Of a DNA stretch of 64,000 nt, positions 1-64,000 are shown one piece after another. The position numbers and the translations under genes are program-made. The notes under the pieces were generated by a model. It ran no database searches. It was not told where the DNA came from and saw only the letters and a program-made list of their open reading frames with translations. Origin of the DNA: Pseudodesulfovibrio sp. (GTDB lineage: Bacteria > Desulfobacterota > Desulfovibrionia > Desulfovibrionales > Desulfovibrionaceae); assembly GCA_016342345.1 (NCBI GenBank), contig JAEINO010000013.1, positions 4,592-68,591 of the forward strand, given 5' to 3'. How positions within the stretch are numbered: the first letter of the stretch is position 1; each line of letters begins with the position of its first letter.

Positions 1-1
1 G

Positions 2-1000
2 GGTGACGAGTTCGAGGAGACCTTTGACGAGGTTGCATCCGGCGGCGATGATGCCGGTGCGCTCGAAGAAGAAATCGCTTCGGAGGATGAGCCGGAACCA
101 TCGGCTCAAGAGCCTGTCGAGGAGAGTCCGAAAGACGATGATCCAGGTCTGGACGCTCTTTTTGATTCAAGTGATGAGGATGCTGATTCCTCTGACGATG
201 ATTCCGCCCCGGATGGAGAGGAGTCGGTCTTTGGTGATGATACTGGCGATCTGTTTGACGACTCGGGGGACGATGATTCCGAAGACGCTAGTGGTCTTTT
301 TGAAGACGATGATGACGCTGACGACGATGACGATGACGATGAAGAAGATGACGATGACCTCGAAGAAGGGCAAGACGATAGCCTCGACTTGGGCGATACG
401 CCACCGAAGGGCAGCAGGAAGTCGCTGGGTTGCCTGATTATTCTGCTTATTCTTGCCCTTGGCATTGGTGCCGCAATTTATTTCAAGGTTTGGACTTTTG
501 CCAATATCGAGCTTGGCAGTATTGTCAAGAACGTGCCGTTTGTGGGCCAGATGTTCATGGAAGAAACTGGCGGTGACGCAGAAGTGCCTCCGGGTGAGTC
601 TCCGGCCGACCGTGTCCGCAAGATTGAGCTCAAGAACGTCAAGCAATACTACGTGGCCAACGAGAAGGCAGGCAATCTGTTCGTGGTCGAAGGCAAGGCT
701 GTCAACAAGTTTGCCGTACCCAAGGAACAGATCAAGGTGGAAGTGGTGCTTTACGATGCCACTGGGGGCGTGCTTGTCTCCCAATCCTTCCTGTGCGGTA
801 ATGTGCTGTCGCAATTCCAATTGCAGGTGCAGACCCTGAAGGAGATCGAAGATGGTTTGTCCAGCGAGGTCGGTATCCTGTCCAATAATACTTTTATTCG
901 ACCCGGCGCATCCACGCCGTTCATGGCGGTCTTCTTTCAACCTCCGGCGGGCGTGAAGGAATTCCTGGTCAAGGTTGTTGACGTGGGCGACCCCGAGTAG
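2..1000 (+). CDS. DUF3426-like membrane-anchored protein with long acidic low-complexity N-region (5' truncated by window edge)
   Basis: Frame of ORF 389..1000 stays open back to base 2 (GDEFEETFDEVASGGDD...). Asp/Glu-rich linker, one TM helix (LGCLIILLILALGIGAAIYF), then a C-terminal domain resembling DUF3426 by recall. Confidence 0.7.
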   Translation, partial: GDEFEETFDEVASGGDDAGALEEEIASEDEPEPSAQEPVEESPKDDDPGLDALFDSSDEDADSSDDDSAPDGEESVFGDDTGDLFDDSGDDDSEDASGLFEDDDDADDDDDDDEEDDDDLEEGQDDSLDLGDTPPKGSRKSLGCLIILLILALGIGAAIYFKVWTFANIELGSIVKNVPFVGQMFMEETGGDAEVPPGESPADRVRKIELKNVKQYYVANEKAGNLFVVEGKAVNKFAVPKEQIKVEVVLYDATGGVLVSQSFLCGNVLSQFQLQVQTLKEIEDGLSSEVGILSNNTFIRPGASTPFMAVFFQPPAGVKEFLVKVVDVGDPE

Positions 1001-1267
1001 ACGACGCAGGGCTTTGGTTCCCCGCCTTTGCGGGGGGCGTGATGGCTGCTACGGTGGCATTTGGAAGCAGCGATGGGATAATCTGATTCGAATACGAGAA
1101 AGTGCTCGGTGCTTTCTCGTTTTTTTTGTGGCGGACAAGGAGAATCGGGCGTAGTTTTATGGGTGGCGTTCAAAGGTATCTTGGGCCTGGATTTTTTCTG
1201 AAAAAGGGACTGTTTTCTGGAAAAACGCATTGACGGGAATTGGCTGCATGTGCTACTTCACCACATC

Positions 1268-1285
1268 TTGTGAAGGATTGCACTA
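1268..1285 (+). promoter_or_regulatory. Candidate Rex operator upstream of the atpZ-I-B-E operon
   Basis: TTGTGAA-GGAT-TGCACTA, 2 mismatches to TTGTGAA-N4-TTCACAA; downstream of a TTGACG hexamer at 1230-1235; rex lies at the end of this cluster. Confidence 0.6.
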
Positions 1286-1341
1286 ATGGTCAATCTTCGC
1301 CATGTAAGCTTCTTGAGCAGGCGGAAACAGCTTCATAAGGT

Positions 1342-1653
1342 GTGAATATGTTCTTTTCAAAAGACGGTCGAGTGGTGAATATCGTGCAGCTGGGGGGCCC
1401 GGCAAGCACGATGGGACTGCATATTGTCTCCTCCATAATCGTCGGGCTGACATTCGGGTATTTTCTGGACGAATACTTTGGAACCAAGCCCTGGCTGCTC
1501 ATGATTTTCTTCCTTTTGGGAGTCGTGGCCGGGTTCAAGTTGGTTTTCGAGGACTTCAGAAGGCTCCAGAAACGCATGGAAGCCAGAAAGCAACAAGGTT
1601 CTTTGAAACAGGATGGTGAGGAAAGTGATGAACAAGATCAACCAAAGGCTTGA
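1342..1653 (+). CDS. atpZ: AtpZ/AtpI-family F0F1 ATPase accessory protein (gene 1)
   Basis: Two TM segments with GLTFGYFLDEYFGTKPWLLMIFFLLG motif, first gene before atpB; start may be ATG 1348. Confidence 0.8.
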   Translation: MNMFFSKDGRVVNIVQLGGPASTMGLHIVSSIIVGLTFGYFLDEYFGTKPWLLMIFFLLGVVAGFKLVFEDFRRLQKRMEARKQQGSLKQDGEESDEQDQPKA

Positions 1654-2044
1654 ACGCCTACTCGTCAAAAGCGGGTTTGCAAGGCCTGACGTTCGTATCG
1701 TTGTTCGCAATCAGATTTATGTTTCGCTGGGGACCTCTCTAGTGATCATGCTGGTAACGCTTTGTTCGCGGTGGTCGCTTGCTTATCTGGCCGGGGCTTT
1801 GCTTGCCCTTGTCAATTTCTGGGCACTTGCTCGTATTGCCCAGCATTTGGTCTACGACCAGAAAAGCGGACCATTCAAACTGTTTGTTATATTCCTCGGA
1901 AAGATGACTCTGAGTGGGCTGGCCCTCTATTGGCTGATCGGAGTCGAACGTGTTCCCCACTGGGGGTTGATATTGGGTTTAGGAACCGTGGTGATCAACG
2001 TCACCGCTACCGGCCTGATTCAGTTGGGGCAAAAAAAGGCCTAG
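1628..2044 (+). CDS. atpI: ATP synthase protein I
   Basis: Four hydrophobic helices, directly before atpB; ATG 1628 follows GAGGAAAG. Confidence 0.75.
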   Translation: MNKINQRLERLLVKSGFARPDVRIVVRNQIYVSLGTSLVIMLVTLCSRWSLAYLAGALLALVNFWALARIAQHLVYDQKSGPFKLFVIFLGKMTLSGLALYWLIGVERVPHWGLILGLGTVVINVTATGLIQLGQKKA

Positions 2045-2067
2045 ATTGATTTTAAGGAGGCTTGGAT

Positions 2068-2790
2068 ATGGGTTTTTCAGGCGGGTTACCGCATCCTCTC
2101 TTGTACATGGATATGCTCAAAAGCATCGGCCATTGGGGCTCCAAAGTAGAACACATGCTTGGCGTTCAAAGCATTAACCACGTGCTCTACATGTGGCTTG
2201 CCATGGTCATCCTGTTGAGCCTTGGCATGGTTGTTCGCAGCCGTTTGCAGCTGGTTCCCGGCGGAATGCAGAATCTCTTCGAGACCATCATCGGTGGTTT
2301 GGAAGATTTTGTCGTCGCCAACCTCGGTCAGGAAGGCCGTCAGTTCATGCCGCTGCTCTGCACCATCTTTCTTTTCATTTTGACCATGAACTACATCGGT
2401 CTGGTACCGGGTTGTGATGCTCCGACTGCGAACATCAATACTCCGGCAGCCATGGCCATCATCGTGTTTGTGTTCTACCACTTTGTTGGTGCCCGCAAAT
2501 GGGGCTTCAAGTACATCAAGCATTTCATGGGCCCGGTCGGATTCCTGGCTCCCCTGATGCTGATCCTTGAGCCAATTTCCCATTGCGCACGTCCGCTCAG
2601 CCTGACTCTTCGTCTGTTCGGAAATATTCGCGGTGAGGAAATCGTTCTTATCCTGATGTTCTTCCTGGCACCTGTCTTTGGTTCACTGCCCATGTACTTC
2701 TTGTTCATTTTGGCAAAAACCATTCAGGCATTCATCTTCTTTATGCTGACGATGTTGTACCTGCAGGGTTCCATTGAGCACGCTCATTAG
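2068..2790 (+). CDS. atpB: F0F1 ATP synthase subunit a
   Basis: RPLSLTLRLFGNI motif with the essential Arg, QAFIFFMLT; AGGAGG RBS at 2055-2060. Confidence 0.95.
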   Translation: MGFSGGLPHPLLYMDMLKSIGHWGSKVEHMLGVQSINHVLYMWLAMVILLSLGMVVRSRLQLVPGGMQNLFETIIGGLEDFVVANLGQEGRQFMPLLCTIFLFILTMNYIGLVPGCDAPTANINTPAAMAIIVFVFYHFVGARKWGFKYIKHFMGPVGFLAPLMLILEPISHCARPLSLTLRLFGNIRGEEIVLILMFFLAPVFGSLPMYFLFILAKTIQAFIFFMLTMLYLQGSIEHAH

Positions 2791-2869
2791 AAAGAGCCGC
2801 TCGTTTAATTTGGGGAAATGGTCCTAGGACCAAAACAATATTATATGATTCCATTTGGAGGATTCAAAA

Positions 2870-3181
2870 ATGAAAATCACTAAGATTCTTTTCACCACCT
2901 TGGCTATGGTTCTGGTTGCTTCCGTTGCTTTCGCTTCCGAAGGTGCTGGCGCAGACGTCATGTCCGCTAAAGCATACGCAACTGCACTGGGCATGGGCAT
3001 CGCTGCTGGCCTGTGCGGCATTGCTCAGGGCATGGGCGTCAAGGGTGCTTGTGAAGGCATCGCTCGTAACCCCGAAGCTGCTGGTCAGCTGTCCACCACT
3101 CTGATTCTTGGCCTGGCATTCATCGAATCCCTCGCCATTTACGCCCTGGTCGTCAACCTGATCCTGCTCTTCGTCGTCTAG
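2870..3181 (+). CDS. atpE: F0F1 ATP synthase subunit c with N-terminal extension
   Basis: GIARNPEA loop and FIESLAIY carboxylate helix; GGAGG RBS before ATG 2870. Confidence 0.95.
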
Positions 3182-3206
3182 TATTAGACCTACGAAACGC
3201 TACTCC

Positions 3207-3232
3207 AAGGGAGGCTTCGGCCTCCCTTTTTT
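3207..3232 (+). terminator. Intrinsic terminator after atpE
   Basis: AAGGGAGGC-TTCG-GCCTCCCTT followed by a T tract. Confidence 0.85.
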
Positions 3233-3242
3233 ACCGATTAAC

Positions 3243-3260
3243 TTGTTAAAAAAATCACAA
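3243..3260 (+). promoter_or_regulatory. Candidate Rex operator (autoregulation of rex)
   Basis: TTGTTAA-AAAA-ATCACAA, 2 mismatches to the Rex palindrome, 28 bp before the rex start. Confidence 0.6.
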
Positions 3261-3288
3261 GCTTGCCCTGTTCTAAGGACGTTGAATA

Positions 3289-3921
3289 ATGAAAAGTGAA
3301 CATATCCCCAAAGCGACGATCGGACGGCTTGCCGTCTATATTCAGGTGCTCGAAAACCTGCTGCGTGATGGCAATGATGTTATCTCTTCGGAAAAACTCG
3401 CAAGGGCCTGTTCGGTCAACTCGTCGCAAATTCGCAAGGATCTCGCTTATTTTGGCGAGTTCGGAGTTCGAGGTGTCGGATATTACGTTCAGGAACTGAT
3501 TACATCCATCAAGCAGTCATTGGGAATTGATCGTGTCTGGAAGTGTGCGCTCATCGGCGTTGGCAACATGGGTACAGCACTTTTGCGTCATCATGACTTT
3601 GAACGTCGCGGGTTTCAGATCGCCGCTGCATTCGATTGTGACCCCGACAAGATAGGTCTGGAATTTGGTGACATGGAAATTGTCTGTCCGACCCACCTCA
3701 AGGAACAGGCTCCTGAAATGGGGCTTGAGATCGGTATCATTGCAACGCCGCCGGATCGGGCGCAACGAGCTGCCAATCATCTGGTTGATGCCAACATTCG
3801 CGGAATCATCAATTTTGCCCCGTCCAGAATCAATGTTCCGCCGCACATTCCCGTAGAATACGTCGATTTTTTTGATCACCTCTATTCCATTGCCTTTCAG
3901 ATTACACTGGGCAACGATTAG
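3289..3921 (+). CDS. rex: Redox-sensing transcriptional repressor Rex
   Basis: IPKATIGRLAVY, SQIRKDLAYFGEFGVRGVGY wHTH, GVGNMG Rossmann motif. Confidence 0.95.
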   Translation: MKSEHIPKATIGRLAVYIQVLENLLRDGNDVISSEKLARACSVNSSQIRKDLAYFGEFGVRGVGYYVQELITSIKQSLGIDRVWKCALIGVGNMGTALLRHHDFERRGFQIAAAFDCDPDKIGLEFGDMEIVCPTHLKEQAPEMGLEIGIIATPPDRAQRAANHLVDANIRGIINFAPSRINVPPHIPVEYVDFFDHLYSIAFQITLGND

Positions 3922-4234
3922 CAGAAATATATGGGGGGATTATTTCCCCGGTATGATTTAATCGGTTTTTTTCTGAACACCTCTGGTCTGCTGTATTCAG
4001 GGATTGTTGGCATTTGACCTGATCCCTGGATTCAAATCTCGTCAAAATGTATTGGTTAAGTATCCTGATACATTGGTTTTTCATATCCAATATCTGGCTC
4101 ACCGTATTCAATTTTTTCAGCCGAAGTTTGGCTGGAGACTTCTATCGTTATTCGTATACAAGTAGTTGCAACCTTTCCCTTGAGTTGGTATTACTTATCC
4201 AAATCTTACATGAAGTCTGGAGTCGGAATACATC

Positions 4235-7200
4235 ATGGCTGAACTCATTGGCGAAATTACTATTGTACACGGAACCGCAATTGCTGAAGGCCCTGACGGC
4301 TCTCGGGAATTGACTCAGGGCAGCCCGGTCTACGAGGGCGAAACCATCACCACTCAAGGGGCTGGTTCTGCCACGGAAATCACGTTTACTGATGGAGCGA
4401 CTCTTTCCCAGGGGCCTTCTTCTTCCGTGCGACTGGATGATTATGTCTTTGACCCGGATCAGGACACTGGCGAAATGACCCTCCAACTCATGGAAGGTTC
4501 CTTTCGCTCCGTCACGGGCAAGATTGTGGACATGAATCCTGAAGGATTCACGATAGATACTCCTTTGGCTACCATTGGAATTCGCGGAACCACAACCGGC
4601 CATAGGGTTGGCGGTCAGACCGAAGCGCATCTTGTCATTGATTTTGATGGCAAACCTGTTGTCATTCAGGGCGATGCGGGCGGTCCTCCAGCCATTATCA
4701 CTCGAGATGGCATGGGACTTACGGCCACCATTTCAGGCCTGAGCCAGCCCAGACCGGCCACGCAACGGGAGCTTGATCAGTTTGAACAGCTTTCCGGCGA
4801 GTCTCTGCAAGACGCTCCGCCCTCGGATGGGCCTGATGAAGAACAGGCTCCGGATGACGATGGCGGTGATGATGGTCAGGATACCGGAGGCGAGGCCGCT
4901 GGGTTGCTGCCTGACGGAAGTCTGGTTCCCGATTTGATGGACCCGCTTCCAGGTCAACCGCAGGGGGTTGGACCCGTCGGACCTCCCTTGTTGCCAATGC
5001 CGCCGGAAGGCCTGCCGGTTCAGGGAGGCGTTCGGGGTATAGTACCTGTAATTCCCCAACAGATTATTCCAGATGACGATGAAGGGATTGGTGACAAGGT
5101 AGTTGCCGGAACTCTGGATTTGCGCGATTTTGATTCAGATGTGACTGTTGTCATGCCCAATTCGGCAGGCTATTATTATCCCACTGATGTTCCAGATGAC
5201 AGGACAGACATCGCGTCCAACGTAGTCAATGTTTATGGTTCAACTAATCATGCCAACACGATCATCGGTAATGATGATATGAATGTTATTTTTGGCGGCA
5301 ATGAATCCGATTCCATTATAGGCGGTCTGGGGAACGATACGATTTTTTCTTCGGGCGGAGTTGATACGCTCGAGGGCGAAAACGGTTTTGACATGGTTTC
5401 CTATGCTCTTGAAGAAGCTTACGTGCAGATTGATCTTGGTGCCGGAACCGGTTTTAAAAATCATTCCAATACGACCGACGAACTGCTCACCTTTGAAGGT
5501 GCATACGGCTCTGATCATAACGACATTATCACCGGCACGACCGGTGCCAATATGCTTGTGGGCGGTGCCGGCTGGGACTTCATAGAGGGCAAGGGCGGAC
5601 AGGATTCCCTGTTTGGCGGAACCGGAAACGATCAGTTCAAGTTCACGACAACACTGGTCGATTCGGTTGTCGTTGATGGTGGGGCAGACACGGATACCAT
5701 AGAGCTTTATGGCTCTGCCAATCTGGAACTGCTCACGACAACGGGAGTGGAGGTAATCCACTTTAACGCCTCTGGTTATTCTGCGGTTTTTAACGCCTCC
5801 CTGATCAGTGATAGTTTGAATACCATCCAGGGAAACGCTCCAGGGGTTGGCGAAATCGATACTCTCACCATTAATTCGATTGTGGATGAGGATTATTCCA
5901 GTCTCACCTTCAATAACTGGGACACAAATGATGTGGTACAACTGAACGGTACCATAGGCGACGATACCATCGTGTGCACAACCGTGAACTGTACCGTGAA
6001 CGGTTTGGGCGGTGAAGACACGATCACTGACACGGCCGGCGATAACAGTATCCACGGCGATGGAGACAACGATCTCATCATAGGTGGTGCAGGAACAGAT
6101 AATTTCTTTGGAGACGCTGGAGAGGACACCCTTTCCTATCGTAACAATACCATGGGCGTTTCGGTTAATTTTGATAGCAACCAAGTCGATAATGATGGCT
6201 ACGGGACCACGGACACCTTTGATGGATTTGAAGTTTTTGAAGGGTCCAGTAAGGGTGACGTATTCTTTGCTCCCATGGACACAGCCTTCAATATTTTCGG
6301 TTCTGGCGGGAACGACACATTGACTGTGAGCTCAGACGGCATAGCGGCAGGCACATTGTTTGACGGTGGAGACGGGACCGGCGATGCCATTGACTTTGAG
6401 GGTGATGCAGACGTGAGTTCGGCCCTCGAATTCATGAATGTCGAGATACTGAATCTCATGAGCCAGAACAGTTCGCTAACATTGAACGGATCGCAGATTG
6501 ACAACCTTCCCATGGAAATCCGGGGCAGTGTCGATTCCGGCACCAGTGTGCTTGCCATCGACTTGGATGCCTCGCAAACCGTTCTTGATCTTTCTCAATT
6601 GACGTTTACCAACTGGGAATCCGGGACGGATGTCATACGTGTTTCCCGATTGGGAAGCGATGTGGATGAGGATATCGTGGGCTCCACTCAGGATGACGAA
6701 TTCCAGATGGGCTCGTTCATGACTTCTGCCGACAGCATCGACGGTGGCACCGGACATGACAATCTTTATGCCCTTTATGCCGGGGCCGCAGACGAGTTGG
6801 ACGGTATCAGGAACATAGAATACCTCAATTTGAACTGCTCGGGTGTCAATGCGTCCTATGCATTGTCCGACTCTATCGTGGCGTCAGGCGAAACACTGAC
6901 CATTGATGCCACGAACTATTCGACCGGTGATTTATCTCTGACCATTGACGGCCAGGAATCTGATGGCAAGTACAGCATTACCGGCGGTGAAGGTGATGAT
7001 TTTTATTATGGCGGGCTGCTGGGTGACACGATCCATGGTCAAGGCGGCAACGACCGAGTGGAAGGAAGGGCCGGGGATGACATCCTGAGTGGTGGACAAG
7101 GTGATGATCTTCTGTTTGGCGGCATAGGTGCCGACGAGTTGCACGGCGATTTGGGCAGCGACACATTTTACTACAGTTCCACCAATGAGGGCGGTGACAC

Positions 7201-7534
7201 CATCGCAGACTTTTTGCTGGACGGTGTGGACAAAGTGGGCTTTGAAGCGAACAATTTCAACGGCATAGATTCGGGTCAAGCTCTTGGATACGCTGAATTT
7301 CTGGACTTGGCCGACAAGACAACCGCCCTGAACTATGCGGCAGATGGCGATACAGGCATGGCCAATGGGCAGAATTTCGTGTTCCTGCACTATGATTCAA
7401 CCGGTGGTTCCACGGAAGACACGTGGCAACTCTGGTATGACCACAACGGCGCTGACGTGGCCGGAGGCCAGACGCTCATGGCTTCTTTTGATGCCGATCC
7501 AGGCCTTACGGAAGGGGATATTGTGGGAATGTAG
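4235..7534 (+). CDS. Large FecR/retention-module N-terminal, RTX Ca-binding repeat protein (probable type I-secreted surface protein)
   Basis: N-terminus GEITIVHGTAIAEGPDGSRELTQGSPVYEGETITT...TPLATIGIRGT; several GGxGxD nonamer clusters; very acidic; no signal peptide. Confidence 0.8.
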   Translation: MAELIGEITIVHGTAIAEGPDGSRELTQGSPVYEGETITTQGAGSATEITFTDGATLSQGPSSSVRLDDYVFDPDQDTGEMTLQLMEGSFRSVTGKIVDMNPEGFTIDTPLATIGIRGTTTGHRVGGQTEAHLVIDFDGKPVVIQGDAGGPPAIITRDGMGLTATISGLSQPRPATQRELDQFEQLSGESLQDAPPSDGPDEEQAPDDDGGDDGQDTGGEAAGLLPDGSLVPDLMDPLPGQPQGVGPVGPPLLPMPPEGLPVQGGVRGIVPVIPQQIIPDDDEGIGDKVVAGTLDLRDFDSDVTVVMPNSAGYYYPTDVPDDRTDIASNVVNVYGSTNHANTIIGNDDMNVIFGGNESDSIIGGLGNDTIFSSGGVDTLEGENGFDMVSYALEEAYVQIDLGAGTGFKNHSNTTDELLTFEGAYGSDHNDIITGTTGANMLVGGAGWDFIEGKGGQDSLFGGTGNDQFKFTTTLVDSVVVDGGADTDTIELYGSANLELLTTTGVEVIHFNASGYSAVFNASLISDSLNTIQGNAPGVGEIDTLTINSIVDEDYSSLTFNNWDTNDVVQLNGTIGDDTIVCTTVNCTVNGLGGEDTITDTAGDNSIHGDGDNDLIIGGAGTDNFFGDAGEDTLSYRNNTMGVSVNFDSNQVDNDGYGTTDTFDGFEVFEGSSKGDVFFAPMDTAFNIFGSGGNDTLTVSSDGIAAGTLFDGGDGTGDAIDFEGDADVSSALEFMNVEILNLMSQNSSLTLNGSQIDNLPMEIRGSVDSGTSVLAIDLDASQTVLDLSQLTFTNWESGTDVIRVSRLGSDVDEDIVGSTQDDEFQMGSFMTSADSIDGGTGHDNLYALYAGAADELDGIRNIEYLNLNCSGVNASYALSDSIVASGETLTIDATNYSTGDLSLTIDGQESDGKYSITGGEGDDFYYGGLLGDTIHGQGGNDRVEGRAGDDILSGGQGDDLLFGGIGADELHGDLGSDTFYYSSTNEGGDTIADFLLDGVDKVGFEANNFNGIDSGQALGYAEFLDLADKTTALNYAADGDTGMANGQNFVFLHYDSTGGSTEDTWQLWYDHNGADVAGGQTLMASFDADPGLTEGDIVGM

Positions 7535-7556
7535 TTTCTCAACATAATATCAAGAG

Positions 7557-7590
7557 AAACGGCATCCGCCATAAGCGGATGCCGTTTTTT
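7557..7590 (+). terminator. Intrinsic terminator after the RTX gene
   Basis: AAACGGCATCCGC-CATAA-GCGGATGCCGTTT plus T tract. Confidence 0.85.
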
Positions 7591-7657
7591 CATGCAATAC
7601 AAAGCGAGCGGGATCGGGCTTTTCTCAACAGTCTGCCAAGTTGATCTTACAGGTACT

Positions 7658-7818
7658 TTAGGGAAACGCTGATTAATTCAATCTTAAGGAAGTGCTGTAG
7701 AATTGTTCGCTGGCAAGGCGCGCAAAAAAAATCAAGGCTGACGCGTGCTTCCTGCACGCTAGGGTTTGATTTTTTTGCAGCAACGAAGCCAGAGGACAAT
7801 TATGCAGTGCTTCCTTAG
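7658..7818. mobile_element. MITE family A, copy 1 (TTAG direct repeat at both ends)
   Basis: TTAG-GGAAACGCTGATTAATT ... AATTATGCAGTGCTTCC-TTAG; close match by eye to copies at 22989, 42508 and 43465; no ORF. Confidence 0.8.
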
Positions 7819-7830
7819 AGGTCTGCTTTT

Positions 7831-8517
7831 CTAGGCCTTGAATCTGTACCCGATACCCCGGACTGTTTCTATCCAGTCGGCGTATGTGCCGAGTTTTTGA
7901 CGAAGCCTGCGAACATGCGTGTCCACGGTGCGCGAATATCCCTCGAAATGAGTGTCCCAGACGGTATCCAGAAGGTTGTCACGAGTCTGTACTTTGCCGG
8001 CCCCGGAAATGAGCACGGAGAGCAGTTTGAATTCCGTGGCTGTGAGGGCAATCTCCTGGCTATCCACGCTGAGTTGGTGGGCTTCAAAGTCGATCCGCAG
8101 TCCTTCTCGTTCCCAGAGTGTGGGAGAATCTGGTTTTGGTGCTCCATAGCGGCGCAGGACGGCCTTGACTCGCAGGATGAGCTCTCGTGGCGAGAATGGT
8201 TTGACCACGTAGTCGTCTGCTCCCAGTTCCAGGCCAACGATCTTGTCAATCTCTTCGCCCTTGGCCGTAAGCATGATGACAGGGATTCGCGCCAGCGCGT
8301 TGTCTGATTTGAGGCGGCGGCAGACTTCAAGGCCATCCAGACCCGGCATCATCAGATCCAGAAGCACTATGTTGGGCTTGAAGGCCGCAGCAAGGCCAAG
8401 GCCGGATTGTCCGTCTTCTGCGGCGGCGACATCGAAACCGGCAGAGGACAGGTTGTATTTGAGCAATTCTCTTGTGTCCCTGTGATCTTCTATAACCAGA
8501 ATCTTTTGGGCTGACAC
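7831..8517 (-). CDS. OmpR/PhoB-family response regulator (PhoB-like)
   Basis: Receiver (VIEDH, LLDLMMPGLDG, LTAK, KPFSPREL) plus wHTH (SRTVDTHVRRLRQKLG, ETVRGIGYRF); GTG start with AAGGAG RBS; no kinase adjacent. Confidence 0.9.
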   Translation of the reverse strand: MSAQKILVIEDHRDTRELLKYNLSSAGFDVAAAEDGQSGLGLAAAFKPNIVLLDLMMPGLDGLEVCRRLKSDNALARIPVIMLTAKGEEIDKIVGLELGADDYVVKPFSPRELILRVKAVLRRYGAPKPDSPTLWEREGLRIDFEAHQLSVDSQEIALTATEFKLLSVLISGAGKVQTRDNLLDTVWDTHFEGYSRTVDTHVRRLRQKLGTYADWIETVRGIGYRFKA

Positions 8518-8808
8518 GCCGTACTCCTTATGAATAGTGATATCGTACCGATCTGCTATACCCGAATAACCGCCCCATGAGTGTTACAATCACGAAACAT
8601 TTCACTGATTGGGTATCCTTTTTCAGGTGCTCTCGGCAACGTGAGTTCGGGATTTGTCCAGGCTGACGGGGGATGAGTCCCGGCAGGGTAATTATATGAT
8701 TTCATGAATCAAAATAATATGGATTTGTCCATAAAGAGGTTGGTCGGGAGTGCCGATATGATTCATGAGCCCCGGAATTAATCCCAAGCCACGATTGGAG
8801 TTGCATAC

Positions 8809-9024
8809 ATGTATTATCACGGATTCGACAAGAAATTCCCTTCCGGAAGCAAGTATTGGACGATGTACGATGATCAGCTTATCGGCATGCTTTTTTCAAA
8901 AATAGTCAACAAGACCATGAGCATTGAAACCGCGTCTGCCGATTCCGAGGAGATTGTGGACGAGATGGTACAGAATCTCTTTGATTTGTGTTTTTACATT
9001 AACAAGGATTTTCACGACTGCTAG
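8809..9024 (+). CDS. Small acidic hypothetical protein (71 aa)
   Basis: ATG with GGAG RBS about 7 nt upstream; occupies an otherwise empty intergenic region; no family recognised. Confidence 0.6.
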   Translation: MYYHGFDKKFPSGSKYWTMYDDQLIGMLFSKIVNKTMSIETASADSEEIVDEMVQNLFDLCFYINKDFHDC

Positions 9025-9028
9025 TCGC

Positions 9029-9277
9029 ACAGGTTGTTGATAAAGGCCCGATTGCGGCGTTGCTGCAAAAAGTTCAAATCCTTGCGTACAAGGAGTACGC
9101 GGCGGCCTTGAGCTTTTTTTGCGTCTAGCACTCGAACCTTTCTCAACAACCTGTCAGAAGTTGAGGAAGGCCCGATTGCGGCGTTGCTGCAAAAAGTTCA
9201 AATCCTTGCGTACAAGGAGTACGCGGCGGCCTTGAGCTTTTTTTGCGTCTAGCACTCGAACTTTTCTCAACAAGCTG
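9029..9277. repeat. Family B: two head-to-tail ~125 bp MITE-like units
   Basis: Unit 1 9029-9154 has inverted ends ACAGGTTGTTGA(T/G)AAAGG; unit 2 9155-9277 has an essentially identical interior; period 124 bp; core shared with family A. Confidence 0.85.
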
Positions 9278-9314
9278 CCAGATGATTTTCTTTGTTGGAA
9301 TTGGAAAATGGTGC

Positions 9315-10478
9315 CTATTTATCAAGGCAGATTTTCACGGCCTTGATCACGTCAGCCACATCGGCATCCGTGAGTTTGGCCGAAAGAGGCAGGCTTACGG
9401 TCTGGCGGCCAAGGGTTACTGCGTGCGGGGTGTCCTCAAGGGTCCAGCCAAAGCGTTCCCGATAGTATGGCTGTTCCGGGATGCTGAGATAGTGAACACC
9501 GACCCCGATACTTTCTTTGGTAATACGAACCAGAAAGTCATCGCGGGCAATGCCGGTTTTGGCTTCGTCAATCATGATCGTATACAGGTGACGGGCGTGG
9601 CGGGTGTTTGGCTCCTCAGGGGCAGGCAGGCCGATTGGCAGATCCTTGAACGCTTCCTGATACCTGTCCCATATTTCGCACCGCCGTACGAAATATTTTT
9701 CGACGCGGGCAAGTTGATGGATGCCTATGGCTGCCTGAATGTCCATCATGTTGTATTTGAACCCGGCAGATACCACTTGGTAGTGCTTGTATCCTTCATC
9801 GGAAAAACGTTTCCAGGCATCCGCGCTCATTCCGTGTAGTCCAAGAATCTTGACGTGCTGAATGTCTTTTTGGGTGCGGGCCATGACCATGCCCCCCTCG
9901 CCTGTGCAGACATTTTTGGTCACGTAGAAGCTGAAGCATCCAAAATTTCCGAATGTTCCTGCGTGTTTGCCCTTGTATGTCGTTTCAATGGCGTGTGCGC
10001 AATCTTCGACAACTTTAAGATCATGCTCGTTGGCAATGGCCATGAGCGCGTCCATGTCACAGGCTCGGCCAGCGAAGTGGACGGGCAGAATTGCCTTGGT
10101 GCGGCCCGTGATCTTTGCGCGTACCGACTCAGGGTCGATGTTCTGGGTCACGGGGTCAATGTCTGCCAGAACCGGCGTACATCCGGCATGAATGATAGCA
10201 TTGATGGATGCACAAAACGTCATGGGAGTGGTGATGACCTCGTCGCCCGGTTTCAGACCAAGTGCCACAAGGCTGAGGTGCAATGCCGCGGTGCATGAAT
10301 TGCAAGCCGCTGCGTAGCCGTTGTCCAAATATGCGGAAAAATCCTTTTCGAATTGTGCCACCTTGGGACCAGTTCCGAGCCAGCCTGATTTCATGGAAGC
10401 CACGACTTCGTCTATTTCGGCCTGTTCGATACGCGGTGAGCCGAAGACGAGAAAATTATCTTTTGAACGAACGGGCAT
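9315..10478 (-). CDS. DegT/DnrJ/EryC1/StrS-family PLP aminotransferase
   Basis: NSCTAALHL, EDCAHA, FSFYVTKN (PLP Lys), GFKYNMMDIQAAIG; ATG 10478 with AAGGAG RBS preferred over the TTG at 10595. Confidence 0.9.
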   Translation of the reverse strand: MPVRSKDNFLVFGSPRIEQAEIDEVVASMKSGWLGTGPKVAQFEKDFSAYLDNGYAAACNSCTAALHLSLVALGLKPGDEVITTPMTFCASINAIIHAGCTPVLADIDPVTQNIDPESVRAKITGRTKAILPVHFAGRACDMDALMAIANEHDLKVVEDCAHAIETTYKGKHAGTFGNFGCFSFYVTKNVCTGEGGMVMARTQKDIQHVKILGLHGMSADAWKRFSDEGYKHYQVVSAGFKYNMMDIQAAIGIHQLARVEKYFVRRCEIWDRYQEAFKDLPIGLPAPEEPNTRHARHLYTIMIDEAKTGIARDDFLVRITKESIGVGVHYLSIPEQPYYRERFGWTLEDTPHAVTLGRQTVSLPLSAKLTDADVADVIKAVKICLDK

Positions 10479-11003
10479 GTCCGTAGTACTCCTTGATGGA
10501 TGTGTGTTGTGGGCGAGATTTACCAGATAATGAGAGGGTGGTAAATGCTGGGAGGTGTGCGTATTTGTTTTATGCTCGGAAATAATCTTGTCCAACTCTT
10601 CGTCGCAAAGCGTATGCTCAGTGACGGGTTTGTCGAGTTCCTGATTTAATTTAAGGCCGTTTTTTGCTACTTCTTTGGTTTTTCTTAAGGAAACATCGCC
10701 GAGTTTGTACTGTTCATGAGGGATTCTTGTTTTGTATCAGACGATGATCCTATGGTGCCCGAACGGTGTGAAAAGTTTTAAAATAAATCAGGCTCTGCGA
10801 TTAAATATGGATTGCAATCGACTTTTTGGTTTGTATCCGACTTAGACCCGGCTGGTCAAAAAAACATTTGAAGCGAACACCAGAGGATATGATAATCCGA
10901 AACGATTCCACCTCCTCAGGTTGCGCTTTGTACGTCCATTCGTTATGTAACCAACCCGGCCCAATTCCGGGCTACATATATTCATCTGATACGAGGTACC
11001 GCA

Positions 11004-11378
11004 ATGATCAGACCGGATTTTAAAAAAATGGACGGATTAATTCCGGCCATCGCGCAGGACGCCGAGACCGGCGAAGTCCTGATGATGGCGTACATGAATG
11101 AAGAATCATGGGATAAAACACTGGAAACCGGCGAGGCCCATTATTGGAGCCGCAGCCGTCAGACGCTATGGCATAAGGGCGGTACCTCGGGCCATACTCA
11201 GAAGGTGAAATCCATCCGCATTGATTGCGACGATGACACCTTGGTGCTTCTCATTGATCAGATCGGCGGCGCGGCATGTCATCTTGGCTACCGCAGTTGC
11301 TTTTTCCGCGAATTGAAAGACGGCGAAGTCACGAAATGTGCTCCGATCGTCTTCGACCCCAAAGAGGTATATAAGTAA
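11004..11378 (+). CDS. hisI: Phosphoribosyl-AMP cyclohydrolase
   Basis: [32 protein letters not shown] motifs. Confidence 0.95.
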
Positions 11379-12256
11379 TGTCAGAACCATTTTTACGTCT
11401 CGGTGTTCCTAAAGGTTCCTTGCAGGATGCAACCCTCAAGCTGTTTGACAAGGCAGGCTGGAAGATCAAGCTGCATGATCGCAATTATTTTCCGGATATC
11501 GATGATGACCGGATCAAGTGCTCCTTGGCTCGAGCCCAGGAAATGTCCATGTATGTCGAGAATGGCACCTTTGATGTCGGCCTGACGGGCATGGACTGGA
11601 TCAAGGAAAACAAGTCCGATGTGGTCGTGGTCGATGACCTGATCTATTCCAAGGTCAGTAATCGCAAGGCCCGTTGGGTGCTTTGCGTCAAGGGCGACTC
11701 CCCTTACACCTGCCCCGAGGACCTGGAAGGCAAAACCATTTCCACCGAGCTGGTGGGGTTCACCAAGGAATATTTCGCTACCCGTGGAATCAACGTGGAA
11801 GTTTCCTTTTCCTGGGGAACCACCGAGGCCAAGGTTGTCGAGGATTTGTGCGATGCCATTGTCGAGATAACGGAGACCGGCACGACCATCAAGGCCAACG
11901 GGTTGAGGATTATTGCCGAGTTGATGCAGACAAATACCCAGTTGATTGCCAACAGGGAAGCATGGAAAGATCCGAAAAAGCGCAAGCTCATTGAGGATAT
12001 CAACCTGCTCATGCAGGGTGCGTTGCGTGCTGACAAAATGGTCGGGTTGAAAATGAATCTGCCCAAGGACAAACTGGCCGAGCTGAATGGCTCGTTGCCG
12101 AGTTTGAATTCTCCCACCGTGGCTGAATTGCAGGACCCGAATTGGTTGTCTGTCGAGGTCATGGTCGAAGAGAAGGTTGTTCGTGAGTTGATTCCCCGTC
12201 TCAGGGAATTCGGAGCGGAAGGGATAATTGAGTATCCGTTGAATAAAGTTATTTAG
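11378..12256 (+). CDS. hisG: ATP phosphoribosyltransferase (long form)
   Basis: LGVPKGSL, DAIVEITETGTTIKANGL, C-terminal ACT-like domain (GAEGIIEYP). Confidence 0.95.
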   Translation: MSEPFLRLGVPKGSLQDATLKLFDKAGWKIKLHDRNYFPDIDDDRIKCSLARAQEMSMYVENGTFDVGLTGMDWIKENKSDVVVVDDLIYSKVSNRKARWVLCVKGDSPYTCPEDLEGKTISTELVGFTKEYFATRGINVEVSFSWGTTEAKVVEDLCDAIVEITETGTTIKANGLRIIAELMQTNTQLIANREAWKDPKKRKLIEDINLLMQGALRADKMVGLKMNLPKDKLAELNGSLPSLNSPTVAELQDPNWLSVEVMVEEKVVRELIPRLREFGAEGIIEYPLNKVI

Positions 12257-12280
12257 TTTCGGCTGGAAGTGAAGATATGC

Positions 12281-12318
12281 AAGTCGGGAGAACCAGATGG
12301 TTCTCCCGACTTTTTTTG
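12281..12318 (+). terminator. Intrinsic terminator after hisG
   Basis: AAGTCGGGAGAACC-AGAT-GGTTCTCCCGACTT plus T tract. Confidence 0.9.
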
Positions 12319-12343
12319 TGGGAATGGAATCGCCTTTGGCGAT

Positions 12344-13710
12344 GATGAAGAATGAAGATGAAAGATAAGATGCCTAAAGGCAGCCCTCCCGGCGGGGTCC
12401 GTTTTTTTGTTGGCCCAAAAAAAGGGACGAAAAAAAGGGCCTTTTAGTATCTTGGCCGCTGCCTTCCATGGCTGAGAATCTGATCAAAGCGGGTCGGCTC
12501 CATGCCATGAAAGGTCTGGGCTGTACCTTCCCGTACAGTTGCTTTTCAACAATGCTCTTCTGATCCCGGTCATAAAGCCGCCTCTTCCGCGTTGTCAGCC
12601 TCTAGGCCTTTGGAGGCTTGACGCTGGGGCGCGTGAATTGGTGTTGATATTTTGAAATCCAAAAGGCCTGCAAAAACAAGCGTTTCCAATGCCTTCATAT
12701 CTATCCTAATCACACCATATTTAGTCTTTCTTACAACGACGACCAATGAGAGCAGGGGCTTAGAGCCGGTTGACACGCGTAAGTGTAGCCCGGAAAGCGT
12801 CCGGGTCCCGGATATCTTGGAGGGCAGCGGAGCGTGTTAGCGGCTCTTAGCCATCGCGGAAGGATCACAGCGCAAAAAAAGCGACTTTTGCTTACTTTTG
12901 GTCGCTTTGGCCCAAAAGTAAGTCGTGCCGGAGGTACGAAACTCTCTGTTTATTCTTTATGGCAGCCATGGGGCTGCATCCCATTCTGCTTTTATCTTAT
13001 TGTTTCGATGAAGAATGAAGATGAAAAAAAAGATGCCTAAAGGCAGCCCTCCCGGCGGGGTCCGTTTTTTTGTTGGCCCAAAAAAAGGGACGAAAAAAAG
13101 GGCCTTTTAGTAGCTTGACCGCTGCCTTCCATGGCTGAGAATCTGATCAAAGCGGGTCGGCTCCATGCCATGAAAGGTCTAGGCTGTACCTTCCCGTACC
13201 GTTGCCCTTCAACAATGCCCTTCTGATCCCGGCCACAAAGCCGCCTCTTCCGTTTTGTCAGCTTCTAGGCCTTTGGAGGCTTGACGCTGGGGCGCGTGAA
13301 TTGGTGTTGATATTTTGAAATCCAAAAGGCCAGCAAAAACAAGCGTTTCCAATGCCTTCATATCTATCCTAATCACACCATATTTAGTCTTTCTTACAAC
13401 GACGACCAATGAGAGCAGGGGCTTAGAGCCGGTTGACACGCGTAAGTGTAGCCCGGAAAGCGTCCGGGTCCCGGATATCTTGGAGGGCAGCGGAGCGTGT
13501 TAGCGGCTCTTAGCCATCGCGGAAGGATCACAGCGCAAAAAAAGCGACTTTTGCTTACTTTTGGTCGCTTTGGCCCAAAAGTAAGTCGTGCCGGAGGTAC
13601 GAAACTCTCTGTTTATTCTTTATGGCAGCCATGGGGCTGCATCCCATTCTGCTTTTATCTTATTGTTTCGATGAAGAATGAAGATGAAAAAAAAGATGCC
13701 TAAAGGCAGC
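12344..13710. repeat. Family C locus 1: two tandem 663-bp structured non-coding units
   Basis: AGATGCCTAAAGGCAGC recurs at 12368, 13031 and 13694 (period exactly 663). Units differ at about 13 positions, all in the first ~300 bp. Confidence 0.95.
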
Positions 13711-13746
13711 ACTCGGGGCAGGGTTCATTTTTTCATTGAACTCGCG

Positions 13747-14475
13747 TCACCCTACAGTCAACCCTAGGGCTGCTTCATCCACGTACCAGAGTGTTTCCTC
13801 AGCTTCCAATCGGGCGGCTGGATAGCGATCCGGGGCGGTGGGGTCGTTCATGATCTCGTGAATAAGGGATTGTTTGTCTTTGCCTGCTGCGAGGAAAAGG
13901 GCGGTCCTGGCGTTGTTCAGGACTGGAAAGGTCATGGTGATTCGGTCGATTCTTGGGATGGCTGGCGGATTGATGACCGGGACGACCCAGTCCGTGGATT
14001 CAAGAGAGTCGGTGTTCGGGAAGAGGGAGGCTGTGTGTCCATCTGTCCCCATGCCTTGCAGGGCGAAATCGAAGCGGGGTGTTCCCTTGTCACCAAAGGC
14101 ATTGACGAGATTGCGGCGTGTGTCTTCGGCTGCCCTGTCTGCGCCGAGCTCTCCTCTGATCCGGAATATGTTGGCTTCCGGGATGGGCATGTGGCTGAGC
14201 AGGGCGTCATGGGCGAGTTTGTAGTTGCTTTGGTCGTCGTCGGGCGGAACCGCTCTGTCGTCACCCCAGAATATGAGGGTTCGGTCCCACGGCACGGCGC
14301 GCCAGTATGGTTCGCATGCCAGGATCTCAAAGAACCGCTTTGGTGTGCTGCCACCGGACAGGGCAACGGTGAATCGTGCTCGATCATTCAGAGCCTGATG
14401 TGAGCATGCGATGAAAAGTTGTGCCGCGCTCTGACTCATGTCCTCGGCGTTTGCGAAGACGTGAAAATCCGCCAT
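13747..14475 (-). CDS. pgl: 6-phosphogluconolactonase
   Basis: ALSGGSTPK, FWGDDRAVPPDDDQSNY, GMGTDGHTASLFP, RITMTFPVLN; start ATG 14475. Confidence 0.92.
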   Translation of the reverse strand: MADFHVFANAEDMSQSAAQLFIACSHQALNDRARFTVALSGGSTPKRFFEILACEPYWRAVPWDRTLIFWGDDRAVPPDDDQSNYKLAHDALLSHMPIPEANIFRIRGELGADRAAEDTRRNLVNAFGDKGTPRFDFALQGMGTDGHTASLFPNTDSLESTDWVVPVINPPAIPRIDRITMTFPVLNNARTALFLAAGKDKQSLIHEIMNDPTAPDRYPAARLEAEETLWYVDEAALGLTVG

Positions 14476-14503
14476 GGTGTTCCCTCTAGGCAAATGATGA
14501 TGT

Positions 14504-16018
14504 TCAAACTTCCGTGTCTGGCCAGCATTGACGCACCCTGTGGGGACCGTTGGTTCCGGCCTTGTAAAGGTGCAGCCGTTCGGCTTGGTCGGGACAGTCG
14601 CACTCCATGAGTATCGGCGTCAAGAAACTCCAGCATAAATTTATGGAATCCTGCCGCCAGAACAGGGTGTGATCCCCCAGCAGGACCTCGAGCAGCACTT
14701 TTTCGTATGCGCTCAGGCGGATGGGAGAACCCTGGGAATAGTCGAAATTCATGGTCACGTTTCGCAGGCACATGGCCGGTCCCGGGGCTTTTGCCTGGAA
14801 CGTCAGGCGTACTTCCTCTCGGGGCTGGATGGACAGGATGAGCCGGTTGGCCGTGATGTGTTCGCCCAGGATGTTGCGGTACATGGAATGGGGCACCTCC
14901 TTGAAACGAACCTCGATCTCGGTGTGCTTTTCGGCCATGCGCTTGCCCGAGGTGATATAGAACGGCACTCCTTGCCATCGCCAGTTGTCGATGAAGATTT
15001 TCATGGCTGCAAAGGTCGGGGTGAGCGAATCCGAGGCAACGCCTGGCTCCTTGACGTAGGACGGCACGGATTGGCCGTCCATTATCCCTGCGGCGTACTG
15101 ACCGAGAACGAGATAGCTGTCCAGGTCGTTGGTGGGGAACGGCCTGAGTGATCGGTAGACCTTGGTTTTTTCATCCCGAATGCGATCCGCTTCATAGAGG
15201 GAGGGCGGTTCCATGGCCACCAACGCAAGAAGCTGCATCATGTGGTTCTGGAACATGTCTCGCAGCACACCGGCATGGTCATAGTACCCGGCCCGGTGCT
15301 CCACGCCGAGCTTTTCGGAGGCAGTGATGTGAACGGATTCGACATAACGGCGGTTCCAGAGCGGCTCGAAAATGGCGTTGGCAAATCGGAACATGAGTAC
15401 GTTTTGAACTGTTTCCTTGGCTAGATAATGGTCGATGCGGTAAATTTGATGCTCGGAAAATCCCTCCATGAGAGCCTTGTTGAGACGGTGTGCGCTGGCA
15501 AGATCATGCCCGAACGGTTTTTCCACGATCAGACGAACCCAGTTGCCGTTTTCCCTGGAAAGTCCTGCATGGGCAAGGCCGCGGGCAATGGTTTCGTAGG
15601 CTGCAGGCGGCACGGCCAAATGGAAGATAGTGTTGTTGTTGGTGCCGAATTCGTTGCCTTTGGCTTTGATGAACCCTGCCAGTTCGGAGAACTCGCCCAT
15701 TGAAGTGAAGTCCACCCTTTGATAAAATACGCGCTGGGAAAAACTGTTCCAGTTGTTCATGTCCGCGCCATTTTCTTCAAGGGAAATCCTGATGCGTTGC
15801 CTGAATTCATCGATCGAAAGTGCGGACCGTGCCACGCCGATGATGATGCAGTCTTTGGGCAGCCCTTTGTCGCAAGACAGAGCTTGGAGCGATGGCAGAA
15901 TCTTGCGGAAGCTCAGGTCTCCCGTGGCACCGAATATGACAATGGCGCATGGGTCCGATGGTTTTTCATGGAGGCAACCACCGTTTGCGTCATCCCGTTT
16001 GGTGACAACGCCGGGCAT
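14504..16018 (-). CDS. zwf: Glucose-6-phosphate 1-dehydrogenase
   Basis: [40 protein letters not shown] motifs. Confidence 0.95.
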
Positions 16019-16930
16019 TTATTGTTTTCCTGCCGGGCTTACGGGATGGCCACCGAATTCTCGCCTGAGTGCGGCCAGCACCCTGTTGCGGAAGTCGTTG
16101 TCCCGTCTGGATGAGAATCGTTCCATGAGGGCAATGGTCAGGACCGGTGCTGGTGTGCCTGTCTCTATGGCCTGTTGAACGGTCCAGCGACCTTCCCCTG
16201 AGTCGTCTACAACTCCTTTGATGTCGGTCAGACGTTCGTTTTTTTCAAAGGCGGCACCAGCCAGTTCCAGAAGCCAGGAGCGGATGACGCTTCCGTTGTT
16301 CCAGAGTTTGGAGAGTTCGGAATAGTCCATCCCTTCGTCGTAGTTTGAATTCTCGATGAGAGCGAACCCTTCGGCATAGGCCTGCATCATGCCGTACTCG
16401 ATGCCGTTGTGGACCATCTTGATGAAGTGACCCGCTCCGGCCGGTCCGCAATGCATGTAGCCGTTATCAGGTGCCAGGGCTGCGAACACGGGCCTCAGCC
16501 GTTCAAATTCCATTTTCGGGCCGCCGACCATGGTGCAATAGCCGACCTCAAGTCCCCATATACCGCCTGAAATTCCGGCATCCAGATAGTTGATACCGCG
16601 TTCAAACAGCTCTTCGGCGCGGCGAATGTCGTCCTTGTAATAGCAGTTTCCGCCGTCGATGATGGTGTCGCCTGGGTCGAGCATTTGCTTGAGACTGTGA
16701 ATGGCAATTTCGGTTGGACTGCCTGCCGGAAGCATTACCCAGACTGTTCGTGGAGGCTGAAGCAGTTCCTTGAGCTCCTTGTATGAATAGGCTCCCAGCC
16801 CTTTCTCTTCCTTGAGTTGGTCGGTTTTGTCCTCACTTCGGTTGAAGCCCACGACCTCTATGTTGTTTTGCAGGAGCCTGCGTGCCATGTTCATGCCCAT
16901 GCGGCCAAGTCCGATCATGCCGATTCGCAT
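16019..16930 (-). CDS. gnd: 6-phosphogluconate dehydrogenase (decarboxylating, short form)
   Basis: [38 protein letters not shown] motifs. Confidence 0.93.
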
Positions 16931-17071
16931 TGTTTCCCCTCCGCAAATGAGAATTCATGTAGTGCCATAAATGCTAGCACGGCGTATGTGTGAAGGGCAA
17001 AGCTTTCGTTGATTTAGCGTTGGGTATCATCCATAATGCCCGGAATCTAACGCCGAGAACGAGGAGTTGTC

Positions 17072-17797
17072 ATGCTGGAAGGTTTGTGGACGCTGGAAAA
17101 TCTGATTGCATTGATCACGCTGGCCGGGCTGGAAATAGTGCTCGGCATCGACAATATAGTGTTCGTGGTGGTGGTGACCAACAAGCTGCCCGAGGCTTCA
17201 CGGGCCGCGGCTCGGAGGTTGGGAATAGGGCTGGCAATGTTCACCCGAATTGGGCTTTTGCTTGTCATCAGTGCCATCATGGGGTTGACGGCACCTCTTT
17301 TTACTGTTTTCGGACATGTGGTGGCAGGCCGCGACATCGTTCTCCTTGTCGGCGGGCTGTTTCTGCTTGCCAAGGCAACGCACGAAATTCATGACAAGCT
17401 GGAAGAACCGGATGAAAGGGATTCACTTGTGCGCAAGCAGTATTCCTACGCCAGTGCCATCATTCAGGTCCTGTTGCTCGATATCGTTTTTTCGCTGGAT
17501 TCGGTAATTACGGCAGTTGGCATGGCCCAGCACGTCACAGTCATGATTGTCGCCATAGTTATTGCGGTTATTGTAATGCTGCTTTTTGCCGGGCCGGTGA
17601 GCGACTTTGTTTCCAACCATCCCACGGTACAGATGCTTGCCTTTTCCTTTTTATTGCTGGTCGGTATATTCCTCATGGCCGAAGGCATGCACAAGCACAT
17701 TGACCGGGGCTACATCTATTTTGCCATGGCATTTTCGCTCTTTGTCGAATTCCTGAATCTGCGGATGAAGAAGGCAAGGAAACAGGCACAGGCCTGA
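17072..17797 (+). CDS. TerC-family membrane protein
   Basis: LEIVLGIDNIVF and DIVFSLDSVITAVG acidic motifs; GAGGAG RBS. Confidence 0.9.
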   Translation: MLEGLWTLENLIALITLAGLEIVLGIDNIVFVVVVTNKLPEASRAAARRLGIGLAMFTRIGLLLVISAIMGLTAPLFTVFGHVVAGRDIVLLVGGLFLLAKATHEIHDKLEEPDERDSLVRKQYSYASAIIQVLLLDIVFSLDSVITAVGMAQHVTVMIVAIVIAVIVMLLFAGPVSDFVSNHPTVQMLAFSFLLLVGIFLMAEGMHKHIDRGYIYFAMAFSLFVEFLNLRMKKARKQAQA

Positions 17798-17821
17798 CAA
17801 GATACTGCGGGAAACACGCCT

Positions 17822-18433
17822 TCAGATCTGATGAATATACAGCCCGACCCAGCCGTTCATGAAGGTCGTGGCAAGTTTTCCTGCCAGTCCGGCGCGGATC
17901 AGCATGGATTCTGTGCCGCCTCTTTCCATGTATTTTTTGTAGTGGGCGTAATGGTTCTTTCCGGCCAATCGCTCCACCGTGGTAACGGCCCACCCTGTCC
18001 ATGGTGAGTGCATGGACGCTGGCTGCCGGTAATCAGCCACAAGGATAATACCTCCCGGTTTTACCACCCGTTGCGCTTCTTTCAGTACGCCAAAAGCGAT
18101 GGGTTCCGGTCGTTCGTGCAAGGCGAAACTGATGGTGGCTGCGTCGAACTCGTCATCGGAAAAAATGAGAGACGTGGCATCTCCGTCAAGAAAGGTGACG
18201 GCAGGATGCTTTTTGCGTGCCACTCTGAGCATGGATTGCGACAGGTCCACGCCCACGGCTTTCATGCCTGCATCGCTGATCATCCCAGCCATGAGTCCTG
18301 TGCCGCAGCACAGATCCGTAATCTTGTGGCATTGCAGGGAGGAAAGCTCGGCAATCAGAGCTCGGTGGATGGGTTTCAGGAACGGCCCGATCATCGGGTC
18401 GTAGAGCTTGGCAAAACAGGTGTAGTCGTCCAT
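17822..18433 (-). CDS. Class I SAM-dependent methyltransferase
   Basis: DLCCGTG, GVDLSQSML, FALHE motifs. Confidence 0.85.
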   Translation of the reverse strand: MDDYTCFAKLYDPMIGPFLKPIHRALIAELSSLQCHKITDLCCGTGLMAGMISDAGMKAVGVDLSQSMLRVARKKHPAVTFLDGDATSLIFSDDEFDAATISFALHERPEPIAFGVLKEAQRVVKPGGIILVADYRQPASMHSPWTGWAVTTVERLAGKNHYAHYKKYMERGGTESMLIRAGLAGKLATTFMNGWVGLYIHQI

Positions 18434-18444
18434 GACTTTCCCCG

Positions 18445-19224
18445 TTATTTCTGATCGAAAAGTTTTTTGATTTCGTCTTTGCTGAATTCGTCTTGCAGAT
18501 AGATGTTCGTCAGTTCCCCGGATTGGAGTAATTCTTTCATTCTGCGGTCATACAGGGCGAGGTACTTGCGACCTTCGGGCGTGTCGCTGAATTGTGGAGT
18601 GACCTTGAAATGTTTGATTATCGAGATTTCGAAGAGGTGGGACGAAAACCCTGATTCGTACATGGCATCCTTGAGCAGCACGTGGTCGTCGAGGATAAAG
18701 GCGATGTCTCCCCGGTCGAGCAGGTGGAAAGCGGAACTGAGGTCATAGACGATCTGTCTGGAGAACTCGACAGGCAGAAGCGTGTGGAAATCGAATCCGT
18801 AGAGATACGCCACGCGTTGCCCTTTCAGGGATTCCAATCCTTTCCATTTTGTTTTTCCCCGGAAATAGCATGCCGAAAGGTCATACGGGACAATGGGTGT
18901 CCTGGCCGAGAGCAACCCTTTGCTGGGTTGGATATCCAGAGTCATGTGGAATTCCCCGGAACGGGTTTCCTTGATGGCGCGCGGGTAAGGGATCGCAACG
19001 TGTCTGACGTCCAGATATTCCGGCTCATAGACTGCACGCAGGACGTTCATGATGATGCATTTGCTGTCGCCGGACAGGACATTTCCCAAATCGGGCATGG
19101 CGAATCGGACTTCGTGCCGCCCCGGCCACTCTGTATTGTTTGCGGCCATGGTCACGGAGGGCAGCATCAGGGCCAGTACCAGAGTCGTCAGGATGATTTT
19201 GCTGAGGTGTATATATGAGTTCAC
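18445..19224 (-). CDS. Periplasmic solute-binding protein (family 3-like), orphan
   Basis: Signal-peptide-like N-terminus, PYPRAIKE, LKGQRVAYLYG; start codon uncertain. Confidence 0.65.
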   Translation of the reverse strand: MNSYIHLSKIILTTLVLALMLPSVTMAANNTEWPGRHEVRFAMPDLGNVLSGDSKCIIMNVLRAVYEPEYLDVRHVAIPYPRAIKETRSGEFHMTLDIQPSKGLLSARTPIVPYDLSACYFRGKTKWKGLESLKGQRVAYLYGFDFHTLLPVEFSRQIVYDLSSAFHLLDRGDIAFILDDHVLLKDAMYESGFSSHLFEISIIKHFKVTPQFSDTPEGRKYLALYDRRMKELLQSGELTNIYLQDEFSKDEIKKLFDQK

Positions 19225-19351
19225 TTACGAACTATCCGACAAATCGCCACGAGTATCAACCAAAAATTCAGTATTGCCAAGTGGGAGGAACACAAACATT
19301 CGACGTGCGTGTTTGCCTCGTGCTATGGTTTTTCAAATTCGGAGCGGGATC

Positions 19352-20002
19352 ATGAAGCTGTCAGACATCAATCTGCTGGATGAGTTGGAAAAGGTCGAAC
19401 TGGCCGAATTGCGGGCAGTCTTTCGTGAGCGCAAATTCGTCAAGGGAAGCGGTATATTTGGCCCGGATCATAATGAGAACCTGGTGTTTGTCATCGCCAG
19501 GGGCCGGGTCCGGGTCTATCTTGCCTATGAAGACAAGGAGTTCACCCTCGCAATTCTCAGTCCCGGAGACCTTTACTCAACCCATTCCGGGTGTCATATC
19601 CAGGCTTTTGACAATGCCTCCCTGTGGGTGACGGACGTGCAATCCGTCAAGCGTTGCATGACTGAAGTACCACTTTTTACCCGCACCATGATTCGTGTGC
19701 TCGGTCATATTCTGCAAAACGCTTTTTCAATTATTGGCAGTTTGGCCTTCAAGGACATTTACAACCGGCTCATGGATTTTATCCTGCGGGAAGCAAATGA
19801 ATCAGGTGTCCCGGAAAACGGCGGGTTGTTTCTCAAGTTTGACATGACCATTGAGCAACTTGCTCAGGTGGTCGGTGCCACTCGACAGACGGTTTCCACA
19901 CTTTTGAATGACATGGTCAGGTCAGGATTTATGGAAAAGCGCGGGCGGGGCGAGTATTTTATCCCCGATCCTGAGGAACTTGAAAGGGCTGTTGGCAGGT
20001 AG
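19352..20002 (+). CDS. cooA: CO-sensing Crp/Fnr regulator CooA
   Basis: Crp fold with GDLYSTHSGC (CooA heme-ligand region), HTH TIEQLAQVVGATRQTVSTLLN, directly upstream of cooS. Confidence 0.85.
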   Translation: MKLSDINLLDELEKVELAELRAVFRERKFVKGSGIFGPDHNENLVFVIARGRVRVYLAYEDKEFTLAILSPGDLYSTHSGCHIQAFDNASLWVTDVQSVKRCMTEVPLFTRTMIRVLGHILQNAFSIIGSLAFKDIYNRLMDFILREANESGVPENGGLFLKFDMTIEQLAQVVGATRQTVSTLLNDMVRSGFMEKRGRGEYFIPDPEELERAVGR

Positions 20003-20024
20003 GAAGCGCGAAAGAATCAATGAG

Positions 20025-20059
20025 AATGACCCGGATGATCCAATCCGGGTTATTTTTTT
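20025..20059 (+). terminator. Intrinsic terminator after cooA
   Basis: AATGACCCGGAT-N6-ATCCGGGTTATT plus T tract. Confidence 0.8.
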
Positions 20060-20077
20060 GCCTTTCACACTCCTTTT

Positions 20078-20093
20078 TGTCGGATAGACGACA
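20078..20093 (+). promoter_or_regulatory. CooA-type operator, class II position
   Basis: Perfect TGTCG-N6-CGACA palindrome; TAATAT -10 at 20115-20120 places the site centre near -41.5. Confidence 0.75.
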
Positions 20094-20200
20094 GACAGTA
20101 CTTTGATGGTGGTGTAATATTCAATTCATAATAGGCTTTCTTTACTAGAGTCCGTTGGGCACAATTTGCTGTCCGGCAAAATTATGGATTTGGAGGGAAA

Positions 20201-22078
20201 ATGGCAAAAGAACCGAGGCCAATCGATGAACTGACCATTTGGGACGATGCCAAGGCCATGCTCAGAAAGGCGAAGGCGGAGGGTATCGAGACTGTCTATG
20301 ATCGCTTGAATCAGCAGACACCGCATTGCAAGTTCTGCGAGTTGGGAACAACCTGTAGAAACTGTACCATGGGGCCGTGTCGCATCAGCGCAAAACACCC
20401 GCGTGGCGTCTGTGGAGCCGATGCCGATGTTGTTGTTGCCCGTAACTTCGGTCGCTTCATGACAGGTGGTGCTGCCGCCCATTCCGACCATGGAAGAGAC
20501 CTTGTCGAAGTGCTGGAGGCCATTGTCGAGGGCGAGACCAGTGACTACAAGATCACGGACGAGGACAAGCTTTTTCGTGTTGCCGGTGAAATTGGCGTTG
20601 ATACCGAGGGGCGTGCTGTCATGGATGTGGCCCGTGATGTCCTGGAAACCTTCTTTGCCGATTACGGCAGCCGTAAAAAAGAGATTTCCCTTCTGTCCCG
20701 TGTGCCGCAAAAACGCAGGGATATTTGGGCAAAGCTCAATGTGACACCTCGCGGCATTGATCGTGAGATTGCGGAAATGATGCACAGAACCCATATGGGT
20801 GTTGACAATGACGCTGCCAACACGCTTCTTCATGCCGCTCGAACATCTCTTGCCGATGGTTGGGGCGGGTCCATGATCGGTACTGAACTCTCGGATATCA
20901 TTTTCGGTACGCCAACGCCTTCAATGTCCACCGCCAATCTTGCCGTCATCAAAGAGGACAAGGTCAACATTCTCGTCCATGGTCATAGCCCGGTCGTCTC
21001 GGAGATGATTCTGGTTGCTGCCCGTGATCCCGAATTCGTTGCAAGAGCCAAGGCACTTGGCGCAACCGGTATTAACGTGGTGGGTCTGTGCTGTACTGGC
21101 AACGAGTTGCTCATGCGCAAGGGTATTCCCCTGGCTGGCAACCACCTCATGACTGAACTGGCCATCATTACCGGTGCGGTCGAGGTCATTATCGTGGATT
21201 ATCAGTGTATCATGCCGAGCCTTGTGCAGGTCTCGGGATGCTACCACACCAAATTCATCGATACCGCCAACAAGGCCCGTTTTACTGGTGCGCTCCACTA
21301 CGACTTCCATCCGGATACAGCTCTTCGGCAGGCAAGGGAAATCATCAGCCTCGCCATTGATACCTATGCCGAACGCGATCCTTCCCGGGTGGAGATTCCG
21401 GGCGAACCCGTGGACGTCATGACAGGTTTCTCCAATGAATCCGTGACCGCTGCCCTTGGCGGCTCTCTTGATCCGCTTGTTCAGGCAATTGCCGCTGGTG
21501 ATATCCGGGGTGCCGTTGGTATTGTTGGTTGCAATAATCCCAAAATCAAACACGACTCCATGAACGTGAAGCTTGCCAAGGAACTCATCAAGAAAGATAT
21601 TCTTGTCCTTGTCACAGGATGTGTCACCAGTTCTGTTGGAAAGGCCGGACTTCTGGTGCCGGACGCCATTGAGCTGGCCGGACCGGGCCTCAAGAAGGTC
21701 TGCGGCTCGTTGGGTATTCCACCGGTCCTGCATTATGGTTCCTGTGTGGACAACGCCCGTATCCTGCAACTCTGTGCAGCTCTGGCAAATGCCCTTGGTG
21801 TAGATATCTCCGATCTGCCTGTTGGTGCATCCGCACCTGAATGGTATTCGGAGAAAGCCGTGGCCATCGGTCTTTATGCGGTTTCCAGCGGTATATACAC
21901 ACACCTTGGTCACCCGCCGAACATTCTCGGCTCCGAGACTGTCACCAATCTTGCTGTCTCCGGTCTCGAAGGACTTGTCGGTGCTTCTTTCTTTATCGAA
22001 GCCGATATGGTCAAGGCCGCCAACATGCTTGACGAACGCATCAAGGCCAAGCGCAAAGGGCTTGGCTTAAGTGAATAG
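20201..22078 (+). CDS. cooS: Ni,Fe carbon monoxide dehydrogenase catalytic subunit
   Basis: CKFCELGTTCRNCTMGPC (D/B clusters), HGHSP, CCTGNE, DYQC, GCNN, GCV, GSCVDN C-cluster ligands. Confidence 0.97.
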   Translation: MAKEPRPIDELTIWDDAKAMLRKAKAEGIETVYDRLNQQTPHCKFCELGTTCRNCTMGPCRISAKHPRGVCGADADVVVARNFGRFMTGGAAAHSDHGRDLVEVLEAIVEGETSDYKITDEDKLFRVAGEIGVDTEGRAVMDVARDVLETFFADYGSRKKEISLLSRVPQKRRDIWAKLNVTPRGIDREIAEMMHRTHMGVDNDAANTLLHAARTSLADGWGGSMIGTELSDIIFGTPTPSMSTANLAVIKEDKVNILVHGHSPVVSEMILVAARDPEFVARAKALGATGINVVGLCCTGNELLMRKGIPLAGNHLMTELAIITGAVEVIIVDYQCIMPSLVQVSGCYHTKFIDTANKARFTGALHYDFHPDTALRQAREIISLAIDTYAERDPSRVEIPGEPVDVMTGFSNESVTAALGGSLDPLVQAIAAGDIRGAVGIVGCNNPKIKHDSMNVKLAKELIKKDILVLVTGCVTSSVGKAGLLVPDAIELAGPGLKKVCGSLGIPPVLHYGSCVDNARILQLCAALANALGVDISDLPVGASAPEWYSEKAVAIGLYAVSSGIYTHLGHPPNILGSETVTNLAVSGLEGLVGASFFIEADMVKAANMLDERIKAKRKGLGLSE

Positions 22079-22083
22079 GTAGT

Positions 22084-22145
22084 GCTTCCGGGGTCCAGAG
22101 AGGATTCTTTACTGGGTTCCTCTCTGGACGCCTTGTCCAAAATTC
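22084..22145 (+). repeat. Family D REP-like hairpin, copy 1
   Basis: GCTTCCGGGGTCCAGAGAGGA...TCCTCTCTGGAC...GTCCAAAATT; similar to 40782-40851 and to the reverse complement of 41006-41072. Confidence 0.6.
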
Positions 22146-22215
22146 CTGGCGGCACAGAGGGTCATGCGTGGGCGTGGGGCGAGGCCCGTTGAATAGAAAA
22201 AGAGAGAGAATCTGT

Positions 22216-22992
22216 ATGAAGTTGGCGTTTGCGGGAAAGGGCGGCGTTGGAAAAACCTCGTTAACTGCATGGGTGGCTGATTGGCTGGCCCGGAACGGCA
22301 GGAATGTCTGGCTGATTGATGCGGATACGGCCCTTTCTTTGGGGCAGGCCTCCGGGTTGCAACTTGAGGCCTTGCCGGAACCGCTGGTTCGTCGCGGGGA
22401 CCTGATCCGTGAGCGCATCCATGCCAGTGGTTTTTTGAATCTGAACCCTGACGTAGGCGATTTGCCGGAGACCCTGGCTGTGGATGTTCCAATGGTCGGT
22501 GCGGCCGTGGATGGAGTCACGCCGGGGCGCAAGCGGCTCATCGTCATGGGTGCTGTGACCAATGCTGGCGGCGGGTGTGCCTGCGATGCCAACGCGCTGC
22601 TCAAAGCACTTCTGGCGCATATTGTCATGGATCGTGACGAATGGGTGCTGGTGGACTTGGAGGCCGGGGTCGAACATCTGGGGCGTGGCACTGCGACCCA
22701 TGTGGACGGGCTGGTGGTGGTTTCGGAGCCGAGCATGCGAAGCTTGCAGACCGGGGCCGAGGTTGGGCGCATGGCAACGGACCTGGGGCTGAGCAATCAG
22801 GTGTTGGTCGTCAATCGTTTCATGGGCGGAGAACTGCCCAGAATCGACGGTCTGCCCGAGTGGACCATAACCGTGCCGTCCATGCCGGGGCTGATCGAGC
22901 GTCAGATGATGGACGCATCCGTGCTTGGGCTGCCTGAGGCTGACACGCTGGATGCAATGGTTGAAAAGTTGCTTGGCAGGCTGGGGCTCTAG
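22216..22992 (+). CDS. cooC: CODH nickel-insertion ATPase CooC
   Basis: GKGGVGKT Walker A, GGGCAC metal motif, DLEAGVEHLGRG. Confidence 0.93.
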   Translation: MKLAFAGKGGVGKTSLTAWVADWLARNGRNVWLIDADTALSLGQASGLQLEALPEPLVRRGDLIRERIHASGFLNLNPDVGDLPETLAVDVPMVGAAVDGVTPGRKRLIVMGAVTNAGGGCACDANALLKALLAHIVMDRDEWVLVDLEAGVEHLGRGTATHVDGLVVVSEPSMRSLQTGAEVGRMATDLGLSNQVLVVNRFMGGELPRIDGLPEWTITVPSMPGLIERQMMDASVLGLPEADTLDAMVEKLLGRLGL

Positions 22993-23148
22993 GGAAGCTT
23001 TGCATAATTGTCCGCTGGCTTCGTTGCTTTAAAAACTTCAAATCCTAGCGTACAGGAAGTACGCGTCGGCCTTGATGTTTTCTTGCGCCTTGCCAGCGAA
23101 TAATTCTACAGCACTTCCTGAAAATTGAATTAATCAGTACTTCCCTAG
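22989..23148. mobile_element. MITE family A, copy 2 (reverse orientation; CTAG overlaps the cooC stop)
   Basis: CTAG-GGAAGCTTTGCATAATT ... AATTAATCAGTACTTCC-CTAG; most diverged copy. Confidence 0.8.
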
Positions 23149-23152
23149 CCGA

Positions 23153-23374
23153 TTACTGTGTGGCTTTTTCCTTTTCCCTGAAGCCCCAATGCCCCTCGGG
23201 AATTTCGAGGTACATGGATTCCACACAGGAGCCTTGAATTTCGATCCTCATGCCCAGTCTGCCGGATTCTTCGTGCCAGAATACCTGTTGTGTCAGGCTT
23301 TCTCGCAAGTACGAGTAAGGCATGCCGTAGCTGATGCACAGCGCCTTGACCTGATGGCCAATGGAAATCTGCAC
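23153..23374 (-). CDS. Small hypothetical protein, start uncertain
   Basis: Protein-like stretch ...KALCISYGMPYSYLRESLTQQVFWHEESGRLGMRIEIQG...; possible starts GTG 23374 or ATG 23323; no clear RBS. Confidence 0.45.
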   Translation of the reverse strand: MQISIGHQVKALCISYGMPYSYLRESLTQQVFWHEESGRLGMRIEIQGSCVESMYLEIPEGHWGFREKEKATQ

Positions 23375-23418
23375 GTCACGACTGATCCAGACATCCGTGA
23401 TGTTGATTGAAAAGGTTT

Positions 23419-23865
23419 TTATGCCTGCTCTGGTTTCTGTCCTTTTTCCCAGTCCTGAATTGTGCCATCCGTAATGAGGAAAAGTGCATGCTGGTCCGGT
23501 GTTGCGATGATCTTCAGCTTTTCCCACCGTTCCTTGTCCCGGTTTTGAAGTTTTTTGAGCAGATGATTCCATTCATGGGCGAGTTGGCCGGAAGTTTCTG
23601 CAATGGGATCTGCTTTGGCTGTTTCGTTGATTTTGGAGGCGTCAAAATGATACCCGCGGCTGCGGGATTCGACCAGAACCCCGGCGAGGTAGGCGTCAAT
23701 GGCCGCAAGCGGGACCGGGTGAGCGCGAAAGCGGATGAGTTGGGGGTGGTTTGTATATCCACGTGTTTTTCCGTGCAAAACGGCGCGGGCGAGCAGTCCC
23801 TCGCGCCAGAGCGCGGTGAGCCCTTTTGCGTCGAGGTATTTTGGGTGAATGGTCCAGAGTCGCAT
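23419..23865 (-). CDS. Pyrimidine dimer DNA glycosylase / endonuclease V-like protein
   Basis: MRLWTIHPKYLDAKGLTALWREGLLA...GYTNHPQLIRF, characteristic of the bacterial Pyr_excise family. Confidence 0.88.
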   Translation of the reverse strand: MRLWTIHPKYLDAKGLTALWREGLLARAVLHGKTRGYTNHPQLIRFRAHPVPLAAIDAYLAGVLVESRSRGYHFDASKINETAKADPIAETSGQLAHEWNHLLKKLQNRDKERWEKLKIIATPDQHALFLITDGTIQDWEKGQKPEQA

Positions 23866-23870
23866 GGGTG

Positions 23871-24419
23871 TTATTTCGTTTTCGTCAGGTAGCCGAGTTC
23901 GCGAGAAAGGTCATTTGTGTCCATGGGATTATCATGAATCAGATGCCCCAGACGCATCATCATCCCGGTGGGGAAATCCTTGGTCCAGCGGTCATGGTAG
24001 CCAGTGAATCCGTACATCCAGAGCATCTCGGAAGCCTGGCTGAATATTTGTTCGGCCATGGTGTGCCAGTCTACGGTAAGGTTGATTTTCCAGACGGAAT
24101 GTTCCGTGCCTCCCACTTCGCGTTTGCCTTTGAATTCAACGGTAATATCGAGTTTTCCGTTGGGCCTGGGGGTCACGTGCCAGAGATAGAGCCAACCTTC
24201 TCCGCCCCATTCGAATTCGCAGTGGCGGTAATCCTGATTCGTGTCCGTGGGCGCGTCCAAGCCATGCACGTCGCACAGGCAGTGGAACAGGTCCTTGAGT
24301 GGCTCGGAGAAATTGCAGTTGATGCTGAGGTCGTAATGGGAGTCGTTCAGGCTGATACGGGATTCAAGCCATCCTGCCTTGACCTCGGTCAGATAGAATT
24401 CAAACAGGTCTTGGGACAT
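23871..24419 (-). CDS. Hypothetical protein (182 aa)
   Basis: Long ORF with GGAGG RBS, co-oriented 5 bp upstream of the glycosylase; no family recognised. Confidence 0.7.
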   Translation of the reverse strand: MSQDLFEFYLTEVKAGWLESRISLNDSHYDLSINCNFSEPLKDLFHCLCDVHGLDAPTDTNQDYRHCEFEWGGEGWLYLWHVTPRPNGKLDITVEFKGKREVGGTEHSVWKINLTVDWHTMAEQIFSQASEMLWMYGFTGYHDRWTKDFPTGMMMRLGHLIHDNPMDTNDLSRELGYLTKTK

Positions 24420-24660
24420 CCGTGCCTCCGTGTGGTGAAGTATCGTTGCAGTCAGACCCTACACAACAACAGTTCCTTTTTCAAAAAGTACCGGGTGCCG
24501 AGTAATTATAACGGTCCGGGTGTCTGTTTTGAGATATGGTTGCATGTACCCCGCTGTTTGGTCCAGGGGAAGGGTGATGGCCTTGGGTGTCTGGAATGCA
24601 GGGTATTGAACAAGTCTTTTGCAGTGTCAGGGCTGGCTTTAACAAAGGGCGGCAAACAGT

Positions 24661-25629
24661 ATGGAAATGGTCCAATTCGAAAAATGGGATACCTATCTGG
24701 TTTACGAGCATGAACTCATCGAACGAGCTATGGCCGCACTCAAGAAGAATCTCGAAGGACTTGAGTCCGGTAAATATGATCCGGTTCAATTGACCCGTGC
24801 CCTGGATTTTCTTCTTGAGTTTGGAGACAAGGTTCACAACAAGAAGGAAGAGGATCATTTGTTCCCGCTCATGCAACAGCACGGCATCCCGGTGGAGGGC
24901 GGCCCACTCGGAGTCATGCTCATGGAGCACGAGGCCGAACGCGATCTGCTGGGGCGGATGGGGCTTCAGGTGCCGAACCTCCCGGAACTCGGCGCGGATG
25001 ATATTGCGAAATTCAGGCAGGAGGGCATGGAATACCTGCGTATCCGGGCCGAGCATATATGGAAGGAAAATGACGTGTTGTACAACATGGGGCGTCAGAG
25101 TATCCCCTCCGGGGAGGCTGCCTCATTGGTTGACAGCTTCAACGGAATCGATCTGGCTGCCTATGGTGACAAGGCCAAGGAGAATTTTCTGTCCATGGTG
25201 GAGGAACTGGAAAGTGCTGGCGGAATTCGTACCCGGCTGGTGGAAAATCTGACCAGTGATCAGTTGCATGGCATCATGGAGACCCTGCCTTTTGAGGTGA
25301 CTTTCGTGGATGCCGAGGACACGGTGGCCTACTTTAACAAGCTCGACAAGCCCAAGGTCTTTGCCCGCACACGTTCCGTGGTGGGCCGTAAGGTTGAGAA
25401 GTGCCATCCCCAAAAGTCCGTGAATACGGTCCAGCAGATTGTGGAGGGTTTCAGGAACAGAACTCACGATAAGGCTGAGTTCTGGATCAATATGGGAGAT
25501 GAGACCATAATGATTCGCTATTTTCCGGTTTTTGATGATGCCGGCACGTATCTGGGGGTTTGTGAAGTCACTCAGGAGGTGGGGTGGATTCGCCGCCTTG
25601 AAGGTGAGCAACGTCTTTTGGATTGGTAG
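24661..25629 (+). CDS. Hemerythrin-domain plus PAS-domain protein
   Basis: HELIE, HNKKEE, EHE, HIWKEN di-iron ligand pattern; C-terminal EVTFVDAEDTVAYFN...GRKVEKCHP PAS_10-like domain. Confidence 0.85.
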   Translation: MEMVQFEKWDTYLVYEHELIERAMAALKKNLEGLESGKYDPVQLTRALDFLLEFGDKVHNKKEEDHLFPLMQQHGIPVEGGPLGVMLMEHEAERDLLGRMGLQVPNLPELGADDIAKFRQEGMEYLRIRAEHIWKENDVLYNMGRQSIPSGEAASLVDSFNGIDLAAYGDKAKENFLSMVEELESAGGIRTRLVENLTSDQLHGIMETLPFEVTFVDAEDTVAYFNKLDKPKVFARTRSVVGRKVEKCHPQKSVNTVQQIVEGFRNRTHDKAEFWINMGDETIMIRYFPVFDDAGTYLGVCEVTQEVGWIRRLEGEQRLLDW

Positions 25630-25654
25630 AGAGCCAGAGGAAGGGCTAGGCAAG

Positions 25655-25692
25655 AAAAAAGGCGCGTCCATGAAAATTGGGCGTGTCTTTTT
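25655..25692. terminator. Probable bidirectional terminator
   Basis: A-tract, GGCGCGTCC...GGGCGTGTC stem, T-tract between convergent genes. Confidence 0.6.
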
Positions 25693-25697
25693 GTTTT

Positions 25698-27932
25698 TCA
25701 AACGCTGGAGAGTGCTGCAACTGCTGCTTTGAGTCTCGTGTTTTCCTTTCGGAGGGCGATGAGTCTTTTTTGACTTAAATCGAGTTCTTCCCGACGTGCG
25801 GCATTTTCAAGTTTGAGGGCGGCCCGGCGGGTCGCTTCGGCTCCGATGGAGGCGGCCACGCTTTTGAGGGTGTGGGTCTGGAACGCGACTTCGCGCAGGG
25901 TCCTGGTTTGTACGGCGCGTTCGGTCAGGTTCATCTTGAGGTTTATTTCGTTCATGGCATTGGGGAGCAGATGCAGAATTTCCGTCTTGGAAACTCCGAG
26001 GTGCGTGCTGGCGTATACCAGATCGAGAACCGGTGCGCTGTCCTGGTTTGGTTTTGATGTATCTTTGGAGTCGGGCCAGTCTCCGCCGAGAATTTGGCGC
26101 ATGGCCGCCCCAAGTTCACCGAAGCTTACGGGTTTGGCCACGAATCCGTTCATGCCTGTGCGTTTGCACCGTCTTTGCACATCGCTCAGGGCGTGAGCCG
26201 TGACCGCCAGGATCGGAATATCCGGTTGTCTGACGGGCCTGTCGAGTCCTTCTCCGCTTCGGATGTGGCGGCAGGTTTCATGGCCGTCCATGCCGGGCAT
26301 CTCCAAATCCATGAGCACCAGATCGTAGTCATTGTCGGCAAGGGCCGCGAGTGCCTTGGGTCCACTTTCGGCCATGGTGGTTGTCATGCCCATTCGGTCC
26401 AGATGGAGTTTTTCGACTTTCAGGTTGGTCGGGTTGTCATCCACCAGGAGTATGCGGGACGGAGTGATGGGCACCTGCATGTTCCATGTGGCATTTATCA
26501 GATCGACTTCGGTAGACTGTAGCGGGTCGCCTTTTTCGAACCGGGCCGTGAAGAGAAATTCGCAGCCGTTGTCAGGTCCGGATTCAAGCCAGATGTCCCC
26601 TTTCATGGCCGTGACGAGATCTTTGCAGATGGCCAGTCCCAGGCCCGACCCTCCGACTGTGCGGGATGTGCTTGAATCCACCTGGGAAAAAGCTTCAAAG
26701 ATGGATCTGGCCTTGTCCTTTGGTACGCCGGGACCGGTGTCCTTGACTGAAAACAGCAAGCCTACCGGGTGGTCGGGATCGACTACGTTTCTTGGGCACG
26801 GGCCCACAGTGGTGCGAATATATCCCTTTTGCGTGAATTTTATGGCGTTGTTGAGCAGGTTGATAAGTATCTGTCGGAGTCGGCCCGGATCGCCTTTTAT
26901 GAAGCTGGGTGTGCCGTCCATTATTTCGAGTTCCAGTTTCAGGCTTTTTTGTTCGGCTTGGAGTCGGACTGTCTTGACGGTTGAATGAAGCACCGCGGGC
27001 AGGTCGAAATGGGTGTTTATCAGGCGTAGCTTTCTAGCCTCGATTCGGGAGAAGTCGAGGATGTCGTTGATCATGTCGAGCAGATGGAGGGCCGATTCGC
27101 GGGCAGTTTCGATGTAGTCTCGCTGCTCGTTGTTGAGCGGGGTGTGCAGGGCTATTTCGGTCATGCCGAGGATGGCGTTCATGGGGGTGCGAATTTCGTG
27201 GCTGATGGCAGCCAGGAAATCGCTTTTGGCCTGATTGGCTTTTTCCGCGCTTCTGCGCGTTTCTTCGAGCAGGTTGTTTTTTTCTTCGATGAGTTTGCGA
27301 TTCATGAAGTCCCGGAAGGTATTGGCGTAGGTGACGTGGGCCACGACAAAGGAGACCCATGAGATGATCATGGCATTGATCAGATGGAATTTGATTGTGG
27401 TTGATTCCGGGACGAATACGTAAAGAGCCCCGGCAATGGTGGTCAGGCCGATTGTCAGGAGGGTGGTGGTTTGCCTGGTCGTCATGGCGATGAACGCCGA
27501 TGGGCCGAGCAGGAAGATGTAGATCGGCCCGATGCTTTCCTTGAGCGGGAACATGTAGCCCACGATGATGGCCGTGTAGGCGAGGAAGAAATAGATGTAG
27601 GCTTTCCATATCCAGTGGTGTTTCGGCTTGATGTCCTCAAGGTTTTTGAGTGGTCCGAACTGCCAGATGAAAATTCCGCAGGCGATCAGGGCAAAGGGAC
27701 GCATGATGACGATGCCGAGCCACATGTCATGTGCCGTGAGAGCTCTTGTCTGTTTGATGGTGAAATAATCGGCGAACAGGTAAAAAACGAGCGAAGAGAT
27801 CAGAAGCCATGTGACGGCCTTGAGCCTGCGGGAGTTGGACAGGGTCACTTCACGTTTGAATTCATCAAGCAGAGCGGCGGGAATCTTGGGTTCCCGGATG
27901 AGCTGCGGAAGTGTTTTTTGAAAATCGATCAT
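25698..27932 (-). CDS. Membrane hybrid histidine kinase (HisKA-HATPase-REC-Hpt)
   Basis: Multiple TM helices, ISHEIRTPMN, GGSGLGLAI, LVLMDLEMPGMDG, HTLKSVA. Confidence 0.92.
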   Translation of the reverse strand: MIDFQKTLPQLIREPKIPAALLDEFKREVTLSNSRRLKAVTWLLISSLVFYLFADYFTIKQTRALTAHDMWLGIVIMRPFALIACGIFIWQFGPLKNLEDIKPKHHWIWKAYIYFFLAYTAIIVGYMFPLKESIGPIYIFLLGPSAFIAMTTRQTTTLLTIGLTTIAGALYVFVPESTTIKFHLINAMIISWVSFVVAHVTYANTFRDFMNRKLIEEKNNLLEETRRSAEKANQAKSDFLAAISHEIRTPMNAILGMTEIALHTPLNNEQRDYIETARESALHLLDMINDILDFSRIEARKLRLINTHFDLPAVLHSTVKTVRLQAEQKSLKLELEIMDGTPSFIKGDPGRLRQILINLLNNAIKFTQKGYIRTTVGPCPRNVVDPDHPVGLLFSVKDTGPGVPKDKARSIFEAFSQVDSSTSRTVGGSGLGLAICKDLVTAMKGDIWLESGPDNGCEFLFTARFEKGDPLQSTEVDLINATWNMQVPITPSRILLVDDNPTNLKVEKLHLDRMGMTTTMAESGPKALAALADNDYDLVLMDLEMPGMDGHETCRHIRSGEGLDRPVRQPDIPILAVTAHALSDVQRRCKRTGMNGFVAKPVSFGELGAAMRQILGGDWPDSKDTSKPNQDSAPVLDLVYASTHLGVSKTEILHLLPNAMNEINLKMNLTERAVQTRTLREVAFQTHTLKSVAASIGAEATRRAALKLENAARREELDLSQKRLIALRKENTRLKAAVAALSSV

Positions 27933-28022
27933 GATTCAATCTCTCGAACCGGAGATACCATGGAACATCGTATTAAGAAAGTCTGATTGAACTGGTTGTT
28001 GGTTGCGGAGGACTGCCTTGGT

Positions 28023-30023
28023 TCAGAGAATGCCGACGTCCACAGTGAAGAGAAACTCCGTTCCCTGTCCGGGGGTGGAATTGATCGCGATGGTACCGCC
28101 CATGGCTGTCACAAATTCGTTTACAAGTGACAGGCCGATACCTGTGCCGCCGTGCCGCCTGGTCCGTGATCCGTCGGCCTGACGGAATGGTTCGAAAACT
28201 CGGTCCATCTGGTCGTCCGCGATGCCTATGCCGCTGTCGGAGACCGTGATTGAGATTTTCCCTCGGCCATCCTTTACGGTGTTGCCGAGAAGCGTGGCCG
28301 AAATATGGACACTTCCCATGTCCGTGAATTTTACGGCATTGCCTGTCAGGTGGAAGATGACCTGCCTGATCCTTCGGGGATCTCCTTCTAATGTCTTTGG
28401 TATGGTGTCGTCCACGGTATAGGTTAATTCTATATTTTTCTGGCTTGCCTCTATTCGGTAGGGAAGGGCCACAAGTTCGATGATTTCGGTCAGGTTGAAG
28501 CTTTGGGTGTTCAGGTCCAGGGCCTTGGCTTCCAGCACGGAGAAGTCGAGGATGTCGTTTAGAAGGGCCAGCAGGCTTCGGCCCGCACCCAGGGCATGGC
28601 CGGTCATTTCGTTCAATTCCTCGCCGAGGTCCTCTTCCTGGAAGAGTTGCAGCATGCCGAGAAGTATGTTGAGGGGTGTGCGAATTTCGTGGCTGATGTT
28701 GGCGAGGAAATCGCTTTTGGATCGGTTGGCATCCTCTGCGGCTTCCTTTGCGCGGATGAGCACGCTGACATCCATGATTGCCTGGATTTCAAATTGTCCA
28801 CTTGGCTGGTGAGCGGTACGGATTGCCTGGCGTGGACCGAGCTTGGTCTGCACTACGCATTGTTCGCCGTGCATGTCGGAAAGATTTTCGTCTTTTTCCT
28901 TTATTGGGAGGATGTAGTTTTCAACGGGTTTTCCCACGGTGCCGGGACCGAGCAGGTTGGATGCTTCCGGGTTGAGGTAGCGGATGACCGGGCCTATCTC
29001 GGTCAACTCAACTTTGAGGATGGGTATGGGAGAATTGTCGATGAACAGTTTCAGATCCTGTTCAGTGCGCTTGCGGCGAGTGACATCCTCGCGGATGAGA
29101 ATGCCGCCCATGAATTCTCCGTTTTCCATGAGCGGAGATGATCGAATGTTCTGCCAGGTCTCATCGCGTGCTCCGAATGGTGGAATATAGACATCTTCCA
29201 TGGATACGGATTTGCCCTTGAGAACCGTTTTTATCTTTTCGCTTATCCCGGCCCGGACAATACTCTGGATGTCATATATTTTTCTGCCAATATAGAATTC
29301 GGGCTGAATGAGCCCCTTGTCGAGCATGCGCATATGCCAGTCGTTGACGAATGTCACGGTTCCTTTATTGTCAAAGGCCATGATGGATACCGGAGTGGCC
29401 AGGGCGAGGGTCTTGTATCTTTCGTGGGTTTCCTTGAGGAATTGTTCGGCTCGGATCTGCTTGGACACATCAAGGGCTATGATCAGCATGGCCTTGGTTT
29501 TGCCTTCGGCGTTTTTCAGAGGATACGAGGAGTGGAGAGCTGCGAAGGTTTCGCCGGATTTGCGTATCATGGGTGTGCGTTTGCTGCCCTTTGACCCTGT
29601 CTCGCATGGCTCTTCGGCTGGATAAAATATGGACGTATCGCATCCCAGGACATCGGCCTTTCTGTAGCCGAAGATGTTTTCTGCGCCAGTGTTGAATTCG
29701 ATGATTCTACAGGTTGTGCCTGTGCGGGCGATGATGAAAGCAACATCCTGGGCTGCCTCCAGAATTCCTTCGAGGCGCATGCCGGTTTCTGTCAGTGTCT
29801 GGGAGGTTTGTGACATGTCGTCCACAAGAGAAACAACGGCTCCCTGCATGGACAGCTCTCGTTCGGTCAGTCCGTCATGGTAGGTCAGGAGTTCGTCCAA
29901 CAGGGCAAGAGCTTCGTCTGATGTGTCGGTCCCTTTGGCCAGAAGAGCCTCTCTGGCTTCCTGTGCGGATTCCCGAATTTCCTGAAGTGTTCTCTTGCTG
30001 TTTTTTGGCAACGTGTCATCCAT
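28023..30023 (-). CDS. Cytoplasmic multi-PAS histidine kinase
   Basis: PAS repeats, ISHEIRTPLN, NAVKFT, GGTGIGLS; no receiver domain. Confidence 0.9.
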   Translation of the reverse strand: MDDTLPKNSKRTLQEIRESAQEAREALLAKGTDTSDEALALLDELLTYHDGLTERELSMQGAVVSLVDDMSQTSQTLTETGMRLEGILEAAQDVAFIIARTGTTCRIIEFNTGAENIFGYRKADVLGCDTSIFYPAEEPCETGSKGSKRTPMIRKSGETFAALHSSYPLKNAEGKTKAMLIIALDVSKQIRAEQFLKETHERYKTLALATPVSIMAFDNKGTVTFVNDWHMRMLDKGLIQPEFYIGRKIYDIQSIVRAGISEKIKTVLKGKSVSMEDVYIPPFGARDETWQNIRSSPLMENGEFMGGILIREDVTRRKRTEQDLKLFIDNSPIPILKVELTEIGPVIRYLNPEASNLLGPGTVGKPVENYILPIKEKDENLSDMHGEQCVVQTKLGPRQAIRTAHQPSGQFEIQAIMDVSVLIRAKEAAEDANRSKSDFLANISHEIRTPLNILLGMLQLFQEEDLGEELNEMTGHALGAGRSLLALLNDILDFSVLEAKALDLNTQSFNLTEIIELVALPYRIEASQKNIELTYTVDDTIPKTLEGDPRRIRQVIFHLTGNAVKFTDMGSVHISATLLGNTVKDGRGKISITVSDSGIGIADDQMDRVFEPFRQADGSRTRRHGGTGIGLSLVNEFVTAMGGTIAINSTPGQGTEFLFTVDVGIL

Positions 30024-30104
30024 GACGTCTCGCTTGATTTGAATGCATATTTATGCACGTAGGATAACTGAAGAAGCGGATGGAAGAAAGGGAAAAGGAT
30101 TATT

Positions 30105-30500
30105 TTATAATACGTCATCCATTTGTGGGGTTTTGGTTTTGGCGGAGTGTTCACTTGTCCATTCCTCATATGTAGAACCCCACTGGCAGAGTGCTTCTAT
30201 GACCGGTATGACGCTTTGTCCCAGTTTGGTCAGGGAATATTCCACCTTGGGTGGTACCTGAGGGTAAACCTTACGGAAGACCGCACCATCGCTTTCCAGT
30301 TCACGGAGTTGCTGGGTGAGCATTTTCTGGGTGATATTGGGAATGGATCGTTTGATTTCGCTGAACCTGAGAGTTCCCTCCTTGCCGAGTCGATAGATGA
30401 TGATAGGCTTCCATTTGCCACCGATGACTTGCAGGGTCAGTTCCACTGTGCAGTAGTATTTTTTGTTGCCACATGTTTTCAGATTGCAGGCGTCGCTCAT
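30105..30500 (-). CDS. HxlR-family (MarR/DUF24) transcriptional regulator
   Basis: [42 protein letters not shown]; ATG 30500 with GGAG RBS. Confidence 0.92.
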
Positions 30501-30560
30501 TCTTTGCTCCGAAGTTCTTTTTTGTGGTATTCGGTTTGTTGTGTGGTCCACGGACAGGGG

Positions 30561-30599
30561 GTCACGGTATCTTTTAGGTGACTATAACACTTTAAAGTG
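30561..30599. promoter_or_regulatory. Candidate operator palindromes in the HxlR/nitroreductase divergent region
   Basis: GTCAC-N12-GTGAC (30561-30582) and perfect CACTTTAAAGTG (30588-30599). Confidence 0.35.
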
Positions 30600-30683
30600 C
30601 GTACTTGATCTTTTCCTACTGTTAGCAGAAAAGAGAGTGACGGTAAACACAGCCTATTGTGAACAGAAAACAGGAGTACCAAT

Positions 30684-31193
30684 ATGGAATTGATGGAAGC
30701 GATACGCACCAGGCGCAGTATTCGGAAATATGAAAACAGGATTGTGCCGGAAGAAATGGTTCAGGAGATACTGGACGCGGCCATGATGGCCCCCAGTGCT
30801 GGTAACGCTCAGCCGTGGCAGTTCGTGGTCGTCACTGACCGTGAAATCCTTGACTCCATGCAGGACCTGCACCCTCATCTCAAGATGATCACCCAGGCAC
30901 CTCTTGGTATACTGATTTGTGGTGATCTGAGTTTGGAGAAGTTTGCGGGCTACTGGGTGCAGGACTGTGCGGCAGCCATGCAGAACATGCTGCTCGCCAC
31001 TCACGCCAAGGGACTTGGTGCGGTTTGGACCGGCATCCATCCCGTGGGGGAGCGTGTGATGGCTTTCAGGAAGCTTTTCAATCTGCCTGAGCATATCGCG
31101 CCGCTGGGTTTTGCCCCCATCGGCTGGCCGGCGCAGAAACTCAAGACGGAAAGCCGGTACCGCGAGGACCGGGTTCACATAAATAAGTGGTAG
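30684..31193 (+). CDS. Nitroreductase family protein
   Basis: RRSIRKY, APSAGNAQPW, QDCAAAMQNMLLA, GLGAVW. Confidence 0.92.
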   Translation: MELMEAIRTRRSIRKYENRIVPEEMVQEILDAAMMAPSAGNAQPWQFVVVTDREILDSMQDLHPHLKMITQAPLGILICGDLSLEKFAGYWVQDCAAAMQNMLLATHAKGLGAVWTGIHPVGERVMAFRKLFNLPEHIAPLGFAPIGWPAQKLKTESRYREDRVHINKW

Positions 31194-31203
31194 GAGGAAC
31201 ATC

Positions 31204-31779
31204 ATGAAAGTAGTCGGAATCAACGGTTCCGCCCGTAAGGGCGGCAATACTGCCGAGATGATCAAGCGCGTTTTTGCCCAACTCGAGGCAGAAGGCATCG
31301 AAACTGAAATGATAGAGCTGTCAGGCAAGAAGATGCGTGGATGCATCGCCTGTTACAAGTGTTTCGAAAATAAGGACCGCCGGTGTGCGGTGAACAATGA
31401 TTTCATGAACGAGTGTATTGCTGCCATGGATGCAGCTGATGGTATCATTCTTGGTTCGCCAACGTATTTCGCTAATATATCGACTGAGATGAAGGCGTTG
31501 GTTGATCGCTCCGGCATGGTTGGTCGGGCCAATGATGACATGTTTGCCCGCAAGGTCGGGGCTGGTGTTGTTTCCAGCCGTCGCGGTGGTTCCATTCAGG
31601 CTTTTAACGCGCTCAATGCCTTTTTCTTCATCGAGCAGATGATTGTACCCGGCTCTCGGTACTGGAATCAGGCTCGAGGTATGGAAAAGGGAGATGTGCT
31701 TGCGGATGCCGAAGGCATGGAGACCATGGACGTCCTTGGCAGCAACATGGCATGGTTGATGAAAAAATTGGAAAAATAG
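31204..31779 (+). CDS. Iron-sulfur flavoprotein / NADPH-dependent FMN reductase family
   Basis: GSARKGGNT, CIACYKC...C compact Cys motif, GSPTYF. Confidence 0.88.
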   Translation: MKVVGINGSARKGGNTAEMIKRVFAQLEAEGIETEMIELSGKKMRGCIACYKCFENKDRRCAVNNDFMNECIAAMDAADGIILGSPTYFANISTEMKALVDRSGMVGRANDDMFARKVGAGVVSSRRGGSIQAFNALNAFFFIEQMIVPGSRYWNQARGMEKGDVLADAEGMETMDVLGSNMAWLMKKLEK

Positions 31780-31835
31780 CAGGCTGGCGGTAGCATGGCG
31801 ACTGGTTTGGGAAGCCCTGTCGAGGGGCTTCCCGG

Positions 31836-34139
31836 CTAGTTGGGAAGGGTCACGATAATACTGGTTTCTCCAGGCGTGGAGGTGTCCGCCGTGATGTCAC
31901 CGCCGTGAGTGCGGGCAATGAGTCGGGCTGAATATGTTCCCAGGCCGGAACCGGAAGAGCCGTTTGAACTGGAGTATTTGTCGAAAAACGTGTCCCGGAT
32001 GGATTTTTGGATTTCTCCCTGATTGCGGATGATGATGGTGATGTCATCACCTCTTTGCAGGGTTACGGATACCGATCCGCTCTCGGGAGAGGCCTGCATG
32101 GCATTGAGGATCAGGTTGGAAAGCATGGATTTGAACAGATCTATTTCCACTGTGGCCCAGAAATGTTCATCCGTCAGATTCCCCGGAACATCAATGCCCA
32201 CACTGATGCCCTTTTCCCGGATAACGGGCAGGGTTTCGATCTTGATGCGTTCGAGAACCTGAAGCACGTCCACGGGTTTTTTTTTCAGGGAATATGTACC
32301 GCGTTCCATCTTGAACAGATCAAGCGACCTGTTGATGAGTTGGAGCATGGTATTGCCCGCATCCTCGATGGTGAAGAGCATGCTTTCCTGGGTCGTGGTC
32401 AGGGTGCCTAGTCTGCGAATTTCTTCGGGCAGGCCAACCACGGCACCCAGGGGTGTCCTGAGATCGTGTCGGGCCATGCGTTCAACATCGTCTCGCAGTG
32501 CTTCAGCCAATTTTCGATCCGTGATGTCGCGAGCCACGCTTTGTACGCCGATTCTTTCGTCTTCATCGTTGAATATGATGCCGAGACGGTTTTCCAACCA
32601 GACAGTGGAGCCGTCACTACAGGTGAACTCCAGATCAAGGATTGTGGACGGTGGTTTGGCCTGAATATCGGCCTGGCTTTTCAGGATATCCAGAGCCTCG
32701 GTCAGTCGATGTTGGGAAACCGGGGTCAGGAAGTCGTTGATGGGTCGCCCAAGCACATCACTTCGCTTGAAGCCTCGCAGGGTTTCATCCGAGGGGCTGA
32801 TGAACGTGAGTCGTGAGTCCGTGTCCAGCCCCCATATTATGTCCGTGACATTTTCGGCCAGCAGACGGTATTGCTTTTCGCGTTGGCGGAGGGCTTCTTC
32901 CATTAGTTTGCGGTCAGTGATGTCCGTACCCACACTCAGCAACTCGACCATCTGTCCCTTGCTATCCAGAATGGGTTCGTTGGTCCAGGCCACCCAGACT
33001 ATTTCGCCGTTTTTGCGCACGTTGATGTTTTCGTTGAAAGGGTGTGCCGGGGGATTTTTGAGAAGGCGGTTGATGAATCGCTTCATGGGTTCACCATGGA
33101 GGTTTTTCTTGGGGATAATGGTGCCGATGACGGGTTGTCCGATGAGTTCATTCGGCTCAAAACCATAGAAATCGGCTGCATGCTCATTGCAGAACGTGAT
33201 GTCTCCAGCCATGTTGATACGAAGGATGATGCTTTTGGCTGTCTGGACCAGACGTTGGTATTTTTCTCGTTCCTTGAGACGGCCTTGTATCATGAACAAG
33301 GCGGCCCACAGGGAGGCCATGATCATGAAGATTCCGGCCATGCCGCCGCCAATGATGTATGGCCTGTTGGGAGATGGAGGCCAGCCTTCGGTGGGTATGG
33401 CTGCCATCTGCCAGTAGCCATCTGAAATGGGGATGTTCAGGATCACCGGGTTCATGTCAAACAACGATTCCTTGCCGAGCAGCATGGTGCTCGGGTTGTT
33501 GTTGGTTTCCGGTTTTCGCAGGGCCAATTCGAGTCCGGGTGAAGCATCGGTGAGTCCCGCTTCCCTGTATAGGGCGTTGGCATCGATGAGCACTCCGATC
33601 AAACCCCAATAGTCTTCCGAGCCGTTCAGGTTTTCATTGTAGGTATAGACCGGGGTGGCTGCGATGATTGCTTTGCCTCCTTCGGGAATGGCTCTTGGTG
33701 CGGCTATCTGTCCTTGCCGGGTTTTCATGGATTTCAGAGTCAGCTCTTTGATATCATCGGGAAAGTCCTTTAACAGTTTGCGGCCCAGGATATGGTCGGC
33801 CCCCTTCTCCGGGTACACGTGCGTGATGGTGTTGCCCCGCGCCAACTCAAGAAAACGAATGCCGTTGACATCTGTTGTGAGTCCCTTGGCAAGGGCGGAA
33901 AAATGCTTTTGATCGATGTCCGGGTTCAGGCAGATGAAGGACTTGAGCGCGTTTGCCAGAGACAGTCTGGAGTTGAGTGCTTTTTCAAATCCGCTTTGAA
34001 TTGTGGAGAGTTCGTAGAAGACTTGCAGCCGTGTTTTTTGGGTGTGCCTTTCCTGTTCCGTAAGATATCCGGCAGAAATGACTGCGGCGAGAATTATGCC
34101 GATGAGCAGGGGGATGATGTGCGTGGCGCGTTTGAGCAT
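31836..34139 (-). CDS. CHASE-PAS-PAS sensor histidine kinase
   Basis: Two TM helices flanking an extracellular domain, two PAS/PAC domains, RHDLRTPL H-box, degenerate G boxes. Confidence 0.85.
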   Translation of the reverse strand: MLKRATHIIPLLIGIILAAVISAGYLTEQERHTQKTRLQVFYELSTIQSGFEKALNSRLSLANALKSFICLNPDIDQKHFSALAKGLTTDVNGIRFLELARGNTITHVYPEKGADHILGRKLLKDFPDDIKELTLKSMKTRQGQIAAPRAIPEGGKAIIAATPVYTYNENLNGSEDYWGLIGVLIDANALYREAGLTDASPGLELALRKPETNNNPSTMLLGKESLFDMNPVILNIPISDGYWQMAAIPTEGWPPSPNRPYIIGGGMAGIFMIMASLWAALFMIQGRLKEREKYQRLVQTAKSIILRINMAGDITFCNEHAADFYGFEPNELIGQPVIGTIIPKKNLHGEPMKRFINRLLKNPPAHPFNENINVRKNGEIVWVAWTNEPILDSKGQMVELLSVGTDITDRKLMEEALRQREKQYRLLAENVTDIIWGLDTDSRLTFISPSDETLRGFKRSDVLGRPINDFLTPVSQHRLTEALDILKSQADIQAKPPSTILDLEFTCSDGSTVWLENRLGIIFNDEDERIGVQSVARDITDRKLAEALRDDVERMARHDLRTPLGAVVGLPEEIRRLGTLTTTQESMLFTIEDAGNTMLQLINRSLDLFKMERGTYSLKKKPVDVLQVLERIKIETLPVIREKGISVGIDVPGNLTDEHFWATVEIDLFKSMLSNLILNAMQASPESGSVSVTLQRGDDITIIIRNQGEIQKSIRDTFFDKYSSSNGSSGSGLGTYSARLIARTHGGDITADTSTPGETSIIVTLPN

Positions 34140-34249
34140 ATGCTACGGAGGTCATTTTTGTGATGAGACGCACAAGTACTTGATTGCCATCATACCAAAC
34201 CGGATAGGAAAGTAAAAGGATAATGGAAAGTTTGGTTGCAGTCGTAAGA

Positions 34250-35143
34250 TCAGCTTCCGACCTTGGCTTCGGGAAGTGCCCGGGAATAGGCGTCGGGGCG
34301 GGGAAGTTTTACCAGGCTTTCGTGTGGGTTGAAGAGGAGGGTTTGTTGTTTGTGTCTGGTTTTTCCCATGCGCATCTTTCGGACTTCACGCAGGTTTCCA
34401 CTTCCGATGGGATCGAACGAAACAGACGGTGAGGACTTGGGGTCATTGAGAAAATCGAAGATGATATTTTCGGAAAGAGTGAACATTTCGTCAAGGTGAC
34501 GAGTATCCTGAGGCCAGGGCAGCAGCCGATCTGCCAGTCTCAGGGATTCGCCCCACCCTTTGCGTCCGGTGAGTTTCAGGCTTCCCTTGATGATCTGTTT
34601 TTTGAGCAGGAACGGCAGTCGTTTCCTGTGCATGGTCGAGAGCAGTGAACCATCGGTGTCCCTGTTGGGGCGTCTGAAGAGTGCCAGTGCACTTTCACGT
34701 TCGGTCTCGAATTTCTGGTCTGCCTGTGCCTCCACATAGACATGAGACAGCTTTCCGCCCGAGGGCATGGTCCACAACGTGTTTGGGACGAAATAGTTGT
34801 GCGCCACCACATCAGCGGCCAGATGGGTCAGGTATCCGTAGGCATAGGAAAGCAAACGCGGGTCTTTGGCAGAATTGAGAAGCTTGAACCCTGTTACCCA
34901 GTTGTGACTATGACCCAGACGGAAGCTCGACCCCTTGCCAATGAAAATGTCGGCAGAAAGGCATCCGTAGAGGAATGCGTTCTGGTGCCGAAAAAGAAGG
35001 GCGGCCATGAGCGGTGGCAGGCTGTTCATGCTGCCCAGCACGCTGTTGCCCAGAGCAAGGTGAACTCCCGGCCCCCAGGCCATGGCATGATCGGGAATCA
35101 ATATGGCTATCGTTAGTATGAAAATCGTAATCAATAAATTCAT
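34250..35143 (-). CDS. Zinc-dependent phospholipase C-family protein
   Basis: AWGPGVH N-terminal motif, GCLSAD, SH, YLTHLAADVVAHN, HVYVE; start uncertain. Confidence 0.75.
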   Translation of the reverse strand: MNLLITIFILTIAILIPDHAMAWGPGVHLALGNSVLGSMNSLPPLMAALLFRHQNAFLYGCLSADIFIGKGSSFRLGHSHNWVTGFKLLNSAKDPRLLSYAYGYLTHLAADVVAHNYFVPNTLWTMPSGGKLSHVYVEAQADQKFETERESALALFRRPNRDTDGSLLSTMHRKRLPFLLKKQIIKGSLKLTGRKGWGESLRLADRLLPWPQDTRHLDEMFTLSENIIFDFLNDPKSSPSVSFDPIGSGNLREVRKMRMGKTRHKQQTLLFNPHESLVKLPRPDAYSRALPEAKVGS

Positions 35144-35208
35144 ATGGATTTTATGCTCCGAATCAAGAGGTAAGGATGCCCATGGGAAAGTCAATGAGAA
35201 TGTGATTT

Positions 35209-35684
35209 TCATTTTATTTTCGGTGAATTGCCCGCTTGATGGCAGATGCCTTTCACATATGTTCCAGGGGTCATTCCCATGACTTTCTTGAAACATCTGG
35301 TCATGTGGCTTTGGTCCGAGAATCCGGCTTCGGCAGCAGCATTTGCCAGATCGGAACCTTGGACGACGAGCCGTTTTACCTCCCGGATGCGCAACATGTT
35401 TTGGTATTTATGGGGTGGCATGCCAACCTGAGTGGCAAAGATCCGGTTTAATCGGCAGGGACTGAGTCCTGTCAGGTCTGCCAGCGTGTTGAGTCGGATG
35501 TTTTCGGCACAGTGCTTTTCCAGGTATTTTCGTGTCAGAACGACTTTGTAGGAGGGTGATTCTGTCTCTTCATTGGCTGGATCGTATGCTCCATGGAGTC
35601 CATCCAGGCCAGACTGCTTGCTGGCGTATCTGTGTGCCGACTGGCGATCATGCCTGTGTCAATAGCTGTAGGGAAATCGTTCAT
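35209..35684 (-). pseudogene. Frameshifted AraC-type HTH regulator
   Basis: ATG 35684 with AAGAGGAG RBS stops at 35535-35537. The AraC HTH (...LADLTGLSPCRLNRIF...GFSDQSHMTRCFKK) is in the -1 frame, which has no ATG/GTG/TTG between an upstream TGA and ATG 35421. Confidence 0.6.
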
Positions 35685-35760
35685 GGTGTCTCCTCTTTGA
35701 GTTTTGGAGAGGATAGGCGATGAACGATGGTACGGTCTTGTACGATCTTGTCGGGCGAGG

Positions 35761-36534
35761 CTATTCCGCCAACCCGTTGTCTTCAATTTCGTTGATGAAT
35801 GTGTCCACCAGATCCGGGTCAAGGGCTTTGCCTGCAAGATCTCCGAGAATGGCGAATGCTTCCTGTGGCGTCTTGCCCTTCTGGTACGGGCGATTGGTGG
35901 TCATGGCATCAAAGCAGTCCACCACGGCCAGGATTTGTGCGCCAAGCGGGATGTCCGGGGCGGACAGGCCCCGTGGATATCCTTTGCCGTCGAGTCGCTC
36001 ATGGTGGTCGAAAACGTATTCCAGAGCTGGCCCAAGGAATTCGAGATTCTTGAGGATATCGTAACCCCATTGCGGATGGCTGCGGATTTCCAGCAACATG
36101 TCCTTGTTGATATGGGTATCTTCATTTGAAAAAATCTGGTCGCTGAAGCCGATTTTTCCGATATCGTGCAGGGTTCCTGCTATGCGGATGCGTTCCACCT
36201 CATCATCGGCCAGTTCCAGTCGCCGGGCCAGTCGTTCGGCATAGATGCCGACCCTTTCGCCGTGACCTTCGCTGTAGGCATCACGGGTACCAAGGGCGTT
36301 GGCAACCGCTGTCACGGTGTTGAGGGTGTTGAGTTTGATCCTGTCATAGAGTTGTTCCAGGTGGAATTCCCTGGCTTCGATCTTGACCATCATCATTCCC
36401 ACGGCTTCGGCCAATTCCTGAATTTCAGGGGGATAGCCGGGGCCGGTCAATTCAAGGATTTCGTCGGAGTACTTTCCGCCGGATATTTCCTTGATGATTC
36501 TGATCAGATGATCCTGTCCCTTGAGGAGTGGCAT
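35761..36534 (-). CDS. HD-GYP domain phosphodiesterase
   Basis: HGERV, HDIGK, HHERLDGKGYP, DCFDAMTTNRPY. Confidence 0.92.
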   Translation of the reverse strand: MPLLKGQDHLIRIIKEISGGKYSDEILELTGPGYPPEIQELAEAVGMMMVKIEAREFHLEQLYDRIKLNTLNTVTAVANALGTRDAYSEGHGERVGIYAERLARRLELADDEVERIRIAGTLHDIGKIGFSDQIFSNEDTHINKDMLLEIRSHPQWGYDILKNLEFLGPALEYVFDHHERLDGKGYPRGLSAPDIPLGAQILAVVDCFDAMTTNRPYQKGKTPQEAFAILGDLAGKALDPDLVDTFINEIEDNGLAE

Positions 36535-36542
36535 TTTCCCAC

Positions 36543-37406
36543 CTATTTCCAGGCCGAGGCATGTTCGGCAACAAAGGAGGCAAAAGTGCGGGCTGGTTTT
36601 CCTGTCAGATGCTCCACGGCCTTGGTCACGTTGCCAATCATGCCGAGCTTGACGACTCGCGTCAGGCTGACGGCCATGTCAATATTCCATTGGGGCACAC
36701 TCATGTCCCCGAGGGATCGGATATACTCGTCCTCGGAAGAAGGAGCGTATTTGATCTTGCATCCGCAGACGTCGGAGATTTGCGTGGACACATCGGACAG
36801 GCTCAGTCCTTCCGGGCCGGTCAGGGCGTAGTAGCTATTCTCGAATCCCTCGCTGTCCAGAAGCAGTCGTGCTGCACAATCCGCGATGTCGCGAACGTCA
36901 ATGTAGCTGACCTTGGCGTTTTCTTCAGGCAGGGCAATGGTGCCGCTTTTGATCATGTCCATGTAATAGCCTGAGAAATTCTGCATGAACGTGTTGGGAC
37001 GAAGAACGGTGAAGGGAATTTTGGAATCTTCGATGAACTGGTCCACCATGCCGTGTTCGCGTCCCAGTCGCCAGTGAGCATCGGAGGATGCTGCATAGCC
37101 GGAAGATCGCACAATGTATTCGATTCCTGCTTCCTTGGCTGCCTTAACAGCCAGGTGTCCATATCGGGTCATTTTTTCCTGAAGGGGGATGACCAGAAAC
37201 ATGCGGTCGCAGCCTTTCATGGCGCGGACCATGCTGTCTGAATCCTGGAATTCAAAGGGGCGGGCATCCACACCAAGGGATTTCATGGTCTTGATTTTGT
37301 CTGGGTCATGCACTCCTGCAACAACGTCTGCACCAGCTGTGTCCAGTGCCGTCAGGAGTGACGTGCCTATATTGCCGGCAGCGCCGGCGATGAAAATCTT
37401 GCTCAT
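36543..37406 (-). CDS. NmrA-like/SDR NAD(P)-binding oxidoreductase
   Basis: GAAGNIG, LRPNTFMQN, IDVRDIA, GPEGLS; ATG 37406 with GGAG RBS. Confidence 0.88.
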   Translation of the reverse strand: MSKIFIAGAAGNIGTSLLTALDTAGADVVAGVHDPDKIKTMKSLGVDARPFEFQDSDSMVRAMKGCDRMFLVIPLQEKMTRYGHLAVKAAKEAGIEYIVRSSGYAASSDAHWRLGREHGMVDQFIEDSKIPFTVLRPNTFMQNFSGYYMDMIKSGTIALPEENAKVSYIDVRDIADCAARLLLDSEGFENSYYALTGPEGLSLSDVSTQISDVCGCKIKYAPSSEDEYIRSLGDMSVPQWNIDMAVSLTRVVKLGMIGNVTKAVEHLTGKPARTFASFVAEHASAWK

Positions 37407-37637
37407 TGTATGTTCTCCAAAGGTCAAACCCGCCTGGGGCGGGAGGTAATGAACCACATATCGGACGGACTCGGGCAGGATACACCAAAGATTTTGAAAA
37501 ATCCAAAAAAAGACGAGTGGATTTCTTGACTGATGGGTTCAGGGCTGCATGAAATTTGGGAGAGAGCTTTTTCTGGCAACGTATTTATCGTGATATGGAC
37601 CAAAATGATGGGACGCAGGGTGCTGGCAAAATCAAGA

Positions 37638-37671
37638 AGGGACGGACATCCCTTTTGGAATGTCCGTCCCT
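37638..37671. terminator. Terminator hairpin downstream of chemoreceptor
   Basis: AGGGACGGACAT ... ATGTCCGTCCCT 12-bp stem. Confidence 0.7.
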
Positions 37672-37695
37672 GTTTTGTTATGGGAATCGAGTTTA

Positions 37696-39750
37696 TTAGA
37701 AGCGTTCAAAGTCGGATTCGTCGGTCATGTCCAGGGCAACACCTGCGCCTGTTGCGGGCTTGCGCTGAATCGGGGGCTTCGGAGAGTTCAGAGCCTTTGG
37801 TTTTCTTTTTGGCGAGACAACCGTTTGCCGGAAACCTCCGTCGTTCCCCAGATTGAAGAAGGAAACGGTTTCCTGAAGTTGCGCGGCCTGGCTCGATAAT
37901 TGTTCGGAAGTGGAGGACATTTCTTCGGATGCCGATGCGTTTTGCTGCACGACACTGTCAAGCTGCTGGATTGCAGTGTTGATTTGCGAAGCTCCTGCAT
38001 TCTGTTCGTTGCTGGCTGTCGTGATTTCTTCAACCAGTTCGGCTGTGTGTTGAATATCCGGTACCAACTTGCTCAGCAATTCACCGGCACGGTCAGCCAC
38101 TTCCACGCTGCCGCCTGCCAGTTGACTGATTTCGCCAGCCGCGACACCAGAGCGTTCGGCGAGTTTGCGAACTTCTGCCGCGACAACGGCAAAACCTTTA
38201 CCGTGCTCCCCGGCTCGTGCTGCTTCGATGGCAGCGTTCAGAGCAAGGAGGTTGGTTTGCCTCGCTATTTCTTCAATGATGCTGATCTTGTCGGCGATTT
38301 CGCGCATGGCCGTGACAGCCTCGGACACTGCGGTTCCGCTTTCTTCAGCCTGTCCTGCGGCACTGCTTGCAAGTTTCTGTGTCTGGGCCGCGTTTTCGGC
38401 GTTCTGGCTGATGTTCGAGGCCATTTCTTCCATGCTGGATGAGACCTCTTCAATGGAGGCTGCCTGTTCCGTGGCACCCTGGGAGAGTGTCATGGATGTG
38501 GAGGAGAGTTCTCCCGCGCCAGCCGCAACACTGTCGGTCACGGATCTCACTTCGCCCATGATCTGGCGCAGCTTGATGCCCATTTCCGCAAGGGTTGATG
38601 CCATGATGCCGACTTCGTCTTTCTGGTCGATATCAAGCTCTGCCACCAGATTTCCCGAGGCAATTTCCTGTGCAAAAGCCACACTCTTGATCAATGGACG
38701 AGTGATGCTTTTTGCGATGAAGAATACCACGGCCGTAATCAGGAGAAGGGCCACGATGGTGAGGATGACGCTCAAGTAGAGAAATGCATTGGCGTCTTCG
38801 TATATCCGGGCCTTGGGAATGGCGATGCCGATGGTCCAGGGAGTGTCGGTTCCGCGAATGAGAATGGGCTGAAAGAGGAAAAAGTACTCTTCTCCGTTAA
38901 GAGGGGAGACGATGAAACTTTCGAATGTTTTTCCTTCTTCAATTGCAGAAAGGATAGGCGTTTTCATGTTCGCCGGAAAAGCTTCGGATATGTTTTTGCT
39001 GACCATGTTCTTGTCAGGATGGGCTACGCAATAGCCCTTGTTGGAAGCAATGAATGCGTATCCTGTATCCATGGGCTTGATGCTGCTGACCATTTTCTGG
39101 AAGGTCGAGAGCGTGAAGTCTATGCCTACAATACCTATGAATTTGCCTTCATCCTTGATCGGGACACTGATGGTTGCCATGGTTAGTTTGGCCACATCTG
39201 TATAATAGGGTTCCGTCAGGTTCGGAGCATCCTTGTCGCGCGGTCCCTTGTACCAGGCTCGGGTGTTTGGATAGTCGTACGAAGTGAGGTTTTCGACTTT
39301 CAGGGTGCCATCCGCACGCCACCAGTAATTTCCATATGCTCCACCCATATCTTTCCACATGGGATCACCTGTGGCGTGAAATTCGGCGTCTTTGCCGTCC
39401 AGGGCGTTTGGCTCGAAACAGGATTGGATGCCGTAAAAAGCCGTGTCCGACAAGGTTACTTTTTTCTGGATTTCATCGATGATGGAGCGGTCAATGATAT
39501 CCCTGTTCTTGACCATGCCTTCGTAAACTGCAGCTGTGGCCAAGCTGGCATCGAGTGCCTTTTCTACGTCGTTCTTGACCTGATTGCCGTAACGATTTGC
39601 CATTTCTTCAGCAAGGTTCTCAGCCGAGGTGACTGAAATCGTCTGTGTTTTCGAGACGACAATGACTGTATAGATGGTCAGTACGAGTGCGACTGCCAGG
39701 CAGATGCTCCCGCCAATTTTGATTTGCAGTGAAAGGTCTTTGAAAGACAT
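37696..39750 (-). CDS. Methyl-accepting chemotaxis protein (dCache)
   Basis: TM-Cache-TM-HAMP, [31 protein letters not shown]-terminal DFERF pentapeptide. Confidence 0.95.
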
Positions 39751-39841
39751 GTTTCCTCCCTGTGGTGACATGCTGTTTTAATCTGTCGTTATGATGTCAA
39801 TCAGGAATATTTATAGCCATTATAAAAACGATATATTTCAT

Positions 39842-39871
39842 AAAAAAAGGACTCCCCGGCATGGGGAGCCC
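39842..39871 (-). terminator. Terminator after folD
   Basis: A-tract then GGACTCCCC-GGCAT-GGGGAGCCC (T-tract on the minus strand). Confidence 0.65.
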
Positions 39872-39906
39872 GTTCATCTTTTCTTGGTGTACTTGTGGTG
39901 TGTTGG

Positions 39907-40764
39907 CTACGCGCCCACGTGCAGTTTGAACGCTTCAAGAGTATTGACCATCAATTGGGCGATGGTCATGGGGCCGACGCCACCCGGGACCGGGGTGATG
40001 GCATGGACCTTGTCCTTGAGTGCCTCGAAATCGCAATCGCCGGCCAACCCCTCGTCTGTCCGGTTGATGCCGACATCGACCACGACCGCGCCTTCCTTGA
40101 CCATGTCTGCGGTCACGAAATTGGGCACGCCGATGGCTGCGAACACGAAGTCCGCTTCAAGGCATTCGGCCTTCAGGTCGGCTGTGCGGGAATGACACAG
40201 GGTGACAGTGGCATTGGCGCAGGGGCCGGATTGCGAAAGCATCATGGCCAGTGGTTTGCCCACGATGTTGGAGCGTCCAATGACAACGGCTTTTTTGCAG
40301 GCCGGGTCCAGGTCATAGCGTTTCAAGAGATTGATGACGCCTGCCGGGGTACAGGGCTTGAAGCCGGGCAGCCCCAGGCTCATCTTGCCGACATTGACGG
40401 GATGAAAGCCGTCCACATCTTTTTCCGGGTCGATGAGATCAAGAATTTTTTGGCTGTCCAACCCTTTTGGCAGGGGGAGTTGTACCAGAATTCCGTCCAC
40501 GGTCACGTCTCGATTGAGTTTCTGGATCAATCCTTCCAGTTCAAGCTGGGTTGCGTTTTCGAGTCTGTGCGGGATGGACTTGATGTTGCAGTCCTCGCAT
40601 GCGCGTTCCTTGTTGCGAACATAGACCTGACTGGCTGGGTCTTCGCCCACCAGCACGACAGCCAGGCCGGGCTGTCGACCAAATTTTGCCTGAAGCGCGT
40701 CCACTTCCACTCTGATCTCGGCCCGAATGGTCTTGGCCGTTGCTTTGCCATCCAAAAGAATCAT
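39907..40764 (-). CDS. folD: Methylenetetrahydrofolate dehydrogenase/cyclohydrolase
   Basis: [46 protein letters not shown]. Confidence 0.96.
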
Positions 40765-40781
40765 GGGAACCCCTTTTTTTT

Positions 40782-40851
40782 GCTTCCGGGGACCAGTGGG
40801 CAAACCTCTTGGAAAAGGTTTTCTCTCTGGACTCACCGTCCAAAATTTTTT
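40782..40851 (+). repeat. Family D REP-like hairpin, copy 2
   Basis: GCTTCCGGGGACCAG...CTCTCTGGAC...GTCCAAAATTTTT, immediately upstream of folD. Confidence 0.6.
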
Positions 40852-41005
40852 GTATAAAAAGCCGCAGGGAAAAGTGCGATATCGGAAAATGTGTATGCGG
40901 CGTTTTGAGTGCTTCCTAGATAAAAAGGATGCGAAATGCAAGAGGTGTCCCCTTGCATGAAAAAAACAATGAGGCCTGCCTGATGATAATCCGGCGGTCT
41001 CAACC

Positions 41006-41072
41006 CAAAAAGTTCTGGAAGGGCGGCCGGGGGGGTACCTCTTTCAAGAGGTTCCCCCCGGCCGCCGGAGGC
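41006..41072 (-). repeat. Family D REP-like hairpin, copy 3
   Basis: Minus strand GCCTCCGGCGGCCGGGGGGAACCTCT-TGAA-AGAGGTACCCCCCGGCCGCCCTTCCAGAACTTTTT, 3 bp after the eno stop. Confidence 0.6.
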
Positions 41073-41075
41073 TTC

Positions 41076-42362
41076 TTAGTCTTCGAAGAAACTGCCACCC
41101 AGGATCGGGCCGTAGTAGATGCCGTCATCGGCAAGATCTTCTTCGATGCGCAGGAGCTGGTTGTATTTTTCCAGACGATCGGAGCGGCACAGGGAGCCGG
41201 TCTTGATCTGACCTGCATTCACGGCCACGGCCAGGTCGGCGATGAAGTGGTCGCCTGTCTCGCCGGAGCGATGGGATATGACGTTGGTGTAGCTGGCGCA
41301 CTTGGCCAGTTCAATGGTGTCGAGAGTCTCGGACACGGTGCCGATCTGGTTGAGCTTGATCAGGATGGAGTTGCACACGCCCCTGTCAATGCCCTCGGCC
41401 AGGATGTCCGGGTTGGTGACGAACAGGTCATCGCCCACGAGCTGGATGCGTTCGCCCATTTTGTCGGTCTGGAGCGCAAAGCCGTCCCAATCCGTCTCGG
41501 CCAGTCCATCTTCGATGGAAATGAGCGGGAACTGGTTTGTCAGGTCGTCGTAGAAATCGACGAGTTCTGCAGAGGACAGTATCTTGTTCTCTCCGGCCAG
41601 GACGTATTTGCCGTCCTTGTAGAATTCGCTGGCTGCTGCATCGATGGCGAAGGCGATTTCCTTGCCTGGCTCGTATCCGGCAGCTTCGACAGCACGGGTG
41701 ATGTACTGGAATGCCTCGGCATGGGATTTCAGGTTCGGGGCGAATCCACCCTCGTCGCCAACACTGGTGACGTGGCCGTCCTTGGCAAGAATGGCCTTAA
41801 GGTGGTGGAATGTTTCCGCACCCATGCGCAGGGCTTCGGCAAAGGTTTCCGCGCCCAGAGGCATGATCATGAATTCCTGAATGTCCAGATTGTTGGGTGC
41901 GTGCTCTCCACCGTTGATGATGTTCATGAGCGGGACGGGCAGGAGTTTGCCGTTGGTGCCGCCAAGATACTGGTACAGGGGCAGGCCCAGAAAACGGGCT
42001 GCTGCACGGGTGGCTGCCATGGACACGCCGAGCAGGGCATTTGCGCCCAGGCGATCCTTGTTCTCGGTGCCGTCCAGATCGATGAGCGCGTTGTCCAGAG
42101 AGACCTGACGCAGGCAGTCCATGCCGATGATGGCCCCGGCGATTTCGCCGCGCACGTTTTCAACGGCGGTCATGACGCCTTTTCCGCCATACCGTTCCTC
42201 TTTGTCGCGCAACTCAAGGGCTTCGCGGGAACCGGTGGATGCGCCGGACGGAACGGCTGCCCGGCCAAGGATGCCGGATTCAAGAATGACTTCGACCTCA
42301 ATAGTGGGATTGCCGCGAGAATCAAGGATTTCGCGTGCCCAAACGCCGGAAATAGTGCTCAT
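41076..42362 (-). CDS. eno: Enolase
   Basis: [36 protein letters not shown]. Confidence 0.98.
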
Positions 42363-42507
42363 GATCGACTCCTTCTATGATTGATGAAAACTCGTGTTCG
42401 CATAAGATTCACGGATTCTAAACGAATTTCTCAGGATTCTCAATTCTATATATGGTGTGTCGGGGGTTGGCAGTTATTATCTGGTCAGGCCGGGACACAG
42501 AAAATTG

Positions 42508-42667
42508 CTAGGGAAGTACTGATTAATTCAATCTTCAGGAAGTGCTGTAGAATTGTTCGCTGGCAAGGCGCGCAAAAAAGTCAAGACTGACGCGTGCTTC
42601 CTGCACGCTAGGGTTTGATTTTTTTACAGCAACGAAGCCAGCGGACAATTATGCAGTGCTTCCCTAG
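42508..42667. mobile_element. MITE family A, copy 3 (CTAG overlaps the coaX stop)
   Basis: CTAG-GGAAGTACTGATTAATT ... AATTATGCAGTGCTTCC-CTAG. Confidence 0.85.
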
Positions 42668-43434
42668 CTGTTGTAATACGCCATCCACAGCCCTTCCATG
42701 ACCAGATCGGGCCTGAGTTCGTCGATGGAGTCGCCTACTTGGGCGATGGTCCGGGCCAGACCGCCGGTAGCGACCACAAAAGGGTTGTCCATCTGGGCGG
42801 AGAGTTTGTTAACAAGGCCGTCAATCATGGACGCAAAGCCGAAGACAAGACCTTGATTGAGGCACTCTTCAGTGGTTTTACCCCAGGAGAGGGTCTTGTT
42901 TGCAAGCGTAAGATCGACTTTGGGGAGTTTTGCCGTGCCAGCCGACAGGGCGGCTGTCGAGGAGAGTACGCCCGGGCAGATCAACCCCCCCTTGAAGGCG
43001 TTGCCCATGAGGCAGGCCAGGGTGGTGGCTGTCCCGAAGTCGATGACGATGATGTTTTCCGCGTCATAGGTCAGTCGGGCGGACAGGCAGCCCACAAGGA
43101 TGTCCATGCCCACCTGTTCGGGGCGGGCATATTCGTTGTCCAGGTCGATTTTCAGATCGCGGCCCGCAAAGATTGCCTCGCATCCCAGAAAACGCCGGGT
43201 CATTCGCGTGATGAGTGGATCAAGAGGCGGTACCACCGATGAGATGACACATGCTTCTATATCGCTTGGGTCAACGCCTTCTCGGTTGAGGATGGCCTCG
43301 ATCTTGAGGCCCCAGTCGTCAGCCGTATTGGCTGGACGGGTCGGTAGCGTATAACTTTCACCCAACCCCTCGTCATCAGCCAGACCGATTTTTGTGTTGG
43401 TGTTTCCTGCGTCAAACAGCAGAATCTTGCCCAT
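42664..43434 (-). CDS. coaX: Type III pantothenate kinase
   Basis: DAGNTN, VSSVVP, GMD, IDFGTATT, ATGG motifs. Confidence 0.93.
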   Translation of the reverse strand: MGKILLFDAGNTNTKIGLADDEGLGESYTLPTRPANTADDWGLKIEAILNREGVDPSDIEACVISSVVPPLDPLITRMTRRFLGCEAIFAGRDLKIDLDNEYARPEQVGMDILVGCLSARLTYDAENIIVIDFGTATTLACLMGNAFKGGLICPGVLSSTAALSAGTAKLPKVDLTLANKTLSWGKTTEECLNQGLVFGFASMIDGLVNKLSAQMDNPFVVATGGLARTIAQVGDSIDELRPDLVMEGLWMAYYNS

Positions 43435-43464
43435 GGTGTTCTCCTTGGCCGCACTTTGAGGCAG

Positions 43465-43625
43465 CTAGGGAAGCACTGCATAATTGCCCTCTGGCTTCGT
43501 TGCTGCAAAAAAAATCAAACCCTAGCGTGCAGGAAGCACGCGTCAGCCTTGATTTTTTTGCGTGCCTTGCCAGCGAACAATTCTACAGCACTTCCTGAAG
43601 ATTGAATTAATCAGCGTTTCCCTAG
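43465..43625. mobile_element. MITE family A, copy 4 (reverse orientation, upstream of coaX)
   Basis: CTAG-GGAAGCACTGCATAATT ... AATTAATCAGCGTTTCC-CTAG; reverse complement differs from copy 1 by about 3 substitutions plus homopolymer lengths. Confidence 0.85.
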
Positions 43626-43698
43626 GGTTTTTCTACCTTTTTTTGCGTAAATGGCAAGCTGTTGCGATTAGAATATTCAAGACATTTCTGCAAATGAA

Positions 43699-43733
43699 AA
43701 GGTCCGCGCTTCGTATGTCGGAGCGCGGACCTT
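43699..43733 (-). terminator. Terminator after chemoreceptor
   Basis: AAGGTCCGCGCT ... AGCGCGGACCTT stem. Confidence 0.7.
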
Positions 43734-43749
43734 GAGGGTCGGATCGTTT

Positions 43750-45906
43750 TTAGAATCGTTCGAATTCTTCGCTGTCGTCCTGCATATCCAGCGCAAGTCC
43801 CGCCGGTCTGGCCTTTGGAGCCGTTGCCGGCAGGGGCTTAGGAGCATGGGACTTCGCAACCCGTACCGTTGAGGTCTGGTTGTCCCGGGTGAGATGGAAG
43901 AATCCGATGGTTTCCTGCAACAGGGCTGCGTGACTTGCCAGTTCCTCGGAGGAAGCGGCCACGTGCTCGGCTTCGGCGGTGTTTTGCTGCACCACACTGT
44001 CAAGTTCCTGGATCGCGGTTTTGATCTGGTTGCTGCCAGTGTGTTGTTCCTGGCTGCCGGCTGCGATTTCCTGCACCAATTCTGCTGTTTTGGTAATGTC
44101 CGGGACCATCTTGTCGAGCAGTTTGCCAGCCTGTTCGGCAATGGCCACGCTGTGGCTGGAGAGCGTGCTGATTTCGGATGCTGCGACACCGCTCCGTTCG
44201 GCCAGCTTGCGTACTTCGGCGGCGACCACGGCAAATCCCTTGCCATGCTCGCCCGCTCGTGCCGCCTCGATGGCTGCGTTCAGGGCAAGCAGGTTGGTCT
44301 GGCGGGCTATTTCCTCAATGATGGCGATCTTGTCCGCGATCTGACGCATGGCTGAAACGGTTTTGGTCACGGAATCGCCGCCCTGCCCGGCATCTTCCGC
44401 TGCCTGGCGGGCGATGCTTTCAGTTTGCTGTGCATTTTCCATGTTCTGCTCGATGGTGGAGGTCATTTCTTCCATTGAGGAGGATACCTCTTCCACCGAA
44501 CTGGCCTGATTGGCCGCTCCATCGGACAGGGATTGTGATGTTCCGGCCAGTTCCGCGCTTCCCAAGGTCACGCTCTGGGATGCGTTTTGCACGTGAGAGA
44601 CGACCTCCCGCAATTTTGCGGTCATGGCGTTGAGTGCGGCACCCAGTTCTTCAAGTTCGTCGCGTGCGCCTTTTGTGTTCACCGGGAGTCGCTCAACATC
44701 GAGGTTGCCGTTGTTGATGCTGGACATGACGTCCACGGCCTTGCCGATGGATGAGCTCATGGTGCGGGCAAAATACAGTATGATGAGGATTGCCGCTACG
44801 AGCATGAGGAAACCTATGCCGACAGTCCAAGTTCTGGAACTGGCGAGAGCCGTGTCTGTGGCGCGTTTGCCTTCCATGAATTCATCCACGTACCCTGTGC
44901 CGAGAATGACCCAGTCCCATGGTTTGAAATAGACGGCTGTCAGGATGGTTTCCTTGGTCTTGCCGGTCCCGGGGACGGTCAGCGTAGCCGTGCTGGATAC
45001 GGGTTTGCCGTTTGCCTTTTTGGCGGACTGAATGATGTCCGTGTAGATTGCTGTTCCGCCCGCATCCTTGATACCGAGCATGTTGGAGCCTTCCACGCTG
45101 GCATTCTTGTGCATCTTGACCACTCCGCCCGCTTTGCCGGAACCTCCCAGAACGGACAGGGACCCTGTGGAACCGAGTACAACGGACTTGAATCCATCCC
45201 GCAATTGCTGCACTCCTTCCTGGAGGATGCCGACATACAGGCAGCCGAGCACCTTGCCGCTTGTATCTTTGATGGGGCGGTATTGGGTCAGATACCATGC
45301 GTTGACCACATATGCCGTGCCGCGGAAGGTTTCACCGGATTTTATGGTCTGGGCCACGACGCTGGAACTGGGGATGTATGTACCTACTGCCCGTTTGCCG
45401 TCTGTCTTGAGAATGTTGGTTGCCACTCGCAGCAGATCGCCCTGCTGGTTCATGGTCTGGAACACCGTGCAAGTCGTGCCGGCCAGCGACATGATGGTAT
45501 CCACCAGCGGAGTGGGCGAGTTCGGGTTGGCATTCTGGCCAAACCATTGGTCTCCCATCATCAACATGGGAAGCGCTGCCTCACTCCTGGTCTTTGAAAT
45601 CTGGTTTACCGCATCCCATTCCACGGTTTCGTCCCGGGTGGAAATGCCCCCGCCGCGTTCCACGATATCCAGTACGACCCGCATGTCGTTTTCAAGCTGT
45701 TTTGAGAGAGTGGCGTGTTGGGTTGCCAGCAGATTGTTGGCATCCATGACAGCCAGTTCCATTTCATGGCGGGCCTGTTTGTCAAAGTATTCAGTGAGTT
45801 TTTCGGCAACGATGGAACTTTGCCAGAAAAGTATGCCGAGAATGGCAGCCGTGGTCAGGCTGATCAGGCTGGCTCCCAGTATTGTCATTTTGGGTCCTAT
45901 CTTCAT
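43750..45906 (-). CDS. Methyl-accepting chemotaxis protein (Cache_3/Cache_2-type)
   Basis: [19 protein letters not shown]...[10 protein letters not shown] sensor, HAMP, MCP signalling domain, C-terminal EFERF. Confidence 0.95.
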
Positions 45907-46120
45907 TGATTCCCCTTTTCTTTGAGCAAATGCGGATAATGAGTTTTAAGAAGGTATCGTGCGTAAATTTTCAGCGTATCAAATATTCCTGTTTCGATAA
46001 TTTTGCAACATATAGTATTTTAAATTCATTTTAACACAGGGGGCAACTTTTCCCCCAACGGTTGCGCAGGGGGGTGAAGTTCACGTATAGGTGAATTCGA
46101 TAGTCCAAGGAGATACTGAA

Positions 46121-47164
46121 ATGAATCCCGCATCCCTCATTCCGTTGGCCGAACCCCTGCCCATCCACTGGGCGTGGTTCGATGTGCTGCTCATAGTCAC
46201 GTTCACGGCCCATGTCCTGTTTATGAATGCTTTGGTCGGATCGGCCATTATCGGCCTGTGGCGCGCCATGCGCGGAGATGGCTCAGTTGCTCACGATGTG
46301 GGCATGAAACTGCCTCCACTGCTTGCCCTGACCATCAACATGGGAGTGGCTCCGCTGCTCTTTCTTCAGGTCAATTACGGTCATTTCGATTATGTCAGTT
46401 CAGTGCTCATGGGCGGTTGGTGGCTGGCGGTTATCGCGGCCCTGATGTTTTCCTATTATGGATTCTATACGTATAAGTTCCGCTACGAATCCATGGGACA
46501 GACCAGTCGGAACGTTCTTTACGCGGCCTCTCTGGCTGGATTGCTTTATGTGGGCTTCATGTTTTCCAACAACATGACCCTCATGCTTCGTCCTGATGCC
46601 TGGACAGAATATTTTACCACAATAGGATCGTTTCTCAACACGAGTGATCGGGTTCTCTATCCTCGATTCCTGCATTTCATGGTCGGTGCGATTGCCATTG
46701 GCGGCCTGTTCATCTCCCTACTGGGTCAGTGGCGAAAGAACGATGAGTTCGTGGATGTGGGTATGGTCTGGTTTACCCGTGCCACCCTGATTAATGTGGG
46801 TGTGGGTTTCTGGTTTCTCATGGCCTTGCCCAGCGGTATGATCCTTAATTTTCTGGGGTCCAATCTTCCGGCTACCATGACCATCATTGCTTCGTTGGTT
46901 GCCGCCGGGATGTTGCTTTCAGCCGGTTTTCGCAAGCATCCGACCCAGGCCGTAACATGGGCCGTGTTGACCGTTTTCTTCATGACTTGTACCCGTCACT
47001 GGGTGCGGACCTTCTACCTTGATCCCTGGTTTCGGATCGAGACAACGCCGGTCACCAATCAGTATTCGTCCTTCTACCTGTTCCTGGGCTTTCTCGTCGT
47101 TGGCCTCGCGGGAATCGGCTACATGCTCAAACTTTATTTCAAGTCACGCGAAGGGAGGGCATAA
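46121..47164 (+). CDS. Polytopic membrane protein, CydA'-like partner subunit
   Basis: About 9 TM helices; TM1 His (TAHVLFMN), NMGVAPLLFLQV, RFLHFMVGA; directly upstream of the CydA-like cytochrome; GGAG RBS. Confidence 0.7.
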   Translation: MNPASLIPLAEPLPIHWAWFDVLLIVTFTAHVLFMNALVGSAIIGLWRAMRGDGSVAHDVGMKLPPLLALTINMGVAPLLFLQVNYGHFDYVSSVLMGGWWLAVIAALMFSYYGFYTYKFRYESMGQTSRNVLYAASLAGLLYVGFMFSNNMTLMLRPDAWTEYFTTIGSFLNTSDRVLYPRFLHFMVGAIAIGGLFISLLGQWRKNDEFVDVGMVWFTRATLINVGVGFWFLMALPSGMILNFLGSNLPATMTIIASLVAAGMLLSAGFRKHPTQAVTWAVLTVFFMTCTRHWVRTFYLDPWFRIETTPVTNQYSSFYLFLGFLVVGLAGIGYMLKLYFKSREGRA

Positions 47165-47167
47165 TCA

Positions 47168-49681
47168 ATGGAATATCCCATCTGGCATCTGACCACCCTT
47201 GGCGGTGGCTTCTGGATTGCTTTTATTGCCACGATACATGTCTATGTGGCTCATTTTGCAGTGGGCGGTGGACTGTTCCTCGTTCTGACCGAACAGGCAG
47301 CCTACCGTTCGAACAACATTCATCTGCTTGAATATGCCAAGAAGCATACCAGATTTTTCCTGCTTCTGACCATGGCCTTTGGCGCGGTTTCGGGCGTGGC
47401 CATCTGGTTCACGGTTGCGTTGCTGGCACCACAGGCGACCATTACACTCATTCATCAGTTCGTGTTTGGCTGGGCAGCGGAATGGGTCTGCTTTCTGGGC
47501 GAGATAGTCGCACTCATCATCTATTACTATACATGGGAAACCATGAATCGACGTGACCACGTGATCGTGGGCTGGCTCTATTTCGTTTTCGGTTGGTTTT
47601 CACTGTTTCTGATCAACGGCATTGTCGGTTTCATGCTCACTCCGGGCGACTGGCTTCAGACCAAGGACTTCTGGGATGGCTTTTTTAATCCCTCATTCTG
47701 GTCTTCGCTGGTTTTTCGTACCATGTTTTCGGCGGCCTGTGCAGGGCTGTTCGGATTTGTCACTGCCACGCGCATTCAGGATGAAGAAACTCGCATGACT
47801 GTGGTCCGTTCCTGTTCGGCATGGACCATCGCGGGTGTGCTGGCCGTGTTCGCATCCGGGTATTGGTACGTGAATGCCCTGCCGCCCGGGCAGTTCGAGA
47901 TGGTCATGTTCAAGTCCCATCGGGTTATCGGGTTCATGCAGTGGTTCTGGGTGTTCGGCGTGCTGACTCTGCTTGGCGGTCTGGCCCTGGCTTTCAGGAT
48001 GCCCCGGCTTATGAGTTTCCCCTTGGCATTGCTTGTCCTGCTGGCCGGACAAGGGTTGTTCGGCTCCTTTGAATTCATCCGCGAGGCCGGTCGCAAGCCG
48101 TATCTCATATGGGATACCGCCTATTCCAATTCCATTCTCAAATCCCATGTGCCGGTCATCAATCAGCAAGGAGCCATTGCCCGCGCCAAGTGGGCGCCGC
48201 CCGAACTGAAAGGCGGCATAACCGGAGCCAATCGGATGCAGGCCGGGGAGTTCCTTTTTCAACTCGAATGCGCTTCCTGCCATTCCATCGGCGGTCCCAT
48301 GAATGAAATTCGCAAGCGTACCGCCATGTATGATCTCAATGGTCTGGATGCTTTTCTGACTGGCATGGGCAAGCTCAACAAGTACATGCCGCCGTTTGTC
48401 GGGTCTGTTGATGAGCGCAAGGCCCTGGGCGTTTATATTGTCCAGGAATTGAACGGAAAGACAGGGGTTGAAACCGTTGTAATTCCCGTACCGGAGATGG
48501 TCGAGCCAGCCCCGTTTGACCCGGACACTGCCGAGCATGTGCTTGTGGCCTGGGCTGATCAGGGCATGCGGTTTTATGCCCAGTCCGACAAGTGGACCCT
48601 GCTGCCTCCGGGCAACATGATTCGCGCCCAGTTGATCCTGCGCGATGTGGGGCCGGGAGTTGTCATTGATGATGCGGAGATTGCCTATACGATTGAGCCC
48701 GGATTCGAGGGCGACAAGCTCATGGGCATACTCGACAGGCATGGCGAGGCCGGACGCTTTGAGGGCCGCCTCGTGGTTCGACCGTACATTGATGGGAAGT
48801 TCAATCCGCTGCCAGTTGCCACCCTTGAGGCGCGCAATAATGCAGGAGAGATGCTGGCGACCACCAAGCTTGCGGTTCCTACTAGTGACCAGATGGGGTG
48901 CCGTAATTGCCATGGCGGTGAGTGGGCGCAAGATGGCTCGGGAGTTGCCACTTCGACCGTTGAAAACATTCTGGCCGTGCATGATCGCATGAACAACACC
49001 AATCACGTGGAGCGTTCCGAAAAAGGTTCGATTCTCTGTGTGGAATGCCATGATGATCCGGCGCAGAATGCCGTTGGCTCGGGCAATCGGCCCAATCTGT
49101 CTGCAGCCATACATGGTGTGCATGCCGTGTTCATGGCCGGGCGTGACGCTGAGGAGTCCTGTCTCATGTGTCATCCGCGCAATACCTTGCGCGGGTCGCA
49201 TGGTGAAATCGACCTGACATGCAACAATTGTCACGGCATGATCGAGGATCATGCCATTTCCCTGCTCAAGGGTGAAAAGGCAAAGGGCAAAGACGGCGTG
49301 GACAAGCTGCTGGCTGTCATTATTCCGCGCACAATGGGGACGCAGGAAGCTATCAATCCACGTACCCCTTGGGAAAATGAGCCGGATTGCCTGACCTGCC
49401 ATGTGGATTTTGCGGCCCCTGATACTGATAACGCCTTTAACACGTGGGTGGAAGATCCCAAGCAGCTGTATTCCGCGCGGCGTGATGAAATGGGCGCGGT
49501 CGGTTGTGCGGCCTGCCACGGAAGTCCTCATGCCACGTATCCGGTCGGTGATCGCGACAATGTCCAGCCGCTTCAGTATATGGATACTGCCCGTACATTG
49601 GGTGCGAACGGGGCGTGCACTGTTTGCCATGTGGAAAGCATGCAGGATGCCGTGCATCATCCAGGGATGGGGTTGGAATAA
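47168..49681 (+). CDS. Cytochrome bd subunit I-like domain fused to multiheme cytochrome c (8 CxxCH)
   Basis: IHVYVAH, AEWVCFLGE, EFIREAGRKPY in the membrane part; CASCH, CRNCH, CVECH, CLMCH, CNNCH, CLTCH, CAACH, CTVCH. Confidence 0.85.
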   Translation: MEYPIWHLTTLGGGFWIAFIATIHVYVAHFAVGGGLFLVLTEQAAYRSNNIHLLEYAKKHTRFFLLLTMAFGAVSGVAIWFTVALLAPQATITLIHQFVFGWAAEWVCFLGEIVALIIYYYTWETMNRRDHVIVGWLYFVFGWFSLFLINGIVGFMLTPGDWLQTKDFWDGFFNPSFWSSLVFRTMFSAACAGLFGFVTATRIQDEETRMTVVRSCSAWTIAGVLAVFASGYWYVNALPPGQFEMVMFKSHRVIGFMQWFWVFGVLTLLGGLALAFRMPRLMSFPLALLVLLAGQGLFGSFEFIREAGRKPYLIWDTAYSNSILKSHVPVINQQGAIARAKWAPPELKGGITGANRMQAGEFLFQLECASCHSIGGPMNEIRKRTAMYDLNGLDAFLTGMGKLNKYMPPFVGSVDERKALGVYIVQELNGKTGVETVVIPVPEMVEPAPFDPDTAEHVLVAWADQGMRFYAQSDKWTLLPPGNMIRAQLILRDVGPGVVIDDAEIAYTIEPGFEGDKLMGILDRHGEAGRFEGRLVVRPYIDGKFNPLPVATLEARNNAGEMLATTKLAVPTSDQMGCRNCHGGEWAQDGSGVATSTVENILAVHDRMNNTNHVERSEKGSILCVECHDDPAQNAVGSGNRPNLSAAIHGVHAVFMAGRDAEESCLMCHPRNTLRGSHGEIDLTCNNCHGMIEDHAISLLKGEKAKGKDGVDKLLAVIIPRTMGTQEAINPRTPWENEPDCLTCHVDFAAPDTDNAFNTWVEDPKQLYSARRDEMGAVGCAACHGSPHATYPVGDRDNVQPLQYMDTARTLGANGACTVCHVESMQDAVHHPGMGLE

Positions 49682-49734
49682 CCCATTTTGTTTATGAACG
49701 GGATTTAACCAAAAATATCATCCGGGAAGCGAAC

Positions 49735-50154
49735 ATGGAAAGCGTGAATATAAAAGAGGTTATCGAACGGGAGATTCCCTTTGATCTTTTTCTCGGACTC
49801 AAAGTGGAGAAGATCGAAAAGGGCTTTGCCCGCTTGAGATTGCCCTACCGGCCCGAGTTCATCGGAGACCCTCGGCGACCTGCACTGCATGGCGGCGTGG
49901 TGTCGATGCTTATCGATACCTGTGGCGGAACCGCTGTCTGGGCATCGGGTAATACGCGGGATCGGGTGGCGACAATCGATATACGGGTGGATTATTTGAG
50001 ACCGGCACCGCCAGAGGATCTTGTGGCCGAGGGACGGATCAAGTTGCTCGGAAACAGGGTGGGGAATACGCAGGTTATCGTGTTTCCTGCTTCGGACCCG
50101 GAAATGATAGTGGCCGAGGGGCGGGCTGTGTATAATATAAGGAAGCACACTTGA
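49735..50154 (+). CDS. PaaI-family hotdog-fold thioesterase
   Basis: LHGGVVSMLIDTCGG, TIDIRVDYLRPA. Confidence 0.9.
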   Translation: MESVNIKEVIEREIPFDLFLGLKVEKIEKGFARLRLPYRPEFIGDPRRPALHGGVVSMLIDTCGGTAVWASGNTRDRVATIDIRVDYLRPAPPEDLVAEGRIKLLGNRVGNTQVIVFPASDPEMIVAEGRAVYNIRKHT

Positions 50155-50171
50155 GATTGTTTGGTTTTTTT

Positions 50172-51259
50172 TGATGAAGATTGAAGAATAAAGAAAAAAG
50201 ATAAGATGCCTAAAGGCAACCCTCCCGGTGGGGTCCGTTTTTTTGTTGGCCCAAAAAAAGGGACGAAAAAAAGGGCCTTTTAGTATCTTTGCCGCTGCCT
50301 TCCATGGCTGAGAATCTGATCAAAGCGGGTCGGCTCCATGCCATGAAAAGTCTGGGCTGCACCTTTTCGTACTGTTGCCCTTTAACAATGCCCTTCTGAT
50401 GCCGACAAGAAAGCCGCCTCTTCCACTTTGTCAGCTTCTAGGCCTTTGGAGGCTTAACGCTGGGGCGTACGAACTGGTGTTGGAGTTTTGAAATCCAAAA
50501 GGCTGGTCAAACAAGCGGTCCTAAAGCCTTCATATCTATCCCAACCACACCATATTCAGTATTTCTTACAACGACGACCAATGAGAGCAGGGGCTTAGAG
50601 CCGGTTGACACGTGAAGTGTAGGCCGGAAAGCGTTCGGGTACCGGATATCTTGAAGGGCAGTGGAGCGTGTTAGCGGCTCTTAGCCATCGCGGATGGATC
50701 ACAGCGCTAAAAAAGCGATTTTTGCTTACTTTTGGTCGCTTTGGCCCAAAAGTAAGTCGTGCCGGAGGTGCGAAACTCTATGTTTGCTCTTTATCGCAGC
50801 TGCAGGCTGCATCCCATTTGGTCTTTATCTCATATTCTGAGATGAAGAGATAAGATGCCTAAAGGCAGCCCTCCTGGCGGGGTCCGTTTTTTTGTTGGCC
50901 CAAAAAAAGGGACGAAAAAAAGGGCCTTGCATTATCTTGGCCGCTGCCTTCCATGGCTGAGAATCTGATCAAAGCGGGTCGGCTCCATCCCATGAAAAGT
51001 CTAGGCTGCGCCTTTCCGTACCGTTGCGCTTTAACAATGCCCTTCTGATCCCGACAAGAAAGCCGCCTCTTCCACTTTGTCAGCTTCTAGGCCTTTGGAG
51101 GCTTAACGCTGGAGGGAGGCGATTTGGCATCCGTGTTTTGAAATCCAAAAGGCTGGCAAAAACAAGCGGTTCCAATGCCTTCATATCTATCCCAACCACA
51201 CCAAAATTAGCATTTCTTACAACGACGACCAATGAGAGCAGGGGTTTAGAGTAGGTTGA
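50172..51259. repeat. Family C locus 2: one full 649-bp unit plus a 3'-truncated ~405-bp unit
   Basis: AGATGCCTAAAGGCA at 50204 and 50853; colinear with the 12368 unit; second copy loses similarity after GGTTGA at about 51259. Confidence 0.93.
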
Positions 51260-51373
51260 TCGGGTGACGGACTTGGCCAGTGGATGTGCATTTCGTGAAT
51301 TTTGTCCTTTTTCCAATGCACGGACAGGGCCAGGGGGGGGCGGCGACAACATATTCGATTCTGTCGACTCCGG

Positions 51374-52357
51374 TCATGGAATATTTCCTGTGTAGTGTGG
51401 GGAAAACCAGTCGGGCGGACCTGATTCGGCTCCGTTTTTTTTGCCTTGCCAGATGTCATTGGCTTTGAAATGGCTGCGGATGGAATTGTGCATGGCACGC
51501 ATGTTTGCGGCCCAGTCCGGGGCAATGAGTTCATCCTTGAGCGGGTTGCCGTTGAGGCGGTGGATGACCGTGGTGGTATTGAGGTGCATGATAGCCTCGG
51601 AAAGATGGCTCAGGAATTCAGGCTGGGTGAGTGGGGTATATGTGTTGTTCTCATAGAGTTGGGCAAGTCCGGTGCCACGGCAGACGTAAAGATTGTGGAA
51701 TTTTATGCCGTGGACGGGCAATTGGTTGACGAAATCGACTGAGGCCAGTAGCTCGGCCTGTCCTTCCCGTCCATGAGGTGTAGGCAACCCGGCGATGATA
51801 TGAGCCACCACTTTGAGACCTCGTTCGGCTGCTGCCCGTGTCGCTTTGGCAAAGGCCTGGGCATCGTGACCCCGGTTGATGTGAGTCAGGGTTTCATTGC
51901 AGGCGGATTGCAGGCCCAGTTCGAGGACAACCTCGCGCAAGCCCAGTTCCTGTTGTTGGGCACTCAGGAGATCGAGTTTTTCTTCATCCAGGCAGTCGGG
52001 ACGTGTGCCGAGGCTGAGGGATGTCAGACCGGGTAATCCTTTCAGGCTTGATATGACCCGGGCCAGCTTTTCGATGGGGCCGTGCGTGTTGGAATAGGAC
52101 TGGAGGTAGGCGGTGAAAAGCTCCAGTTTGTGATTTTTGTTATGAATATCGTGCCAGAACTGCCATTGCTCGGCAATGGTCAACCCTCTTTCCCGCAGGC
52201 CTGAGCCTGAGCCGTTCGGGTTGCAGAAAATGCATCCCTGGCGTGACAGGGTGCCGTCTCTGTTGGGGCAGGAGAAGCCTGCGTCGAGCGGTATTTTCTG
52301 GACGCGCTGGCCGAAGCTTTGGCGTGTGTATGACGAAAGGGCGTAAGTGCGATGCAT
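51374..52357 (-). CDS. TIGR01212 (YhcC-like) radical SAM protein
   Basis: KIPLDAGFSCPNRDG...GCIFC, GTRPDC, LELGLQS, INRGH. Confidence 0.9.
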   Translation of the reverse strand: MHRTYALSSYTRQSFGQRVQKIPLDAGFSCPNRDGTLSRQGCIFCNPNGSGSGLRERGLTIAEQWQFWHDIHNKNHKLELFTAYLQSYSNTHGPIEKLARVISSLKGLPGLTSLSLGTRPDCLDEEKLDLLSAQQQELGLREVVLELGLQSACNETLTHINRGHDAQAFAKATRAAAERGLKVVAHIIAGLPTPHGREGQAELLASVDFVNQLPVHGIKFHNLYVCRGTGLAQLYENNTYTPLTQPEFLSHLSEAIMHLNTTTVIHRLNGNPLKDELIAPDWAANMRAMHNSIRSHFKANDIWQGKKNGAESGPPDWFSPHYTGNIP

Positions 52358-52534
52358 TTTTTTTTAAAAAAAGTTTAGAAAATGTGTTTAAATAGCTCTC
52401 AGCGTATTGCCTGACTTGGTTTTATTTGGTAAGAATCCCTGACTGAAAAAGTACGCTAGCGCACATCCGAGGCATTGGGAAGTGCTTCCAACGCATAAGA
52501 TTTTGACATGAATTTCGAATGGAACGGGGGTTAA

Positions 52535-53578
<1,044 letters not shown>

Positions 53579-53729
53579 TCTGTTAGCCTTGTAAAAGCAT
53601 ACTCTGTTCGAGAAAAATCGGTTGGTGTCAAGTCGTTGCGTTTTATGCGTAGGGCTTCCTTTGCTCCGGGTACCTTGTATCTCCGGCAATTTTCCTCGTG
53701 AAACATGCAGATCAGGTGGTAGCCAAAGC

Positions 53730-54605
53730 GTGAAAAAGCCCAAGAAGATCGCCATAGTGATCGTGGTAGGGCTCTTCGTGTACCTGAGTATGTACACGTG
53801 GAACTTGCGCACCGGATATCTGGATGCACTTTCTAGCTATACAGGACTCGATGTTTCCGGCCTTATCCTTCGTCCTGGAATATGGGTGAGTGATAAGGTC
53901 TCCGGGTTTTGGGGACGCTATATCTATCTCGTCGGCCTCAAGCAGGAGAACGACATCCTGCGAGAGGAAGTCGCCGAACATCGTCGTAATGCCATGTTCC
54001 TGAATGCCGAGGCCCGTTCCGCTGAACGGCTGGAACGACTGCTTGGCTTTGAAGCGCCAACCCGATGGGGATTTTCCGGTGCACGCGTCATTGCCCACCG
54101 CATGGGCCCATCCGGTTCTCTGGATACTCTGACGGTGGACAAGGGGAGCTCGGCGGGCGTGGGGAATGATACGCCTGTGGTCAGTCCTGATGGCATCGTT
54201 GGTCGTGTCCTGCAAGCTGGCACCTCGGCTTCGTCAGTCCTGTTACTGACTGATTCCAATAGTCGTATCGCTGTTTTCGGCGATCAGAACCGTTCGCCGG
54301 GCATGTTGTCGGGCCAGGGATATGGTCAGCCGCTTCTCGTGCGGTACGTCAACCTGAACGCGGTCATTGATCCGGGCGAGCTGCTCCTGTCGTCCGGGTT
54401 GTCAGGAATTTATCCCAAGGGATTGCCTGTGGCCCGTGTATCCAAGGTCCAGCGGTCTGATATTTCGCTGTTTCTTACGGTTCTGGCCGAGCCGCTTGTG
54501 GACGTGGCCCGACTGGAGGAAGTCCTGATGCTCAGGCCTGATGCCGGGCCTCAGGCTGATCAGACTCCGGTTGGTGAGGAGGTCACAGACGGTGCCATCC
54601 ACTAA
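53730..54605 (+). CDS. mreC: Rod shape-determining protein MreC
   Basis: N-terminal TM, coiled coil, DGIVGRV, SSGLSGIYPKGLPV; GTG start 53730. Confidence 0.92.
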   Translation: MKKPKKIAIVIVVGLFVYLSMYTWNLRTGYLDALSSYTGLDVSGLILRPGIWVSDKVSGFWGRYIYLVGLKQENDILREEVAEHRRNAMFLNAEARSAERLERLLGFEAPTRWGFSGARVIAHRMGPSGSLDTLTVDKGSSAGVGNDTPVVSPDGIVGRVLQAGTSASSVLLLTDSNSRIAVFGDQNRSPGMLSGQGYGQPLLVRYVNLNAVIDPGELLLSSGLSGIYPKGLPVARVSKVQRSDISLFLTVLAEPLVDVARLEEVLMLRPDAGPQADQTPVGEEVTDGAIH

Positions 54606-55077
54606 TACCATCCTCGCCATCCTCTGGTGGGCCTCTTACACGGTTCTCGGAGTCTGGGCGCAGAAGGTGGTTCCCGGCGTGGACTTTCTCGCACCCGGCA
54701 TTGTTCTGTCCATGCAGGAGGAGGCTGGTCATCGTACCCTCTGGCTGGCTCTTGTATGGATACTCCTGCTCGAAGGCATGGGCAGTCTTCCGTTCGGGTA
54801 TGGTGTTGCCTGGTACGGTCTGCTCATCTGCTTCTATTTTATCGGATGCTGGCTGTTCGAGGCCAGAAGCATCCTTTTCATGGGGCTGCTTGGTATCGGG
54901 CTGGGCGTACTGCATCCTGTGCTTGTTTACAGCCTGTCAAATCTGGCCAACCTGACTGTTCCCTTCCGGCCAACCCTTTTGGAGGGTTTGGCACAGGCCG
55001 TTATATTCCCCATCGTCTGGATGGCGGCAGACCAACTTTTCCCAAAGAGATTGAGGCAGGATGTCAAACATTTATGA
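54592..55077 (+). CDS. mreD: MreD-like membrane protein
   Basis: Hydrophobic ~160 aa protein between mreC and mrdA; GAGGAGG RBS before GTG 54592. Confidence 0.7.
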   Translation: MPSTNTILAILWWASYTVLGVWAQKVVPGVDFLAPGIVLSMQEEAGHRTLWLALVWILLLEGMGSLPFGYGVAWYGLLICFYFIGCWLFEARSILFMGLLGIGLGVLHPVLVYSLSNLANLTVPFRPTLLEGLAQAVIFPIVWMAADQLFPKRLRQDVKHL

Positions 55078-56935
55078 CGAAAACAGTCAGCAGCCTCCAC
55101 GTCACGGGCTGATTCTGCTCCAGATTCTTATCCTGGTTCTGTTTTGTCTGTTCGCTGTCCGTCTCTGGTATCTTCAGATTCATCGTGGAGAAGAATACGC
55201 TCGCAAGGCCAAGGAGAATCAGCTTCGCCAGGAAGCCATATTCTCACCGCGTGGCTTGATCCGAGACCGCAACGGAGATCTGCTGGCCGTGAATGAACCG
55301 GCCTATGCTTTGGGCTTGGTTCGGGAGGACTGCCGGGACATAGACAAGACCCTGCATCAGATCGCCATGTGGACCGGACATGATTTCAATGGACTCAAAA
55401 AGCTTTACAGCAAGAATATCAAGCGGGTGAAACCATTTGAGCCATTGATCCTCATACCGGATCTGTCCTTTGACCAACTCGCACTCATTGATGCCAACAA
55501 ACTGCGGTGGCCGGGGATGGAAGTTCAGGTTCGCCCCCGCCGTCAATATCGATACGGCATGCTTCTGGCCCACGTGCTCGGCTATGTGGCTGAGGCAAAT
55601 GAAGAAGAGATGGAGAAAAGGCCTGAATTGGCTCTTGGCGACTATGTGGGCAAGCAGGGACTTGAGTTCATGCTGGAAGATCGCATGAGAGGTACCAAGG
55701 GGCTGGTTCAGTTTGAAGTGGACGTTAATGGGCGCAGGTTGCAGGAGCGTATTCTCAAGCATCCGCAGGCCGGACAGGAGGTGTCGCTTTCCCTTGATCT
55801 CGGGTTGCAGAAGCTGACCATGGACTGGTTGGCCGAGGAAGCGGGCGGGGTGGCGGTCATGGATGCTGACACAGGCCAGCTCCTGGCCCTGGCAACAACA
55901 CCGTCCTATGATTCCAATGATTTTTCTTCGGGGCTGACTCCGGCCCAGTGGGCTAAGCTTAGGGATGATCCACTCCATCCCATGCAGAATCGTGTTATTC
56001 AGTCCGTGTATCCCCCCGGTTCAGTCTTCAAGCCCGTAGTCGCCGGTGCAGGGTTGCATTATGGTGTTATCGATCCCAATGAAACCGTGAATTGCGTAGG
56101 TCAGATCAAGTTGGGGCGTCGTGTTTTTCGCTGTTGGCGCAAAGGTGGACACGGCAAGGTTGATTTTGAAAAGGCGTTGGTCCAGTCCTGTGATGTATAT
56201 TTCTACAAGATGGGCAAGAAACTCACAGTGGACCGCATGAGCGAGTTTGCCCAGGCGTGCGGGTTCGGGCGGCGCACTGACATTCGACTGCCCCATGAAA
56301 AGGCCGGCAACATGCCCACCCGGGAATGGAAGCGTCAGCGGTTTGGTGAAGGTTGGCAGGGCGGTGACAATTTGAATATGGCAATCGGTCAGGGCTATAC
56401 ATTAGTCACCCCGCTTCAGGTTGCCCGATTCTATGCCGGAATAGTCAATGGTGGGAAATTGTACAAGCCGCTTCTGCTCATGGGTGAAAAGCCCGTGGTT
56501 CAGGGAGAGATCCCTCTGGATTCCGAGCAGATAGAGCGTATCAGAAAGGCGTTGATCCAGACCGTTGACAATGATCGGGGCACATGCCGCAGGCTCAGGA
56601 CCAAGGGCGTTGTTGTGGGTGGAAAAACAGGCACGGCCCAGGTGGTCCGTCTCACCGACGAACTCAAGGAACTGGATGACGACGAAATACCCTACAGGTT
56701 TCGGGATCATGCCTGGATAGCCGCCATTGCCGAAAAAGATGGGCGTCGGATTGCCATTGCTGCTCTGGTTGAACACGGACTGCACGGTTCGTCCGGGGCC
56801 GGTCCCGTGGTCAAGGCCGTTATCGACTATCTTTTCCTGAACAAGGTTCGCTACAAGCCGGAGGCCAAGAAGGCCAAGGCCAGGGCGGTTCGTCAACTGT
56901 CGCTGAATCCCATCGGAGGCGTGGATGCCAATTGA
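55061..56935 (+). CDS. mrdA: Penicillin-binding protein 2
   Basis: PRGLIRDRNG, PPGSVFK (SxxK), SCD (SxD), GGKTGT. Confidence 0.95.
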   Translation: MSNIYDENSQQPPRHGLILLQILILVLFCLFAVRLWYLQIHRGEEYARKAKENQLRQEAIFSPRGLIRDRNGDLLAVNEPAYALGLVREDCRDIDKTLHQIAMWTGHDFNGLKKLYSKNIKRVKPFEPLILIPDLSFDQLALIDANKLRWPGMEVQVRPRRQYRYGMLLAHVLGYVAEANEEEMEKRPELALGDYVGKQGLEFMLEDRMRGTKGLVQFEVDVNGRRLQERILKHPQAGQEVSLSLDLGLQKLTMDWLAEEAGGVAVMDADTGQLLALATTPSYDSNDFSSGLTPAQWAKLRDDPLHPMQNRVIQSVYPPGSVFKPVVAGAGLHYGVIDPNETVNCVGQIKLGRRVFRCWRKGGHGKVDFEKALVQSCDVYFYKMGKKLTVDRMSEFAQACGFGRRTDIRLPHEKAGNMPTREWKRQRFGEGWQGGDNLNMAIGQGYTLVTPLQVARFYAGIVNGGKLYKPLLLMGEKPVVQGEIPLDSEQIERIRKALIQTVDNDRGTCRRLRTKGVVVGGKTGTAQVVRLTDELKELDDDEIPYRFRDHAWIAAIAEKDGRRIAIAALVEHGLHGSSGAGPVVKAVIDYLFLNKVRYKPEAKKAKARAVRQLSLNPIGGVDAN

Positions 56936-58037
56936 CCGCAGGTTGCTGCTTTACATCAACTGGCCACTGCTCGGTCTGGCCGTCATTCTTTTTTTCTTTG
57001 GCGTGCTCAATCTTTATTCGGCGAGCGGATATCGGATGGAAGTCGGCATGAACGTGTCATCCTATTACCACAGGCAGCTCTTGTGGGGGCTCATGGGTGT
57101 GTTCGGCATGATCATTTTCATGGCGTTTGATTTTCGACACCTCAAGACAATGGCGTGGCCGTTGTTCTGGATTACGGTCATCCTGCTTGTGGGAGTGATC
57201 TTTGCCGGCAAGACCATCTACGGCGCACGGCGTTGGCTCGATCTCGGCTTCATGAATTTCCAGCCCAGTGAACTGGCCAAGATCGCCATACTCATCGTCG
57301 GGGCGCGCATCCTGTCCAAGGAACGCGAACCCCTTGATTTCATCCGGTTGGGCTATGTGCTCGGCGTGGGGATGATTCTGGCCGGACTGATCATCAAGCA
57401 GCCTGATCTGGGGTCAGGCTTATCGGTCTTGATGATATTGGGTGGCATGATTCTGTTTCGTGGTGTCACTCCCCGCGTGTTCAAGACCGCACTTGTCGCA
57501 ATCCCGGCCCTTTTGCCTGTGTCGTGGTTGTTTCTGCATGACTATCAGAAGCAGCGGATCATGACATTTCTGGACCCAACGACAGACCCGCTTGGGGCCG
57601 GATACCACATCATTCAGTCTGAAATAGCCATTGGCTCAGGAGGCTTCTGGGGCAAGGGCTTCCTCCAGGGAACTCAGTCCCAACTCCGGTTTCTCCCGGA
57701 ACGACATACGGATTTTGCCGTGGCTGTTTTTGGGGAGGAGTGGGGGTTTGTCGGTATCATGTTGCTTTTGTCTTTGTTCTGCATATTTCTTTATCAGATT
57801 GTGATGATTTCCCGTGATGCACGCGGCCTTTTCGGGAGCTATCTGGCGGTGGGCGTGTTCTTCTATTTCTTCTGGCAAATCCTCATAAATACGGGTATGG
57901 TCCTCGGGCTTATGCCAGTGGTGGGCATCCCCTTGCCGTTTATCAGCTATGGGGGTAGTGCTACACTGGTTAATTTTTGCCTCGTCGGGCTTGTGCTAAA
58001 TGTGTCAATGCGTCGTTTTCTGTTCAAACAGGGCTAG
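56925..58037 (+). CDS. rodA: Rod shape-determining protein RodA
   Basis: FQPSELAKI, QPDLGS, LPERHTDF, PFISYGGS. Confidence 0.95.
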   Translation: MPIDRRLLLYINWPLLGLAVILFFFGVLNLYSASGYRMEVGMNVSSYYHRQLLWGLMGVFGMIIFMAFDFRHLKTMAWPLFWITVILLVGVIFAGKTIYGARRWLDLGFMNFQPSELAKIAILIVGARILSKEREPLDFIRLGYVLGVGMILAGLIIKQPDLGSGLSVLMILGGMILFRGVTPRVFKTALVAIPALLPVSWLFLHDYQKQRIMTFLDPTTDPLGAGYHIIQSEIAIGSGGFWGKGFLQGTQSQLRFLPERHTDFAVAVFGEEWGFVGIMLLLSLFCIFLYQIVMISRDARGLFGSYLAVGVFFYFFWQILINTGMVLGLMPVVGIPLPFISYGGSATLVNFCLVGLVLNVSMRRFLFKQG

Positions 58038-58092
58038 CGGTTGACGCGGAACAAGGCCTTTTCTCGTAACCAGTTTGTAGGAGCACGTTTTC

Positions 58093-58467
58093 ATGGCGAG
58101 AGACGAAATCAATGCGTTTTTGGGGGCAGGAACCAATTATCACGGGAAATTGCATTTTCAAGGCGCAGTGCGCATTGATGGAAATTTTCAGGGAGAAGTG
58201 GTGTCCGACGGAACGTTGGTAATCGGTCATGAGGCCGTGGTGGAAGGAGTGATCAAGGTTGGTCAGCTCGTTTTGTCCGGCAACATTCAGGGTGAGGTCG
58301 AAGCAAAGAATAAAGTCGTTTTACACAAGACGGCAAATTTGCAGGGGAATATCAGAACTCCGGTTCTGGTCGTTGAGGAAGGGGCGATTCTGGAAGGGCA
58401 ACTCATGATGGGCAGCCTGGACACCGCCAAGGTCAAGACATCGGAAGGGGAATCAGAACTGTTGTAA
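58093..58467 (+). CDS. Bactofilin (polymer-forming cytoskeletal protein)
   Basis: GKLHFQGAVRIDGNFQGEV... beta-helical repeats. Confidence 0.9.
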   Translation: MARDEINAFLGAGTNYHGKLHFQGAVRIDGNFQGEVVSDGTLVIGHEAVVEGVIKVGQLVLSGNIQGEVEAKNKVVLHKTANLQGNIRTPVLVVEEGAILEGQLMMGSLDTAKVKTSEGESELL

Positions 58468-58515
58468 GCAGGTCTTTCTGGCTCTGTTTCATAGAGTGTC
58501 AACGGCAAAAAGCCT

Positions 58516-58571
58516 TTGACACAACCTCTGAAATTGGGTAATTGCCAATGACTTTGCGCTAAAATTCACAA
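58516..58571 (+). promoter_or_regulatory. Promoter -35 and candidate Rex operator of the atpF'FHAGDC operon
   Basis: TTGACA at 58516-58521; TTGCGCT-AAAA-TTCACAA at 58554-58571 (perfect right half, 3 mismatches left). Confidence 0.5.
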
Positions 58572-58591
58572 CCTCTCTGGGGGCATATGGT

Positions 58592-59014
58592 ATGGTAGTA
58601 CCTGACAAAACAATTTTTATTCAAGCAGTGAACTTCCTGGTTATGATCTTTTTGCTGAATGTGGTTATGATTAAGCCAATTCGCGAAATTATCAAGAAAC
58701 GCAAGGGCTTGATGGCTGATCAGTTGGAAAAGATTGAAGGCTTCAACGGCAATGCCGCGGAAAAAATAGCCAGCTACGAAGAGCAACTTTCCGATGCCCG
58801 GAAGGAAGCAAACGAGATCCGCACCGCCATGAAGGGTGAGGGTACTGTTGAAGAGCAGAGCCTCATGTCCGCAGCCGGTGTGGAAGCTTCGAGCACTATT
58901 CAGAACGCCCGTGCTGAGATTAAGTCTCAGGTCAAGGGTGCAATGGATACGCTGACCAAGGACGTCGAAAAATTCGCTGAGCAAGCCACAGGCAAGATCC
59001 TGGGTCAGGCTTAG
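58592..59014 (+). CDS. atpF: ATP synthase F0 subunit b'
   Basis: PDKTIFIQAVNFL TM, KPIREIIKKR, long coiled coil. Confidence 0.88.
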   Translation: MVVPDKTIFIQAVNFLVMIFLLNVVMIKPIREIIKKRKGLMADQLEKIEGFNGNAAEKIASYEEQLSDARKEANEIRTAMKGEGTVEEQSLMSAAGVEASSTIQNARAEIKSQVKGAMDTLTKDVEKFAEQATGKILGQA

Positions 59015-59036
59015 ACGAGGCAAGGAGGGTTTCATC

Positions 59037-59605
59037 TTGAAACGTGTGTATGTGTTTTTTGCGGTCCTCGTAGCCGCCCTGGCGATCTCGTCGATCGCTT
59101 TTGCCAACATCAATGGCGAAGTTTTCACGGAAGATAACGTGCAGAACTACGGCCTGCGTATGTTGAACTTCGCGATTTTCCTGTTCCTGCTCTACAAGTT
59201 CGGAGGTGCGAAGATCAGAGAGTTCTTCGTCGGACGTCGTGATCAGATCAAACAGGATCTGGACGATTTGCAGAGCCGCCAGGTTGATGCTGAGAAAAAG
59301 CTGAAAGAAGTGGAAGCCAGCATCGCCAACATGGCGCAGGAAAAGCAGGCTATCCTTGATGAAGCCAGACAGCAGGGTGACGCCCTCAAGGCTGCCATCA
59401 TTGCCAAGGCTCACAAGGACGCAGAATCTTTGACGGAACAGGCCAAACGCACAGCTTCCAACGAAGCTCAGGCCGCCATCGACTCCATTCGCGCTGAAAT
59501 GGCCGACATGATTGTCGCGGCTGCCGAGAAGCTCGTTGCCGAGAAGCTCAGTGCTTCGGATCACGACAAGCTCGTGGATGACTATTTAACCAAGGTGGTG
59601 CTCAA

Positions 59606-59609
<4 letters not shown>
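59037..59609 (+). CDS. atpF: ATP synthase F0 subunit b with N-terminal extension
   Basis: RMLNFAIFLFLLYKF TM, coiled coil; TTG start after AAGGAGG. Confidence 0.88.
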
Positions 59610-61670
<2,061 letters not shown>

Positions 61671-61684
61671 CTAAGGGGTCACGA

Positions 61685-63974
<2,290 letters not shown>

Positions 63975-63986
63975 GCGAGGTAATTC

Positions 63987-64000
63987 ATGGCTAATACTCT
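63987..64000 (+). CDS. atpC: Start of ATP synthase epsilon subunit (runs off window)
   Basis: ATG 63987 after GAGG RBS, directly after atpD; only 4 codons visible, so the call rests on gene order. Confidence 0.6.

Follow-up and report, generated by a model that had tools for sequence, protein, structure and literature searches.

Repeats of the REP/BIME, Correia, and BOX types shape transcript ends, supercoiling, or genome plasticity. The Correia/NEMIS repeats of Neisseria and the BOX, RUP, and SPRITE repeats of Streptococcus pneumoniae are structured and MITE-like, with inverted ends that fold in transcripts; BOX is modular (A-B-C), and SPRITE is terminator-like or terminator-associated. REP/BIME mosaics and REPINs, which occur in Enterobacteria and Pseudomonas, are extragenic, palindromic, and multicopy, and a REPIN consists of two inverted REPs that flank a spacer (Nunvar 2010, PMC2817692; Bertels and Rainey 2011, PMC3116915; Di Nocera 2013, PMC3733652). 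The window analyzed here, a 64,000-nucleotide stretch of a Pseudodesulfovibrio genome, contains an element that can be compared with both groups. Like REP/BIME, it forms modular mosaics that are arrayed at gene 3' ends and between convergent genes, and its core palindrome is conserved far beyond neutral decay. Its units, however, are 250 to 790 bp long rather than 20 to 100 bp, with large, covarying interiors, and its end is a pseudoknot (a hairpin plus loop-to-downstream pairing) that has no GTAG/CGTC tag. In contrast to REP/REPIN-RAYT systems, most element-bearing genomes lack a RAYT-like gene, and no consistently tagged palindrome of 20 to 40 bp is present. The element shares with Correia/NEMIS, BOX, RUP, and SPRITE a nonautonomous, intergenic, and modular character and inverted ends, but it has no TA or other target site duplication (TSD), its ends are composite hairpins of ~100 nt instead of 20- to 30-bp terminal inverted repeats (TIRs), no IS family matches it, and its end module is common to several phyla.

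Two further systems resemble the element in how it is placed and built. Class C group II introns include ORF-less copies of similar size. In work by Robart, Seo, and Zimmerly from 2007, these introns reportedly insert right after intrinsic terminators in the sense orientation. The element is likewise placed in the sense orientation just 3' of intrinsic terminators, a likeness of behavior and not of membership. It has no domain V/VI and no GUGYG...AY ends; its own ends are TGGGAAT and GCATCCCA, in inverted orientation. With IS200/IS605 palindrome-associated elements (PATEs) and the TnpB omega RNA it shares subterminal hairpins, the lack of a TSD, and a structured noncoding cargo, whereas its hairpins differ in orientation, TnpB is absent, and there is neither a fixed target tetranucleotide nor a bias toward one replication strand.

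Composition of the hisG and PaaI arrays

The repeats that the original prediction had placed behind hisG are real. Two units of 663 bp (12344-13006 and 13007-13669, + strand) are 98% identical, differing at 15 positions, and the second carries the parts of the first shifted by 663 but without the TGGGAAT outer end. A partial third unit (13670-13738, + strand; repeat family D5, 86% identity) consists of the leader, P0, and a degenerate T1/H1, and is divergent beyond 13708; the convergent pgl gene (13747-14493, minus strand) comes next. The second predicted array was also recovered: a composite unit on the + strand (50172-50828; aligned at 50180-50828 with 90% identity) begins ~20 nt past the PaaI stop codon, and another (50829-51259, + strand) is cut off at 51259, corresponding to unit position ~430. 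An assembly artifact, or a merely local duplication without wider meaning, deserves practically no weight as an explanation. The genome is a 149-contig draft whose contigs break within repeats, but the two units differ from one another, copies lie on 14 contigs, and the unit-to-unit junction (13001-13059) occurs without a difference in contigs of three independent sediment metagenomes. Complete genomes of relatives also contain similar arrays; the hisG array is genuine.

The 663-bp "unit" is a composite of two gene-less elements joined tail to tail, A in forward orientation (12344-12629) and B in reverse (12630-13006). Arrays of A only are known, for example at locus C146 of the same genome with a period of ~365, and array ends often coincide with unit position 286, where A is complete; single-ended A-only and B-only units also exist. 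The reverse complement of the window's B element, including its core, aligns with forward B units that are arrayed after hisG in the relatives G011, G001, and G020.

Position 12344, at which the original prediction had the first unit start, is an internal array junction. The true left end, TGGGAAT at 12319, lies immediately 3' of the T-run of the hisG intrinsic terminator, a 14-bp stem followed by T7G that was found by a terminator scan (12281-12318, + strand). The terminator is host sequence, retained after hisG in the relatives G006 and G009, which have no element there, and the element begins directly after it. The outermost end, TGGGAATGGAAT plus the mini-hairpin CGCC-TTT-GGCG (12319-12343, + strand), is carried by the first array unit only. 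The same TGGGA(A)T and mini-hairpin end adjoins terminator T-runs at loci C48 and C7 of this genome and in three copies (L149, L155, and L158) of the relative G044.

On the + strand, the A element opens with a low-complexity, purine-rich leader (GATGAAGAATGAAGATGAAAGATAAG, 12344-12369) that differs among loci. It is followed by the mini-hairpin P0 (ATGCC-TAA-AGGCA, 12370-12382), represented in relatives by a variable number of homologous mini-modules in which GAGAGCC and CTCC flank a hairpin, and by the mini-hairpin T1 (GCCCTCCCGGCGGGG, 12383-12397), which is almost invariant in three phyla and has its pair C6-G14 changed to U-A in 12 of 31 sequences. The H1 pseudoknot (12398-12441) comprises a 5' arm (12398-12409), a loop (12410-12415), a 3' arm (12416-12427), an A-rich linker (12428-12436), and a partner strand (12437-12441); GGCCC of the loop (12412-12416) pairs with the partner GGGCC. 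The A core (12442-12629) terminates at ACGCUGGGG and contains two long-range helices, one between 12475-12488 and 12591-12603 (AGAAUCUGAUCAAA with ..GUCAGCCUCU) and one between 12491-12498 and 12580-12588. Covariation is seen in the core, with one pair, for example, being CG 9 times, AU 8 times, and GC twice. Two other long-range pairings (12456-12468 with 12818-12830 and 12584-12594 with 12852-12862) showed no covariation in the copy alignment and were rejected.

The B element lies on the minus strand. Its AT-rich 3' tail (12630-12756), the most variable part, forms the center of the composite and is followed by the core hairpin (12757-12852), in which GGCUUAGAGCCG (12757-12768) pairs with CGGCUCUUAGCC (12841-12852) around a covarying inner hairpin, UCCGG-GUC-CCGGA. 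In the H2 pseudoknot (12873-12922), which has arms at 12891-12901 and 12912-12922, GCGAC (12881-12885) pairs with GUCGC (12901-12905), and the copies C48, C33, and C134 of this genome carry the compensatory changes GCCGC/GCGGC and UCUUUUUUGG/CCAAAAAAGA. The region 12923-12983 holds the B mini-hairpins (the T1' region at 12923-12939 and GCAGCC-AUGG-GGCUGC at 12963-12978) and the outer end ..GCATCCCA (reverse complement TGGGATGC). A pyrimidine-rich spacer (12984-13006, + strand), part-complementary to the purine-rich leader of the next unit, completes the composite.

The array contains no open reading frame longer than 76 amino acids and no Pfam match. An array of protein-coding genes was rejected: subfamilies differ in their frames, there is no conserved ATG, and indel lengths are not divisible by three. 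At the gathering score, no Rfam 15 family matched in the 64-kb window, and at E values up to 10 the region 12200-13800 gave only chance-level matches far below that score. With models that include the group II intron, HEARO, OLE, GOLLD, ROOL, and ribozymes, the element belongs to no Rfam 15 family, in keeping with the original prediction that no named family fits. A tRNA/tmRNA scan found nothing. A conserved promoter-like TTGGCC-N17-GAGAAT was rejected as a promoter, being a covarying hairpin plus a helix strand.

Fold and conservation of the end module

The end module, ~100 nt long, consists of mini-hairpins, a U/A-rich hairpin, an A-rich linker, and a partner strand that pairs with the hairpin loop, forming an H-type pseudoknot. 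In the module alignment, 95.9% of cells are paired, versus 78.1% in shuffles (0/500), and in H1 both sides have changed in 9 of the 12 stem pairs and in all 5 loop-partner pairs. Judged from these sequence comparisons, the structure of the module and of both cores is under selection, and the pseudoknot end is unusually well supported.

Conservation of the module also exceeds that of the remainder of the element. The relative G044 carries 16 dispersed composites that are ~84% identical overall; a 60-nt end module is 99% identical among them, and the rest, outside the module, 62 to 90%. Neutral decay of a selfish element does not predict such a difference, which suggests either a local function of every copy or a maintenance mechanism such as gene conversion. 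An additional role at each locus is probable, and the end module probably also acts locally, for example, as a transcript-end structure or a protein-binding site. T1 and the U-run that follows it, taken as a terminator belonging to the unit, would have a stem of only 4 to 5 bp, and this U-run is the H1 stem.

Both subterminal hairpins of the original prediction exist (12397-12428, with 13-nt arms that are 92% complementary, and 12891-12922, complementary at 11 of 11 positions), and both carry the 11-mer TTGGCCCAAAA, at 12410 and 12907; this 11-mer is not general among relatives. The direct orientation that had been attributed to them does not hold for the modules to which they belong. On the left, the pseudoknot partner follows the hairpin on its 3' side; on the right, it precedes the hairpin on the 5' side, and the flanking mini-hairpins are mirrored as well (12383-12397 with 12923-12939 and 12370-12382 with 12963-12983), so the two end modules are inverted. 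Since A and B are joined tail to tail, both outer ends bear the same kind of module, alike in architecture (TGGGAT, mini-hairpins, and pseudoknot) and only loosely so in sequence. An integron attC site (CALIN) was considered and, on reading the sequence, rejected: GTTGGCC sits in the hairpin loop and not at the stem base, has no RYYYAAC partner, and is absent from other subfamilies.

Triple-helix pseudoknots occur in telomerase RNA, the SAM-II riboswitch, and the PAN/MALAT1 ENE. Read on one strand, the module presents stem 1, a U-rich loop, a U-rich strand, the stem 1 partner, and an A-rich strand, the U.A-U composition of such pseudoknots. In an interrupted class of modules, where the U/A-rich stem contains a G-C pair, the U-rich loop has a matching C (on the + strand, this reads as a G of the A-rich linker), the arrangement of a C+.G-C triple; the likeness is one of composition, and the triples are predicted. 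Register comparisons of mirror and direct repeats favored neither clearly.

Insertion sites and possible modes of movement

The arrays of this genome tend to lie behind terminators. A canonical co-oriented terminator is found 35 to 93 nt upstream of the array start (defined by blastn and lying inside the element leader) in 6 of 15 arrays, versus 2.5% of random windows, and 11 of 14 are co-oriented with the upstream ORF. Among the 16 G044 copies, 6 have an adjoining terminator on the left and 6 an inverted terminator on the right. The TGGGA(A)T end lies immediately 3' of a T-run in several species, and in other genera the element begins 8 to 10 nt past a stop codon. Its left flank is a T-run and its right flank an A-run, and the 5' flanks vary (TTTTTTTG, TTTTTTCA, TGATGA, and others). 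No direct repeat that could represent a TSD surrounds any of the 15 loci of this genome or the 16 G044 copies. In comparisons between species, the site after hisG is empty in G006 and G009, a single A element occupies it in G022, and arrays do so in G001, G011, and G020. Too few orthologues were available for comparing the synteny of the PaaI locus across relatives. The left boundary of the element is not sharp, since mini-hairpin modules in varying number lie ahead of it. Terminator adjacency could reflect selection against insertions elsewhere rather than targeting.

With about even confidence, we read the repeat as a nonautonomous, terminator-associated mosaic element of the REP/BIME/MITE kind that has been amplified locally by recombination. 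The 663-bp unit would then be one composite copy made of a directional noncoding A element in forward and a B element in reverse orientation. With dispersed copies, unrelated flanks, and a patchy spread across phyla, the family acts as mobile DNA over evolutionary time. Copies come to lie directly beside the T-runs of intrinsic terminators and would be moved by an enzyme that is supplied in trans and reads the folded end module. Once inserted, the element behind hisG would have grown to its two-and-a-bit copies by slippage or unequal recombination between the repeats. The outermost end is absent from internal array junctions, which fits such local amplification rather than the rolling-circle multimers that the original prediction had proposed for the head-to-tail units. 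Against this reading stand the lack of a TSD, the ill-defined left boundary, the failure to find a partner enzyme, and the near identity of the module in G044 copies whose remainder has diverged.

The original prediction offered two alternatives, an element mobilized by an HUH (Y1) enzyme and a large multicopy noncoding RNA. Its description of a nonautonomous, multicopy, noncoding element with structured ends and interior stands; the HUH mechanism is not supported. A single-stranded DNA element moved by an HUH/Y1 enzyme, either an IS200/IS605-type palindrome-associated element or a REPIN whose RAYT reads the folded hairpins, would account for folded ends whose structure is better kept than their sequence and for the lack of both a TSD and a classical short TIR, and this genome does contain one RAYT-like Y1 gene (C91:3-833) and one IS200 tnpA. 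We nevertheless consider it quite unlikely. The RAYT-like gene occurs in 7 of 31 genomes of the genus versus 39 of 42 for the element, and the single known flank of the copy in this genome contains no module. The sole IS200 tnpA is frameshifted and has unrelated GC stems as end hairpins, and TnpB is absent from the genome. The end modules are inverted, no conserved 4- to 5-nt target precedes the copies in this genome or in G044, and no GTAG/CGTC tag is consistently found at the hairpin foot, CGTC being confined to one B subfamily. Along the G044 chromosome, which is complete, the 18 module hits change strand at least 10 times, an alternation that does not fit a lagging-strand-biased single-stranded DNA transposon. 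As predicted, transposases are absent from inside the copies, with this genome, the 16 G044 loci, and 27 named contigs covered, and no parent IS sharing the element ends was found. Movement through an RNA intermediate, in which a trans-acting reverse transcriptase would read the pseudoknot and integration would be targeted to terminators as in class C group II introns, is very unlikely. It would agree with copies directly 3' of terminator T-runs and co-oriented with the upstream gene, with directional elements that have one conserved structured end and variable bodies, and with the lack of a TSD, but the element has no group II intron signature, none of the intron models in Rfam matched even at E values up to 10, no poly-A-like or other retro-insertion hallmark is present, and the composite ends are inverted.

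Alternatively, the units could be a structured RNA family, be they genes or modules that the host uses at 3' ends, with dispersal secondary. Read-through or promoters of their own would drive transcription, the RNA ends would be capped by the pseudoknot modules and shielded from exonucleases, and a strand with two U-tracts and one A-tract could form a U.A-U triple helix like that of telomerase RNA or the ENE. This is possible, if rather doubtful. The covariation in the module and both cores, the conservation of the module in diverged copies, the correlation of the linker A-tract with the stem A-tract (r = 0.79), and the co-orientation of copies with upstream genes, including the starts just past stop codons in other genera, all argue for it. 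The A-core helices contain 25 G.U versus 6 A.C on the + strand, and the + strand has a fold that is 20 kcal/mol better than that of the minus strand. The strand tests disagree, however, across the module and the two cores: the module has 15 A.C versus 10 G.U, and in alifold energy the two strands of A do not differ, while B folds better on the opposite strand. No sigma-70 promoter above chance lies within the unit, interiors are unrelated in other phyla, and most copies are 3' of a terminator. Sequencing runs that contain this window are three sediment metagenomes only; those of relatives are DNA or consist of metatranscriptome contigs from other strains, in which the arrays are barely covered, and as evidence on transcription they range from uninformative to weakly negative. 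In metatranscriptome contigs of a strain near G001, hisG has a depth of 10 to 57 and the array behind it is hardly covered, a weak test that concerns contigs only and a different strain with B-type units. It is unlikely that the elements are transposable RNA genes, whose transcribed copies would carry an end module folded as a triple-helix pseudoknot (U.A-U with one C+.G-C) that shields the RNA end and serves as the handle for an enzyme acting in trans, possibly a reverse transcriptase, that places copies at the terminator T-tract. Bacteria would then have a SINE-like system and, for the first time, a counterpart to the ENE-bearing transposon RNAs known from plants and fungi.

Distribution of the family

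The element is multicopy, as the original prediction required: blastn found 54 segments on 14 contigs of this genome, several of which end inside arrays, and the covariance model R1 found 47 end modules. Noncoding repeats of hundreds of base pairs in dozens of copies are rare in bacterial genomes. The module is present at 3 to 59 loci per genome in 39 of 42 Pseudodesulfovibrio genomes, nearly the whole of a genus of environmentally important sulfate reducers, in none of 12 genomes of other Desulfovibrionaceae, and, with a patchy distribution, in 32 of 400 other Desulfobacterota genomes (30 genera). The complete Pseudodesulfovibrio genomes G011, G009, and G047 are among those richest in it, at 40 to 59 copies. 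It also occurs in metagenome-assembled genomes of Nitrospirota, Thermodesulfovibrionia, and Deferribacteres, where the interiors are unrelated and an inverted copy lies at the opposite end; it is the ends, not the interiors, that define the family. A literature search for MITEs or repeats of Desulfovibrio and Pseudodesulfovibrio found no description, and this large repeat family of sulfate-reducer genomes is apparently undescribed.

The family fragments draft assemblies, marks terminators, and is a landing pad for an IS110-type insertion sequence. The IS110-family gene, at L042, L044, L055, and L063, breaks into the module and is not bounded by it. With the covariance model of the module, these regions can now be annotated and a partner protein can be sought by phyletic profiling. 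A similarity search against plasmids and phages gave no match, and one IMG/VR match lies at the edge of a probable prophage in a relative.

Composite architecture of the hisG repeat

The 663-bp tandem repeat originally predicted between hisG and the convergent pgl gene consists of two copies that are 98% identical (12344-13006 and 13007-13669), followed by the 69-bp beginning of a third (13670-13738). The predicted second locus, after the PaaI gene, contains a unit at 50180-50828 (90% identical) and another copy that breaks off at 51259. Both hairpins (12397-12428 and 12891-12922) and their common 11-mer (12410 and 12907) were also found as described. A single unit per locus would have marked the repeat as an assembly artefact; however, the junction at 13001-13059 is unchanged in three independent sediment metagenome assemblies, and arrays are also present in complete genomes of relatives, so the tandem layout is no such artefact.

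The unit is a genuine repeat but not the single element that had been proposed: it joins a forward part, A (12344-12629), and a reversed part, B (12630-13006), tail to tail. This composite structure follows from three observations: ACGCTGGGG at unit position 286 is the exact end of many arrays; arrays made of A only exist; and the reverse complement of 12630-13006 matches, block by block (the pseudoknot, AAGAGCC...GGCTCTAAG, and CAATTG..GTCGTTGTAAG), forward tandem units behind hisG in three other species (three of ~415 bp in G011, three of 380 bp in G001, and two of 364 bp in G020). A and B share one module order, comprising a purine-rich leader, at least one mini-hairpin, a U-rich/A-rich hairpin, an A-rich linker, and a short stretch able to pair with the hairpin loop. 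The reversal of B gives the composite inverted ends, the outermost left end being TGGGAAT plus a mini-hairpin (12319-12343) and the outermost right end ...GCATCCCA (12976-12983). Position 12344, originally taken as the unit start, is a junction within arrays only.

The inner junctions of the tandem copies lack the outer TGGGAAT end, which does not fit repeated integration or rolling-circle multimers as the origin of the tandem but fits slippage or unequal recombination following a single insertion. The window holds a single composite, amplified locally. In G044, a complete genome of a relative, the element boundary is modular, since the number of ~45- to 60-nt mini-modules on the left varies from one to three or more (loci L145-L160, also L146:~900-1000). 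These mini-modules have the form GAGAGCC-[GGGGC-TGC-GCCCC]-CTCC with triloop hairpins GCGCC-TGC-GGCGC, and mirror images (GCGCC-GCA-GGCGC) lie on the right.

Coding potential and conserved structure

As predicted, the repeat is non-coding: its longest ORF is at most 76 aa, with no Pfam matches; an ATG preceding the first mini-hairpin, resembling a start codon, varies among copies; and reading frames differ among subfamilies, with indel lengths that are not multiples of three. A search of Rfam 15 gave no matches at the gathering score and noise alone at E values up to 10.

The end module was analyzed by aligning 31 distinct modules, drawn from three phyla and registered by hand, a curation that biases towards structure. 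Standard pairs fill 95.9% of cells in this alignment, compared with 78.1% in column shuffles (0/500 as high), and sliding the partners by one to three columns leaves at most 67% of cells paired. Both-sided changes occur in 15 of 21 pairs, including all five between the loop and its downstream partner. The loop and partner differ by lineage (GGCCC/GGGCC, GGGGC/GCCCC, GGAGC/GCUCC, GCGCC/GGCGC, CGCCC/GGGCG, GGCCG/CGGCC, AAAGC/GCUUU, and AGCCG/CGGCU), and the first five versions are already aligned by uncurated MAFFT. These comparisons indicate that selection maintains a pseudoknot in the end module. The B end has an equivalent interleaved pairing, GCGAC/GUCGC with CUUACUUUUGG/CCAAAAGUAAG, replaced in other copies by GCCGC/GCGGC with UCUUUUUUGG/CCAAAAAAGA. 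The A-tract of the linker tracks that of the stem in length and G-interruption (r = 0.79), which would be compatible with either base triples or an alternative helix, a mirror-against-direct repeat test favouring neither. In G044, a 60-nt module is 99% identical across 16 copies, whereas the rest of these copies are 62 to 90% identical; this is at odds with a purely selfish, decaying repeat and reflects either selection on each copy or homogenised ends.

In the A core, RNAalifold, run on 19 A elements of the genus aligned without curation, predicted a long-range helix of 14 bp (AGAAKCUGAUCnnn / nnnGAUCAGCUUCU) that shows compensatory changes (CG 9, AU 8, and GC 2 at one pair; UA 16 and CG 2 at another) and recovered the loop-partner helix as well as another helix. 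The B-core helix GGC.AAGAGCC / GGCUCUAAG.GCC covaries at its ends. Folding energy is -265 kcal/mol on the plus strand versus -245 on the minus strand, and the A-core helices contain more G.U (25) than A.C (6) pairs, both favouring the plus strand. A.C pairs (15) are as frequent as G.U pairs (10) in the module, which gives no clear strand preference; consensus folding energy does not differ between strands for the A element and favours the opposite strand for the B element. Among sequencing runs, none of RNA contained this genome, and those for relatives were either DNA or metatranscriptome contigs (contigs only, from other strains), which cover hisG and hardly the array.

Copies, distribution, and location

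The genome of the window, a draft of 149 contigs, contains 54 blastn segments of the unit across 14 contigs, several of which terminate within arrays. Copies are either long (~660 bp) or cut at unit position 286, 430, 533, or 596, and further arrays with a period of ~365 or ~300 bp hold the first part of the unit alone. When searched with a covariance model built on the A-type module, this genome gave 47 copies, and 39 of the 42 genus genomes gave 3 to 59 each; the remaining three had none, as did 12 genomes from other Desulfovibrionaceae genera. Of 400 other Desulfobacterota genomes, 32 (30 genera) gave weaker, multicopy matches, and the five distant matches inspected had the hairpin, A-rich linker, and loop partner, with interiors of a third type. 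With an exact-pattern scan, the module was also located in MAGs of Nitrospirota, Thermodesulfovibrionia, and Deferribacteres, with unrelated interiors and an inverted copy at the opposite end. A horizontally moving element would be expected to leave this pattern of conserved ends, variable cargo, and patchy occurrence.

The third type (L136:1515-1760 and 2140-2200, L138:1510-1765, and L139:1330-1555) is ~250 nt long, with a 5' pseudoknot module lacking the nearly invariant T1 mini-hairpin of A, a core with GCCGCCACCCCTTCGGGGCC, and the 3' end GGCAAAAGGGGGTWAAAAAC; some such elements begin 8 to 10 nt past stop codons. One predicted viral contig of 38.8 kb has a single exact match to the module close to its edge (L144:2081-2107; IMG/VR UViG 649633037_000004); the contig is probably prophage sequence from a Pseudodesulfovibrio genome.

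In the window's genome, a canonical co-oriented intrinsic terminator lies 35 to 93 nt 5' of the array start, as defined by blastn and thus inside the element's leader, in 6 of 15 arrays versus 2.5% of random windows; nine terminators beside arrays were counted by eye. The upstream ORF and the array are co-oriented in 11 of 14 arrays, and at hisG the element's first base directly follows the T7G of the terminator. G044 carries 16 dispersed composites of 612 to 790 bp with unrelated flanks (29% identity); a terminator abuts the left in 6/16 and an inverted one the right in 6/16.

The site downstream of hisG is a hotspot for the family across the genus. B arrays occupy it in G001, G011, and G020 and a single A element in G022, whereas G006 and G009 have no element there; therefore, either its content has turned over or it was filled on more than one occasion. 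Tandem B-type units lie 100 to 1300 nt after hisG at L079 (G001), L077 (G011), L095 (G020), and L082 (G041), and the gap between hisG and the following gene measures ~170 to >1300 nt, depending on the species.

Classification and candidate mobilising enzymes

The family is a genuine mosaic repeat of the REP/BIME/MITE kind, non-coding and strongly structured, and unusual in its pseudoknotted end module and its preference for terminators. It is absent from Rfam, and nothing was found in the searchable literature. Mobilisation by an HUH enzyme, as originally proposed, was not borne out, since the defining features of such a system are missing: no partner enzyme was found, a search of the window's genome for TnpB was negative, its sole IS200-type tnpA (C131:15214-15636) is split by a frameshift, a RAYT-like Y1 family occurs in only 7 of 31 genus genomes (this one and 6 of 30 others), copy orientation switches back and forth along the G044 chromosome, and copies have neither a fixed 5' target nor a target duplication.

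The tnpA gene is flanked by GC-rich hairpins (CCCCCCAGCTTTGCTGGGGG / CCCCCGGCTTTGCCGGGGG) unrelated to the repeat. The RAYT-like ORF of this genome, at a contig edge (C91:3-833), encodes 277 aa with a C-terminal helix-turn-helix-like tail and is followed by short repeats of the CCCTTTCT(C/T) type. Other repeats in the window, unrelated to the family, are a 124-bp tandem duplication and ~160-bp dispersed repeats with a common core (families D4, D6-D8, and D11; 9036-9282, 7659-7818, 22989-23148, 42509-42667, and 43465-43625).

The window's genome has only one IS110 fragment. Elsewhere, the repeat appears to serve an IS110-family IS as a programmed, multicopy target. In the MAG "Pseudomonadota bacterium MEGAHIT-group-3.15", such an IS, with an ORF beginning MARIKVSSVCRFVEAFVGQRVFVGVDVHKK, is inserted in the module (L042:7453-8000, L044:1-140, L055:1-103, and L063:1-140), splitting the A-rich linker at the identical base in four copies (...CCAAAGAA(A)TA|CCATGTCGGC...).

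Follow-up and report, generated by a model that had tools for sequence, protein, structure and literature searches.

Dispersed, modular and non-coding intergenic repeats that fold into stem-loops are represented by BOX of Streptococcus pneumoniae (boxA-boxB(n)-boxC) and by ERIC/IRU of the enterobacteria. They often lie in transcribed 3′ or intergenic regions, related genomes differ in how many copies they have and where, and we know of no dedicated transposase for either. The element described here, from a 64-kb stretch of a Pseudodesulfovibrio genome that was analysed as a whole (the window), is like them multicopy, intergenic, non-coding, modular and stably folded. It differs in being three to five times larger (560-660 nt versus about 100-200), in having two domains that also occur separately and head-to-tail arrays, in carrying inverted H-type pseudoknot caps at both ends, in long-range helices that covary across species, and in sharing no sequence similarity with BOX or ERIC. 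From sequence comparison we take it to be a selfish intergenic repeat of the REP/ERIC/BOX kind that is structured, probably at the level of RNA, and new in its architecture; its function is put forward below as what we infer.

REP units are hairpins of 20-40 nt, reach about 100 nt as REPIN doublets and are accompanied by a RAYT gene; REP/BIME sequences protect upstream mRNA from 3′ exonucleases and are targets of IS110-type insertion sequences. The element shares with them the arrangement of multicopy extragenic palindromic units after genes, often between convergent genes, but its fold is far more elaborate than that of REP or REPIN. A RAYT/IS200 partner was rejected, given that a search of 42 genomes of the genus with PF01797 (Y1) found none in five genomes (G003, G002, G017, G054 and G007) that have 6-15 strong element matches each, with many long copies. 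In class C group II introns, which integrate directly after an intrinsic terminator in the direction of transcription and of which ORF-less derivatives exist, the RNA part of 400-700 nt is similar in size to the element, which likewise lies in sense orientation after intrinsic terminators, a likeness of behaviour only. The element differs from them in having no GUGYG start, no domain V-like 34-nt hairpin and no branch-site domain. Rfam group II intron models gave no match in it even at E up to 10, and RVT_1 was missing from six element carriers (G003, G054, G007, G057, G006 and G004), many of them element-rich, so that both a reverse-transcriptase partner and membership of this intron class were rejected. 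Terminal inverted repeats, as found in MITEs, are present in the form of the 5′ cap and an alternative 3′ cap. Integron arrays adjoin intI, and their cassettes end in attC sites with GTTRRRY cores; the element does not fit this pattern, as it occupies about 20 loci on many contigs instead of a single array, and the candidate cores GTTGACA and GTTAGCG in its helix 2 arms depart from GTTRRRY at the sixth base.

When the window was compared with Rfam 15, whose families include riboswitches, ribozymes and large non-coding RNAs such as OLE, GOLLD, HEARO, ROOL and raiA, no match was found at the gathering score. At E up to 10, positions 12200-13800 gave only sub-threshold matches (13-26 bits against cut-offs of 37-128), mostly on the hisG terminator, and seven related loci likewise yielded sub-threshold matches only, none of them credible. 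Plasmid and phage collections contained no match to the element, and a literature search returned nothing on such repeats in Pseudodesulfovibrio.

Unit layout and genomic distribution

The stretch under study is the core of one unit of this repeat of about 600 bases. From 5′ to 3′, copy 1 (Table 1) consists of a purine-rich leader, the 5′ cap, the 5′ domain, a variable linker, the 3′ domain (a hairpin), the 3′ cap and a pyrimidine-rich tail with a hairpin. The 64-nt stub abuts the end of a convergent 6-phosphogluconolactonase-like gene, and the point at which copy 4 breaks off, already placed within the left arm of helix 2 by the original prediction, can be read directly from the sequence. We dropped a coding role because open reading frames in the element reach 76 aa at most and are broken by indels between copies. 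The 663-nt unit is more stable than its own shuffles on both strands (z = -5.98 on the + strand and -4.36 on the - strand).

Table 1. Positions in the window of the repeat copies and of the structural features of copy 1
Feature	Position	Strand	Description
Unit copy 1	12344..13006	+	663 nt
Unit copy 2	13007..13669	+	head to tail with copy 1, 98% identity
64-nt stub	13670..13733	+	diverged leader and start of 5′ cap, 88% identity
Unit copy 3	50180..50828	+	90% identity to copy 1
Copy 4, truncated	50829..51259	+	stops at unit position 430, within helix 2 left arm
5′ cap	12383..12441	+	GC hairpin GCCCUCCCGGCGGGG, then S1; H-type pseudoknot topology
PC segment	12452..12474	+	contains helix 1 left arm (12456-12468); conserved partner PB (12604-12619)
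P-A 5′ strand	12475..12483	+	AGAAUCUGA; partner 12595-12603; variable insert enclosed
P-A 3′ strand and PB	12595..12619	+	P-A 3′ strand (12595-12603), then PB (12604-12619)
Helix 2, left arm	12757..12777	+	12 pairs, bulged G12769, 8 pairs
Inner hairpin (P2c and P2d)	12789..12824	+	covarying
Helix 1, right arm	12818..12830	+	overlaps P2c 3′ strand and hairpin internal loop
Helix 2, right arm	12833..12852	+	pairs with left arm
3′ cap	12880..12939	+	inverted counterpart of 5′ cap
Tail hairpin	12962..12977	+	GCAGCC-AUGG-GGCUGC, U-rich tract next; terminator-like on + strand

The 4.15-Mb genome holds 52 whole or partial matches to the element, 16 of which cover the region of the finding. Short forms (unit positions 40-286 and 40-150) occur, also in tandem, and each of the two domains (5′ and 3′) is also found by itself, as a separate repeat and in mixed tandem arrays; relatives carry 3′-domain-only repeats and arrays. 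Homologues were found across the genus Pseudodesulfovibrio, with none to dozens of copies depending on the species, and the element is restricted essentially to this one genus of the Desulfovibrionales. A rolling-circle origin of the head-to-tail arrays, in which the last, shorter copy would be a 5′-anchored truncation, was dropped because most of the shorter copies at array ends represent a short form in its own right (unit 1-286) that is attached to long forms, and because the arrays combine diverged subfamilies.

The usual setting in this genome is a gap between convergent genes, and the flanks contain gene-specific intrinsic terminators immediately upstream of the element, separated from it by a few bases. 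At 17 of the 21 loci with a callable neighbouring ORF the orientation is that of the upstream gene. The bias towards the G-rich strand as judged by GC skew is weaker (14 of 22 loci), which leaves replication-strand targeting as for IS200/605 unsupported. In other species the gap downstream of hisG contains elements that run antisense to hisG, perhaps in the sense of the convergent gene, and from one species to the next this gap differs in the form and orientation of the elements in it.

Helices, caps and strand of the fold

Helix 2 is the base of an irregular hairpin of about 95 nt that forms the 3′ domain. In its outer part GGCTTAGAGCCG (12757-12768) and CGGCTCTTAGCC (12841-12852) are paired throughout except at T12761/T12848, a U.U mismatch, and past the bulged G TTGACACG (12770-12777) pairs with CGTGTTAG (12833-12840), two of the pairs being G-U, for a total of 19 standard pairs. 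The original prediction of about 20 bp holds as to the pairing itself, with the left arm ending at 12777, not 12778, and with a mismatch that had gone unmentioned; it was also correct that both arms are unchanged in the 50-kb copy (50593-50688) while the enclosed loop differs. Across at least six Pseudodesulfovibrio lineages the arms have wholly different sequences and the pairing is always kept: GGCUUAGAGCCGGU/AGCGGCUCUUAGCC in this genome, and GCGUCGCAGCGCCAGU/ACUGGCGCGCGGCGC, GCGGCUUGGAGGCAGU/ACUGCCUCCUGCCGC, ACCCUAGAGCCCGU/ACGGGCUCUUGGGU and GACCUUAGAGCCUGU/ACAGGCUCUUGGGUC in others. Duplexes of an element's own arms have a mean energy of -42.4 kcal/mol, against -26.5 for arms mixed across lineages. 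The per-column score on the MAFFT alignment is 69.6% paired, lowered by misregister between lineages, and because a one-base register shift blurs these columns we judged helix 2 by duplex energies and cross-lineage controls. These comparisons indicate that helix 2 is real, under selection and maintained by compensatory change, as expected for a conserved fold, proposed at the outset, rather than for neutral repeat DNA.

Within the hairpin, P2c pairs CCC with GGG (12789-12791 with 12822-12824) and AAG with CUU (12795-12797 with 12816-12818) on either side of a 3x3 internal loop, and P2d pairs UCCGG with CCGGA (12800-12804 with 12808-12812). RNAalifold finds compensatory changes at 16 of the 28 predicted hairpin pairs. 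P2d had earlier been described as a hairpin (TCCGG/CCGGA, 12800-12812) tolerating only wobble or loop changes; the hairpin is real, but TTCGA/TCGAA and TCCGA/TCGGA are compensatory variants that contradict the restriction. In the 5′ domain, P-A is paired in 91.7% of cells. Two pairings are open to PB, a local hairpin (AGGCCU/AGGCUU) and an extension of P-A in which PC is its partner; the PC-PB duplex has an energy of -17.1 for an element's own strands versus -10.8 across lineages.

The real pseudoknots are the caps, one at each end of the element and inverted relative to each other. S1 of the 5′ cap is a U-run/A-run stem (12397-12408 with 12417-12428) whose loop GGCCC (12412-12416) pairs with GGGCC (12437-12441), and both stems covary. 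The 3′ cap interleaves AGCGAC/GUCGCU (12880-12885 with 12901-12906) with CUUACUUUUG/CAAAAGUAAG (12891-12900 with 12913-12922) and has a terminal hairpin UCGU/ACGA (12923-12939). This canonical 3′ cap has the architecture of the 5′ cap, inverted; for the alternative 3′ cap the inversion is also seen by BLAST, with 75% identity over 76-80 nt (C33 4589-4664 matches unit 23-97 reversed). In another genome, the cap serves an IS110-family element as target. A pairing of the 5′ and 3′ ends, CCCUCCCGGCGGG with CCCGCCGGGAGGG, was rejected, being perfect only with the alternative 3′ cap and unconserved in other lineages.

Among the smaller hairpins of the original prediction, that in the tail (GCAGCC/GGCTGC) does keep its stem in most copies with a variable loop, the exception being one stem base that is different in the two C48 copies (GGCTGA). 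Pairing is conceivable for AGCYTCTAG/TTGGAGGCT and ACAC/GTGT, but other helices with better support take up these bases. Invariant single-stranded motifs are CCCUCCC at the 5′ end, GAUCACAG and CAAUG. A role as CsrA sponge through GGA in hairpin loops was rejected, the GGA of the terminal hairpin not being kept in the G001/G014/G004/G006 lineages. Promoters in the conserved CTTGGCC...GAGAAT block were rejected as well: for sigma-54 the spacing and the GC element fail, and the sigma-70-like hexamers overlap covarying helices.

Over a MAFFT alignment of 35 elements, 80.1% of cells are paired, against 40-53% when partners are slid. Changes on both sides of a pair number 207 cells versus 86.8 +/- 7.1 in shuffles, with none of 500 shuffles reaching 207, a significance that these controls overstate because the copies are related by descent. 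When helix 1 (see below) is replaced by local alternatives, the paired fraction is 82.6% and the covariation score rises from 0.199 to 0.236. The pattern shows that the helices of the unit (caps, P-A, PC/PB and hairpin) are kept by compensatory changes among paralogues and species. As to the strand, the helix 2 arms pair better on the + than on the - strand in 33 of 35 elements, and the whole element folds better on the + strand in 28 of 35. Copies in this genome contain 108 G-U cells versus 16 A-C cells, and each of the three changes in the right arm of the C7 copies yields G-U on the + strand. The G-U pairs mark the + strand, on this comparative evidence, as the one that folds.

Explanations for a conserved fold

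The explanation that we consider fairly probable is a modular, multicopy non-coding element of Pseudodesulfovibrio that has a single-strand fold, most likely of the + strand RNA, acts at transcript ends and persists as a selfish repeat. Transcription would reach the element by read-through or in the form of a longer 3′ end of the upstream gene's transcript, and the element would act in cis as a barrier to 3′ exonucleases and/or as a termination insulator between convergent genes. Selfish persistence and multiplication would proceed by new copies landing after terminator-like hairpins, and the terminator-like hairpin at the end of each unit would explain the head-to-tail arrays of diverged copies. 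Several observations count against this explanation: the inverted symmetry of the caps resembles a DNA-level recognition site (terminal inverted repeats); the 5′ cap opens on the + strand with a terminator-like hairpin and U7, which could stop read-through before the body; and the elements near hisG in other species are antisense to that gene.

If the conserved fold served transposition instead of an RNA function, we would be dealing with a non-autonomous transposon of the MITE or foldback type, whose hairpins and inverted ends, folded as single-stranded DNA, a transposase or recombinase encoded elsewhere would recognise. End caps that are inverted copies of each other, strongly varying copy numbers between species, changing forms and orientations in one gap and arrays of diverged copies would all suit such a transposon, as would the wobble pairs, since G-T is also tolerated in single-stranded DNA, and the use of the cap by an IS110-family element; IS110-family elements also target other repeats. 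We nevertheless hold this origin to be unlikely. No gene follows the element as a partner would: the Y1/IS200-type transposase and the reverse transcriptase are missing from the genomes named above. The copies of this genome include none with an ORF between the caps, and no target-site duplication is readable from the flanks, the ends being purine- or pyrimidine-rich and ill-defined. Moreover, the long internal helices that covary in multiple lineages (P-A and the 95-nt hairpin) exceed what recognition of the ends would need, and orientation tracks the upstream gene better than the replication strand.

Helix 1 is the long-range pairing on which the original prediction had built a pseudoknot or switch. 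Its complementarity is plain from direct reading: CCGCTGCCTTCCA (12456-12468) and TGGAGGGCAGCGG (12818-12830) form 13 uninterrupted pairs, one of them U-G, over a distance of 349 nt, the right arm lying within the helix 2 loop. When the unit was shuffled 300 times with dinucleotides preserved, 1.7% of the shuffles had a run of at least 13 pairs with at most one G-U. Of the 16 long copies of this genome, 14 have helix 1 at full strength or one mismatch short of it, its duplex energy ranging from -16 to -28.5 kcal/mol (mean -23.9) against -16.3 for the weaker PC-PB. The left arm is the segment whose conserved partner is PB and the right arm is the 3′ strand of the covarying inner hairpin helix, so that helix 1 and these two conserved helices are mutually exclusive, which is the geometry of a switch. 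In this reading helix 1 would dock the 5′ domain onto the 3′ hairpin in this lineage, either as a pseudoknot or as an alternative to PC-PB and P2c in a two-state RNA switch.

Comparison across copies and lineages does not bear this out, and we consider such docking quite unlikely. The 9-pair core is paired in only 54.6% of cells in the 35 elements, and own and cross-lineage duplex energies are alike (-15.8 versus -14.3). Two diverged copies of this genome, C106b and C146, have lost helix 1 (duplex energies of only -13.1 and -13.8 kcal/mol, with 5 of 13 positions mismatched in C106b) while the remaining fold is kept, and it was not found in the lineages G017/G003/G002/G054, G007, G001/G014/G041 and G004. 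Variation within this genome affects five right-arm positions versus only the first base of the left arm, and most changes produce uncompensated C.A mismatches (for example G to A at 12820, seen in 7 of 16 copies). Helix 1 is absent from the minimum-energy fold of the unit as well. The switch idea is weak because helix 1 is not kept across copies and lineages, and the comparison points to a feature of one subfamily, with arms that are parts of other conserved helices. A lineage-specific alternative pairing retains some likelihood because G006 has 11-13 bp of complementarity between the same two segments in different letters (CAGGAU/AUCCUG and GCCCG/CGGGC).

It seems to us distinctly doubtful that these strands combine into a structured bacterial RNA of a new class, large (about 560 nt) and built of two domains, with a triple-helix-prone pseudoknot cap at either end and a mobile, terminator-seeking repeat as its carrier. 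In such an RNA, helix 1 docking in some lineages (this genome and G006) would compete with the two conserved helices, and a closed/docked toggle would control the 3′-end fate of the upstream transcript.

A family of independently transcribed, trans-acting RNA genes (regulatory sRNA, protein sponge or ribozyme), each unit with its own promoter and terminator, is very unlikely: the hairpin and U-rich run at the unit end on the + strand, a conserved -35/-10-like pair (TTGGCC/TTGACC, 16-17 nt, GAGAAT), the invariant single-stranded motifs as possible binding sites, and a size and fold complexity like those of known large bacterial non-coding RNAs would agree with it, but the promoter-like hexamers lie within PC and P-A, where a start would remove covarying strands, no ribozyme or other Rfam family is significant at E up to 10, and modules that are separate, truncated and in both orientations at one locus follow the pattern of a selfish repeat rather than that of a gene family.

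Implications for Pseudodesulfovibrio

Large, elaborately folded non-coding elements that covary in multiple lineages are rare in bacteria, and the few known cases (OLE, GOLLD, ROOL and HEARO) opened new biology. The present family has strong comparative support, a clear strand and a reproducible habit (after terminators, between convergent genes); there is no known enzyme to move it, and no Rfam entry or paper was found for it. For annotation, the element accounts for the many contig breaks and long stretches devoid of genes in assemblies of Pseudodesulfovibrio. If it is mobile by a terminator-targeted route that involves neither a transposase nor a reverse transcriptase of its own, that route would be new to science, and if it acts on transcript ends, the family would offer a system for studying how selfish repeats in sulfate reducers are recruited as modules for termination, insulation or stability.

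A modular and dispersed repeat family

The segment at 12456-12852 lies inside a 663-nt unit that is repeated head to tail, and the first array of this unit sits between hisG and a convergent 6-phosphogluconolactonase-like gene. The unit has no coding capacity, its open reading frames (at most 76 aa) being disrupted by between-copy indels. We found 52 family matches in the window's genome (4.15 Mb, 149 contigs), dispersed with turnover and modular in build. Sixteen span the segment and the remainder are shorter forms: a short form (unit positions 1-286 or 40-286) that repeats in tandem about every 365 nt, and a shortest form (positions 40-150) whose period is 300 nt. Some long copies carry an alternative 3' end module that is the inverted 5' end module (75% identity), and three copies have an additional insert of about 95 nt 3' of position 596. 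Because arrays combine long and short forms with diverged subfamilies (on contig C106 an 81% copy adjoins an 89% copy), they are not simple recent duplications. The family is probably behind assembly breaks in this genome, and our count is probably an underestimate. Assembly ends of contigs C34, C69, C141, C48 and C106 fall within family repeats. Non-coding repeats abound in this genome, and two more short families with inverted copies (A and B of the original prediction) occur in the window at 7659-9308, 22989-23161 and 42495-43634.

The unit was matched in 24 of 41 genomes of the genus and same-order relatives, and a relative's element was strongly matched in 26 of 42 Pseudodesulfovibrio genomes. 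Complete two-domain elements occur in G017 (P. pelocollis), G003, G002, G054 and G007, and more diverged full elements in G001, G014, G041, G004 and G006; modules of the 5' domain only or the 3' domain only are found across the genus, tandem included. Beyond the genus, the sole module found was the end module of about 60 nt. Rfam and the plasmid and phage collections gave no match to the element, and the literature searched held nothing matching the family. It is a structured intergenic repeat not described before, and unusually large and elaborate for its kind.

Features of the element and its locus in window coordinates, with helix 2 arms by lineage (G numbers are relatives' genomes)
Feature	Position	Strand	Details
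hisG (ATP phosphoribosyltransferase)	11378-12256	+	
Unit copies	12344-13006, 13007-13669		Head to tail
5' cap	12383-12441		GC hairpin GCCCUCCCGGCGGGG; U-run/A-run stem; stem loop GGCCC pairs with GGGCC past A-rich linker
3' cap	12880-12939		Mirror image of 5' cap; two interleaved stems, both covarying
64-nt stub after second unit	13670-13733		
6-phosphogluconolactonase-like gene	13747-14493	-	Convergent to hisG
Second array	50180-50828, 50829-51259		
Helix 2 arms, this genome			Left GGCUUAGAGCCGGU; right AGCGGCUCUUAGCC
Helix 2 arms, G017/G003/G002/G054			Left GCGUCGCAGCGCCAGU; right ACUGGCGCGCGGCGC
Helix 2 arms, G007			Left GCGGCUUGGAGGCAGU; right ACUGCCUCCUGCCGC
Helix 2 arms, G001/G041			Left ACCCUAGAGCCCGU; right ACGGGCUCUUGGGU
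Helix 2 arms, G004			Left GACCUUAGAGCCUGU; right ACAGGCUCUUGGGUC
Helix 2 arms, G006			Left GGCCUAGAGCCUGU; right ACAGGCUCUUGGCC

Long-range pairing and the folded strand

The original prediction proposed two long-range pairings, helix 1 and helix 2, implying a pseudoknot or a switch between two folds; both pairings are confirmed in the sequence. Helix 2 is real. Its outer part pairs GGCTTAGAGCCG (12757-12768) with CGGCTCTTAGCC (12841-12852) around a U.U mismatch at 12761/12848, and past a bulged G its inner part pairs TTGACACG (12770-12777) with CGTGTTAG (12833-12840), including two G-U pairs; as had been noticed, both arms are identical in the 50-kb copy, where the enclosed loop differs, and the truncated copy terminates within the left arm. 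Among lineages the arms are wholly different in sequence with pairing kept throughout, and duplex energy averages -42.4 kcal/mol for own arms (mean of lineage means) versus -26.5 +/- 5.7 for cross-lineage combinations. RNAalifold, one of the tools originally suggested, predicted a nested rod from 11 diverse hairpins, with compensatory changes at 16 of 28 pairs. Two inner helices of this 3'-domain hairpin also covary: P2c, in which CCC/GGG and AAG/CUU flank a 3x3 loop and other lineages have C-G and U-A pairs in place of AAG/CUU, and P2d (UCCGG/CCGGA), which appears as UUCGA/UCGAA and UCCGA/UCGGA within the window's genome. The U.U mismatch, between AGAGCC and GGCUCU, is kept in six lineages as the rest of helix 2 changes (equivalents at loci L072, L073, L074, L078 and L141). 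This sequence constancy suggests that the mismatch and its flanks are a recognition site; either a protein or a tertiary interaction may contact the mismatch.

For helix 1, the 13 contiguous pairs between CCGCTGCCTTCCA (12456-12468) and TGGAGGGCAGCGG (12818-12830), one of them U-G, are present, and runs of 13 bp that include no more than one G-U occur in 1.7% of dinucleotide-shuffled units. Its conservation fails: in the 35-element alignment, 54.6% of the cells of its 9-pair core are paired, and pairing is essentially limited to the 14 copies of the window genome's main subfamily. Two diverged copies in this genome (C106b and C146) are mismatched at 5 of 13 positions with the remaining fold kept. 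Left-arm variation in the main subfamily is confined to the first base (C to U, five copies), and the right arm varies at five positions, mostly to uncompensated C.A mismatches; 12820 changes from G to A in 7 of 16 copies. Energies are alike for own (-15.8) and cross-lineage (-14.3) arms.

Both helix 1 arms have better partners elsewhere in the unit. The left arm belongs to segment PC (12452-12474), which is complementary to PB (12604-12619) in every lineage with differing letters (UUCAAG/CUUGAA, GAUCGGGGG/CCCCCGAUC, UGAUCGG/CCGAUCA, GGAUCA/UGAUCC and CGCUCA/UGAGCG); this pairing lengthens helix P-A (12475-12483 with 12595-12603) and has an energy of -17.1 for own versus -10.8 for cross-lineage segments. 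The right arm coincides with the 3' strand of P2c and the internal loop next to it. Substituting these local pairs for helix 1 gave a higher paired fraction and covariation score. About half of the G006 copies show complementarity of 11-13 bp between the two segments in other letters, and lineage-specific docking or an alternative fold is therefore conceivable, if quite unlikely. The original interpretation is partly supported: helix 2 and a conserved fold stand, and helix 1, which is unconserved, and the switch do not.

The fold is strand-specific and selected. Against shuffles the unit folds better on both strands (z = -5.98 for +, -4.36 for -). Helix 2 changes yield G-U on the + strand and would be C.A on the - strand; this is true of each of the three changes in the right arm of the C7 copies and of many substitutions in the G003 copies. 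Of 35 elements, 33 have helix 2 arms that pair more strongly on +, and 28 fold better on + as a whole; the modelled pairs of the window genome's copies include 108 G-U versus 16 A-C cells.

Pseudoknotted end caps

The pseudoknot topology proposed for the helices is present in the element, but at another site, the 5' and 3' caps. In other copies the 5' cap loop pairing reads GGCCG/CGGCC, AAGCA/UGCUU or CGCCC/GGGCG.

In MAG JBDRSO01, labelled Pseudomonadota yet carrying a Pseudodesulfovibrio-type module, the cap module is an IS110 target. An IS110-family insertion sequence (Pfam DEDD_Tnp_IS110, E = 2e-7) lies in the 5' cap module after GTAACCAAAGAA, and insertions share one cap point in four contigs (L100 7445-8000; L101, L112 and L120 near position 100). 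The cap architecture also occurs outside Desulfovibrionales, in Gammaproteobacteria MAG SE1509 (L105 2194-2295, L113 7282-7364), where GCCCTCCCGGCGGGG leads into a U-run/A-run hairpin; across an A-rich linker, the loop of this hairpin pairs with a box.

Genomic position and possible action

The elements are placed after terminators: in the flanks, the upstream gene's own terminator hairpin and T-run end a few bases 5' of the element. Orientation is that of the 5'-side gene in 17 of the 21 loci of the window's genome with a callable neighbouring ORF; the GC-skew bias is weaker (14 of 22). The gap downstream of hisG (window 12257-13746; loci L134-L162) is occupied by modules of the family in 14 or more species; they point either way and are of the long, short or 3'-only form, which marks the gap as a hot spot rather than an inherited single insertion. 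The hisG terminator (GCCGGGAGAAGC...GCTTCTCCCGGC and T-run) is kept across the genus. A sigma-70-like block, CTTGGCC (or CTTGACC)-N16/17-GAGAAT, at 12451-12480 and 13114-13143 is probably no promoter, since it overlaps helices that covary.

Every unit has its own hairpin and U-rich run at its 3' end. New copies may insert 3' of terminator-like hairpins, each unit's end hairpin serving as the putative landing site for the next; head-to-tail arrays would result because each unit supplies such a hairpin. We know of no enzyme for this kind of insertion, and in the genomes searched the presence of neither Y1 transposase nor reverse transcriptase follows that of the element. Two relatives do have a reverse transcriptase gene near long elements, at distances of 1.5 kb and about 7 kb (G002:C22:98776-99318; G017:C62:352-939), which is probably coincidence, as most element-rich genomes are without one. 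Transposition at the DNA level, a model that the inverted caps sustain, we consider unlikely.

The + strand would be transcribed along with, or after, the upstream gene. REP/BIME elements act at transcript ends as exonuclease barriers or in insulation. By analogy, the caps and rods of this family may act in cis at transcript ends, as an exonuclease barrier, as insulation between convergent genes, or as both.
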